Assembly (NCBI GenBank): GCA_965637545.1
Contig: OZ281496.1
Coordinates: forward strand, 16,368,001 to 16,432,000
DNA length: 64,000 nucleotides
Reading direction: 5' to 3'
Origin: Phallusia mammillata
Taxonomy: Eukaryota
Of this stretch, positions 1 through 64,000 are shown piece after piece. Both the position numbers and the translations under genes were made by a program. The notes below the pieces were generated by a model. The model saw only the letters and a list, made by a program, of their open reading frames with translations, had not been told where the DNA came from and searched no databases. Every line of letters begins with the position of its first letter. Position 1 is the first letter of the stretch.

Positions 1-810
1 CCGAGACTGTGTATTTTCCATGGAAAATTGACACCGTAAAACACGTGACTTTGCCACACAATTTAATAATTTCCGAAAGGTGGCGCACCGAAACAATGGC
101 GCCTAAATGGCGTATTATATTGGAACCCGTTTAATTGTGTTTTGTTACTTTCGTGTGACAAAAATATCTAATATTAATGGCGTATTAAAACGAAAAACAT
201 ACCAAACTTACCAGTTTAAGGTAAAGTGTGGCTTGTTACTTTTGGTTGAAAAAATATTTATGGAAAATTTTGTATTTCACAACTGTACGATCCAAAGCAT
301 AAGTATGCGGGAGGGTGAGGGAAAGGTAAATGTGAAATATCTATTAAAGGATGGAAAAGTTCAATATGAATAATTTAAAATATTGTGTTTGTTGCAGAGA
401 AAACGTTACAACAAAAAAAGAGAGAAACGGTAAGATTAAAGTTTTATCGTCAAGTAAAACAGTTTTTGTGTATTGCATAGTTCCAAGTGTTAATATACAT
501 CAATTAATTTTTAGTTTTATCCCGTACCAAAGATTCCATGAGCTGCAAAGGTTAGTGAATTTTTCACAATTGGTTTTATTGGAAAGTATGTTTTATATTT
601 TATGCCATACTTTTATTTTTAAGGTTGAAAAAGGTTCCCCCAACAACTAAGTAAACAAGATATAATCATTTTTCATGCAAATCGTGTAATGTATTATTTG
701 TTCACAGATGGTTGCCCAGGGAAGTTTTTTTTTCAAGAAGTAAGGCCTATTTTTTTTAATGTGTGTCTCTTGTGTATACAGCTAATGTGACACTATTGTT
801 TTTTTTGCAG

Positions 811-1034
811 AACTTAGAACAAATTAATGAAAATGAAACTGTAAGTTTGTGTTGATGTCTAATTTAATTTAATGTTGTAATGGTACCACTAATGACACTA
901 TTGTGTTTTGAAAGATTGCAGAAAAAGAAAATGAAACTGTAAGTTTGTGTTGATGTTTAATTTAATGTTGTAATGGTACCACTAATGACACTATTGTGTT
1001 TTTGTAGAATGCTGAACAGTAAAAAGATTTGAAA
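811..1034 (+). repeat. Tandemly duplicated micro-exon/intron units (30, 24, 27 nt exons) of a decayed spliced gene
   Basis: ag|exon|gt units at 811-840 (NLEQINENET), 915-938 (IAEKENET) and 1008-1034 (NAEQ*KDLK). The two intervening introns are near-identical (gtaagtttgtgttgatg...gtaccactaatgacactattg). Confidence 0.55.
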
Positions 1035-2181
1035 GTATGCATAGTACATGCACCCTATTACAATTGTATTTTTGTTATTGACCTGTTTTTGTGCTTCACA
1101 GAAAAAAGAAATACAAGTTTTGGAAATTGCTTATGGTGTTATTCTTTTAGGTTCATGCGAAAGAATTAACACTTACTAGCACAAAACTACATGGTAGTTG
1201 ATGACAGTTTAGGGCAGGGATAGTTAACTTTTTTTGCAATTGCTAATGAAATAATATGAGAATTCCAACCACATCCATGAGGCTCTCATTTGTGATCGTT
1301 GGCATTTTTGTTAACCCAGACGCCTCGCCAGTAGCCCTATGAAACTGGGAGTTTGTAGAACAACCACACCTGTTGAGCGTTCAAGCCTTTAGGTCTTATT
1401 ACCAGCCTAGGCTTTTGGTTAACCACACCTTTGGAGCCTTCAAGACTGCAGCAGACTTCTTGGTTAACCACACCGATAAGGCGTTCAAGCAAAAATGCTT
1501 ATTGGTTAACCACACTCAGGCGTTTAACACATGTGCAAACTTTATGACTGTTCCCACAAAGTAAAATAATTATGAAAATTTCAAAGAAGCAATGGATTTT
1601 GCAATCCTGAAGTGCCCTGGATTTAGCGTTTCCTAAGTAAGTATCCTGTACCGTAGTATTTATTGTGGCTCTCCTTCCCTAAAGGGGACACTTTTTGATG
1701 TCACTCGATCTTTAGGTTGATCAACTGCACCAACACGTTGTACCCCCGCGTGTAAAGGTCAGTGTAAAATGAACACATTCTGTTTGTGCATGGACTATTT
1801 GGATGGTTTTTTCGTGTATAGGTTGTTTCGGTAACCGAACTGACGTAAACCTGGCAATTCGTTAAACTGCAAGTCGAAGCAAAGTCACGTATTTGGGCCT
1901 CGCTGTGCCAAACTCACCAGAGCTTCCACCTCTCTGATGATGGACCAACTGTTAATTGCGGCAGCTTGAGGAATAACCACAGCCGACACCGAGGAGCAAA
2001 CCACCACTCATCTTGGGTGTTGCGAAACAAACACAATTAAGGAAAGTGGCAAAAACGGTAGGCTCAAAGCTCCAACCGTGTCTCTGTGGGAATGCTTAGG
2101 CTCTACAGTACAGCGAAATAAGGAAGAAAAATTAGTGTCAATTAACAAAATGTTTATGTGATCACGAACAATCGAGTTTAG

Positions 2182-3196
2182 CACAGCGCTGTTGTGCAAC
2201 AAACAAAGTGGTAAACAAAAATTTCTTTAACGTCAAATGACTTATTGGATGTAAACATGAAACATTCAGCAATGTACATTCTTTCTCACCCGTTTCCTTA
2301 TATTGGAGGCTTGCAAAGTTGTTTGGTGTTTTCAGTTTGTACGAACACATTTCCCCCATTCACACACCTCAGCAAAAATTTTTTCAAATCATAAATGTCC
2401 AGGGCAATCACTGGATTACTGCGTCCAATGTATTTTTAGACAATGACATGATTTATGATAGGCACGTTAAATGGCTGGTGCCTGGAACCAAAAAAGAAGA
2501 GCTGCGTACTGTTCGTTTCGGACAACAACGCACCGTACCTAGTTTGTCCTTCTGTGGTAAAACCTTTTCGTTTTGAAGTTGTTACCCCATCCCTGGTGGT
2601 ACCATTGAACATGGAATCACGGAGTTGCAAAATCGTCCCCCAATTCGAAACGTCGACGTTGTGGATTTGGCCAAGCCAAGCGTTTACAGTTAGAACACAG
2701 CGCTGTTGTGCAACAAAGTGGGAAACACAATTTTCTTTAACGTCAAATGACGTATTGGATGTAAACATGAAACATACAGCAATGTGCATTCTTTCTCACC
2801 AGTTTCCTTTTATTGGAGGCTTGCAAAGTTATTTGGTGTTTCCAGTTGGTACGAACACATTTCCCCTATTCACACACCTCAGCAAAAAATTTTTCAAATC
2901 ATAAATGTCCAGGGCAATCACTGGATTACTGCGTCCAATGTATTTTCAGACAATGACATGATTTACGATAGGGAGGCAGGTTAAATGGCTGGTGCCTGGA
3001 ACCAAAAAAGAAGAGCTGCGTACTGTTCGTTTCGGACAACAACGCACCGGACCTAGTTCGTCCTTCTGTGGTAAAACCTTTTTGTTTTTCGTTTTGAAGC
3101 TGTTACCATCCCTGGTGGTACCATTGAACATGGAATCACGGAGTTGCAAAATCGTCCACCAATTCGAAACGTTGACGTTGTGGATTTGGCCAAGAA
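2182..3196 (+). pseudogene. Tandem ~514-bp duplication of a degenerate Ulp1/SENP-like (clan CE) protease fragment
   Basis: cacagcgctgttgtgcaac starts at 2182 and again at 2696. Both copies encode ..SAMYILSHxFPxIGGLQS..FQIINVQGNHWITASNVF..MIYD with frameshifts, paralleling the copy at 8750-9230. Confidence 0.6.
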
Positions 3197-3939
3197 AAGC
3201 GATTACAGTTCGAAGCCAGTGGCGTTGGTTGGTCAGAAAGATTTTCGGGGATATTCTTCGGCTGATCAACTGCACCAAATCGCTGACACCCAAGGTCAGT
3301 GTGGAATGAACAGATTCTTTTTGTACCTTGGTCGTTTTTTCTTGTACAACCGGTTTCGTTAACCAAATTGCTAATTAACTTCATCTCCAGTAAACGCCTT
3401 CTGAACCTCCATGGATACAAAATCTCTGTATTGTATAGATCTTTATCGCAGCACATTTGGTCAGGGTTCCGTAACTTAATAATGTACCGTGTTTCAGTTT
3501 TTGTCGGGACACTGGGATGTAGTTTTTGTTTTCCCTTTTTATTAAATCTTGTGAGTATAGGTATACTGTAGTGGAATACAGCCAAAGCGTGGCTTTATTC
3601 CCCATGTAAACCTGGCAATTCGTAAGGCTGCAAGTAAAAGTAAAGTCACGTATTTGGACCTCGCTGTACCAAACACCCGAGCTGTGGTACGACAAGGTTC
3701 ACCTCTTCGATGATGGACTGAACGGATTACACCACCAACATTTCCGAAGTTAGTTAGGAAATAAACTCAGGTATAACTTTCCTACGGTTTTCCTGCGTTG
3801 TCTGATTTGCCGGTATCAGATACCCAGAAAATAAGGCAACGGAGGTCCGCCAAAGCTATGGCCAGGCAGCAAGATCGTTGGAAAAAACCCGGGTAAGTTT
3901 TTATAATAAGTTGCAACCTAAAACTCAACAGATTACAAA

Positions 3940-4130
3940 ACCCCGCTATTTACACTTTACATCCTATTATTGTCAAAGCACTTAAAGACCAGGCCAAACG
4001 CTTGACGACAGACCCAGCATTGCTTCAAATGGAATTGCACAAGGTAAATGAGGCCCTGCGGTTATATGGCTGCACGAACTGGATTCACCGTGCTCATAAA
4101 AATGTTTCACGGAAACAGATCCAGTACAAA
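3940..4130 (+). mobile_element. Penelope-like element fragment (post-RT YLHFxS region)
   Basis: KPRYLHFTS (frameshift) VKALKDQAKRLTTDPALLQMELHKVNEALRLYGCTNWIHRA resembles the PLE segment YLHFxSxHP...ELxxL...NGY. Confidence 0.45.
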
Positions 4131-5104
4131 TGTTGTAATAATCCACCTCAGGGTGGACATTTGGTAAAAATGGTGGGAATAAAACTCCTAAGCGTGGAAC
4201 TTTCCACCAACACCAACATCATTAGTTTATAGCCGCCCTATGATACTGAAAGGGTGGAGTAGGCCAGTGGTCTTCAACCTGTGGGTCGCTATAAATTCAA
4301 TCTATCGGCTTTTAAGTTCATTATAAAAAAATGACACGCTTTTGTCCCAGTTCGCAACCTTTGCTCATGTTTTGCAGTACATCTTGGTACCTCGTGTCAC
4401 AATCTAATCATTGTGATGCAACAATCCATTTCAAAAAAAACGTTGTCCAATCCATTGTTACTCGATAAAGTCCCATTAATGGCATATTGTGTCCAAAATA
4501 ATACAGCGGGTATGGGGAAAAATACATAAATTAACTGATTTCTGCTGGTAAGGCCAAATTATATAAAACTTTTGGGTTCTAACATTTGAGCCTAATAATG
4601 CACACTGAATGCTAATATTTCAAGTCTACTTAAGAATTAAGCGGGCATATTGAAAATAGTTTTAGTTAAAAATAGCCCTATCAGAAAAAAATGGGGTTCT
4701 CCACAGTTTGTACGGTAGCTGTTATTGGACTAGCGTTAGTCTGACTAATAATAAGTAACTGAAAACATAAACCTGTGAATAAAGGGACGCCACGTAAACT
4801 ACGTCCACAAGCGAAATTGATCCTTTTTTTCCTAAAAGGTGCACGGCACAATTTGTTTCTATGCGGGTATGAAAAAAGTGACAACGACGGAGGATGCTAA
4901 CGTAAATTATTAAACTCAATGTGCACTATTTTTCTATACAACTGCTTGTCATTTAAACAGCACTGCACCAACAAAAGCACAATAACAATGGCAGATCTTG
5001 CAAACCAAAGCCATCAACATACGCGAGGTAGGCACCGTGTACAAATTTGTAATCAGTTACTCAATTGTTAACGCACCAATATTGTGCACAGCGTGGTGAC
5101 CTCA

Positions 5105-5280
5105 TAGCCCCGCCAAGTCGATAATCCTTCTTCTGCAAATCCTCCGATTCCAGCCAAGTCGATTACTCTTCTCCTGCAAAACCTCCGATCCCAGCCAAGT
5201 CTAACCCTCTCTCCTGCAAAACCTTCCGATCCCAGCCAAGCCTAAAGGTTACCTCCGATCCCAGTCAAGCCCCTCCTCTT
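5105..5280 (+). repeat. Imperfect minisatellite (cctccgatcccagccaag core)
   Basis: Four copies of cc(t)tccgat(t/c)ccag(c/t)caag at irregular (~25-38 bp) spacing; PPIPAK-like reading with frameshifts. Confidence 0.7.
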
Positions 5281-6799
5281 GCGAGACTGCAAAGCATTAA
5301 GTCCAATTACTTTCCCTGGAGGTCCTCGGTTTGCGACGGCGTTTACAAGTCCAAACACCTCCCTAGGTGGTATATGTTGCGCCAGCGTTGCTACAGCGGA
5401 GCAACGGCGCGGAGCAACTCAAGCGTTGCAAAGGGGTAAATAATTACTATGGAACAGAATGTTACAAACTGTGACTTTTTATATGCAATATTATTATCTA
5501 CTGAACAACAAACTGCATGTTTTTTGTTTGGTGTATGGTGTTTGATTATTTTAGAATTGATTGGTGGTAAAAAATAAGGCTGTTTTAACATTGGCTACAT
5601 AGAAAAAGCCATATTTAAAATGTCTATGAAAAATAAATCTTTTGAACTTAAAACCTTTAAGATCGTGCTTTGTGTGTATTGGGGTATTTAAAAAATGCAA
5701 GAAAAATAATTTGGATCTCTGTGAGAATTTTTTAGAAAAAGCTTGGACCACAAAAGGTTACAACTTGCACTCAGACCATCAAACGGAGTGGTTGGTCCTG
5801 CATGTCACCGATAAAATCAGCCTTTGCCAGTGCTACAGTCTTACAACAAAACGTTTGTCTTGCATGCGTTATTTCTTTGTTTGGCACTGTGGGGGATTTA
5901 CACTTAATTTCAAATTGTTTGCAACGTTTCGACAATAGGGTAAATTTGGACAAATCGCTAATTCGTTTGTTTGAAAACTAACTCCACACAAACATCGAGA
6001 CAAGCTATTATTTCATTTCTTACGTGTGGTAGATATGAAAAATACTCCGAAAACGTTCTCCAGATTAGACGAAAATGGTTAAATAACACCTCATTTAGAA
6101 AATGAAAACAATCTACGTATTGTGAGATAAATGATTGCGCTGAAAGTCACTACCAGAGAATGACAATAAGTGAACTCGAGGCGTTGCCCGATAATTTTTA
6201 TCGAACAAAAATGAAAAGATAAACTAATAATGGTTGAATCTGCCACCCTCCCTTCTTCCCGTCTGAAGAGCTTTCTATCGTGCAAACAGGTGTTTGCCAG
6301 GGTCTCGGTGTAGACCCATTTGAGGAGAGGCTTTGCCCCAGGACTACTCACTCTTCGTTATCTCATAAAAGGATGAGTCTGGACGTTCATTTTCCCTTAT
6401 TTGGTTCAAGACACCAGGCTCTTCATCGACTTATCCGGGACAACATTTTCGGAAACCCCTTCATGGTGTTTAATCGCCATCACGAGATGGGTAACACCAC
6501 AATTCGTCCTGCACATTACGGTCGCTCTGCGAAGATGTGCAAATCAGTTTTGTGCTTAAGATGCAAATTCGATCTCGCAATATCATACTGCACCGTCTTA
6601 ACATTTAACCCCTTTAGCCAATTGTTGGACACATACACAACCATGCAATTTGGCTAGGTCAAACTGGCGGGCTGAGTGTGATGGTGTTTTTGTCGTGAAC
6701 TTTTGTTCTGTCTGTTTCTGCAGGAAGGTCACGTAGCGGCCTATCTATAACTACGACTGCGCAATTGTACAAAAAACGCCTGGTACCCCAACCCTTACC

Positions 6800-8120
6800 A
6801 ATACGCTTCTACAAATTAAGCTGAAAGCAATTAATTCCTTATTGCAAGCAGTTTTTCAAAATTCCCATCATTTGTTGGTCCAGATGTCACAACTCCCGTT
6901 GATGACCTTTCAACTGATGTACTGGAAATGCTGTTCCGTGCTTTGGCAGAGAAAAAAAACATCAGATGAATTATCCACCAACTCTTTAGCGACTAGTCTT
7001 TGTCATGATCCTTTATTACTGCAAATGATTAGTTTTGCTGATTCTTTGAACCATATGTGTTTTGTCAAGTTTGGCAATTGGTAAAAGAAATGCTGCACAA
7101 AACAGTTGTTTTCTTTGATCTCGGGTCTTGACGCCCCACTGTTTATTGAGATGTTTCCTAAACAACAAAGTATTTGATGGTGATCAGCTATTTTACTTCT
7201 CACAACAAATGTCGCAAATTTGCTTGTAGCCAAGTACCTATCTCACAGAGATAGGAGGCTACCATCGATAATACTTGCAGTCAAATTTGACCACAAATTT
7301 CAAGTGTGGTGATTCTAAAATAAGAATTTCACAGAATTGTGGAAATCTTAAGGGAGAAGGTAAGGAGTGTAGCTTCAACCATACTTGTCCAATCTCTCTG
7401 GACTCACTTCGTTGTCATACCACCAAAATATCAGGGGCCTTACAATTAACGTCCTGACGGCAACTGTCCTTCTGGGGTAAATTTCAAGCGCCAATTGTGG
7501 TAAAACTCGACAACCCCGATCGCCTTGTATTTTTTTCAATGTTTCAACTTGTACATTTAATATCTACGTGAGCAATGTTCCAGACGGCTTCAAATAATAT
7601 CTGTGTCGACACCAAACATGCAAATAGCATTGCCACTACAACTTTTCATTAGCTTTAGGACGCAAAAATCACCATGTAAGGTGCATATCATGCATCTAAA
7701 ACAGCAGTGAAAACGAAAACCTTTTTAGTCTCTCTCCGAGGAAAAGAGTTGTAAGAATTACTGCAGGTAATTACTAATGCGTCCTTTACCCACGTGCTTA
7801 CTTAAAAATGCCTCGCGTTGTTTTGAAATGATTAATCTCATGTGTTGCTCCAATCTAGCAGTTGGACAATTATGCGTGTTCTTTTCAATTTGCCCTCGAG
7901 CCTCGCAATCACCATTGACAACGATTCATGCAAATCATTGTTCTAATTTCTTTCGCTTTCGGTGTTCTTGTATTTTTCGCGCTTTGTTGTTCTGCTCCTT
8001 AACATCGACATTTAATACTGCCACTTTTCCTTTGTTTCTAGATTGATAATAACGGGTCACTGACTCGATGGCCAATGGTGGCCTTTCAGTGATCCCGTTA
8101 CGCAATTGCGAATTTTCCAA
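6800..8120 (-). pseudogene. Highly degenerate transposase-like ORF, possibly FLYWCH-MULE type
   Basis: Pieces across frames: CEARGQIEKNTHNCP (zinc-finger-like end), ICMFGVDTDII, YTPYLLP and KQLFCAAFLLP (like MULE xLMALxFLP). Many stops. Confidence 0.3.
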
Positions 8121-8749
8121 ATATTATTGCAATGTACTTTACTCTAATGCGTGACAAATAAAAGAATTGAATTGAATATAGGTTACATACGCTTTTATGC
8201 TCTTATGATAACTATTATGACAGAACAAATGCTATTTTTTCCGCGGAAAGCACGTCGAATGGATTCCCGAATCACAGGTTTCAGATGAAAACGAGATGGA
8301 GAAAATTTCGCTTTCGTCAGGATTGATGCTCGGAGATCTCGGGCGACACGGGGACACACATGCTTACAAAAATTATTCCGACATGTTTGTGAAGGTGCAA
8401 ACAGAGTCGAGCAAACCTTTACGAAAGACGATAGAACGCAGGGTAGTATGGAAAGTCAGCAAGAGTTAAAAAGAAGAGGGTTCAAGGGCCTGCATGAGTT
8501 TGCATAGCTTTATGCAGATACTCATCTTGGACTTGTTCAGCAGTACGAAGATGGGGTCAGAGGGGACAAAACGTAAGAGAACAAAAACAGAGCGTTCAGA
8601 CAAAAAGCAAGATAGTTATGTAAGAACAGATTTCAGACAAAAAGCAAGACAGTTATGTAAGTACCTGTCGCATGCCGAAAGACTGTTTGGCGAGAGGCTG
8701 CAGTGCTGACAAGTTTACACCAGATTTTTCAATGATTTCTCAAGATTAT

Positions 8750-9230
8750 TCGGATTTGCTGCAAGCAGATGACTGGTTAGGTGATTCGCACATCGACTCG
8801 GCAATGTACGTGTTGGCACAGCAGTTTCCGAATGTTATGGGTTTACAAAGTTGTTTCTCCGAGTTTGTGAATAATAACCCGGTATACACGCGCACAAAAT
8901 TGTTTGTCCAATGTACATGGAAATCACTGGGTAACTGTATCTAACATTTTTTCACTAAACAAACAAACGATTGTTGTTTATGACAGCGCCCCTAAAGCGC
9001 AGTATAGCCCTTACGATCAGTTCATTTTATCCAAATTGTTTCATGTAAACATAAACAGCTGAATTGTATTTTTCCTGGTGTTAACAATCGAAGAATTCTG
9101 GAAATTGTGGTCCTTTTTCAATGTTTGCAGCCGCTGTATGTTTTTAGGTATTCCTCTAGAAAACGTGCAAGTCGGAAAAGTGGTGTCATGGTGGCTAAAA
9201 ACAACACAGTACAGAAGAAAGACTTAGTGC
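8750..9230 (+). pseudogene. Ulp1/SENP-like cysteine protease domain, frameshifted
   Basis: WLGDSHIDSAMYVLAQQFPNVMGLQS, GNHWVTVSN (His, ~8919-8930), VVYDS (Asp, ~8976-8987) and QSKNSGNCG (Gln/Cys, ~9085-9111): the H-D-C order of clan CE proteases. Confidence 0.7.
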
Positions 9231-9292
9231 AACAGTGAGAGTTTTCAGATTCCTGTATTTGTCGTTCAGCTTACAACGAGGAACGTCTAGAG

Positions 9293-9707
9293 CAGTGGTT
9301 CCCAAACTTTTTCATTATTTTGTCAAAACGGTCCCTTTGCCATTATTTCGAGGGCTCGCGGTCCTTAAGCTGGAATGTGTATTTCAGAAAAACGAAAGTT
9401 GATTGCAGGATTTTCGCTGGTTATGCAAAATTGCGCATAATAATGATCTTTTCTAAACTCTAAAGACAGCTTGTGACATTACAGACATGACAAAAGCAGT
9501 ACGATTGTGCGCGAACAATTGCATTTTTGATAGTTGTCATTCAATAAAGGCTATTGTTTAGCAATGAAGACAGCCGATTTCTAAATTCTCTTGATTTAAA
9601 CTTATTCAGTGGCACAAACTGACGCTAAATAAGATTATAGAATTATACTTTATCCGCTTCGCGGTCCCCCCAAAATTGCCTCACGGACCCCAGTTTGGGA
9701 ACCGCTG
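9293..9707. mobile_element. hAT (Charlie-type) MITE
   Basis: TIRs cagtggttcccaaac / gtttgggaaccgctg; perfect 8-bp TSD gtctagag (9285-9292 and 9708-9715). Confidence 0.9.
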
Positions 9708-12089
9708 GTCTAGAGTGTAGCAGATGCAAAGACTGGTATCATATCCACGCTTCTGTACTACGTTTTCAGAATGTACATTGGGTATCACAAACAGTCAGTC
9801 TAAGACTGCATTGTTTTATAATCACTGACTATTAATCAGGTTAAACAAATTGGCAAGATGGGGAGTGCATTTAAAGAGCCGCAATCAAAGGCTGAAAGAG
9901 GCGCATGCGGCTCGGGAGCCGCAGTTTCGCCACCCCTGGCATATACGTTCAATTACAGACTGCCAATAAACAACATGTAAGTCGACGACAGTTTGCGTCT
10001 GTGGCCAGGGGCAGTTAGAATCAACGCAAGTTTTGGTTTTATCTTACAATTTTAATGGTTTCGATTTGCCGGTGCTTGTGTGGAGCCGTGAAACACTTGT
10101 TGCGTTCCTATCTGATGTTTTAGAACGCAACGCTCTCGCATGGAGACAGGCTCTGCGTGAAAACAGCTCCTGGATGATGTACCAGTTGGTTAATTTAACG
10201 TTTGTTTTTCAATGGGGGCTTAAATTGGACAAGCTGTCGAACTACCACCCTACATCACATGCAAATCCCGGGCACTGAACAAGACCCCGACTGGGGGTTT
10301 TACACGCGACAACTTGTGTGTCTCTAGGTCTTGTTTGCAATCTGACTGAATTCGCACAGGGGCTCAGGGTATGTCCAGTCGGTGGTTGGGGAGTAAGTAT
10401 TACAAAACAACAATCGTCGAAATTTTTACGGGGTCCGTGGATAGTGTGATCCTCATGGCCTTTTGCGATAACGCGCCAGACGCACAGCCTCGGGCCAACG
10501 AGCGTTGTACAGTATATGTTTCGAATCGCGACCTGATAAGAAGCCCGACTTTTTTGTTGGTACCATGTAAATGTATCCCATTTTTAACTGCAAGAACTTG
10601 TATTTACTCTCCACCATTTCATTAACACTGTCGATCGAAATATTTCTTTTACAACTGTCACTAAACGTTTTAAGAATTTTCTTTATTTGATGCTTAATAA
10701 CATCATCGGAGGCATGTAGATTGTATTTCACTGCTACCACGCAGCAGATTAAACTGTTTTACATTCCGTGAAATATGGCAATTGTGTAAAAATATACTGG
10801 GGCAAGATGCGAATGATCTGTGTATGGGCGATGAGTCAAGCCTATGGCCATAGCATGGTTGAAATGACTTGTCTTTGTCAGTCATCAGTTTAAAGGGGGT
10901 GTTGAAAACCTTGACGTTTTTTTGTCAAGGCACCGACACGATACTGTTACACGTTTGACCTGCGTCCAACGGACCCCGAAAACAGTGCTATCGCTTTGAC
11001 AAGCGGGTCGGGGACAGCCCCGTGTCGCCTATTTCGCCCGGCATGTAGCTTTTCCAAGTGCGCACAACTGAAAACGTCATGAAACTGGAGCTGCAGCTCC
11101 ACCATAGATAACATATTAATGCAATGATTTTTTTTAAATCAGCACTAAGTCGTGCTCTAAAGAAAAAAATTGGAAAAGAAAGCGCCAACACAAGGTAGGC
11201 AAGACTCTGTATCTTGTGGCGGCAGACGTGACGAATCTTAACTGCAATTTAGTTGAAAATGCGTTATGTCACGCCCTAGAAAATCAATCAAGCTGTATGG
11301 CCACAATCCGCTGGATGCGTAATTTACTGTTTAATTAGATTACTTTTATTGCAGAAAATTTGAAAAAAGATTATAATGATAAGAAACCAATGGACCTGGT
11401 GTTTTTTTTGTGTTGCTTTCAGAGGAGGCAATTAGTTCTATTCATCCACCATGTTGACTTTAGAATAGCAGAAAGAGTAAGTACAAAAGATTCAGTTATA
11501 AAATAAATTCACAAAATTATCTCATACCATTGTGTTCAGATGTTTCGAAAGAGAAACCGCAGAAAGCGAATACGTCTAAGCAAAGCTTGATATTCGATTT
11601 GTGCCTGAAATCCACCCATGTTGTCAAAAGTCAGTCGCGTTGCTATTAGCGCCACTCGTTTCTCCAACCTCTCAGGCCCACTTTCTTTTTACCAGCTACA
11701 GCTGCCGCGTTTTTTACCGATGCCCAGCATCGCTCCATCTGTTCCATCATTTTAGCGTATTTTCAACCGCTAGGTTTTCGCAGTTGTGTCTTGTGTTTTC
11801 GTATGTGGTTGGTTACAATGTTTGTATGTTAATTGTTGAGTTTGTGGCACCGTCTCGAAATTCGCTCAACAGGTTTTCCAGGTTCGATCCTCCTATGTTA
11901 ACTTCATTTATCTACTTTTGCCTGCAATCTTTTTTAAAAAATAGGTCTTCGTCGGTGGTAATTGGCATAAATTCAAAAGCATTTACACGTATGGCCAACC
12001 AAAGGTTTATTTCTCGTTAACCATACATTATTTACAAGACAGTTGCGCGCATTAGAACGGTTTGCGTGACTTTATTTCATACGCATACG

Positions 12090-13609
12090 TTAGTTTGCAG
12101 GCCAGGAACATTTATCTCAGTTTCACACAAAGGTGCTGCAGATTTAAAATCACATCTTAGTTCTTTTAAACATAGCACAGCAGTAAGAGTGCATCAACTA
12201 AAGTAACAAGCTATTTTGCCACAACAGGGAGTAAAACGGAAGATCAAGTTAGTGCTGCCGAAGGTACATATGCTTTCCACACAGTTAAACACCACAACCG
12301 TTTTTTTGTCAATGAATTAATTGTACGTCGTCTTTGCTAAAACAAACGTTCCCTGATTCTGAGCGAAACATTGGAAAAACTGGTCTCTCTGAAAAGTGTG
12401 TGGCGTGCACAGGGGACAATTGCAAAACAATGTTTGGAGGATTGATGCGTAATGAACTTGGTAACAATGTGTTTGCAAAGTTAAAGAAAATGTTACGCAC
12501 ATCGTTGGTTGGGGTAGGGTGTCCAGCGCATATTTTAAACAACTGTATCCATTATGGAGCTGAAAGAATGAGCATCGACATTGAAAATATGATCAACAAA
12601 ACATATCAATATTTTTCCATCTACACAGTTAGAACAGAACAACTGAAAGGATTCTCTGAATTTGCAGAAGTTGAATACAAAAAACTTCTTTCTCATAGCA
12701 AGACTCGCTGGCTCTCTTTATTTACTGGAATCACAAGATTGATAGATATGTTTATACTATTGAAATCCTTCTTTTTGTCCCAAGAACGTCCACCTACAAT
12801 CATCAAACAATTCTTTGAGAATGAAATGAGTGAGATATACATATGGCATCTGCACTCACTAACGTCTGTCTTTCACACACATATTCAATCAGTGGAAAGA
12901 GCAAGCAACTCAGTTGTAGAAGTGCTGACAAGTTTGAATTCGATTCAAAAAATTCTTGAAGAAAGAAAGAATCAAAGCTTTATGTCCCTTAAAGTTAAAG
13001 GGCATCTTTCTCAAAAACGCACTGATGGATACGAAACTGAAGGTAAACACTTCCTTTTCGAAGTTGCTAATCTTTATGAAAATTGTTTGGAGTATTTGAA
13101 CAAGTGGATGAAGCCATTAGAAGAGTTTAACAGTTTCATGTGGATGTCCTAAAATGAGATACCAAGTTGGAACACTGTTGAAATTTGTGTAGAATACCTG
13201 ACAGGGAAAGGAATACAGGTAGACGATGCGAAATGTTTTGACCAAGTTTGCAATTTAAAGTCGTTTGTTCAAAGTTGCAGCAGCGATGACGAATATTGCA
13301 CTGCCAGCACATGAGAAATGGTGCAAGTACTTTCAACTGTCCAAAAACCCTGCATGTTACTCAGAACAGCTAGAGATTGCACAGTTTTTCTTTGCAGTGG
13401 CGCCACACAACGCAAATGTTGAGCGAATTTTTTCACTAATGCAGAGTCAGTGGACAAAAGAAAGAAATAAGATGACTGTTGATACAATGAAAGGAATTTT
13501 AACACTTCAATACAACTTCAGAACCATGTCATGCGGGGAGTTTTATGTGTTTTTGAAGTCCCACAAGAGCTTGTCAAAGAAGATCAGATTTTCGGACAAA
13601 TATGATTAA
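12090..13609 (+). mobile_element. hAT transposase pseudogene, internally deleted
   Basis: LVCRPGTFISVSHKGAADLKSH (BED-like), AAEGTYAFHTVKHH, GDNCKTMFGG, GCPAHILNN, TRWLSL and hATC-like PHNANVERIFSLMQSQWTKERN. Frameshifts; the first catalytic Asp region appears to be missing. Confidence 0.8.
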
Positions 13610-13972
13610 GAGAGTTTTGTTTAAAAAGTGATTTATATGTAGGCTGCATTAGTCCCCTTTTAATTTCCGTTAAAAATATGTTGTAGTAGTTCTCTGATAC
13701 TTTTCGTTTTAATAAAAGTTAATGTTTAACAATGTACTTTCGAATATTCTAAATTTATTCCGTAATAAAAGAAGCAAAAATGTTTATCATCCTGCTTTCC
13801 AAAACAATTGACGGGCCTAAAGCAACACCACAGAAGTAGCATAAAAGCGTTTTCTGGGCTACCAATTTCCCTTGCATTACGTTTTAACGCCCCAAAACAC
13901 TCGGTGCGATATTGTCCAAGAACCGCGCACCGGGTATGTTGAGCTATTAACAGGCTGGTGGATATTCTAGAC

Positions 13973-14935
13973 CAGGGGTGGCCAACCTTCTACATACCAT
14001 TCGGCAACTTTTTAACATACTGTGTTGGATCCGCCATAAATGTCTCGTAACCCCACATTCCATGACTACTTCTTGTATATAGAGAGAAAGAAACAACTTT
14101 TGCATGAGAAGGATAGTAATAAGAACTATTAAGTAAAAAATAACTCTGATAAACTTGATCAAATTTATTTACCTAGTTTAATGAGATTTTTGAGCCTGTT
14201 TTGATTTAGCCAGTTTTTCAATGTTCGGAGTTAACTCTTAACTGTGAGCAGCATTGTCTTCTTCAAATTTGAATCAGTCAGTCGCGACCTTGTTTTGCTT
14301 TTAACTAGTTTCATGGCTGAAAATGCTTGTTCACATCTGTATGTCGTTCCGAAACGACATATAAAACTTTGAGCAAATCTTCTCAGTTCTGGGAAATTTT
14401 CACTAGGTAATGATCGCCAGAACTTGATCATGTCAGATGCATTTGGGACTGAGGAAAACTCTTCAAATTTAATTTTCAACGACAAATTTGCTTTCAAGTC
14501 AATTAGTTCCATTTGCATACTACTTCTTCACATTTTACTGCATCTTCATTATTTGTTGTTCACCAAGAGAAAATGGGTTTATAAAAACAAGCATGCAGTT
14601 TTCTTCTTTGTGAAAATCATGAAAACGACTTTCAAATGACTCTTGAACTAACTTAATTTTTTCTATATACTTTGTAAAATTGTCATTATCAGCAATACAT
14701 TCACTCTGTTCTTTCAAACGTGGGAATTGGGTCAAATCCTGATTTCTCAGCTGGGAGACGAACATATTTAGCTTTTGTTCTTGCCCCGCACTTTCAAATT
14801 GTCATTGCCAAAACAGAGACAAATTATGTTGTCGATAAACCTCATGAACAGTTCCGTCTTTTTGATAAAGCACGCTGTTTGAACGTAAAAATTATCTCCA
14901 TGCTTAAGAATGGCATTTTCCAAGCATAGGAGTGT
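13973..14935 (-). mobile_element. hAT Buster/Charlie-type element: 3' TIR plus transposase C-terminal fragments
   Basis: TIR caggggtggccaacc at 13973, preceded by ttctagac. Minus ORFs ...FESRFHDF...MQMELIDL...FWRSLP...FGTTYRCEQAFSAMKLVKSKTRSRL (GTF2IRD2/EPM2AIP1-like hATC). Confidence 0.8.
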
Positions 14936-15019
14936 AAGTTTGATGAGGCTTTCTATGCTGCGCTAGCTAAGGTTGCAGAGAGCAAGAGATAACGCTAAAT
15001 AACAGAAGACGCTCTGTAC

Positions 15020-15330
15020 TGCCACGCGTACCACTTTTTGCAGAACAACTAATTTGATCGAATCATATTTTATTCAGAAGAATAATATTGGCCTACTAAA
15101 TACCACTAAAGCACCACAACGAAATTTCATGAGATCTTCGTTTACTGTCCACCAATTGGTCGATGCGCGGTGTAAACTTGCAACTTGCAACAAATGCAAA
15201 AGTTTGTAAATCATTGAAAACAATCAAACCACATTTCAATTGGGAAAAAAGGATATTTTTTGTACGGCTTTGACACGATGACAAACAATCCAACTATTTC
15301 TGAATTCAACCTTTTTCAATAGTAGGTCGT
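15020..15330 (-). mobile_element. Second Buster-type hAT C-terminal remnant; its 5' end is probably at 18340-18364
   Basis: NDLQTFAFVASCKFTPRIDQLVDSKRRSH resembles Buster C-termini. The cgcgtaccac motif is shared with the end cgcgtaccacaggttagaacccctg (to 18364). Confidence 0.4.
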
Positions 15331-16619
15331 AAGAAGAAGTAAACAATGACCTTCTTTATCATGAAAAATTGCTGCTTTACAAATTATGCCGCAGGCGTAA
15401 ACTTGCAGCGCATCGAAAGTCATTTCCAGGCGCACCTAGTCGGTTTCAAATTTTTGACTTGATGATGATCATCGTGACGGAAAATATCTGCTCACATTCC
15501 TATGCACTACTACTAGAGTTTCTTTCCCGGGATCCCAGACAATTTCAGCAAAAAAAATTATCCCGGGATTTTGAAGGCTTTATAAGTTGCACTCTGCAAC
15601 CAGAGGTGCAACAACCACACAGGGTTTCCGTGAATTAAAGGGTTCCCAGAGAGTTCTTGTAACAATTCAAACAAGAAGGATAAATAGTTCTGTTGTTGCG
15701 AACAGTACAACAGTGTTATAACCCAGGGTACGCAAAAGTTTGGGACTGACTATCGGAAGTTCTTTAACAACTAACGCTCGTGTACTCTGATCGGCAGCAA
15801 ACCCTTCTTTTACATTTATTCACGTTCAACCACACGTACTCAAAACGACAAACAAACAATCCAGCACTACTTTTCAGTTATCTCTATATTCTATCTTCTT
15901 CTATGTATATTATTATGGTTAGATAGCGGCGCTTATATATCATGCGTTACAATTATTGAACGAAAAGAGGCGTTAATTCGCTGTGACGATTTCCTTGAGA
16001 TAAACAATGGACACTGCAACGGTTAACGGCGCACGATAAAAATTGGCACATGAACACAATAGCGCCTGGAACGATAGACTCCAGACGTACAGAAATTGTC
16101 CGTTATGCGTGATAATTGGGTCGTGGGATATTGTCATGGGGCGGTCTAGAATATTTGTGACACTCACCAACCGACTACAAAATCGAGAACTGATTTCAAT
16201 TTAAAAAAATATTTTTAGTTTTAAAAAAGATTTTGAAAAAAATTTAAAATAAAGCTCGACGGCGGCCTCGTGAACATATTGCATTGATGCTTTGCCGGCC
16301 CACTAAAAATAAAATTATAAATTTAACAAAAATCGAATAAAATCCCGAGATCCTGGGATTGAGGTTGTTTTTGTCCCGGAATCTCGGGATAAGCCAAGGT
16401 GGCAAATTTGAGAAACCCCAATTACTACGAAGCATACATAAACCACCTCTTCATACGTAACCGTTATTAAACATTTATTTTTAGCTTACAACACTAGCAT
16501 TATTCAACGCTATTTGTAGTTTATGCTATAAAATAGTAGATAATATCTATGAAGAGCAATCATTTGACATAATTAATGCCCATTGTCCCACACCATTATA
16601 CGGCTCATCAAAGCAATTG

Positions 16620-18145
16620 CACTGTTAAAAAATGTACTGTGAAAACTTCTGGCAGCTTTTTTTATGGCACATTTTGTAGATTTTGCTGTGGAATCCCAAG
16701 TAAATATATATGTGCATTCCCTTGTTGTATTTTTTTTTGGTTTACATGTCTGTATACGTAATTTTTACGTAACCTGGCCAGTAAAACTTACTGGGTAACC
16801 CGGCTGTTAAATTTACAGGGAAAAGTCCTGGAAGATTTTTTTACTGACCAGTTTGTCAATTCTACTGCATTGCAATACAACACGCTTCAAGAACTGTGTT
16901 TTATTGGTGCAAAAATCCAGAACATTATTGCTTGTATTCCTGCATAATGTTGCTTTTTTGAAAACTTTTGGATGTATCTCGCAACTTTTTCATTTTTTTG
17001 AAGTTTTGCTTCTGGGTGCATTGCTTTCCACAAAATATCTACACATACAAAAACATAACATTCATTATAATTTTAATTAAAAACACAATAGATTTTACAC
17101 ATAAAATCAAACTATGCTATGTTTTTTTTTATATAACATAAAAAATTTAACAATAAAGACCTCAAAATACTTCACAAACACATCAAAACCTGTTGTTAAA
17201 AGCAGCATGCCCCTGGGTTTAAAAGAAGAAAATACCCCACCTGACCATACAGACCTATGGCTTCTGCACTTAATGTTTGGTAACCAAACAAAACAGCATA
17301 AACATAGTGTACACTTACTTTTGCATGAACTCCAAAGTTGCCAATGCACTTTTTGGATACTCAATATTGAATATGAAGTAGGTGGCAATACAGCATGACA
17401 ATGCAAGAAAGGTCACTGCAAGAAATTACCATGTTTTTTTCAACAATGACCTTAAAATTTGTGGCAATGGCTGACATGTCCCTAGAATAAAAATGTTTGT
17501 ACTTAAAACATACACATACATATAAAATGTATATTGCAAACTCACCAATTGCTATAACATAAGGAGTAGTTTTCCAAAATGCAAATCTCCTCATACTTCA
17601 CACAAAACAATGTACATTCCCACTTTGTACTAATTGACCTGATTTTTACTGAAGAAATAAAGAATAAAGGATATTGTACATCTTTAAACATTTATCAACA
17701 GGACATTGAATTTTAAAAACATCGTATTCGACAACTTCTTTTATGCAATCAAAACCTTTCCCACATATTTCTACACTACACACTGAATTTGAGTCCATTG
17801 TTGAAAATTTAGCTTTAATCAAAAAAGATCTACAGTTTTGTCAAAAAGAAATCTGCAGCATTCTCTGCATACAGCAACTGTAAACACCGTACAAAATAAA
17901 GTCTAACATTAATCCCAAAAAAGCAACACTATCTGCATCTACCAGCAGCAACCTACACTCGCTAAGAACCTCCACGGCCGCCGGATAAAAGCAGTCTGCA
18001 TTTTAAACGATTCTGATTGGATAACGCATTCATCCATATCAGAACATGCTTGATTTACGGTCACGTGGACATAAAAACTTACGTTTCGTGTCCGTAAAAG
18101 ATTACGTATGTTTTTCCTGCAAAATTTACGAGTTTTTTTACAGTG
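16620..18145. mobile_element. Non-autonomous CMC-EnSpm (CACTG) element
   Basis: Termini cactgttaaaaaa / ttttttacagtg with 2-bp TSD tg on both sides. The interior has splice-like junctions and a minus-strand CSVEICGKGF Cys-rich fragment. Confidence 0.65.
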
Positions 18146-18494
18146 TGTGCTTCTTGTTGACAATTGACATAACCTGTATTTTGAAGATTGTAATGATACG
18201 AAACAACAGGAATAGTTACGTAACAATAAGAAGAAGCTTGGAGATTTTTTTGTAAACAAAACCATATAAACAAAATATAAATAAATCCAGGCTTTTGTGA
18301 AAAAAATGGAAGCTACTCGCGTACCACCGGAAAAGCCTTCGCGTACCACAGGTTAGAACCCCTGGCCTAAGGCCCTGTGAAGCCCTTTTAAGTAGCGAAC
18401 GTCATAATCACGATTCGATCGTATACATGTAACACTTAGTATATTTTTTTAACGGAAACGAATGAAAAATGGTATAATAGAAAAGTCTATACGT

Positions 18495-19497
18495 CTATTT
18501 TTTTCGAAAATTCCACAATCACGTCGTCGTAATTTAATTTAATATCGCGAGGAATAATTAAAGAGGCAAGGCCATTCAATCGAGGTTCACCCATAGTAGA
18601 ACGCAGGTAATTTTCGATGTACTGAATGAACGCTCACTCGATGCGAAAAGTCGCAAATATTTGCAGCAATTTCAAAATGCAGGGAAATGTCTTCAGTTCA
18701 CTTACTGCTTTCAAAACATCAATTATATTTGTTGGTTTGACTTCTCGGTGCTTACAGTGGTTTTTCGCTGGAAATTGCAAAAAAGTTGGACTCACATACC
18801 GCCCTCACTACAACTTTAAGCATTGTGATATTGATGGCTTCCATCAGCTCATTTTGAGCAATGTGGGAAATATACTGCGCAAGCTTCGGTTATATGGCGT
18901 TCGAGAACCGTGTCGCCAGATTGGACCATAAGCTGAAAGGAGAGCTCGAAAGTTTCCTTGAGAGTAAAGGTTTTCTGAGTCAAGTGCCATTTTGCCGCTG
19001 TCTCTGTGGCCACGGAACGCCAACCCCAGTCTTCCGATATGTCGTATACATTCACTGCGCAAGATGAGACGTCAAACAACCATCTTTTCCAGTTAAATGT
19101 GTATATTTTTGCAAAAGAGTTTTGACTAATCGATTTAATTTGACTCCCGCGCATCTGCTGAGGAGCAAATATAACACAATACCTGCAGAAAAGTCCTTTC
19201 TTTAATTGTGAAAATGCAAAGCATTCGTAAAACCCGCTGATGTGCTGCTTTTCAAAATATTTTTTTCACCTTCTTTGCGTTCGGAAAATAGCCATACAAA
19301 ACTTTCAGATGGAGAGCAAACATTGTCAAGTAGTTCCAATCGCTTCCTGTCATCAATAATTGGTGTAATGGCATGTCCACAGCTAATGGCGAAATAGCAT
19401 CCGAAAGTAATTCAAAAGTCTTAGGAGATTTGTTACCCTGGCTTGTCGAGGCTATTTCTGTTTCTGAATTTTCCGAGGCCAGTTTACGTTTTGGCAA
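18495..19497 (-). mobile_element. hAT Tip100/ZMYM1-like transposase, internally deleted
   Basis: GLAFRGHRDSG...GNFRALL, SQNAQNELMEAI and hATC FPCILKLLQIFAT...YLRSTMGEPRLNGLA. The DDE core is absent. Confidence 0.8.
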
Positions 19498-19599
19498 AAA
19501 AAAAAGGTTGGGTTAACAACGCTTTGGACGTTGTTTATGAAAGGATTCATGAAAATGATGATGTGGCAGCGGAAAAGCCAATAAGACCTCGCTTAAGGC

Positions 19600-21024
19600 A
19601 ATAGTCGTGCCATCGCCTCTTGGGTTGTCCGATAATCATCTCCACTTTTTCCATTCTGGGAATAACTGGTAAGTGTTCTTCAGTGCGTGGTTCCCTCAAA
19701 AAAGAAAACTCTGGTTTTAACTGGTATTTTCGAAGTCAGTAACTGCGCGCAAAAAGTCGTAGCGGTAAATGTCCTGAAATTGCTTTAATACCATATCCTC
19801 AGGTCAGTGGACAAATAGTTGGTGTTCTGTTACTACTACTACTGCCTTAAGCACGTGGTTAATACTATCCGCGATATTGTTGGTTATAGCACATTGTTGA
19901 AACGCAGCAAACGCTTCTGTTACAAACTTGCAGGAGTGTTGAATGAAATCGCTTTTCAAATTTGATCAAAATAGATTTTAAATGAGTGCGACCATCTGCT
20001 TGGAAGTACCACGTACAGTTATTGTAACGTCGTCTTTTCGGGATAGAGCGCGAGTCCCGGAAAGACTTCTATCGTGGGATCGAATGCGACCGCAGGCAAG
20101 ATTTTTGTGGATTGTTCCTTGCCATATGGGAATGCTTGGGAGACCATTATCACGTCTTTAGTAGGCCTGGCGTACTATGAACGTCGTCTTTTAGGACCTT
20201 TTCATTATTTTTTCCCACCATGTGTTTTAATCCACCTCTCCGACTTCTTGTAACATGTGATTTGTGCAAAAAACATTCACATTTTACCTGCCAGTAACCA
20301 TTGGCATATTTTTTGCTTTTGGGACACCAATGGCCGGAAAAATATCATAAAAAATCCCTGTGGTACTTTAAAAACAAATTCTTTCGTGTAACGTGAGCGC
20401 CACTGGAAAAAATGAGAACATCCTGCATTTTGACGAAAAGTTCGCCAGGCAAAACGTGTTGTCACAGGAAACCACATGCATTTAGATCGGGATTCGCGTT
20501 AAACTGCCAAGTCTGAATAAATTGTCAATTGACGTACAAAGGTCCTCGTTTGAATTGCCACTTCCAGGGAAATATTCGTCGCTTGAAAACTTTGATGCAT
20601 TGTACTAATATTTTCGCATTGCTTTATGTCTCGTAGTCTATCGACCGGCATTCGAAGCTGATCATCTTCATACTTTGTGTATGTATTTGGTCATAAACTC
20701 TTTTGGACTTTCGAGTTTGATAAGAGTTGGAAGATAAACTCCTGTTTTCTTTTTTTGCGTTTCCGTGTGTAGAGTGTATATGAGTTTCTTCTTTTCCAAA
20801 GCAGTGGACTAAACATCATGGTGGATCTTTGTTGGAACTTTCGGGTAAAAGAGTAAAATGTCTCTAAACCGCCGACGAAGTTTCGTTTTTTTGCCACCAA
20901 GAATTTTCATTTTGTAATACTGGCGGGCGATTCCCAACTTGTCATTTTTATGACGACCTTCGCCCAAAAACCTGTACTGGTCACATTTTAAATCATTTGT
21001 TTCGTTTGAAAAAAAATCCACCAC
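19600..21024 (-). mobile_element. MULE-type transposase pseudogene
   Basis: DLKCDQYRF (N-terminal), SCDNTFCLANF...PVALTLHER...MPMVTGR and AITNNIADSINHVLK. These match the DTTF...HER...VTD and TNNxSExxN motif series of invertebrate MULEs. Confidence 0.6.
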
Positions 21025-21059
21025 ATGTTAGCAGCCGGAACATGTGAGATGTCCACGGG

Positions 21060-21900
21060 ATAAATCCAGTCAGTTTTATTTCCATTTCAAATGCTTAGTA
21101 AAGATTCACAGATTTCAATCACATATGTAAGTTGAAAAACAGTGCATGAATTATTAGAGAAGTCCCTTAAAATTGCTTAGCATAATTCAACTATAATATC
21201 GCAACATATCCTTTCAATTTACACACAGAAGTTAATGATGCTTCTGCGTGGCCATGAACACAAAGGCTAATCGCGACAATAGCGCGAGGTGACAGCAGTG
21301 CACCGTAAAACATTATGACGGTTTACTATTGGGGTCTTTTTTTGCTTTAGTGATACCAACATCCTGGCTCGAAGCTTTCTCAGTCCGTTGTGGTTTCCAC
21401 ATCATCATTGTTGTCAGAAAACTCATCATCGAACTCTTCCGGTAAATTTGGATGTTCTTTCAACGTTTACAAGTCATCGGAGTGTCGACGTGTCGTCAGC
21501 AATTATTCAACGAGGATTTTTGTATATTACATCGCACACAGCAAAATCGAGGGCATGAGCACAGCCAAACACGTGGTTTGGAAAGTCCGAACCGAGGCCA
21601 CTAAGATGTTTGGTAACAAGTTGGAGATTTCAAAAGATAAACTCTCCTTAACCTGTACCATACCCAGACTCCAAAATGTTTTGCCTCACGCATGAACATT
21701 AACATAACTTCTGTTTCTAGTGGATGTGTACTACTCATCCAGCGTTAAGCTGAAGCGTTCTAATTTACGAACACGCACGAAGTTGGCCTTCCATTTACAA
21801 TTTTTTTTAATACTTGCTTGCACACTTATTTTCTGACTGCGCACGATCGAGACACCTGCAAACTACAGACCACGTTGAGTGGATATTGCGTTTTACTACC
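21060..21900 (-). mobile_element. hAT transposase fragment
   Basis: NHVFGCAHALDFAVCDVIYK (hAT CxxH motif in xAVxDVLYK context) followed by an acidic linker. Many stops. Confidence 0.5.
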
Positions 21901-22188
21901 GAACGGGCCTGGAAATTATTGCACTTACATACCGTTCTAGAGGATTTATCCGCAGGACAGTTCACAAATGATTGCTCGTATTGTTTTAACGAAACCACCT
22001 TCTTTAAGTGGCTCATGTTCTCAACATCATTCGTGTCACAAATATATGTCTTGTCAATTTTGTTTTAAAATGGGCTAAAAATAAACACACGCAAACTATA
22101 AAATCAGTCGTTATGGTTTAATGGTCATTTAAAACAGGGCTACTACGCAAACCTTCTTGCTCTGCGCCCCATTTTTAAACAGAAATTT

Positions 22189-22652
22189 CTACGCGACCCC
22201 TTGATGGATAGCCCAGTGGTGAACGACCTTTTCGCTATCGCAGATATTGCAGATATTTATTTTACCAATGGCCGTCAATTGCCTGTTTGCTTGTGTTTTA
22301 AAATTACTGTTGTAAAGAAATACTTGGCCTAAAAAGCCGAAATTAATTTCTAACTTGATACACAGATTGTCAGTCTTAGCTTTTATGACGTCATATTCTA
22401 TATAGTGATGTTGTGGTATCTGCTTTTTCGCATTGTTCGCACACAATAGGCATAAAAGATGTGGGCGCATATGGCTACTAGGCTGGTAATCATTGTTTAA
22501 GTTCCACAAAATGTGTATAGAACAGTTTGAAAATCAAAAATGTTTGACAACAGTGTTTTTATTTACGTCACGGCCGCCAGTACATACATTTTAATAAACA
22601 TGTTCATTGCCGCACAAACTCGTCTCTGTCGCCGCAAGGTTCTGCACCCCTG
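22189..22652 (-). mobile_element. hAT Buster/Charlie-type 5' end
   Basis: The terminal inverse reads caggggtgcagaacctt (ends 22652). The adjacent minus ORF has LLCLLC...HHY, like the N-terminal zinc finger of Buster-type transposases. Confidence 0.5.
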
Positions 22653-23739
22653 GTATAGCCTATACACGTGAATGATGTTTGAGCAATAAATGTACGTACG
22701 TATACCATTTATTGTGACAATGACATAATAACGCACGATGTTTCATGACCCCAAAAATATATTCCGCGACCCCAAGGGGAAGCCCTGATTTAAAAGACAC
22801 CAAACAAACAAAAAAACATCTTGCGCCATTTGTTGCCCAACGGTATTACTTATTTCCATTTTAGGTTTAACTTCAGCACACAAAAATGAAAAATCAAAAT
22901 CAAAACTTCTTCGTTCTTAAATCGAAGTTTTATCCTAACTAATAGGTTTCAGGTTGCACCAAAAATTTACAGGAAGTCTGCTGGAGAGACTGACTTCTAA
23001 ACGACGTCGTAGTACCCTTTTGTCTTTTACCAAAACTGCAGGTAACGGGTCCGTGCATTCATAAATATTGGTTGCTGTACTGGTTCGACAGTCACAGCAT
23101 GACAAGACGAGCTTTAAAGCCGTCTGAAGCACCTTAGATATGGAAGACAAAGAAACAACAAGGTACAAATTCGTCAAGGGCCATAAATTGTTTCAGATTC
23201 ATACCAGGCTGTAGGAAAGTAATACACAAAGATGCGGATCAAATAAGTAAATTGTTTGCGGCATAAATATTGATTTAATCTGTACCTTATGGCAACGCCT
23301 TCGTACGATGTTAAAGGTGTCGAAGCAACGATTTAGGCCCGAGAAAGGGTTAGTCACCAGATAAAGATGTTTTTTCGCGCTATTGCTTTCGTAGAACACA
23401 AACTAGTTGACATAGAGTTGCAATTAAACTGCAGAATTTGATCTATGCGCTTACGGATTCCAGATTCTACAAATCATTCCGGTCTATTTGCGATCTCTAA
23501 TCAGTATTCTTTTCTAACCAATGCAAGAAAGTGGATTTTACGGGTACGCTAAAAAGGGGGGAGTTCCTTTACATTAACGCACGTCTACTCGGATTGGCAA
23601 AAACAACTTTCATTTTAAACATACAACGAAACACTATACGTAAAAATCATACAAGTATCAATTGTCAAAATCAGTAAGCAGATTGTTAAACTCAGCTACA
23701 TTTTGTGCATCCATGTTGTTATACAACATTTTAAACATG

Positions 23740-24542
23740 AATCAATTGCAGCAAATCCCATCTTTGTATAAGTTTGAACGAATGCGAACTAAGACTTTAA
23801 GCATCTTTACTCTATCCGGTTTCTACTTTTTGTTTTAATGGCAGTAACTAAATAAAAACACGTTCAACAACTACATTGCTTGTGGGTTTCGACGTGCAAT
23901 TTAGGGCGTATATGCCTAATTTATTAAATACAGATACATTTCGTCCATCCATGTACTTTAAAATTCCAGTCAAAAATTTCTGTGTTGCTCTTCTATTTCT
24001 TCAGTTAGCAAACAACTTACATTGACCAGTCTGACTTAAAATACGATCTGGGTGTAGGTGGTCTAACTTTCTTAAAATGTCCGTGGCCTCCGTTAGCCTT
24101 TTGTCTATCAGTTCAATGGCTTCCATTAAAACAGCCTTGCAGCGATACTTAACATCGTTTACAGCCGATGTCAAACCTGGTTGATTTTTAATAGCTCCAC
24201 ACAATCAGCTAAAAATTTGGCACCGAAATCCCTTTGAGAAATAGGCATTAAAACCCAATGTTATTGAAGCATCTTGATCGTAAGCTTTTGTGATGAATAT
24301 GTAGAATCGTGTGCATCTCATGAGGTTCACTGTCAGTTGCTAGGAACGCTGAGTTGACTTGCTCAAACTCGGAAACAACAGGTGACAAAAAATACAACCT
24401 GATAAGAGAATTCAAACATACTGCAGAGCTGTCTTATATGTAGCAGACATATCCGCAACCAGCTGAACACTGTTGAAATAGGCCTGGAGCTCAAACCTGT
24501 TGGTTAAAATGTTTCCACAATTTACCCCCATACCAACCATCT
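23740..24542 (-). mobile_element. hAT transposase C-terminal half, cut by the Sola element
   Basis: Begins with agatggttg (RWL) at the Sola TIR. Continues as ELQAYF..DMSATY and hATC PTSNVVVERVF(fs)LVTAIKTKSRNRI. Confidence 0.7.
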
Positions 24543-27500
24543 CGTCAGTGGAAAACCAAACTGGGTTATGTCCAAAATGTGTTTGTTGAGAAAACGGCGA
24601 AAAATTTTTTATCTTGTACAAAGTACTTTTATATTCCACAGTTTACAACCTATTGTTTTCAAACTTGGTATAATTCAGAACATTTATGTAGTCTGTCTGA
24701 CCAATTTTGTTTCATAATCCTAATGCGCCCCCATTTTTTTTGACCCCCCCCCCCCCCCCCCCAATTGGAGACAGCCCAGTTTAAATTTCATTTTTTCTGA
24801 ATGTAAATGTGACATAACCCATAACATTAAATGACTATTATGGTGCAAGATGTAATTTTCATGCATGTGTATTAGATTTTTTTATTAAATTATTGTATTT
24901 CAGGAATAGCTAGTGCTTGGTAATTGATGTTTCTTTTTTATTCTTCTTCTACATTAAGGGCATGGAAAAATGGATGGAAGTGTGGTGGTATTAAGTTTTT
25001 ATCACACAGTTTGGAAAGGTCCCTGAACTTTTCCTTGGAAATTCCTAGCTCTTTGTTGTATAGTTGTGGCAAAGAAATCATTTTAACCTGATTCAAAGAA
25101 AAGGCTGTTTTTCTGAAATTACACACTGCTGAAATTCGCTGTCTGTATAACTGTACTAAAAAAATAATGGCTTTTCCTTGAGGAATTTCATTGACATCAC
25201 TTTTGACCAATACAATTTCTCTCCTGCATTTTTTCCTACATCAATCTTCAAAGAGTTTTTCCACACTGGATGAAACCATGGCAAACTTTTTGGATTTTTA
25301 AAATCACTGACAGAAGTGTAATCAAAAACCTCAACTTTAGGTGTATGCTTTTGGAACGACATTGTTATTGCAGTTTGCCACTGGTCAGTTGTGAAGATTG
25401 TTATGTTTTTTGTCGCAGTTTCTATTACAGAGTGTGCATTATCATTCTCATTTTGAGAATGTCCAGTGACTAAAAAATTTAGAGTAATTTCTGTAATATT
25501 TAAAACAATGCTAGCATAGGATAACATCACAACAACTGTTCTATTATTGTTCTGGCCACCACATCTGTCAGAAAAAATGAACAACCTCTTTTCCCAAACT
25601 ATTTAGGCCTTTCAAATATTTGAAAACAGCTGTGGACACCTCACAAGATCCTTTTTTTGCTTGAGTTTCGTTCCACAGAAAACATGCAGTTTCCATTGAA
25701 TTTATATCTGTTATTGTAAAATTGTAGTTTCTTAACCTTTGTGAATAATAAAAAGATGATGTCTGGCCAAAAGGGCATAGGAGCGTTTTTTTGAAAGTCA
25801 AAGGCTGCTACTACTGTATTTGCACTTTCCTTTAAACAGGATTTAAACTGCCTTGCATGTTCTTTTTGTTTAATGTGATTTTCATGACAGATAATTTGAT
25901 CCTCACTTCTAATGTTTTCTGGTGTGCTGTCAAAGCCGGAGCACAAATCACAAATATCCTTTTTCGGTTTCTTCATTTCCAGATTGAAGCGAGTGGTAAA
26001 TGTTCTGCGGTAAAAATCATATGTCTAATGGTTTTCATACCTTTTTCATTACACCATGCTATATACATGCGATGCATTTCTTTAACCGATAGCTCTTCTG
26101 GCAAGTACTGCCAAGCGGAGTTTTTCCTAACATAATGCGATTAAACTGTTAGGAATTGTTCAATATGTTCGATAACACGAGCTTCCCTTTCTTCTCAAGC
26201 ACTGTTGTGACTCCCCCTTTTTACACGACCATCGGTTGACACAGTTCCACTTTCAGTTGTCCTGCCTAAAGCTGTTGTGATTCTCTTCTTATTGATATTG
26301 AGTGTGTTGACAAAGAAACTTGCCAAACCTTTATACACTTACGACTCCCTTCACTTCACACTTTTTGCTGTGGCGCGGAACCTTGTGCTTTTCTTCGGAA
26401 CACTACTAACAAATTTTGTAATAAAGGAGCGTTGCAAATTTATATCTTTTAAATCCCAAAAGTCTTCATTCATTTGTTTCCTCACATCTTCTGTAAATGA
26501 TTTTGAACATTGCATTCTGCATTCACAGGTGGGTCCTGGATTTCCACAAGGTGCACTATATTCATTTACAGGACAGCCAAATTACCCACTACATTCATTA
26601 CCCACTGTCTTTCATTACGTTTGTGCTTTCTATTTTGAAGCACATTTGGTTTCCTTGCATCCGAGCCCAACTGGCTAAATTCTGTCGCGGACATTTTTGT
26701 AACATACTTCATATTCCATAGAACAGAAGAACCTATGCAATTGATATCTGCATCAAATGATACCCACTCACGGCAGCTCTTTTTAAAACAGTGCATATAA
26801 AAAACCTTTCATCACCTTTCTGCATAATGTGTCCATGTACTGTCTGACTACCATCTGTCTTGGAAAACTTTGCTTCAAAAACTTCCTACTTCTTCTGTGA
26901 GAGATGTCTCACTTGCATCTTTTTCAATACTTGTGGTGGCTACATCATCTTTCACTGAGCTTTCGGTACTGTCACTTTTAGGGATTTTCCTACATTTTTC
27001 TTTTTTTGACACTTCTGGTATATATTCGATGTCGCTGCCATCAGAGAAAACATCAGATTCGCTAACACTCTGATTCTGTTTGAACTGGAGTAGCACTACA
27101 AGTGTCTTCTAAAAACAACTTATGAGTTTCAATGCTGCTCTTGCTATCATCAATTTCCCAGTGAACAATCCATTTTTTTCCAGTCTTCCCTGTAACCTTT
27201 CCATATAAACGAGCATCTCTCCAGTTTTTCCCAAATTTCTAATAAGACCACCTGTCCTCTGTTACACTGGTATTTGCATCAAAATGCCAGGCATCTGTTA
27301 ACACTGCCGAATTAATTCTTGTGCGATGCATCTCTTGCTTGACCTTATACACCTAAGTTAATATTATTCTTTTCAATAATATAAGTACACTTTATAAATA
27401 CTTCACATTTCAACTGAAAAAAATTGGTATTCCCACCACTCATAAGTTCCACTAAATAATTGTAACATGTAATTTCTAAATAAACTGTTTAAAAGAATAA

Positions 27501-27809
27501 CAAAAACTAACTAACAATTAAATTTCACAGACACCTTTCTTGAAGTTTAATTTTTAAAGGTGTATGCCTTTAGTTGCAGTGCAGATCCTGTTAAAAATTT
27601 GAATTCTAAAGGGGTCTATGTCCAAAATGTTTGGACATAGACCCCCGTATTGTATTCAAAGCAACCATTGAAAATGGACATAGCTGCTATCTGCTTAATC
27701 TTATAAGATACACAGACAGTAAGAAAGAGCTATGTCCAAAACTAAAGAATATGCAAAAAAGTGAAAAACCTCAAAAATGGACATAGCCCAGTTTTGTTTT
27801 ACACTGACG
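24543..27809 (-). mobile_element. Sola1 DNA transposon with frameshifted transposase (~24938-27100)
   Basis: 31-bp TIRs cgtcagtggaaaaccaaactgggttatgtcc vs cgtcagtgtaaaacaaaactgggctatgtcc (28/31). Motifs PKKDICDLC, DFQK, FYYSQRLRNYNFTI, WNETQAKKGSCEV, SDRCGGQNNN and GHSQNENDNAHSVIE. Flanks atct/actt form a degenerate A..T 4-bp TSD. Confidence 0.85.
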
Positions 27810-29315
27810 ACTTGCATCCGTTAAACTTATTACCGGTAACACAATAAGGAGGTGACAACATCACGCGGCCAAGAAACAGCTTCTTAGTCTGGCTTTCCAT
27901 GGAATTTTAGTCTTCCATGTTAAGACTAAAATTCCACTTCTTGTTTTGGATATCAAATTTACGTCCACAAGAGTGACTTTCCTGCAACTTGAAAACACAG
28001 TTTTATTTACATTGGGTAACGCAAATTTGTGACGTACGTGCCACAACAGTACGTGAGAAAAAAAATGTTAGTTAACCCGATGGCAACGAGAACAACAAAC
28101 AATTATCATCAACAACCGTTTGTTCATTGAGACACCAGAAATTAAGCAATAAAAAACAAAACAAACTTGGTTAGGCGACAAAAAATAGAAGAATAAAGCC
28201 GTGGCCTTTACTTCCTACCAAGGGTAGTTGTGCTTGGGCCCCCTACCAGCAGCGTAGGAGCTACGAAACATGGAAAAACGTTTCTTGACAACAGAGTGTC
28301 TTCGAAGAGAGTGCAACAATTGCGTCATTCTCAGTTAACAGAGACATATGGAGAGACGATCATGATGCTTTCGGGCTTCGGGTGAATTCCTGACCAGCGA
28401 CACTCCGATTCATTGATCAATTAACAATTCCATTTTCAAGTTGGGCAACCTTTTTTTCATTTCTGCCTCCCAAGAAGAGTCCACATGAAAATCGTTGAAC
28501 CTTCATGATCCACTTTAGTAATGATAGTGTTTAAATCTTCATCTGGCATGAACTCGCAGATGTACTTGGGTACAAACATCTTTCGCAACACTTGATGTTG
28601 TGAGAAGTAGAGTAGTTGGTTCCTTCTTTAAATAGTCATTGTTTTGGAGAACTAATTTTACGAGCAAAGTTGTTGTGTTTTCATTTATTTACAATGCACA
28701 CCAAAGGAAATAAAAGTATTTGACCATTAGTTAGCAACAAACTTACTTTTAACCATCCATTTTAATTGCTTTTTTGGAAAATAATCATCAGGGTGAAGCT
28801 TGTCAGAGATCATTTGCTATGTATTTCGGCTATGACGACATCTTGTACAACAGTGGCGTCACGAACCACAACATTTCTTTGCATAAAACAACTCTTTTCA
28901 ACAGCATTCCTTCATATGCCATTTTCCCGATAGATCCCATAACTTGGCAATACAGGCTACATATTACATGCATGTTCAGTTTCAAAGCGATCAGTAGATT
29001 TTAAGTTCTGCAAATATAGCATCGAATTCAATAAACATTACCAAACCACATTAGCAACGAACTGCGAGACTTTAAGCAACAAGGCTTACCGGAATAATAC
29101 AATTATTTACAGCAACAGCACCTAGGCTGACGACGGTGGAATCCATGGTGTTCAAATTAAAAGAAAAAACAGTCTTTATGGCTGTCATGCACAGCATTGA
29201 AGTTTTGGTTTGTTGTACCTTATAAGGACTGAATTAATGAATGTACAATGTTATGTTATTGTTTGTGTGGGGAAATCTATTTTTTTTACAGAAAAACAAA
29301 TCTATCCTTAAAAAA

Positions 29316-32300
29316 TGTTTGTGGTCGAAGAATTCATTGATGAAAGAACTGTTGAGATAACTCACTCAACATGGATCAAACCTGGCAGTGCCCCGGTAAG
29401 CAACTCTTAAATATCACTAGTTGTAGCAAGAGTAAAAAAATCGGTTGATTCAATGTTTTTGGCCCCGTTCTGGAGCCAAACAAAACGCAAAAAAGGAGAG
29501 AAGCCTGATCCACAAAACTGGAGTCAGCACAACATAAGAATACTCCATCATACTAATGTTTGTGAACACATACACACCATACAGTTTTGCTTTTAACTAT
29601 AAAATATTACACAAGGCATCTGTTCATAAGCTGAATCGGTGAATGGGCCAAATATTTGAGCATGTTGCATTTTCAGGGGGTTAGGGCTATTAATTTTTCT
29701 CATTAAACATTATAAATGTTCTTTGAGTTAGTGATTTATGGTACTTCTCATGTAATTATAATGTGTTGTTGCTCTGTGTTTTTAAAATAATCATCATAAA
29801 TTACAGTTGACTTTAACCAAGCAATGAGGAAGTAGTGCAATCGTGCAGAGGAAACATCAAACTTGGACTCCGATGAAGATAAAGATATAAAAACAAGAAA
29901 GAGGCCAGCGCGATTTTTGTTTAATGAAGGTCAGATAAGCTTATTTTACTTTTTGCTAAACAAAGTATATGTAATTTATTTTTTTACTTTTTGTCAAGCA
30001 TATAAATCTAAAAATAAGTTTGATAATAAAACACAGTACAAAAGCCGGTTATCTGTAACACAAAAAATACATATTTTTTTTATTTTGATGTAGTAGATAA
30101 TTAAAACCAAATCACTTTCCTTGCCAAACTCATGGTTTCATGATAGTAAAGCAAAATTTAATAGTCTGTGTTGCTTATGTTTTGCATGCAATATTAAGAT
30201 GAACCTCAAGTCCCAGACGAAGGTGAAAAAGGCTCCTTCTCTGGTGTGATTTTTTTGTATTTTTGCTATGTCTACAAATTATACATCACATAACCGACAA
30301 CTGTGTTGTAGAAGCTGAATCGTCAAACTAAAAGGCAAAATTAAGGTGAGTTATTAAGGCAATGGCAATTTTGCTTGATCTAAAGAATAGTGATCATTGT
30401 AAATTTGTGTCACAGACTTTGAAGAACAAGAAACTGAGGATCCACCACAGCCTGAAGAAGGTGGAGTGCTGCTCATTGTCATTCTTATTTAATTGTTATT
30501 TGTAGATTTCACATTGGGCGTAATTTTAAAAGAAGTGAAGGAAATTAGAGTTGGTGATGGCAATAAAGATTTGGAGGAGTTTGATCTTCTCCAAAGTCCA
30601 CCCTCAGTTATTCTAATTTCAGAAACTAAAATAAATATCAAACAGGTACCTTTTGACACCAACATTAGCGGATACTCATTTTACCATGTGGATTCAACCA
30701 CAATGGCAGGAGGTGTTGGCATTTATGTGCAAGAAAACTTGTCAATTAACGTAAGAAATGACCTAACTATCAATACTCTGCACCAATGCGAATATTTGTG
30801 GTTAGATGTAAAACACCTAGGACAAACTATTGTTATAGGTGTAATTTATCGCCATCCTTGTCCAGACTTTGAAGATTTTGAGATGAGCTTTATCAAATGC
30901 TTAGACCAAATGCAACAAAAAAATCAAACATACTATGTTGGGGGTGACTTTAATATAAATCTTAAAAGTATCGCAAATTCCGTGAAAATCAAAAACTATG
31001 TAAATCTCATACACAGCACAGGATGCAGTATTCCAATCACACACCCAACCAGATACAGCACTCACAGTCAACCTTCCATTTTAGATCACTTTTATACAAA
31101 TTCAACACACCACATACTACCAGCAGTTCTAAAATTTGAAATTTCGGACCACTTACCAATCATACTGAATATCCACTGCTCAACACACCTCCATAAAATA
31201 CAAACTCCCTTGCTTGTTAGGTCACTCAAAAACTTTCACACTGAAGACTTTCAAGGTTATATTTGAATTTGCAACACTTAGCAAGTGCAACACTCAACGA
31301 CCTTGACCACAAATTTACCACATTTATAAATATATTTACATCCACCCTACAAGACCATGCTCCACTACGCCACCTTTCTAGAAAAGAAACAAAATTAAAA
31401 CAAAAACCTTGGATAACAAAAGCCATTTTAAAATCAATCAAAACAAAAAATAAGTTATTCCGAAAATGTTACAAACACAAAAATGACAACAATCTGATCA
31501 AATACAAAAATTACAACAACAAACTAACACACATCAAGCAGTTAGCAAAAAAACAATATTACCACAACAAATTTCAAAACAACAGTACTTCAAAACAAGC
31601 CTGGAAGACAATAAAAGAAATTATTAATAATGAAACTAAACAAACTACCATAAATTGCATTGAGAAAGATGGAAAAAAGTACACAGATATCAATGATATC
31701 GCAATACAAATGAATGAAAATTTTTTAATGGTCGGAAAAAAATTAGCAGAGCAAATACAATCCACAGAAACACAATATCAATCATATTTAAAGAACAGCA
31801 ACCCCAAATCTTTTTTCTTAGCACCCACTACAGAGTTTGATGTACGGCAGCAAATAAAATCCTTAAATCATAAAAAATCACAAGGCCCTCACCAGATACC
31901 CATTTGGGTCATCAAGATAGCAATAGAAGTAATCACCCCATACTTAACAGACCTTTACAATGAATGCCTGACAATATTCCATGTTCCTACTTGTTTAAGA
32001 ATAAGTCATATTACACCCATACCTAAGGTAAAAAGTCCAACATCATGTTCGGATTACAGACCAATTTCCATGACCCCAATATTTTGCAAAATCGTCGAGA
32101 AAATTGTCACAATACAACTACATAAATTCCTCAAAAAAAACACCAATTTGGATTTCGGAATCCAATTTGGATTCCGGCAAAACCACTCCACTGACCTCCT
32201 CACAGCAGACCTACATGAAAACATTTTACAAAGTTTAGACAGACACAACCATCAGTGTACCATATTCATGGACCTATCTAAAGCTTTCGACACTATTAAT

Positions 32301-34240
32301 CACCAAATTTTAGATCATAAATTACACCACTATGGCATCAGAGGCGGACCACTGGACTTAATTAACAGCTTTTTATCCAATAGGAAACAATATACAAAAA
32401 TTAACAACACCCTTTCAACAGCAGTCACACCAACACATGGCTTACCGCAAGGAAGCATTTTGTCACCTCTTTTATTTCAAATATACGTAAATGACTTTTC
32501 GCATTCCTGCAACCTGCATAGTCGAATGTTTGCCGATGATACAATTTTATTCGAATCAGACCAAACAATTTCAGACCTACAAACAAAAATTCAAATTGGC
32601 ATTGAAAAGGCTGATGTATGGATGCGTTGTAACAAACTATCATTAAATTATGCAAAAACAAACTACATGATATTTCACTACACCCGGCCACCAGACATCC
32701 AAGTTTTTTCAGTCAAAATCGGGAACTATTCGATTTCACGAACCGCAACAACAAAATACTTAGGATTAATATTTGATAGTCGACTTTCCTGGAAAATGCA
32801 TATTTCAGAAATTTCATCAAAAATTTCCAGATCAATAGGAATTTTAGCCAAAATAAAAAAATATGTTAATCAGCCTACCCTTTTAATCGTATTATGCACT
32901 CAGTCACTCACATCTTCAGTACTGCATAATCAATTGGGGACGAACATATCCAACAAATTTAAATCATATCAAAGTCCTTCAAAATAAAGCAGTTAGAATA
33001 ATTTCAAACAGCTGCATTACAACCCATTTAAAACCAATCTACCAAAAACTTGGCATTCTCCAAATAGATGAACTGGTTAAATTCGAAGTTGCCAAATTTA
33101 TGTTCAAATTTGAAAAACACCTCCTGCCATCAATATTTAACTCTTATTTTGATCTCACCTCCAACATTCATTCTCATAATACAAGGCAAAGTCAACTAAA
33201 AAACTTTTTCCATCCCCGCGTTCAAACAAACTTCGGTAAAAAAAGTCTAAAATTCTCTGCAGTTGTACTATGGTCCGCGATTCCCAATAACAATAAAACA
33301 TTCTCATTCCCAAAATTTAAATCAGCAATTAAAACTCAGCTACTAAACCACATGTTATGATTACAAACTCACGCAAAACAACACGTGCACAACGGCAAAA
33401 TTATCCAATGCGGCAGCGCATTTCCATGCGATAAGGCTGGCGTAAATTTTCAACTTTCACTTGCTTTTCGTGTTTTGTTTCTCTACCGTCATATACAAAT
33501 TTTCCATGTTAGTGTTTTCTTAAATAAAATTCATTTCCAGCGTATAAACTACTTTTTTCCTGAATCACACATGCACACTCTTTTCGTTTTCATTTAATAA
33601 CGTTCGCTTACTGCTACCGTTTTTGTTTTTTTCATTACGTGCACTTTTTGTTATTGTTTGCAACTTTTGCTCTACCTGCTTTAATACTGTGTTTCGTTTC
33701 TATACAATTTCGAGCCACGCAAGATAATTTTTTATGTTTGTGTTCTTTATGCATCTGCGTGTACAAACATGTTCGTGCGTGTGTATGTGTAATTTTTTTG
33801 TGTAAGAAGGGGTAGCTGACACGATGACCACAGAGTCTTTCGCTGCCCCGCACATTCTCCTTTCATTTAATTTTCCCGTTTTTGGTGTTCAAATATTTGT
33901 GCGAAATAAACTTACTTACTTACTTACATTGGAATCATTAACCGAAATTGAAACCAAATTACAAAGCAAATCGTTTTAAAAGTCCTTAGTAAGTAAATTA
34001 GGTTTTTTGGATATCTGTCATACACAAACAAAACTTCCTGTGTAAACGTTAAGTGCTGAATTCTGTGTTACATGTTATTAAGTCTCTTAGGATTTCATTT
34101 TTAGGTAAACTTTTTGGCAAGCCTGGGAAGTTCCTCAGTTGGAGATTGTGTGCGGAGAATTATGAAGCTGCTTGGGACCAACAAAATGTGGTCTGAATAT
34201 AGCTACAAAGGTAGAAAAGGAAAAACACCATTCTGTTTTA
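29316..34240 (+). pseudogene. Spliced DUF4806/BEN-like gene interrupted by a LINE
   Basis: Exons read MFVVEEFIDERTVEITHSTWIK, QCFWP...NWSQHNIRILH and AEETSNLDSDED..RKR. The C-terminus SLTEIETKLQ..SL|VNFLASLGGSSVGDCVRRIMKLLGTNKMWSEYSYKGRKGK fits the DUF4806 pattern. Confidence 0.65.
30576..33928 (+). mobile_element. 5'-truncated L2/CR1-group (Crack/Daphne-like) LINE
   Basis: APE endonuclease (ISETK, GGVGIYV, IGVIYRHP, GGDFNI, LDHF, SDHLPI) and RT (YRPIS, QFGFR, DLSKAFDTI, GLPQGSILSP, FADD, KYLG), split by frameshifts. (ttac)n tail at 33911-33927; 5-bp TSD ttgga (30571-30575 and 33929-33933). Confidence 0.92.
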
Positions 34241-34313
34241 AGTATGTTTTTTTATAATGGCCCAAATAAATGACATTGAATCCAGATTTTTTTTTATCAG
34301 AGGCATGTTTGAG

Positions 34314-37300
34314 GACATATCTTGGTATAGTATCCTTACTCGATATGTGGTTGAACATTGGAAGACGAGAGAAGACTGTCGGCGTTGAATAGACAAGTCA
34401 CATTAAGCTTGTTTTGAACATCACGTTGAATCGGATCAGTGGATGGAGCTAGGAATCTCCAGATCAGGAAAGACATCGACACCATATCGTTCTCATTCTG
34501 CAAATACATGTCAAAAACTTCAGAAGAACAATAACGGTAAATATATGGTGTCACTTCATCACTGAGTGCAAAAATAATTACTGCAATGCAAATAAATAAG
34601 CGACAAACTAGTATGGCGACAAACTATCGCATGTTACCTTGTAGATAGCTTCACACTCCCCCAAGTCAAACACGAACACCGGATCTGACCCCGCGACCTT
34701 GCAGTTGTCGTTGAGTTGTGAAAGGGGAGTTTCCCGGTCCAGTGCGATGTAAAGCGTGTCACCAAGTTCATAATCAAGTGTGTGTCGTTCGTGAGGTGTT
34801 ACTCTGCAAAAAAATAATTAATTGGATAATTTTTTTGAATCATAAAAGAGAATCAGTCAGTTGCATATCTCGTTCTGTCTGAACAGAGTAGTTGATATTG
34901 GATTGAGGACATTTGTTTAGAGGCTGATTTGCACAGATAATATTAAGCTACATTTGCAACTTTTTTGAGAGAAAAGTATCAATACGTTTAACATGACACA
35001 ATATAACAAAGCAATTTAAATAAAAAATCTACAACTTACGTAATAGTCAAATTTTGTTCTCAGCATTCAATGGATGGCGGCGGCTCTAAAGTGATGGTTG
35101 GCAAACCTGCAAGGTGATTTAAGAGAAGCTTTTTGAGTCCCAGTTTACCTACGTCTTTAGGGCAAAATTGTAGTACGTCATCTTGAATTTTTACGCGACT
35201 ATATCTAGGATATGTTCGTTGATTGGTGGCTAAAAATGCCAGTGTAATTAATTCGGGTAGTCAAACTCTATCATTCATGTTATACAAGGTCTGTAATGTT
35301 AAATAAGGTTTCATAATGCTGGTTAAATACAAATTCTATAAGTTAGAAACTTGGTGGAATAGTCAGAGAAGCGTGATAGATAAAACCTGATATTCCCACT
35401 TGGAAAAAAAACAAAGAAGTCACCTGTAAGAATGACGGTTGCATTAAATCCCATTGAAGTTACATTGCCATCGCTGACGAACAAAACAGTGAGAGTTGTA
35501 GAATTAATTCGAACGTCTTGTGCTACTTGATCCCCAGTAAGACTTCGTACATTGTCATTTTCGTCCTTAAACTAGACAATATATAAAATTTAGATCATCA
35601 CAGCCCAAAATCCTGGCAATGCTTAAGCAAACAAAATAACTTAGAACAACTGCCTTTGAGTATAGGAATATTATCACGAATGTAAATGTTTTCCATAAGA
35701 ACTATAGTTATAGATGAATAGATTATAATCTGTTAATTGTTGCAATCATAACGATTAAAAACCCCTTTTACATTATTATGGTATACATTAGAAAGATACT
35801 ATGGGCACTGGTTCAAAAGTAGTCGAAATAATGGGGAAAAAATCTGTTTGAACCCAGGACTTAATATCACCCTTTACATTATTATAGCATACATTAACCT
35901 GTGGTCATCATTGGCAACAAGTAAAGTTGTTAAAGTTAACAAATTTGTTCCAGGATGTGCTGGCGAGGTAAACTACTTTAATTTCATGACACTGATGTAA
36001 GTAACAGTCAACTCACAAACAGAACATCAGCATCAATTTCAGTGACGAAAGAGGAAAAGTGAAACACAAAGGACGTCATTTCTTCAACTTCAAATCTCCA
36101 TAGACAGCCAGCGTTGTTTTGGTAATTACTTGGAAAGTTAGGTGACATTAAATGATACACTGTGCCAGTAACATTTTCTCCACACGTTTCAGCTAAAATG
36201 TAATTTTAAGTTTAACTTAACTTCGTGTACCCTTAGCATATCGGAAAAGTTAGAAAGGAGTTTTCGTTTTGGGTCGGGTTTGGACGCTCGGTTGATCTTG
36301 CTACATTTAGAAAATCTATTAACACAAGAAATCACTCGAGAAAAAGTTCTACATACCGTTAGGTGTCGCAAAAGGCATACGCGAATATTTCAAATGGATT
36401 TGTGTCACAACACTGACGATTAGATCTATTAGGGTTAAGGTGGGGCTTCAACCAAAGAACTTAGTTCCTAACCTTAGCCCAGTCTCCGTCTCTCACTTTT
36501 AAAATGATACCTACTGTACATTACTTAAGGCAGTGAGTTGCGTATCTGAATTACCAAGTCACGTGACTAGTTAAATGTGCCCCATTCATTCAGCTAAACT
36601 AGAATAGGTGACGCATAGAGTTAAATTATTAATTTGGCAGCTAATGGGGGGTATGGTGGAGTTTTGTTGAATTTTAAGTGATAATGCCCTACCGCAACCA
36701 AATAGTCCCAACTGTCAGCACTTTGGGATATATACCGCATCAAAGAGGTGTCTGTGCTCTGTCGTAAAGCTTAGTCTAACTCGTCTGTAGGAATTATTAA
36801 CTTGTCTGTAGGAATTATTTTTCGTGTGCCATGTAAATTTTTAATTGTTCAGGTTACAAATGTCATTTTACTCTAATTCATTCTATTCCATTCTTTGAAC
36901 GAACAATTTATAGAAATAGAACTTCAACACTGCCACATATGGCGAGGTTTCATTTTTTAAAAATTATTGGGCTTCGTTTGTACTTGTTGCTCAGCTAGAA
37001 ATTTTTCCGTGGTTCTGAATTAAATTGGTTTTAAATCCTTTACGTATAACAAGGCATTGACTGGAAAAATCTAGTTTGCGATGGAATTCGAACTAACTGC
37101 AAAAGTCCACAAAGTGCAAGTGTCAAATCAATATAATCTGACTTACCATCGTGAATAATCAAAACGACAGCAGTCGTGGTGAGATTCGTCAAACAATTCA
37201 CATAGGCAGATGGGGTTCGAAGTATTACAGGAAAGGACTTCCCTCCACCAGTTATGATTTCAGTCAATTTACCCGAGTCGTCATTGCCCTCGTAAACCTG

Positions 37301-37560
37301 CGGTAAAAGGTTTAAGGACTAATGCTAAGGGCTAAAGTTTAAGATTTAGGACACCTCACAGTAGTTGTTTTGAGCCAGGAAACCGGAAAGGTAACGGGCC
37401 ACTATTCGAGTGGATCCCAGATTATGAATAAAACTTGAAGTAAATGTGTCGCAATATGGTGGAATGGTTCTTGCAAACTGACCGCTCACCAAACGCCCGC
37501 GGCTGCACTGAGAATCCCCAACTGCAAAATTAAACAATAGATGTAACAACAAGATCTAAA
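34314..37560 (-). pseudogene. Partial inverted copy of the CUB-CUB-ZP gene, truncated after ZP-N
   Basis: Reverse-complement copies of the exons at 39103-42268; ends abruptly at 34314. Confidence 0.75.
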
Positions 37561-38344
37561 ATTAGTCATCAAAAGCTGGAATAGAGGTCGGTTCTTGAAA
37601 GTTTGTTTCGTTTAATATATAGCACGACACAACAAACCATGTTTGTCGAAACAAACAATATTTTTACCTTAAGGTATGTGCAAGTGTAAAACCATGCAAA
37701 TAAACTTATCTCGACCATTCCACATCAGTTACCAAATATGACGTCACACTTTGCGCTGCAGTGACATGTAATTTCAGGAGAATCAATTTTTCTGTTTTAT
37801 GCTATAAAACATAATTTTCTTGCCGTGCATGGGCGCCCTAATAACGTTATTTTAGATAGGTGTTACGTGATTTTATGACATACCACGGTATATACGTCAC
37901 AACAACATTTGAAATAAGCAACAAGAATTTGGTCACACAAATAGCCACAAACGTCACAAACACTTGGAACCCTCATTCCATTTATGTTCGGTTGTGCAGA
38001 TAAAGCGCATTTGTCCAATCAGCATCTCTAGGTCAGGGGTGTGCAACCTTTATTACAGGAGGGCCAGAAATGAAAAACTGGAAGAAACCGCGGGCCGCAT
38101 GTTCGTTTAACCTAGCCTAGGCTTTCTAGCAGTTGTAGGCACTAATCTAGTTTCTTTTCGTTATTAATCTGATGGCATTATTAGGGGTTATCTCTTTGCA
38201 AAACATCAAGTTAAGACGCATAAATTACTGAAGAAAACTGCTATTCAAATTTATTTCTTCCAGTTTTTCATTTCTGGCCCTCCTGTAATAAAGGTTGCAC
38301 ACCCCTGACCTAGAGATGCTGATTNNNNNNNNNNNNNNNNNNNN

Positions 38345-38524
38345 NNNNNNNNNNNNNNNNNNNNNNNNNNNNNNNNNNNNNNNNNNNNNNNNNNNNNNNN
38401 NNNNNNNNNNNNNNNNNNNNNNNNNNNNNNNNNNNNNNNNNNNNNNNNNNNNNNNNNNNNNNNNNNNNNNNNNNNNNNNNNNNNNNNNNNNNNNNNNNNN
38501 NNNNNNNNNNNNNNNNNNNNNNNN
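38345..38524. other. Assembly gap (180 N)
   Basis: Run of n. Confidence 1.
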
Positions 38525-41500
38525 TGACCAAATTCTTGTTGCTTATTTCAAATGTTGTTGTGACGTATATACCGTGGTATGTCATAAAATGACGTAAAAC
38601 CTAGCTAAAATAACGTTACTAAGGCGCCCATGCACGGCAAGAAAATTATGTTTTATAGCTTAAAACAAAAAAAATTGTTTCTCCTGAAATTACATGTCAC
38701 TGCAGCGCAAAGTGTGACGTCATATTTGGTAACTGATGTGGAATGGTCGAGATAAGTTTATTTGCATGGTCAAATAAACATAGCGACACAACAGCACTAA
38801 AACAATCACCAGGCCGGAAGGAAATAGCTGTGAAATGTTAAACGTTATCAAGGGTAAATAAAACAAAGAGAACAATTAGTAGATAATGTCTGAACGCATT
38901 GTAGCGACACCATAAAAAAGGCGTCATTTAACTGCGGCTCATATGAAAGGAATGTAGGCGCATGGCAAACACGACTGGGAGAAATGTTAATGTTTTTAGT
39001 CAAACAAATGTATTTATGAAACGAAACAAAATTTTAAGAAACGAACTTTATTCCATTTTTTTGTGACTAATTTTAGATCTTGTTGTAACATCTTTTGTTT
39101 AGTTTTGCAATTGGGGATTCTCAGTGCAACCGCGGGCGTTTAGTGAGCGGTCAGTTTGCAAGAACCATTCCACCGGATTGCGACACATTTGCTTCAAGTT
39201 TTACTCATAATCTGGGATCCACTCGAATAGTGGCCCGTTACCTTTCCGGTTTCCTGGCTCAAAACAACTACTGTGAGGTATCCTAAATCTTAAACTTTAG
39301 CCCCTAGCCATTAGTCCTTAAACCTTTTACCGCAGGTTTACGAGGACAATGACGACTCGGGTAAATTGGCTGGAATCATAACTGGTGGAGGGAAATCCTT
39401 TCCTGTAATACTTCGAACCCCATCTGCCTATGTGAATTGTTTGACGAATCTCACCACGACTGCTGTCGTTTTGATTATTCACGATGGTAAGTCAGATTAT
39501 ATTGATTTGACACTTGCACTTTGTGGACTTTTGCAGTTAGTTCGAATTCCATCGCAAACTAGATTTTTCAAGTCAATGCCTTGTTATACGTAAAGGATTT
39601 AAAACCAGTTTAATTCAGAACCACGGAAAAATTTCTAGCTGAGCAACAAGTACAAACGAAGCCCAATAATTTTTGAAAAGTGAAACCTCGCCACATGTGG
39701 CAGTGTTGAAGTTCTGTTTCTATAAATTGTTCGTTCAAAGAATGGAATAGAATGAATTAGAGTAAAATAACATTTGTAACACGAGCAATTAAAAATTTAC
39801 ATGGCACACGAAAAATAATTCCTACAGACAAGTGAATAATTCCTACAGACAAATTAGACTAAGCTTTACGACAGAGCACAGACACCTCTTTGAAACGGTA
39901 AATATCCCAAAGTGCTAACAGTTGGGACTATTTGGTTGCGGTAGGGCATTACCATTTAAAATTCAACAAAACTCCACCCTACCCCCCATTAGCTGCCAAA
40001 TTAATAATTTAACTCTATGCGTCACCTATCCTAGTTTCGCTGAATTCAGATACGCAACTCACTGCCTTAAGTAATGTACAGTAGGTATCATTTTAAAAGT
40101 GAGAGACGGAGACTGGGCTAAGGTTAGGAACTAAGTTCTTTGGTTGATTTTATTGCTATAATTATCTTTAAAGTCCCACCTTAACCCTAATAGATCTAAT
40201 CGTTAGTGTTGTCACACAAATGCATTTGAAATATTCGCGTATGCCCTTTGCGACACCTAACGGTATGTAGAACTTTTTCTCGTGTGATTTCTTGTGTTAA
40301 TAGATTTTCTGAATATAGCAAGATCAACCGAGCGTCCAAACCCGACCCAAAACGAAAACTCCTTCCTTCCTTTTCCGATATACTAAGGGTACACGAAGTA
40401 AAGTTAAACTTGTTGACCCCTAATTACATTTTAGCTGAAACGTGTGGAGAAAATGTTACTGGCACAGTGTATCATTTAATGTCACCTAACTTTCCAAGTA
40501 ATTACCAAAACAACGCTGGCTGTGTGTGGAGATTTGAAGTTGAAGAAATGACGTCCTTTGTGTTTCAATTTTCCTCTTTCGTCACTGAAATTGATGCTGA
40601 CGTTCTGTTTGTGAGTTGACTGTTACTTACATCAATGTCATGAAATTAAAGTAGTTTACCTCGCCAGCACATCCTGGTAACAAATTTGTTAACTTTAACA
40701 ACTTTACTTGTTGCCAATAATGATCACAGGTTAATGTATGCTATATTAATGTAATGGGTGATTTTAAGTCCTGGGTTCAAACTGATTTTTTCCCATTATT
40801 TCGACTACTTTTGAACCAGTCCCCATAGTGTCTTTCTAATGTATACCATAATAATTTAGAAGGGTTTTTAATCCTTATGATTAACAGATTATAATCTATT
40901 CATCTATTACTATATTTCTTATGGAAACATTTACATTCGTGATAATATTCCTATACTCAAAGGCAGTTGTTCTAAGTTATTTTGTTTGCTTAAGCATTAC
41001 CAGGATTTTGGGCTGTGATGATCTAAATTTTATATATTGCCTAGTTTAAGGACGAAAATGACAATGTACGAAGTCTTACTGGGGATCAAGGAGCACAAGA
41101 CGTTCGTATTAATTCTACAATTCTCACTGTTTTGTTCGTCAGCGATGGCAATGTAACTTCAATGGGATTTAATGCAACCGTCATTCTTAAAGGTGACTTC
41201 TTTGTTTTTTTCCAAGTGGGAATATCAGGTTTTATCTATCACGCTTCTCTGACTATTCCACCAAGTTTCTGACTTATAGAATTTGTTTTTAAACAGCATT
41301 ATAGAACCTTATTTAACATTACAGACCTTGTATAATGTGAATGATAGAGTTTGACTATCCAAACTAATTACACTGGCATTTTTAGCCACCAATCGACGAA
41401 CATATCCTAGATATAGTCGCGTACAAATTCAAGATGACGTACTACAATTTTGCCCTAAAGACGTATGTAAACTGGGACTCAAAAAGCTTCTCTTAAATCA

Positions 41501-43458
41501 CCTTGCAGGTTTGTCAACCATCACTTTAGAGCCGCCGCCATACGTTGAATGCTGAGAACAAAATTTTGACTATTACGTAAGTTGTAGATTTTTCATTTAA
41601 ATCGCTTTGTTATATTGTGTCATGTTAAACATATTCATACTTTTCTCTTAAATAAGTTGCAAATGTAGCTTAATATTATCTGTGCAAATCAGCCTCCAAA
41701 CAAATGTCCTCAATCCAAAATCAACTACTCTGTTCAGACAGTACGGGATATGCAACTGACTGATTCTCTTTTATGATTCAAAAAACATGTCCAATTAATT
41801 AAATTTTTGCAGAGTAACACCTCACGAACGACAAACACTTGATTATGAACTTGGTGACACACTTTACATCGCATTGGACCGGGAAACTCCCCTTTCACAA
41901 CTCAATGACAACTGCAAGGTCACCGGGTCAGATCCGGTGTTCGTGTTTGACTTGGGGGAGTGTGAAGCTATCTATAAGGTAACATGCGATAGTTTGTCGC
42001 CATACGGGTTATTTATTGGCATTGCAGTAATTATTTTTGCACTCAGTGATGAAGTGACACCATATATTTAACGTTATTGCTCTTCTGAAGTTTTTGACAT
42101 GTATTTGCAGAATAAGAACGATATGGTGTCGGTGTCTTTCCTGATCTGGAGATTCCTAGCTCCATCTACTGATCCGATTCAACGTGACGTTCAAAACATG
42201 CTTAATGTGACTTGTCTATTCAACGCCGACAGTCTTCTCTCGTCTTCCAATGTTCAACCACATATCGAGTAAGGATACTATACCAAGATATGTCACTTGA
42301 CACATGCTACCTGTCCCATATCATATGACAATAAAGTTTCAAATAAGGAATAAACAGCTGAATACATTGTTTCTAATGAGGAATAAACAGTATATAAGCT
42401 AATGCTGCCAGGCATAATATCAAGTTTGTAGAGCTCTTTTGACAAAGGAATAAACAGCTGAATACACTGTTGTTATGCAGACATTTTCAGTAAGTAGTTC
42501 ATGTCTAAATCTTTCAAACTTTGCGCAGATCCGTTGAAACTTCGGCTGAAAATACAGGAACCTTTGATGTCTCTCTAAGTCTTTTCACCAATGAACATTT
42601 CAACGAGAGCTTGCCCGAGGAAGTCACTGTGCCTAGCTACATTATTGCTGAAGTTAAAGTTGATGAGATTTCAGCAAGCAATGACGACTTCATTGTTCAG
42701 GTACGTAGAAAACAGACAAAGGTTTAGCGCCAATAATGTTGCCATGTAAATCACATTACGCCAGGCCCGTTGAAGGTGTAATACCGAATCACCCTGTCAC
42801 CAAGCAATCTTGCTTGAGATGGGAACGACCCCCGTCAGTCTTCCTGGGACTTGCGTTCTAACAACTGAGCAACGAAAGCTCAGTGGGAAACCGTCCAATG
42901 TCAAATATTCAGCTCTGTTTTTGCCTCGAATGCTGCACATTTTCAATACGTCTGGCGTACTAAAATTTTAAATTAATATGTAGGGTCGCTGGTCTGCACA
43001 AACACTTGAGGGCTGATCCCAGTTATGAATTTGTGCTTCCAGATGTAGTACTACAATTTTGCATTAAACATTTCATAAAATTTTCACATACGATGTGTAT
43101 AAAATCATCATCATAATCATCACATTTATTTTCAGTTGCGTATAAGGTTATTGCATTTAAATATAACATAATAGGCAAGCAACTGTTAGATGGCGAAGGG
43201 ACCATAACTTTTTTTCGACATTTAAATCATTATGCTATTTTCGAATTATTTTGAACTGTATTGAAAAACAGATTGTTTTCGTTTTTTTCGCATGATTTAA
43301 ATGCAACTTACAATCTAAGTATAATTTTTGTACACAGCTTGAAGAATGTTGGGCAACACGTGTTGAAAACTCCAGTGGTTTACCGAGTTACCAGATTGTA
43401 CAAAGCGGGTGAGTTTACTAACATTCGACCACTATTTTTAACGTTATTTACTACGTTC

Positions 43459-43462
<4 letters not shown>

Positions 43463-43504
<42 letters not shown>
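43463..43504. repeat. (TA)n microsatellite
   Basis: About 21 TA units. Confidence 0.98.
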
Positions 43505-43507
<3 letters not shown>

Positions 43508-44236
43508 TTTCTATTATTGTAATAACTAAGACAAAAAATGGTAGATACAAGTAAGCACAAATGAACAAACAGGTAAACGCTACGTAAAGGTGGTCAATTG
43601 GAGGCCAAACCACTCAACTAAGCACTCTGCACATTTTTTTCTTTCAGTGGCAATTATCCCAACTGTTTCATTATTTTCAAATCGTTAATACATGTGTTCA
43701 CAGTGTATTTTCATCACAAATCGGGCACACAAAAAAGTACAATTTAATAATGGTGCAACAGAGCTGTGGGTATGTGTTCCAATATACAGTAAACTTTTGC
43801 AAGCAGTCCAAGAAGTAACATTTTCCAATAGGGCGACAATTTGCAAGCGCGGAACTATATTTTTGTGACCTGATTTTTAAATCTTAGGTGCGATGCGCCA
43901 CCAAGTGGAGGCGACGCTCTAAACGCAAAGATGTTGATGCGAAACGAACTTTGCAACTTTCAAGCTGATGAGCTTTGTGTGGACAAATTTCACCGATGCA
44001 GAACAGTTTATCTACATCCACTGCGACGTCACCATCTGTCAAAATTCAACTGGACAATGTCCTGGACAGGTGAGTTGAGTTGATAATATTTCTCTTCCAA
44101 CAAGAGACACAATGGAAGACTGTTCACCGATTTAATAGTTTACTTTCACAAACCGTAAGTTGTTTGTCACTGACATCTTTCAGACAGACTCGATGTGTTT
44201 AAGTTTATTTCAAGTTTTAAACTAAAACACCTAAAT

Positions 44237-44700
44237 CAGTGTTTCTCAACCTGCGGGTCGCGACCCCCAAAGGGGTCGCCAAGCACTTTCGAGGGGGTCG
44301 CGAAGACGCAACCCAACTCGGAATGATTTTATCCGTATCAAAGAAACTTTCCCTGTGACTTCTGTTTAGCATAGTAACTCACACGACCGTTTGATTTAGA
44401 ACTTGCGCAACAAATTTTTTTGCGATTGTATACTTCTATAATTGCCGTTTTTGGCTTTGCTTAATAAAAAAAACACGAAATAGTGAAATGGTCAGTGAAA
44501 ATGACCCACAAACACAATTTTAAGGGTTTTCTGAAGTACAGCAAAACGCCGAACTATTGCAGTTACGTTAGATTGCAAATGTGTGAAGAACACAATCAAC
44601 ACCCTGGTGATTAAACTTCTTGTGTGCGCGTGTAAAGGGGTCGCGTGGTTTAGAAAACCTCTAAAGGGGGTCGCATAGTAATAAAGGTTGAGAACCACTG
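44237..44700. mobile_element. hAT MITE in a ZP-gene intron
   Basis: TIRs cagtgtttctcaacct / aggttgagaaccactg, subterminal ggggtcgc motifs and perfect 8-bp TSD acctaaat. Confidence 0.92.
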
Positions 44701-46178
44701 ACCTAAATTCATGATGCAATAACTTTGGGGCATTAATGTATTTGCAGACATGTGGAGGTGTAGGACGAAGATCTGTTGACAACAATGGACGCAACCAACG
44801 ACTTTCTGCAGGACCTGTGCGCATCTTACAAACTACCAAGTACTTGCTTGTGCAAGGTAACAACACAACAACTAAAATGCCTTTTATCCTACTTTCAAAA
44901 TCTTATTTTAATGTGCTATTTCCAATACCTGCGTTCATAGGCGAACATCAGTTTTACTAAATACGCAACCAAAGTTACTGGCAAAATTTGTTTCATTTTT
45001 ATCTTTGAAAGTGAAGAAGTTGTTATTTCCCCCTTTTTTGTTTAATGTTTAGTAGACGCCGGTGTATGCTGCTCGATTCGGTAAAGCTGTAGTTACAGGT
45101 CTGGTGTACGGTAGTATTTGTATGTAGTATTGTTGACCAACACAAGGATTTAGTTAAGTGCAGGTTTTTGTAATAAACTTGCCCTCACACAAATATATCT
45201 AAGTTAAACATTTTTTATTGCAGACACCTCGGGAGTTAGTGTTCAAGCAAATAAAGTAGCTGGCAACATCTTCCAACTTGGGATGTTTATTCTTCTGGCT
45301 GCTGTAACTATCGGAGCTGGTTACCTCCTATGGAACAAAATTGCCCCAAACCCATCATCTAAACAAATCCGTCTGTAGACATAAGTTTTCACGTATACTC
45401 GAGATTGTTATGTGTTTGCATTCTAAAATTTGTCGTTTGGGATTTCATTGGGTAACACACACTCTTTGTCGTACATATAACATAAACGCTCAAATCGTAC
45501 GTAAAGTACGTTTTGTACTGTAAGTGAAACTTTAATTGTGAAATATAATCAAATCTAACTGAAGTGTTGTTTTTTATAAACTTGAGCTATATATTAACTT
45601 ACCTGGGATAACTTAGTACGGCTAAACAGTATAAAATGAAAGGAAATTTAACTTGACAGCTTAGGTCAGTCTCGATTGGTCAAATCAAAGTTTGTGACAC
45701 TTGCATTTTTGCTTATAGTGCACCAAACTCACTTTATTTTTAGATTGACGATTTGTAATATAGTGTAGCTGCAGCGCGTTTGAAATTGTCCACCAATTGT
45801 GCCCTCCACTATTTTCTTATGTTTCCATGTCAAACGTATAGCGTACGAGTTTGTGTGACGTCATAAACGATTCAGGTAATTCGGATGAGCTTATTTGGCT
45901 AAACTGTTTTGGCCGAACCCAATTTTAGCCGATTCGGTACATCTCTACCAGTAACTCGACGACTTTACACAGTGGGATCATTTTTTCCTTCGGTACAATG
46001 AAGAGGAAGCTGGCTTGTAGTAACACATTTGCCCCGCATTGTTCGCGTCACAATGTTCTGCAGCACTAGGCATTGTTTGTTTGACTTTATGCCAGCCAGC
46101 AGAACCGGAGATAGAATGAATCTTATAATTACATGACATTTTTGTAGGAGCGTCCACGTAATTTAGCCTCTAATATAA

Positions 46179-46398
46179 GGTAGAGCTACTAACACTAAGC
46201 TTGGGCTGGCCCCCGGCCTGAGAACTTCTGGTAGGCAGCGCAAAAGAGCATAGGCGTTTATGGTGCTGTCTCAGTAATTATTCTTACCATGAACCCAAAT
46301 TGATGTAACAGCACCATAAACGCCTAATCTCTGTTGCGCCACCTACCAGAAGTTCTCAGGCCAGGGGCCAGCCCAAGCTCAGTGTTAGTAGCTCTACC
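46179..46398. mobile_element. MULE-type foldback MITE
   Basis: About 90-bp imperfect TIRs (ggtagagctactaacact...agtgttagtagctctacc) and perfect 9-bp TSD ctaatataa (46170-46178 and 46399-46407). Confidence 0.85.
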
Positions 46399-47469
46399 CT
46401 AATATAAAGACGATGTGAATGTGACGTATAAATCAGTATGGTTTATTACAAAAGCTGTATATCATATCAGCAATTGCAACAGCTTTATAGTCGCTGAAAC
46501 AGTTTTGTTATTTAACGAATCTCCCGCAGACAATAAAATGTATAAAAGAAAGATTCTTGCTTCTGATCAGTATAATATTGGACTGTTTCATAAAAACAGA
46601 TAAAAGCATAAATCGTTTCTTTTAATAACAAAAATATATATTTCGCCTTAATAAATAGGCATCATCAGTTTCTGCAAAAAGCAAACATGTAGTAGGCTGT
46701 CGATAAAAAGTTGTGAAAGCTTTGTCCATTCTCGTTTAACGAAATAAAAAAAGTAAGTTACAGTTCGAATGTTGTAATATCCCTTGTAAACGACCTTTAC
46801 ATACCCATGTGCGTATAGGGACTGTCTGAAGATGACTTTGAATCAGGGGTGTCCAACCTTTTTGGCCAAAGGGCGGTTTACGAATGATTGCGCGGGCCAC
46901 TTAAGTGTTACGGCTACATGCTAGTTTGGAGTCTTAGAAATAGCCGTCTTATAATTTCTAATTAAAATCCTCACACCGAAATTTCAATCTTAGAAATGTG
47001 TATTATCCTCGTTTACAGTTATAAGAACAATAAACACACCAAGATATAGTTAAGTCAAAAAAGTTTTTTCCACACGTTGACATTTCAATGTGACGTTTAG
47101 CACTGTTTTTCTCTCACAAGTTTGGCAATATTCGGTGAGATGGACGATGAAGCAATGCGAAGCGATTTAAAAAAAAAATTTCGTATGGCTGTCAGAAATT
47201 ACTGACCAATAAGCGTCAGTTACTGTCAATCTGGGGTGAATGAATACTGCAGAGACAGTAAAGAATACCTCTAGCAGCTTGAGTAATGGAAAAACAATCA
47301 CCAACACAAGGTAGGCAAGACTCTGTATCTTGTGGGTCAGACGTGACGAGTCTATACCCTAATCTTAACCGCAATTTGGTCGAAAAGGCGTTATGTCACG
47401 CCCTAGAAAGTCAGTCAAGCCGCAATCCGCAGAACGTTGGTTAGCCTAATCACATTTACGTTACAAAGT

Positions 47470-48950
47470 GTAGTTACACAGTGCCAGCAAAGTTTTTAAT
47501 CACAAGACAAGGGTATCTGGTGATAACCATTCGGTGTCCATCGCCAATATTGCAGTGCATTTTATTGTCAAAGACCAAGAACGGTTGCTTCTGACACGAA
47601 CTGGCCTTTTTAAACGTTTTATTGACGATATTATTTGGATATCGTTTGGCGAGAGAAACACTTTGAAAATCTTTCGGCTCAAGAAATCTTGCACTAACCT
47701 TCCTATGTTTAAAAACCACCTGCGTAGGTGAAAAACTAGAGTTCTTAGATGTTTCTCATGTTGCTTGTAGCGAAAGTCCAGGCTTTTTTACTACAGATCA
47801 TCAAAAGCCAACCGCTATAAACCGGCTTTATCTAAACGGTTTATGCACCACCTGCCACATGTTTTTAAATCAATTGTGGTTTCTGAAGCTACTCGAATGA
47901 GAAGATAAAACGAACGTGCATCAGGCTACACCAGTAGTCTTGTAAGATAACGCCAAAAGGGCCGAAAATCAGATTTTTTCTGACACGATGACAACCGACG
48001 TCATCAACCTCGCTCGAAATAGGATCAACGTGTTCCAGGACAGACTCCCTCTACGAAGCCCGCACAAACGGCGGTTTGGGCAACAGGTTTTCCCAATCTG
48101 GTTAAAGCAAATCAAGGTCTAAAGCCCAACGCCAAAGTAGTTTACAAACGGCCCTTAACTCTTGGTGGCATGTTAACCACCCCCTGGAAAATCGCGCTGG
48201 CGCTAACTACCACAGAAAATGGAACATCAAAACCGTGCGGAGCTTGCGCTTTGTGTGGTCGCTTAAAAAAAATATCAATCGATGGAGTTTCCCACTACCA
48301 CGTTTAGGACAAACAAACGAGTTTTCAAACTTCGGCAAAACCTAACGTGCAAAAATTATGGAGTTCATGTGGCAACATGCTCAACTTGCCAAGAAAACTA
48401 TGTTGGACAAACAAAAAACAAGTTTTCAACCAGATGGAACGCGCACAGAGCCATATGGAAAGCATGTGATCTTTCCAGTGCAAAAGAACAGGCGGCAATG
48501 CTTCACCATTATCACCAACATCACCCGACGCTCCTAGACAAAAGACCAGGCATCGATCAATGCTTTTGAGTCACATTTTTAAAACAACCAGCAATGTGCA
48601 TGTTGGACGTATGTGAAGATAAGTGGTATGGTAAAATCAAAGCCACCATAAACGTCGCAAACATGACCCTGCCACAGGTTAGATAACAAGTTTGCAGGTT
48701 GCTTGCGGAAGGCACATTTTCGGTCACGCGTTTGTCTTATCGCCTTTTTCCACCACGTTGCTTTTTTGTTCTTCATGTCGTTATGTTGTATCCGTTTTAA
48801 CGTTTGATTTAGTTGTCGAGAAGTGTTTTGTCGTTGTAGCAGTCTTTTATTATTATTTTTACATCTTTTATTGCCTAAATAATTCTATTATATTTCTTGC
48901 TTAGAACTGAGGATGCCATTATATCGGCGAAATCGATATTATTTATTTAC
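47470..48950 (+). mobile_element. 5'-truncated Penelope-like element (RT 3' half plus GIY-YIG; Neptune-like)
   Basis: SIANIAVH..FKRFIDDIIWI (RT catalytic motif), EFLDV, KPTAINRLYL..HVFKSIV, KPCGACALCG Cys linker and LTCKNYGVHVATCSTCQENYVGQT..FSTRWNAH (GIY-YIG). Confidence 0.88.
48907..48938 (+). ncRNA. Candidate minimal type I hammerhead ribozyme core at the PLE 3' end
   Basis: ctgagga t gcc-attatatc-ggc gaa a-tcga-t a: CUGANGA box, 3-bp stem II, GAA box, palindromic stem III and NUH = AUA. Stem I is poor. Confidence 0.45.
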
Positions 48951-49989
48951 AATACATTGCAACACCACAAACATAGATTGATTTAGGTGTACTGAAAGCT
49001 TCAGTTTACTAAGTTATGATTATCTGTAACTTGAAACATCTGTATTGAGCGCACGTGGGTTCAGAACGATTTCTGCAAAAGCACAGTTATATATGATTTC
49101 TCATGGGATTTAAAGTCACATGTCAACCTTTCCTGGAAAGTTCTGTTAGCGTTACTTGCTTTTTGTTTCCTGTTTGGCATAATCTATATCACTGCTGAGT
49201 GCGAAAGATGTTTTACTGCTAAATGCATTTTGCGCGAGTCTCTGATACCAGATGTATGTCAATGAACCAAGAAACATTACTGACTGACTCTTGAAGCACG
49301 AGTCAGATTGTGACGTAACAATAAGAAAATTGTGATACAGTGCGCATTGTGACGCAATAAAAGCAGCTTGAAATAGTTGTGTATTACTACTCTATTAACA
49401 AAGAAATAAAGCACACAATCAATGCCAATTTTTCAGAATGAAAGTTCGCCATAAATTAAGTAGGCGATTAAGTTGCCAATATGAGTCATTTAAAAAAATA
49501 CTACGCGGGCCACTCAAAACCTTCCGGCGGGCCACGGGTTGGGCACCCCTGCACTAGAGAATTAACAAATATTCACACTTCAAAATCTATTGCGGCACAA
49601 ACAAAATCAAAGTTTGAGAATTAATCACACATTCACTAGCATAGACGGTGAATGAAAAGGTCACACGGCAAGTAAAAAATGTACGTGTAGATTTTGGAAA
49701 AACTTCTGAAGCAAAACAATTTTGAAAAAAAGCAAACAAAGAAAAGACTTGACGCAATTGCAGATCACTCAAAAGTCACGCATTTGCAAACTTCTTTGTA
49801 TTGTTTTGGTGCCATCAATGTTTCAATTTATAAACATGTGCTCCGATTCTAAAGTTTTAGACACCAGGCTACTGAAAAAATATGAAAATTTGTTTTAATG
49901 CTTAATCGCTGGTCTGTGACATCGGTGCGTTTTTTTGTATGTGTGTGCGATTTTATTGGGATACAATTTAAATGTTTTAAACACATACT

Positions 49990-50214
49990 TACGTGATCTG
50001 AATAGATTGCCTTAATTTCATCTACGTTCACTAAGTTGAAAATAGCTTTTTTCGAATCAATATTTTCCTTCTCCCCTGTCAAGCTGCAGGCAGTAAAAGT
50101 GCACAAGTACATTAGAATCCCTAAAATAAGGATTCCAGCCTCTTTGGCCACACCGACCAAAACGCACGTCAGTGGTGCAGCAAGAATAACCAACGCAATA
50201 AACCGTACGTCCAA
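49990..50214 (-). CDS. Orphan exon encoding two hydrophobic segments
   Basis: ATG start, MDVRFIALVILAAPLTCVLVGVAKEAGILILGILMYLCTFTACSL..., ending at a gtaagt donor after YSDH. Confidence 0.3.
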
Positions 50215-50700
50215 ATGATGTTTTGAAACTACAAATAAAAAAATTCATTCACCAGAAACACCCACTAACAGCCGTTTTCTTTTTAACTTCATTCCGAAAT
50301 TTAATCGACCATTTCACATACTATTTGTATATATTGAGGTTTTTCACGGTTACCGATTCTTGTTTACTCTATTCGACTTGTTTAAAGCCGAAATTAGTAC
50401 CGAATTCCAACACGAGATTGCTATTTACATTTTTAAGGGGGCCACAGGTCCTACAGGGTCACTTGGATGGCCACGAGGCCAAAAAGTTACTTTGCTTTTT
50501 CAAAAGTGCTACGTGTTACAAGTGTGGAAGAATAGGTCACATTGCATCAACTTGCAGAAACCGAACCAAGAAGAATTTTAACTTCATTACTTCCGAAGAT
50601 GAACAGGTGCCTGTAAAATGTTGTTTTAGTTGTTTGAAGTTTAATGTAACTAAATGTCCGCTGGTTACAGAGTTTCTAGAGGTGTTTGATGACAAATTAG

Positions 50701-53158
50701 TGTAGGAAATATTGGGGGATCTGACGTTTGAAGTTCCAAAATCCGATTGCAAGCACGAAGCTTTGGTTGGTTTAGTTTGTGCGGTTGACAACAACGGTAA
50801 TGCCGATTAAACGCGGCTTGACGTAATGTGATTCATACGCCCAACCGAAGTCGAATCGAATCGAATAATGTCCAGGGCTGGGGCGAAGCCCAGTCAATTC
50901 TGCCCAACGAGAACTTGAAAGATACGGTATATAAACACATATCAAAACAACGTCATTAAACTACGCACGTGGGATCTGTGATTGGCCTGGAGGTACAGAA
51001 CGTTTACATCCTGTGTTCAAAACATCAATTAGTAATTATATGGGATGTACCTCTGCGGTCTCACGCAATCAAACACTTGAGGTATATAAATCACGTAATG
51101 GGAAAACTTACAAGTCACGTCCGCTCTTACTAATGACGTCAGTGCGAATATTAGGTCATTTACGTTACATTAGTCTTCCTCCAAAAAGTGTTTTACAAGA
51201 AACATGCACAAGTAAGAATTGCGAGAAAACATGTGAAAACAATTATGACATACAAAAGAAAAACATTTAATTAACCACACCAAAACTGATACGCGTTAAC
51301 TAACAGTAAATTTGTCATAACGCTTGCGCGTCTCTCGAGCTCGGTTGTCGACAGTTATCCGAAAATTCGAGAATCGGGCTTAGCAGTGGTATGGGAAATT
51401 TAAATGTCCTCCTTCATTGTGCCACAAGTAGTTGTATGAATTCACATTTCTGCAACAATAAAATAAACAGCAGTACACGTACAAAAACAGTTTGCTTTGT
51501 GCTAGAGCAAAATTTAGATGCAATTACAAATAACAAAACATCACTAAATAATAATCACTTTTACTCTACGTGGTCAAAGTTATTCACGCAATATGCTTCA
51601 GTAAGCAACATCTGAGGCAGCTATGGCCTAGTAAAGATATCTGGTCTAGTGTCTAATGCATCATGTTTCCAATTGGGACGCCATCTAGCCAGTAAAGGTA
51701 TAGCAACCTTGTGAAGTGTCATGGGAGAATATAAGTGCGGGGAAAAGCATATCCCGTCAAAAATAGAGCATGTTGCTTGTAGACAATAAGGACTGGTGTA
51801 AAGCAGGTACGCGCGAGAAGCTAACGTATTTCTCAGAACCACGAAAAGTAAAAAATTGTGGTGATCAGTCACAATCGCTACCAAGAGCTAACTTTTCCTC
51901 GGTGGCATACTAGAGAACAAAGTGTCTCAACTCGAAAAGTCGAGTCTCCACGAAGCTAATGGATATCGAGACAAGCAAAAGCGATAATAAAAAGCTTAGT
52001 TTTGGTATTAATAGTTCAAATTAAGTGTGTGTTTTCACAATAAGTAGCTTTTAAACTAGCACATTACAAATAAAGAGACAAACAAAAGGTGTTAGTATAA
52101 CATATCCCAAGAATGGGGTAGGCAAAGAACTTAATGACATAACAAAAACAATAAGGAAAACTTAACTGGTAAGAATTCAAGAAGCCTCATCGTTGAAGTC
52201 GTGATTCATGACGATGCTTGTTCCGTTTGTTCAGTAATCCAGTTATAATAGACAGTTCGTGTTTCCGATCTCCGTACCTCGAATAGTACATATCCTCCTT
52301 AACAGCTCGAGCTTGATTGAATCGTCAAGAAATTGAAAGCTCGTGCTCTTGAATGCTTGTGGATTGATTGATTGATTGATAGTAACCTTCTAGCACTTGG
52401 CAAGGCTTAGTGCTTGTTCGTCGACTCGTCGTAGTCGAAGCGATGCTTGATGGTTGCGGGGTTAAATTGTACCGCTTGCTTGATTGTTGCTTGACGCTTG
52501 AATGGATCAGAAGGTTATTTGTTGAATGGTTTAAGAAGGATTATCTTCGTTTAGATGATGAAAGATCTTCCGACCAAAAGTACAATTGTTTTGGTACTCA
52601 CGGTCACAGTTGTTGTTGTTGTTTGACGTATTTCTTCTTCTCTTCTTGCAATTTACTGCTGGTAGCAAATCACGTCGGGGTACACCAATTGTAGGAAATA
52701 CGTTTGGTTCTGAGGTTTGAAGTTCCAAAATCCGATTGCAAGCACGAAGCTTTGGTTGGTTTAGTTTGTGCGGTTGACAACAACGGTAATGCCGATTAAA
52801 CGCGGCTTGACGTAATGTGATTCATACGCCCAACCGAAGTCGAATCGAATAGAATAATGTCCAGGGCTGGGGCGAAGCCCAGTCAATTCTGCCCAACGAG
52901 AACTTGAAAGATACGGTATATAAACACATATCAAAACAACGTCATTAAACTACGCACGTGGGATCTGTGATTGGCCTGGAGGTACAGAACGTTTACATCC
53001 TGTGTTCAAAACATCAATTAGTAATTATATGGGATGTACCTCTGCGGTCTCACGCAATCAAACACTTGAGGTATATAAATCACGTAATGGGAAAACTTAC
53101 AAGTCACGTCCGCTCTTACTAATGACGTCAGTGCGAATATTAGGTCATTTACGTTACA
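50701..53158 (-). mobile_element. Small non-autonomous LTR retroelement (TRIM/LARD-like)
   Basis: 469-bp LTRs at 50701-51169 and 52690-53158 (TG...CA); 4-bp TSD ttag. On the minus strand there is a PBS tggtg(t)accccgacgtgat and a PPT-like ggaggaaga next to the other LTR. No pol motifs inside. Confidence 0.88.
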
Positions 53159-53877
53159 TTAGGAACGTTAAAAGGAATCAAAGGCAAGTTGTATCTCAAA
53201 TCTAACTCAAAACCTGTTTTCTGCAAGGCAAGATCACTTCCATACGCCATAAAGCAAAAGGTTGAAACTGAATTGGAGAGGCTGACATCTGAAGGCATTT
53301 TGGAACCAGTTACCTTACAGTGAGTGGGCAACACCTATCGTACCAGTGTTGAAGAAGGATGGATCAGTAAGATTGTGTGGAGATTTTAAAGTAACCTTAA
53401 AATATTTGCCACGTTGGCTGGAGGAAATCGTTTTACAAAACTGGATTTAAAAAATGCGTATTTGCAAATGACCATGGAAGACGATTGTAAACATTTTCTT
53501 ACCCACGAAGGACTTTTTCGTTACAACCGCCTAGTTTTTGGGGTCGCTTCAGCCCCAGCATTGTGGCAAAAGGCTATGGATCAAGTACTGCAAGGTTTGA
53601 AAGGGGTACAATGTTTATTAGACGATATGATAATCACGGGAGCAACCGATGTAGAACATACAGAAAATCTTAGAAATGTTCTCAAACGACTGTCGGAGTA
53701 TGGCTTGAAAGTCAATCCGAACGAGTGCGAGTTTTTTAAGGATCGAATCGAATTTTGTGGTCATGTGGTGGATAAAGAGGGATTGCATAAATCGCACGAT
53801 AAAATTAGGGCAGTGACAAGTTGTCCAACCCCACAGAACGTGTCCCAGTTACGTTCGTTTCTTGGCTTAGTTAATTA

Positions 53878-56795
53878 AGGTACCTGAAGGTATGTAGGCC
53901 CGGAAGGTAAAAAGGCCCATCACTTATATTTTTAAATATGGGAGGAAAAAACTTCCCGCTCTCATCCGATTTTAAACTTAATGCGAATTTACACCATGTG
54001 CGAAGTTTTAGCTTTGTTCGTTCTTTGTAAAAGTTGCTACGACCAATTAAAATCCTTACCCTGTTCGTTAGCGACTTTTTGTAATTTCAGAAAACTTCTG
54101 AAAGCAAATATTGACAGGTTTAGTTGTTGAAATGCAAATTTTGTCAAGATATACGTGAGATGGATCATTGTAGTTTGTGCAGAATATTGTTTGAGTTAGA
54201 AATAGAAACTGCTTCAGGATTAATTTGATAGGGTTTTGTATGTCAGCGACTGGTGGCAATAAAGCCCATTAAATTTTAGTGCCTAACATAGTTAAAGTGA
54301 ATGGCATGGATGCAAATAGTAAGATAAAACTATAATAAGCTTATGTATTAGGGTCTGTTGTATTTTCTTTACCAAACACAGTAGCCAGTAACATAGATTA
54401 ATATAATTCACTATTACAAAGTCAGAAAATAAGTAATTGAATTGCCAACTTTGCTAGTCAAAGTAGCGAAGTTATGTCATGATTTAGATTCAATTTTTTG
54501 TTGTGTAGCTGCAAATCTATGCATATTAGTCATAACGGCAAAGCGGCGAGCAGCATGGTCTGAAGCAAACCTTAAATTAGCTATGGGGGCAGTTGAAGGT
54601 GGATTAACACTGAGAAAGGCAGAGGAACTGTTTCAAATACCAAGGAGAACATTACGAAACCGCATTAAATCAAAAGTAACAGAAAAACGACTTGGGAGGC
54701 CACATACTTTGACAATGGAACAAGAGAAAGAACTATGCTTGAGAATAATAAGATACAGTGAGATTGGTTTGCCTGTCACAGCCAGTATAGTAAAAAGTTA
54801 TGTTTTTGAATTTTGTGAAAAAAATAACATTACAAGTCCTTTTAACAAAACAAAGCAGTCAGCTGGGCGCTATTGGTTTCAAAATTTTTTGAAACGACAC
54901 CCTGAATTATCTATCAGAAAAGCACAGTCAATGAATCCAGGAAGAGCAATTAAGCTAAACAAACATATTGTAGACGATTATTTCAAAAAGTTGAAAGTTG
55001 TTTTGGAAGACCATGACTTATTTGACAAACCTCGCTTTATTTATAACATGGATGAAAAAGGTTGCCGCCTCACATTGCACCATCAACAGGCAGTTTTGGC
55101 CCAGAAAGGTACCAAACGAGTGCATCCAGTTGCTCCTGAGCATGCTGAGAATGTGACTATTGTAGTTTCTGCAAATGCATCCGGAACTGCGATTCCACCA
55201 ATGATTATATACAAAGGAAAACGTTGCAAGCCTGAATATTGTGATGGATTACCACCTGATACACTAGTATGTATGTCTGATAAGGGAAGCATGACAACAG
55301 ACTTGTTTCTTAAGTGGATTGACCATTTTGCAAAGTTTAAAACAAGTGGAACCGTTCTTCTTATATTTGATGGTGCAACAAGCCACATTCACCATAGTAT
55401 TGTAGATGCTGCAGTAAGTAGAGATATTATACTTTTTTGTCTTCCAAGTAACACTACACATGAGCTTCAACCAATGGACAAATCTGTATTTCGCTCTTTT
55501 GAACATTACTGGGATCTGGAGGTTTTAAAATATTGGCGTGCTCACCCAGATCGATCAATAACAAAGACAAGGTTTGGATATATATGCACCCCTGCATATA
55601 ACAAAGCATTATCTATTGGCAACATTGTTAATGGTTTTAGAAGCACCGGAATTTATCCGTTTAACCCTGATGCCATTCCAGAAGTTGCCTTTGCACCTAG
55701 TTTGGTGACTATGGAGGAGGTGAACTCATCTGAAAGAACTGAACGAGAAGAGGTTTTCACAGAACTTCAATCAACTTCAGCAGCAGCTGAAGCATCACCG
55801 AACCCACAAAGTGCAATCTTTTGTCCTGAGATTTTTGATGCAACTGCAACAAGTACTCCAAGGAAAGGACAGGTTGAAGAAAGCAATTTAGTTGATGCTA
55901 TAGCTATAAATGACCGGGAAGACGATTCTTTACACAGATTTTCTGTCAGTTTTACTGAAATAATGGCAACCCCAAAAATTAGGAGAAAAAAAACTACACG
56001 CAAAAAAAGCCTCACTTACAAAGCTCAAGTCATGTCAAAGAATCTTTTTTCAGCCCATGACACAGCACCTTCTGCAAGAAGTAGTAAAGCCAAAAAAATA
56101 CATGAGAAAAAAAAGAAACAGAAACAACTACTGGCCAATAAGAAGACAAATGCTGGTAGAAATGCATCTTGGTTTTGCTCGGTATGTGAGGAAGACACTA
56201 CATTGAGTATGAGGCAATGCATGTCTTGCAAAGTTTGGTTCCATGAGGAATGTGTGGGATTGGAGTCCGATGATGAGGAAGACTTTATATGTATGGACTG
56301 TAATTAGCACTATAAAAGAGTGCCCAGTGTGTATTTGTTTCAGTGGGTTTATTTGTTTCAATATTTCGTTTAGTTTTATTGATGATTGAGTGTCATTTGT
56401 TGGTGGTGGTTTCACACCACCAATGGTTGGTGGTTTAATTCGTTGGTGGTGGTTTTAATTTATAAACTACATGTCCTAAAGTTTATTATGAAGCTTGTTA
56501 GAACTTTATTTTGAGAGAAGTAAAGTAGAAAGGGGTTTGATTAATTATATAACACTTAAAAAACACAAGAAAGTTTAGGGCCTTAATAAAAGCACAGGCA
56601 TGTATTAAGGCCCGATTTAAAAAAAAATTAAACAGTTATTCTGGGAAAACAAAACTTGGAAATTTTCCTAAAGTCGGACGGGTGATCAGTGTTAACCCTT
56701 ACAACCTTCATGCCAAATTTGGCCAGAAACTATTGAACTGTTTTTCAGTTACAGTCAAAAGTTTGCTTAATGGGCCTAGATACCTGCAGGTACCT
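53878..56795 (+). mobile_element. pogo-superfamily (Fot-like, DD35D) DNA transposon
   Basis: 24-bp TIRs aggtacctgaaggtatgtaggccc vs aggtacctgcaggtatctaggccc and a TA TSD. Removing the element restores Gypsy GLVNYYHRFLP. Confidence 0.93.
54442..56307 (+). CDS. Intact pogo-like transposase: HTH_psq + CENP-B HTH + DDE_1 (DD35D) + C-terminal PHD finger
   Basis: 621-codon open frame (true start probably spliced) with YNMDEKG, LLIFDG-35 aa-PMD and CSVC...CMSCKVWFHEECVG...CMDC. Confidence 0.9.
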   Translation: MPTLLVKVAKLCHDLDSIFCCVAANLCILVITAKRRAAWSEANLKLAMGAVEGGLTLRKAEELFQIPRRTLRNRIKSKVTEKRLGRPHTLTMEQEKELCLRIIRYSEIGLPVTASIVKSYVFEFCEKNNITSPFNKTKQSAGRYWFQNFLKRHPELSIRKAQSMNPGRAIKLNKHIVDDYFKKLKVVLEDHDLFDKPRFIYNMDEKGCRLTLHHQQAVLAQKGTKRVHPVAPEHAENVTIVVSANASGTAIPPMIIYKGKRCKPEYCDGLPPDTLVCMSDKGSMTTDLFLKWIDHFAKFKTSGTVLLIFDGATSHIHHSIVDAAVSRDIILFCLPSNTTHELQPMDKSVFRSFEHYWDLEVLKYWRAHPDRSITKTRFGYICTPAYNKALSIGNIVNGFRSTGIYPFNPDAIPEVAFAPSLVTMEEVNSSERTEREEVFTELQSTSAAAEASPNPQSAIFCPEIFDATATSTPRKGQVEESNLVDAIAINDREDDSLHRFSVSFTEIMATPKIRRKKTTRKKSLTYKAQVMSKNLFSAHDTAPSARSSKAKKIHEKKKKQKQLLANKKTNAGRNASWFCSVCEEDTTLSMRQCMSCKVWFHEECVGLESDDEEDFICMDCN

Positions 56796-58213
56796 TATTA
56801 TCATCGATTTTTGCCCAATCTGTCAACCCTTTTACATCCGTTATGTGAACTTTGAGAGAAAGGTCATAAATGGAACTGGTCCTTGGAATGCGCTCAGTCA
56901 TTTGACAAAGCTCGTAAACTTATGGCTTCTGATAAGGTTCTTACACATATGATGTAAATTTGCCAATTAGGTTAGCATGTGATGCATCACCGTACGGCAT
57001 TGGAGTAGTTATGTCTCATGTAATGCCGGAAGGCTGTGAACGACCTATTGCATACATTTCGAGATCTCTGTCGAAGTCCGAGAAAAACTATTCGCAAATT
57101 GATAAAGAAGCTTTAGCTATTGTGTGGGCGGTGCAAAAGTTTCACATTCACTTGTTTGGCCGACATTTCACGCTGGTGACAGACCATGAACCTCTTACTT
57201 CTATATTTAATCCAAAAAGAAGTATCCCTGTAATGTCGGCACAGCGTTTGCAACGTTATGCTTTAATTTTGTCCGCTCTTAATTATTCCATAGAATACCG
57301 CAGTACAACTCAACATGGCAATGCTGATGGTTTATCTAGATTACCGCAAGGCTTCACTGAAACTTCGTGCGATGCTGCGAGCAGTTTTTATTTCAAGCAG
57401 ATTGACTTTTTGCCTGTAACGGCTGATGAGATTGCCAAACACACACGCTCGGACAAGATTTTGTCACGGGTGTTTGCTTGTGTGACATCGGGCAATTGGG
57501 TGCAGGAAAGTGACATCATGGCGTATTATTTTTGAAGAAACGAGTTATCTACATATTATGGATGTTTAGCCTGGGGACCCAGGGTGATTATTCCAGAAAG
57601 TTTAAAGTCTTCTATTTTACAGGAATTACACAACGGACACCTGGGCGTTGTGAAGACGAAACAAATCGCTCGAAACTACGTCGTGTCTGGTGGACAAACC
57701 TCGATAAACACATCGAGGAATTGTATAAAAACTGTTCGGGGTGTTTACAAAACAGAACGCACCAGCCATCGTAAAATATCACCCATGGCAAACCTGTGTT
57801 AAACCTTGGCAACGCATTCACTTAGATTTTGCAGGTCCTGTACAAAATCACATGCTTTTGGTGATCGTGGATGCCTATTCCAAGTGGCCAGAAGTAATCC
57901 CGATGCGTTCCACCACGGCGGCTGCAACCATAGACGAACTTCGCAACGTTTTCTCAAGGAACGGTATTCCTGACAAAATTGTTTCAGACAACGGTCCTCG
58001 CAATTTAAGAACACGGCTAGATCCTTTGTTGTCTGGGGGCGGCCGTTAGTTTATTGACATCATCATGGCCCGTGGCTATTGTGGACTGAGTCTAGTGTGT
58101 TTCCAGTCCTGACTTCAGAGCGTATCAAGCGGTATGACACCAGCACCAAAAATAGTAGGATTTAATTGATACACAAACATAGCCAGGGCTACTTTTCTTA
58201 GTGCAGGGTAATG

Positions 58214-58680
58214 TCTTTTTTTGCTTAGGGTTCATCTCATCATGAAAACATAGCTGAAGTTCTTGGACTTACACAATGGCATGGAGCAATGGGGATCGTA
58301 ATGAGACTTTTGAACTTTTTGAATGACTATATTCCGCTGGTATTATCTCTTGTACTTCGAATGGCACATGAAACATCAGACGGGGTTGCATACATTCACA
58401 ATTGTGTAATAGACAGACGCCTAATTCATGGAGATATGAAACCAGAAAACATTCTCCTCACAATTGGCCCAAATTTCAAGATTGCAGACCTAGGCTGTGC
58501 CAAGCTGGCCAATTTTTACTGGTTCAACTGCCAACCAAAACAATGACCCACAAGAAATGACATTGAGGGTGCACGGCCAAAGAAAGAGCAAGATGTGTTC
58601 AGTTGTTCTATTATTTTTTATGTAATGTTATGTCGCGATTTACCATATTCATCAGAAGTTCTTTTGGGAAATGATTCGAA
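58214..58680 (+). pseudogene. Protein kinase fragment (TKL/RIPK-like), intronless and disrupted
   Basis: RMAHETSDGVAYIH...LIHGDMKPENILL...FKIADLG (subdomains VIa-VII), flanked by stops and frameshifts. Confidence 0.7.
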
Positions 58681-58715
58681 ATAGGATCCGATCAAACTGT
58701 GAAAGGATCCAAGAA

Positions 58716-58955
58716 TCCAGCCGGCACCGCGACGTCGAAATGAAGTTAAAATATGGTTCGGACCAGACGTCGGTTGCACCAAGATTTTTTGGTCGAAAAT
58801 GCAACAAATTTTAGGAATTTCGACCCTTGACGACTTTCACTAACGTTAAAATCCCGTTGATTCCTGACGTCTTTTTACATTACATATTTAGAAATTTTAG
58901 GAACTTCGACGTCTAAGAACTACGTTGATTTGACGACTTTCACTAACGTTAAAAA
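58716..58955 (+). mobile_element. CMC/EnSpm-like left end with subterminal repeats
   Basis: (t)ccagccggcac..gacgtc resembles the terminus at 62274. ttgacgactttcactaacgttaaaa is directly repeated at ~58826 and ~58930. Confidence 0.5.
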
Positions 58956-58959
58956 CCTT

Positions 58960-60052
58960 TTCCTTGTGCCGAAAAGTCTCAAAGACGGAGGAAATAAAGT
59001 CCAAATATGCAATTTTATTTTGCCTGAGAAATGTTTCTGTTCACGTCCTGAAACCAGCTTGGACTTGCAAACATCCCTTTTAAGATGCCAAGATTGTGGC
59101 TGGAATGTATATTATTGTGTTTCAGGCTGGGAAGATGTGCATCACTTTCACATTAATTTAAAGCAATTTATCCGTACGCTTAGTCTCGAACAACACGTTT
59201 CCACTCATGGATTTTGCATGGCAATGTTGCATGAAAATACACCAGGAAATAATTGTTTGGTAAATGTACATCTATGGCAGAATTGAAAGGATAAAGTTTT
59301 AAGCTGTTTAAACTTAGCAGATAAAAGACCTTTCGAAGATTTTGCTAAATGAAGTCCTTGAATCTTGCAGACACCATGTCTATCAAATTCAAAACAACTT
59401 GCCCTCAATTTTACAAAATTTGGATGACAACGGGTCCCAATGTCCAGCTTGCAAAGGGGTAGTTGTTTTACCAAAAGATTAGCAAGTGGCATAGTTCATG
59501 ATAAGGAAATGTAATATGTTTAGGATCTAACATGTGACGATATGTATTGCTTTGATGGAAATTTTGGCTATGTAAGAAGGGCTGCTGGCAAAAGTAGTGC
59601 TTCTCCCCATCATTTTTCGTAATGAAGGGATGTGGATGCCTTTTTCAACAGCTATGCTAATGACACAGCATCAAAAACAGTAAAACCCAAATAAGAACAC
59701 ATAGTTATCTAATTCGTGAGTACATTTTGGTTTCGTGTAGACGTGTAGTGATATTAAAGCTGGATCCAAAATCCGCTATGTCAACAAAATAGCTAAACTT
59801 GATGTAAAAGGAATTTTTGGTGTATGTTGCAAGCATGCATATCCAAAATAGTTTGTTGATATGAAACACGGGGAAAGGTTAGTAACTGCTCTATAATCAT
59901 TTTGATGTTTTTTTTTAATAAATGCTAGCCTGTCAATGCGTTTAGGCTAGGTTAACCAGTTTTCTTTTTGAAAAAAAATATGGAACAAAACAAAAATGCG
60001 GACATAAAGATATTTTATGATATAGCATGTAAACTACAGGAACACATAAAGT
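58960..60052 (+). mobile_element. Spliced KDZ (Kyakuja-Dileera-Zisupton)-type transposase remnant with Cys cluster
   Basis: CFC..CQDC Cys cluster, GSQCPAC, FDGNFGYVRRAAG, CSDIKAG..LDVKGIFGVCCKH..MKHGER and FYDIACKLQEH across short GT-AG introns. Stop at 59849. Confidence 0.7.
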
Positions 60053-60459
60053 TATGTGTGCCAGAGATGGGTTTACCTTTTTCAACTACGAACTAGCTTA
60101 AACAAGATTTACACCAGACGCGTTCGACGGCAAGCGCAGACGGCGTATTTTTTTCGCTTCAAACGACTGACGGCAAAGTTAAATCAGATTTACTTGCAGA
60201 CTGGAGTGCTGTGCGCACTACTTGAAGACTGGAGTGCTGTGTGCAGAACCTTGTTGCAACATGACAATTTCGTAGTTTTAAATTAATTGCTTGAGGAAGG
60301 TTTATGTAATATTTACTTATGGTAAGGGTACAATTTGTCTTTCCCTGATATTTTTTTGAAATGTGTCGCAGAAAAGAATGATAGATATGATGAAAGGTAC
60401 AATAATGTTGGTTTTGTGTTGTAGACTTTTGTTAAAATAAACTTTTGCTAAAAAAACAA

Positions 60460-60785
60460 TTTAATTCAATGAAATGCTGATACAATTGGTGCAGGATTCT
60501 CCCTGTATATATGATTCTGGTAGCAGCCAGTACAAGGATCAGAAGCGGAAAGAAAATGTGTGGAGAAATATTGCTCAACAAACTGGCCAGACAGGTAAGA
60601 CTTGAAGCCTGGTAAATTATTTTTATCATGACATGATTATCATTGTTGTAGTTGAAACTTGCATAAAGCGCTGGAAGAGTTTGAGATAGAAAATGCACAC
60701 AAAGTGGTGGTGCTGCTGCAAATCTACCGGGGTGGGAGCACTATGAGGCTCTTAAATTTTTGCAAGATCATTTGAGACATAAAGT
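60460..60785 (+). pseudogene. MADF (Myb/SANT-like) domain gene fragment, two exons
   Basis: LIQLVQDSPCIYDS..YKDQKRKENVWRNIA | VETCIKRWKSLR*..WEHYEALKFL; intron 60595-60651. Confidence 0.7.
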
Positions 60786-61115
60786 GTGAGTGATTTTTAA
60801 AATAAATAGATTTTTTTAAAATGTGCTCTGTTAACAAACGTGGTTTCTTGGACTGTCGGCAACTTTCCCCAAAACCTTAAGTCCAATTATTGATTTTGCA
60901 CAAGATGGGACTACACCTGAAGATGGTATTTTTGTATTTGTTTGGTTTCAATCAATTCAACTTAACATATACCGCCTTATTTTTTGTTTTCATCGCGTGA
61001 AAAAAGCTGAAGAGCACAACGAAAAATGCACCATCACCACCGCCCTCGTTTGTTAGTGTTGCAATACATTGCGCAACGTGACGTAATTGCCTTTTTCTCT
61101 TTTTTTGTTATATAT

Positions 61116-62120
61116 ATGGACCTTACAAATTTGATCATTACTATGTTGGCACTTGCAGGTGAGGCAGCTTTTAATTACTTAGTAGACTCTGTTTTACTGT
61201 CTGAGGCAGCTGCCGTTGGGTTCGAGGAAGCTACCGCGGGCGCAATCAGCGCCGAAGACGTTGCAACTGTACAATCTGGAATTAGGACAGTACGATCTGC
61301 TGTTAATACCGCTAACACACTTTACGACGTAGGACGATCTGTACTTTCAATGAGCAAACGTGTACGCACCGACGTTGAAGAAGAACCAGAAGCAGATAAA
61401 AATCATGCTACCACAGGAGCGGAGAACGTTGTTAGCCTACATCATTCTCCATCGTCTGATTCAGTCGTTAGAAGATATTGGAAATAAGCGGCACATCAAT
61501 TTATTACATGGCGTAGGCTTGGAACTACTTCAATCATTAAATCCAATATCACAGCCCTCGGATGGACTTTGGATCCCGCAACCTTCGAGTCCAGTTTACC
61601 AAGCCTCACCTCCTTATTCGGAAACATAAAAATTTTGAAAATGTACTGGGAATGCTTTCCACTATGCATGACTGGTTCTGGAAATGATTTGGCTGCACTT
61701 GCTGGCACTAATCCGCAGTTGTGGTTAAGAATTGCAGACACTGTGCAGGAACCAACTTCTGGAATATTTCATATTGGCGAAGACAATCCCTCAACAGATG
61801 ATGACATGTTATTTTTCTCTAAATATACGGAAATGAACGCTGGTCGCGATAAATTTGTCATACCATTCGAACCAGTTGTTAGAAGAACCTTAGAAAGTGC
61901 TACTACTGCGTCTCACATCAGGACTACTACTCCTTATGAAACGTGGTTTGATTCACGAGATATAGCTAATGGTGGTGTATCTAGAAAAGTGTGTAGAGTG
62001 TACGTGAATACTCATAACTATGGTTTCGCTCCTGATGCCATACCAGAAGGTTTTACTGTCCAACTTAATTATGTTATGCATTGCCATGTACTACTACAAC
62101 ATTTACAAGCAGCATATTAA
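61116..62120 (+). pseudogene. Putative endogenous CRESS-DNA-virus-like single jelly-roll capsid gene (one in-frame stop)
   Basis: ORFs 61026-61487 and 61569-62120 are in the same frame and joined by an open linker after a single TAA (61485). Motifs SLFGNIKILKMYWECFP, IPFEP, PYETWFDS and NYVMHCHVLLQ, plus a basic SKRVRT patch. No introns. Confidence 0.55.
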
Positions 62121-62273
62121 TTACTACTTGTGTTTTTCAGGTATGATTTATTATAGAGGTACAATTTCTGACGTTTATCGTTATTTATCATTATTTGCAA
62201 GTAACAATGAATCTGAATCCCAATTCGCAAGACTGGTTCGCACCATTGTTATCGCCGGAACAATCAGAGAAAA

Positions 62274-64000
62274 CCCAGCAGGCACTCGACGTCTTTTTCA
62301 CGTATGTTTTTTAGTTGATTTTAGGTCGAGACGTCAAATCAACGTCATCTATCAAAATGTTCCATATTTCGACGGGAAAAAAACGTTGAGAAATGGTTTA
62401 AATCCCAACGTACATTTCATTAACGTTTTTTAAACGTCGTATGGACGTCGATTACCTAACGTTGAATTTAGGTCATTACTTTAACGTGCAATTAACGTTG
62501 AATTAAAGTAAAAAGCTGGACGTAGAATTAAAGTCTTTACTTCAACGTCTAAATAACGTTGAATTAAAGTAAAAAGCTAGACGTAGAATTAAAGTCTTTA
62601 CTTCAACGACTAAATAACGTTGAATTGATGTAAAAAGCTGGACGTAGAATTAAAGTCTTTACTTCAACGTCTAAATCACGTTGAATTGATGTAAAAAGCT
62701 GGACGTAGAATTAAAGTCTTTACTTCAACGACTAAAGAACGTTGAATTGATGTAAAAAGCTGGACGTAGAATTAAAGTCTTTACTTCAACGACTAAATAA
62801 CGTTGAATTGAAGTAAAAAGCTAGACGTAGAATTAAAGTCTTTACTTCAACGACTAAATAACGTTGAATTGAAGTAAAAAGCTGGACGTAGAATTAAAGT
62901 CTTTACTTCAACGTCTAAATAACGTTGAAATGAAGTAAAAAGCTGGACGTAGAATTAAAGTCTTTACTTCAACGACTAAAGAACGTTGAATTGATGTAAA
63001 AAGCTGGACGTAGAATTAAAGTCTTTACTTCAACGTTTAAATAACATTGAAATGAAGTAAAAAACCAGACGTAGAATTAAAGTCTTTGCTTCAACGTCTA
63101 AATAACGTTGAAAAAAAATAAAAAATTAGACGTGAAAATAAAGTCTTTACTTCAACGTCTAAATACCGTTGAAATGAAGTAAAAAACTAGACGTAGAATT
63201 AAAGTCTTTGCTTCAACGTCTAAATAACGTTGAAAAAAAATAAAAAATTAGACGTGAAAATAAAGTCTTTACTTCAACGTCTAAATACCGTTGAAATGAA
63301 GTAAAAAACCAGACGTAGAATTAAAGTCTTTACTTCAACGTTTAAATAACGTTGAAATGAAGTAAAAAAACAGACGTAGAATTAAAGTCTTTACTTCAAC
63401 GTTTAAATAACGTTGAAATGAAGTAAAAAATTAGACGTGAAAATAAAGTCTTTACTTCAACGTCTAAATAACGTTAAATTAAAGCAAAACATTAGACGTA
63501 GAATTGTAGTCTTTACTTCAACGACTAGATAACGTTGAATTGAAGTAAAAAGCTGGACGTAGAATTAGAGTCTTTACTTCAACGTCTAAATAACGTTGAA
63601 AAAAAATAAAAAATTAGACGTGAAAATAAAGTCTTTACTTCAACGTCTAAATACCGTTGAATTGAAGTAAAAAACCAGACGTAGAATTAAAGTCTTTACT
63701 TCAACGTTTAAATAACGTTGAAATGAAGTAAAAAATTAGACGTGAAAATAAAGTCTTTACTTCAACGTCTAAATAACGTTGAATTAAAGTAAAAAACTGG
63801 ACGCAGAATTAAAGGCTTTACTTCAACGTCTGTCGTTACTTCAACGTCTGAATAACGATAAATTAAAGTAGAAAAACTGGACATTGAAATAAAGTTTCAC
63901 TACATTTTATGACATAAAATAGAGCTCAAAACAGTCGGAGAATTAAAGTTGGCATGTAATAATATAGATTACGTACGTTCTAACTCAAACGTACAAGAAC
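62274..64000 (+). mobile_element. CMC/EnSpm-like element left end, extending beyond the window
   Basis: cccagcaggcactcgacgtc terminus followed by acgt-rich subterminal sequence and the tandem array. No right TIR in the window. Confidence 0.5.
62490..63850. repeat. 61-62-bp tandem array (~22 units), each with an internal dyad
   Basis: Unit gacgtagaattaaagtctttacttcaacgtctaaataacgttgaattgaagtaaaaagctg; period 61 (e.g. 62641 to 62702). Contains ttcaacgt-N7-acgttgaa. Confidence 0.97.

Follow-up and report, generated by a model that had tools for sequence, protein, structure and literature searches.

A broken capsid-like gene in Phallusia mammillata, likely a dead endogenous fragment of a probably undescribed lineage of ssDNA viruses

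The open frame at 61116-62120 in the window (the whole 64,000-nucleotide stretch analysed here, C3:16368001-16432000 of a 240-Mb assembly) is best read as a broken capsid gene. It would belong to the left 1.39 kb of a small ssDNA virus, inserted into a host repeat; the genome of this virus would have been linear with hairpin ends, its genes running from the capsid through a small ORF to Rep on one strand. We put the probability of this reading at roughly 0.8. We hold with little doubt the narrower claim that the locus is an endogenous fragment of the Rep family described below, and the virus lineage from which this dead fragment stems is probably undescribed. The features concerned are the following.

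60139-60972, no strand assigned: left flank, a host repeat that is present virus-free at C6:13.71 Mb (the empty site, L009); its last four bases, ATAC, recur at the right junction.
60972-61037, plus strand: leftmost 66 bases of the viral insertion, a candidate inverted terminal sequence; an inverted copy (82%) lies after Rep in the same-lineage copy at C6:22.94 Mb.
61116-62120, plus strand: likely capsid gene of 334 codons, with an Ala/Gly-rich N-terminus without PLA2, a basic patch and a putative jelly-roll part.
61485-61487, plus strand: internal TAA at codon 124, also in the duplicate at C3:16.09 Mb and spanned by no independent copy.
62143-62273, plus strand: 5' portion of ORF3, a small frame in which 44 codons compared with the C6 copy show 59% identity.
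62207-62273, plus strand: start of the Rep gene, in the +1 frame relative to ORF3; it resumes beyond the window at L022:5229-5317 (C3:16437229-16437317).
62274-64000, no strand assigned: left part of a 6.95-kb DNA transposon inside ORF3/Rep, with ends CCCAGC..GGCAC and AA duplicated.

The other long frames of the window are mostly transposon remnants, including a DDE_1 transposase set into a retroelement RT/RNase H, and a LINE. An open 624-codon pogo-like transposase (HTH_psq, HTH_Tnp_Tc5 and DDE_1, with a C-terminal PHD finger) occupies 54433-56307 inside a retroelement pol gene; a lone protein-kinase fragment (Pkinase, E = 6e-11) lies amid transposon remnants at 58229-58546; and a spliced remnant at 59500-60150 has motifs of what we take to be a KDZ (Kyakuja-Dileera-Zisupton) transposase.

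On translation, the capsid-like frame contains one internal and one final TAA, as the initial annotation had described it, and all of the motifs quoted there are present; the opposite strand is full of stops. Relatives of the gene occur at three further places in the genome (57%, 69% and 96-98% protein identity), and dN/dS with respect to the two divergent ones is 0.16 and 0.10, so the frame is not a chance one. Obtained at a dS of about 2.4-2.5, near saturation, these values mean that the gene and its two divergent copies diverged while they were working genes. The nearest relative belongs to a segmental duplication at C3:16.09 Mb, 0.33 Mb from the window, which holds a 96-98% copy of the capsid gene with the same TAA. 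The TAA is therefore not an assembly error, and none of four public runs has another letter at this position (contigs, which may represent the duplicate). Extra damage in the duplicate comprises a 42-nt deletion, a frameshift and a retroelement insertion; a GIY-YIG/RT (Penelope-like) element splits its capsid gene (L020 9647 to L021 3064). Two contigs of run X9, RNA by guess only, cover 61319-61672 and say nothing on transcription. The read-through protein found no match among 8000 candidates in a protein database search, and Pfam recognises no domain in it, including the Ala/Gly-rich N-terminus that the initial annotation tentatively likened to polyomavirus VP2.

The viral insertion measures 1.39 kb, with ATAC duplicated, both junctions defined and an empty site found. 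At the empty site, L009:895-1774 matches the left flank and 1771-2925 matches the right flank from L022:5318 on, and the junction without the virus is also read in public run X5, from a loose end at 60972. The 66-base left end was found in a genome search only here, in the C3 duplicate and at the C6:22.94 Mb copy. Inside the insertion, the capsid-like gene is followed by the small ORF3 and the start of an HUH Rep, the latter beginning at 62207, 87 bases past the stop of the capsid frame. The initial annotation had seen no Rep, which was wrong, and its suggestion that the gene was mobilised without one has no support, because the insertion holds the 5' part of Rep. The resumed piece is 89 bases long and runs through motif I (RNWAFT) to the right insertion junction; as far as the junctions show, the viral piece at this site never held the remainder of Rep. 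Just before the start of ORF3 at 62143 stands a pyrimidine-rich stretch ending in CAG, which looks like a splice acceptor; acceptor-like context occurs in this place in 3 of 3 copies of the window lineage and in 0 of 3 other copies compared.

The transposon that splits Rep (62274-64000 plus L022 1-5226), presumably EnSpm/CMC-like from its features, contains a 61-bp satellite (62459-63831) and a DUF4218 match that falls below the cut-off (E = 0.0018). Because public run X2 reads Rep/ORF3 straight through, without the 6.95-kb element, the latter may be polymorphic. With the capsid gene interrupted and Rep cut after about 50 codons, the locus is dead as a virus. As in an endogenous viral element, virus-type genes are joined here to host DNA at a definable empty site, and decay after insertion (stop, transposon, retroelement) followed on purifying selection before it (dN/dS 0.10-0.16).

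Nor is a lone capture supported, the locus being one among dozens of copies from several virus lineages. A same-lineage Rep query hits 38 genomic places, out of 45 candidates, and a helicase query has at least 66 matches, at no fewer than about 49 loci of the 240-Mb assembly. Three patches contain 61 of the 66: the one on C3 has 51, and the two on C6 together have 10. These patches (C3:11.8-17.8 Mb, C6:6.6-7.1 and 22.7-23.3 Mb) are transposon-dense, make up about 7 Mb of the 240 Mb, and could be piRNA-cluster-like or heterochromatic. Many of the Rep frames are open for 570-620 codons. Characteristic motifs of the family are RxWAFT, HxHG, YxxYMYK, GxxGxGKT, KIDDA, ITTN and RRF, and the family carries HUH motifs I-III, Walker A and B, motif C and an arginine finger. 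RCR motifs I-III and SF3 motifs are present, as in Cressdnaviricota/Circoviridae; the parvoviral combination of HUH endonuclease and SF3 helicase is present in the Reps of relatives (including relative P0002), and the helicase is absent from copies of the window lineage. The only longer Rep of that lineage, in the C6 copy L017, has 256 codons and ends before the helicase. Endonuclease-only Rep frames (L017 1012-1779; L080 4324-4965; L082 3252-3995 and 5948-7060) may be truncations or satellite-like elements.

Pfam has no match for the Rep or ORF3 of the window lineage, and none of 27 Reps matches Parvo_NS1 or Viral_Rep at E≤1 among the Pfam families listed; one distant hit has E = 0.073. Values of dN/dS range from 0.04 to 0.37 over 15 lineage-A pairs, compared with 0.10-0.16 in the window lineage. 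In a quick Rep tree, which carries long-branch warnings that extend to the window lineage, the four lineages of this genome stand apart from each other among foreign sequences, a scatter pointing to repeated, independent entry of the viruses. Lineage B has an ORF3-like part in frame with Rep. At L060 3061-9404, two different viral copies lie tail to tail, and at L068 2582-7272 they lie in tandem. The C6 copy adjoins an open 2028-codon frame of a Pao/BEL retrotransposon (L016 2420-8503); at L017 1-915, the C-terminus of a hAT transposase is in frame with the second half of the capsid, a 333-codon chimera that we rejected as probably a chance junction at a transposon end.

The order cap, small ORF3, Rep on one strand was found in 23 of 24 informative loci of this genome (37 examined) and in 21 of 21 metagenome loci, out of 23 examined, some of which are re-assemblies of others in the set. 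Some of the 23 loci from the metagenome scan adjoin piggyBac-like and Pao elements, so these are likely to be endogenous too; five IMG/VR scans yielded no relative and no free virus. A Rep profile search gave 94 representatives at E≤0.001, some of the weakest being repeat-protein noise, and 55 at E≤1e-10 (counted after 50% clustering). Among the 20 Rep relatives looked up, just two are named. One is called “hypothetical protein”; the other comes from the ascidian Styela clava (LOC120344078, XP_039269095.1, “uncharacterized protein”), belongs to the same Rep family (E = 1.8e-66) and is not annotated as viral. For relative P0002, the best ten Atlas rows score 0.94-0.95; eight are with Rep/SF3 families, one is with Parvo_NS1 and one is without a common family. 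A PDB sequence search with the Rep profile returned repeat-protein and generic ATPase noise only.

The capsids of the family are more varied. A parvoviral PLA2 (PF08398) is found at the capsid N-terminus in lineage A and in one metagenome lineage (E = 3.9e-11 and 5.6e-7), and is absent from the three other capsids tested (lineage B, a second metagenome lineage and the 61116-62120 protein). The lineage-A capsid core (about 210-280 aa), modelled from 16 sequences, is beta-rich, with a pLDDT of 51.5, which is low confidence. Its best match is a bat circovirus capsid (Z 7.0; rmsd 4.6 over 159 aligned residues), with BFDV at Z 6.8 and parvovirus capsids at Z 5.4-5.5, all of these being middling scores (under 8). 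Single jelly-roll capsids were matched in the two other structure searches too: in BFVD, with circovirus and CRESS capsids among the matches, 26 of the best 50 rows bear names and 24 of these are capsids, and in the PDB the matches include picornavirus and circovirus capsids; a PDB sequence search with two capsid profiles gave 0 matches. According to this low-confidence model, the lineage-A capsid would be a compact jelly roll, closest to those of circoviruses.

For the genome ends, the main evidence comes from the metagenome loci. A palindrome lies 3' of Rep in 12 of 21 of these, 10 of the palindromes being 119-279 nt long, and several of the other nine loci end too soon. The hairpin of L100 has a value of -119.6 kcal/mol (z = -30). 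Among five aligned metagenome hairpins, with tips of TTT or AAA, an asymmetric bubble occurs in both orientations (2 vs 3); such flip and flop forms are the signature of hairpin transfer in rolling-hairpin replication. In addition, a 27-36-nt motif is inverted at the two ends of metagenome elements. The 34 end regions of own-genome copies (19 downstream and 15 upstream) contain no long palindrome, so the evidence for linear ends comes from two metagenome lineages only. In lineage A, a short AGTACC hairpin module stands upstream of cap, upstream of ORF3 and again downstream of Rep, in most cases followed by a TATA-like stretch (sites at L059 4296-4351, L056 5773-5828, L077 7417-7488 and L060 6453); in two of three lineage-A occurrences the module begins exactly at the TAG stop of a gene. 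These modules are possibly Rep-binding promoter elements.

An origin had been reported as lacking, and indeed no NANTANTAC lies in a stem-loop within the viral stretch. Nonamers do occur in hairpin stems: TACTATTAC in the long-hairpin stems of L094, L096, L098, L100, L102, L103, L109 and L110, with none in L091, and the circovirus-type TAGTATTAC in the long end-hairpin stems of two loci (L100 2602-2875 and L103 3656-3836), all of them in AT-rich repeat, where chance may account for them.

These observations bear on the strongest alternative, that the family consists of CRESS-DNA viruses whose genomes are circular and encode both genes on the same strand, and that the cap-first appearance arises from breaks at an origin between Rep and cap. 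We consider this unlikely. In its favour, motif I of the Rep is CRESS-like and its Walker B has DD, in contrast to parvoviruses, and the clusters closest to it in the Atlas consist of plasmid and CRESS Reps; yet over 34 regions 0 of 89 NANTANTAC matches fall in a loop closed by a stem of at least 7, and the hairpin bubble is also found inverted. Cap sequence does follow Rep and the hairpin in L100, L096, L105 and L111, but these Rep-to-cap joins begin inside cap, without the upstream region, as in rearranged concatemers, and no native Rep-to-cap junction was seen in the loci examined, all integrated copies. The modelled capsid fold is nearest to circoviruses, and a survey of circular DNA lists a PLA2-labelled cluster among circular elements (PMC7000223); against a circle, the downstream and upstream regions of own-genome copies have in common only a 42-45-nt module.

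The identity of the 61116-62120 protein itself was approached through the other capsids. Local profile comparison with them was not significant (E 0.07-0.48), and a single-sequence AlphaFold model of the downstream frame has a pLDDT of 32. The protein was outscored by 3 of 3000 shuffles with the family HMM, and in global profile alignment it was below or level with 3 of 300 (its N-terminal half misplaced by eye), so that overall its similarity to the capsid profiles has a p of about 0.001-0.01. A search of longer proteins with the merged capsid alignment found none, which is weak evidence. That it might be no capsid, and instead an unrelated replacement gene, or a version domesticated by the host, with the TAA either read through or separating two proteins, seems to us very improbable: the missing local match, PLA2, database relative and independent copy across the TAA would all suit such a gene, but it has the position and strand of the capsids, its C-terminal half is collinear with theirs in the alignment, and the duplicate is damaged further (42-nt deletion, frameshift, retroelement), as decay predicts. 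The protein is thus likely a capsid, by position and weak similarity. The original proposal of a circovirus-like jelly-roll capsid from an uncharacterised ssDNA virus thus gains indirect support, from the cap-ORF3-Rep position, the modelled fold of a relative's capsid and the weak profile similarity; in this protein itself the jelly roll is putative.

There is scarcely any case for a capsid-bearing rolling-circle transposon spreading within this genome, as about 49 loci, many with open 570-620-codon Rep frames, and the recurrence of the lineage-A hairpin module would suggest, given that copies end at differing points in unrelated flanks, that many copies differ from one another almost to saturation at synonymous sites but have conserved proteins, that identical copies (L069, L070 and L090) have flanks in common and are therefore duplications, and that the copy in the window is incomplete, breaking off within Rep. 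Poly(A) retroposition, considered for the A-rich right ends, was dropped because the interrupted A-tract pattern is common to the copies.

For a linear, hairpin-ended virus, the following course may be proposed. Rep would nick near the hairpin and copy it, the hairpin inverting in the process (rolling-hairpin replication). ORF3 and Rep would be expressed either from a second promoter or through splicing that skips the capsid gene. The 61116-62120 protein would fold as a jelly roll like its positional counterparts, in a capsid that may be T=1; capsids with PLA2 would leave the endosome by means of it, and the window lineage would use its Ala/Gly-rich N-terminus instead. Fragments would have entered the germ line by DNA break repair, many independent times, accumulated or survived in the transposon-dense patches, and then decayed.

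None of the known groups accommodates these elements fully. The small ORF that overlaps the Rep start resembles densoviral NS2. In monosense parvoviruses the NS cassette is upstream of VP, an order absent here, where the capsid gene is upstream of Rep on the same strand (cap first in 23/24 and 21/21 loci). Likenesses to Parvoviridae are an HUH+SF3 Rep, a putative jelly-roll capsid that in some cases carries PLA2 at its N-terminus, imperfect palindromes at the ends and a size of 4-6 kb, all listed as parvovirus features in PMC13426907. Parvoviruses are assigned to the family by an SF3 domain that groups with parvoviral NS1; most have a PLA2 in the VP1 N-terminus, and their jelly rolls have large loops between the strands. 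The differences, besides gene order, are that Rep keeps motif I, that Parvo_NS1 matches 0/27 Reps, and that the modelled lineage-A core is compact (about 210-280 aa) and nearer to circovirus (Z 7.0) than to parvovirus capsids (Z 5.4-5.5). Although the family is parvovirus-like in its proposed workings, we do not file it under Parvoviridae, because it lacks the NS-first order of monosense parvoviruses and shows no NS1 profile match. With Cressdnaviricota it shares Rep motifs I-III, Walker A/B, motif C and the arginine finger (as defined in PMC6668415) and a predicted compact single jelly roll; it differs in having no nonanucleotide stem-loop, long end hairpins in two orientations, PLA2 fused to the capsid, no Viral_Rep match, and a Rep that is 540-690 aa long and has an extended acidic tail. 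Despite the CRESS-like proteins, we do not place it there, since the origin test fails. Bidnaviridae are similar in being linear ssDNA viruses with parvovirus-like parts arranged otherwise, but they have the HUH domain replaced by a protein-primed polymerase (according to PMC6668415 and PMC13595969), whereas our family has HUH fused to SF3 and shows no ORF for a polymerase in the loci that we read.

We give even odds to the broader proposal that the elements belong to an undescribed family of ssDNA viruses of marine invertebrates, intermediate between CRESS-DNA viruses and parvoviruses, with a CRESS-type Rep, a circovirus-type capsid, a linear flip/flop hairpin genome, PLA2, a capsid-first order and TA(C/G)TATTAC stem nonamers as possible nick sites. 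In the openly accessible literature that we searched, no virus with cap-first order, hairpin ends and CRESS-like proteins was found, nor any described intermediate between CRESS-DNA viruses and parvoviruses. Parvovirus-related sequences are reported for one tunicate in PMC5013282, and these, or the PLA2 cluster of PMC7000223, could overlap with this family.

Alone, the 61116-62120 gene is a dead fragment only. The Rep family to which its locus belongs is broad, almost unnamed and missed by Pfam, so that surveys for viruses would pass it by. With dozens of insertions, derived from four or more lineages, within a few megabases, these viruses are tied to an animal host, and the Rep-rich patches make a case for asking about a role in small-RNA memory. 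Parvoviruses have been proposed as descendants of circular CRESS-DNA viruses (PMC6668415); a lineage that combines CRESS-like proteins with parvovirus-like ends would, if true, make the step from circle to linear genome testable.
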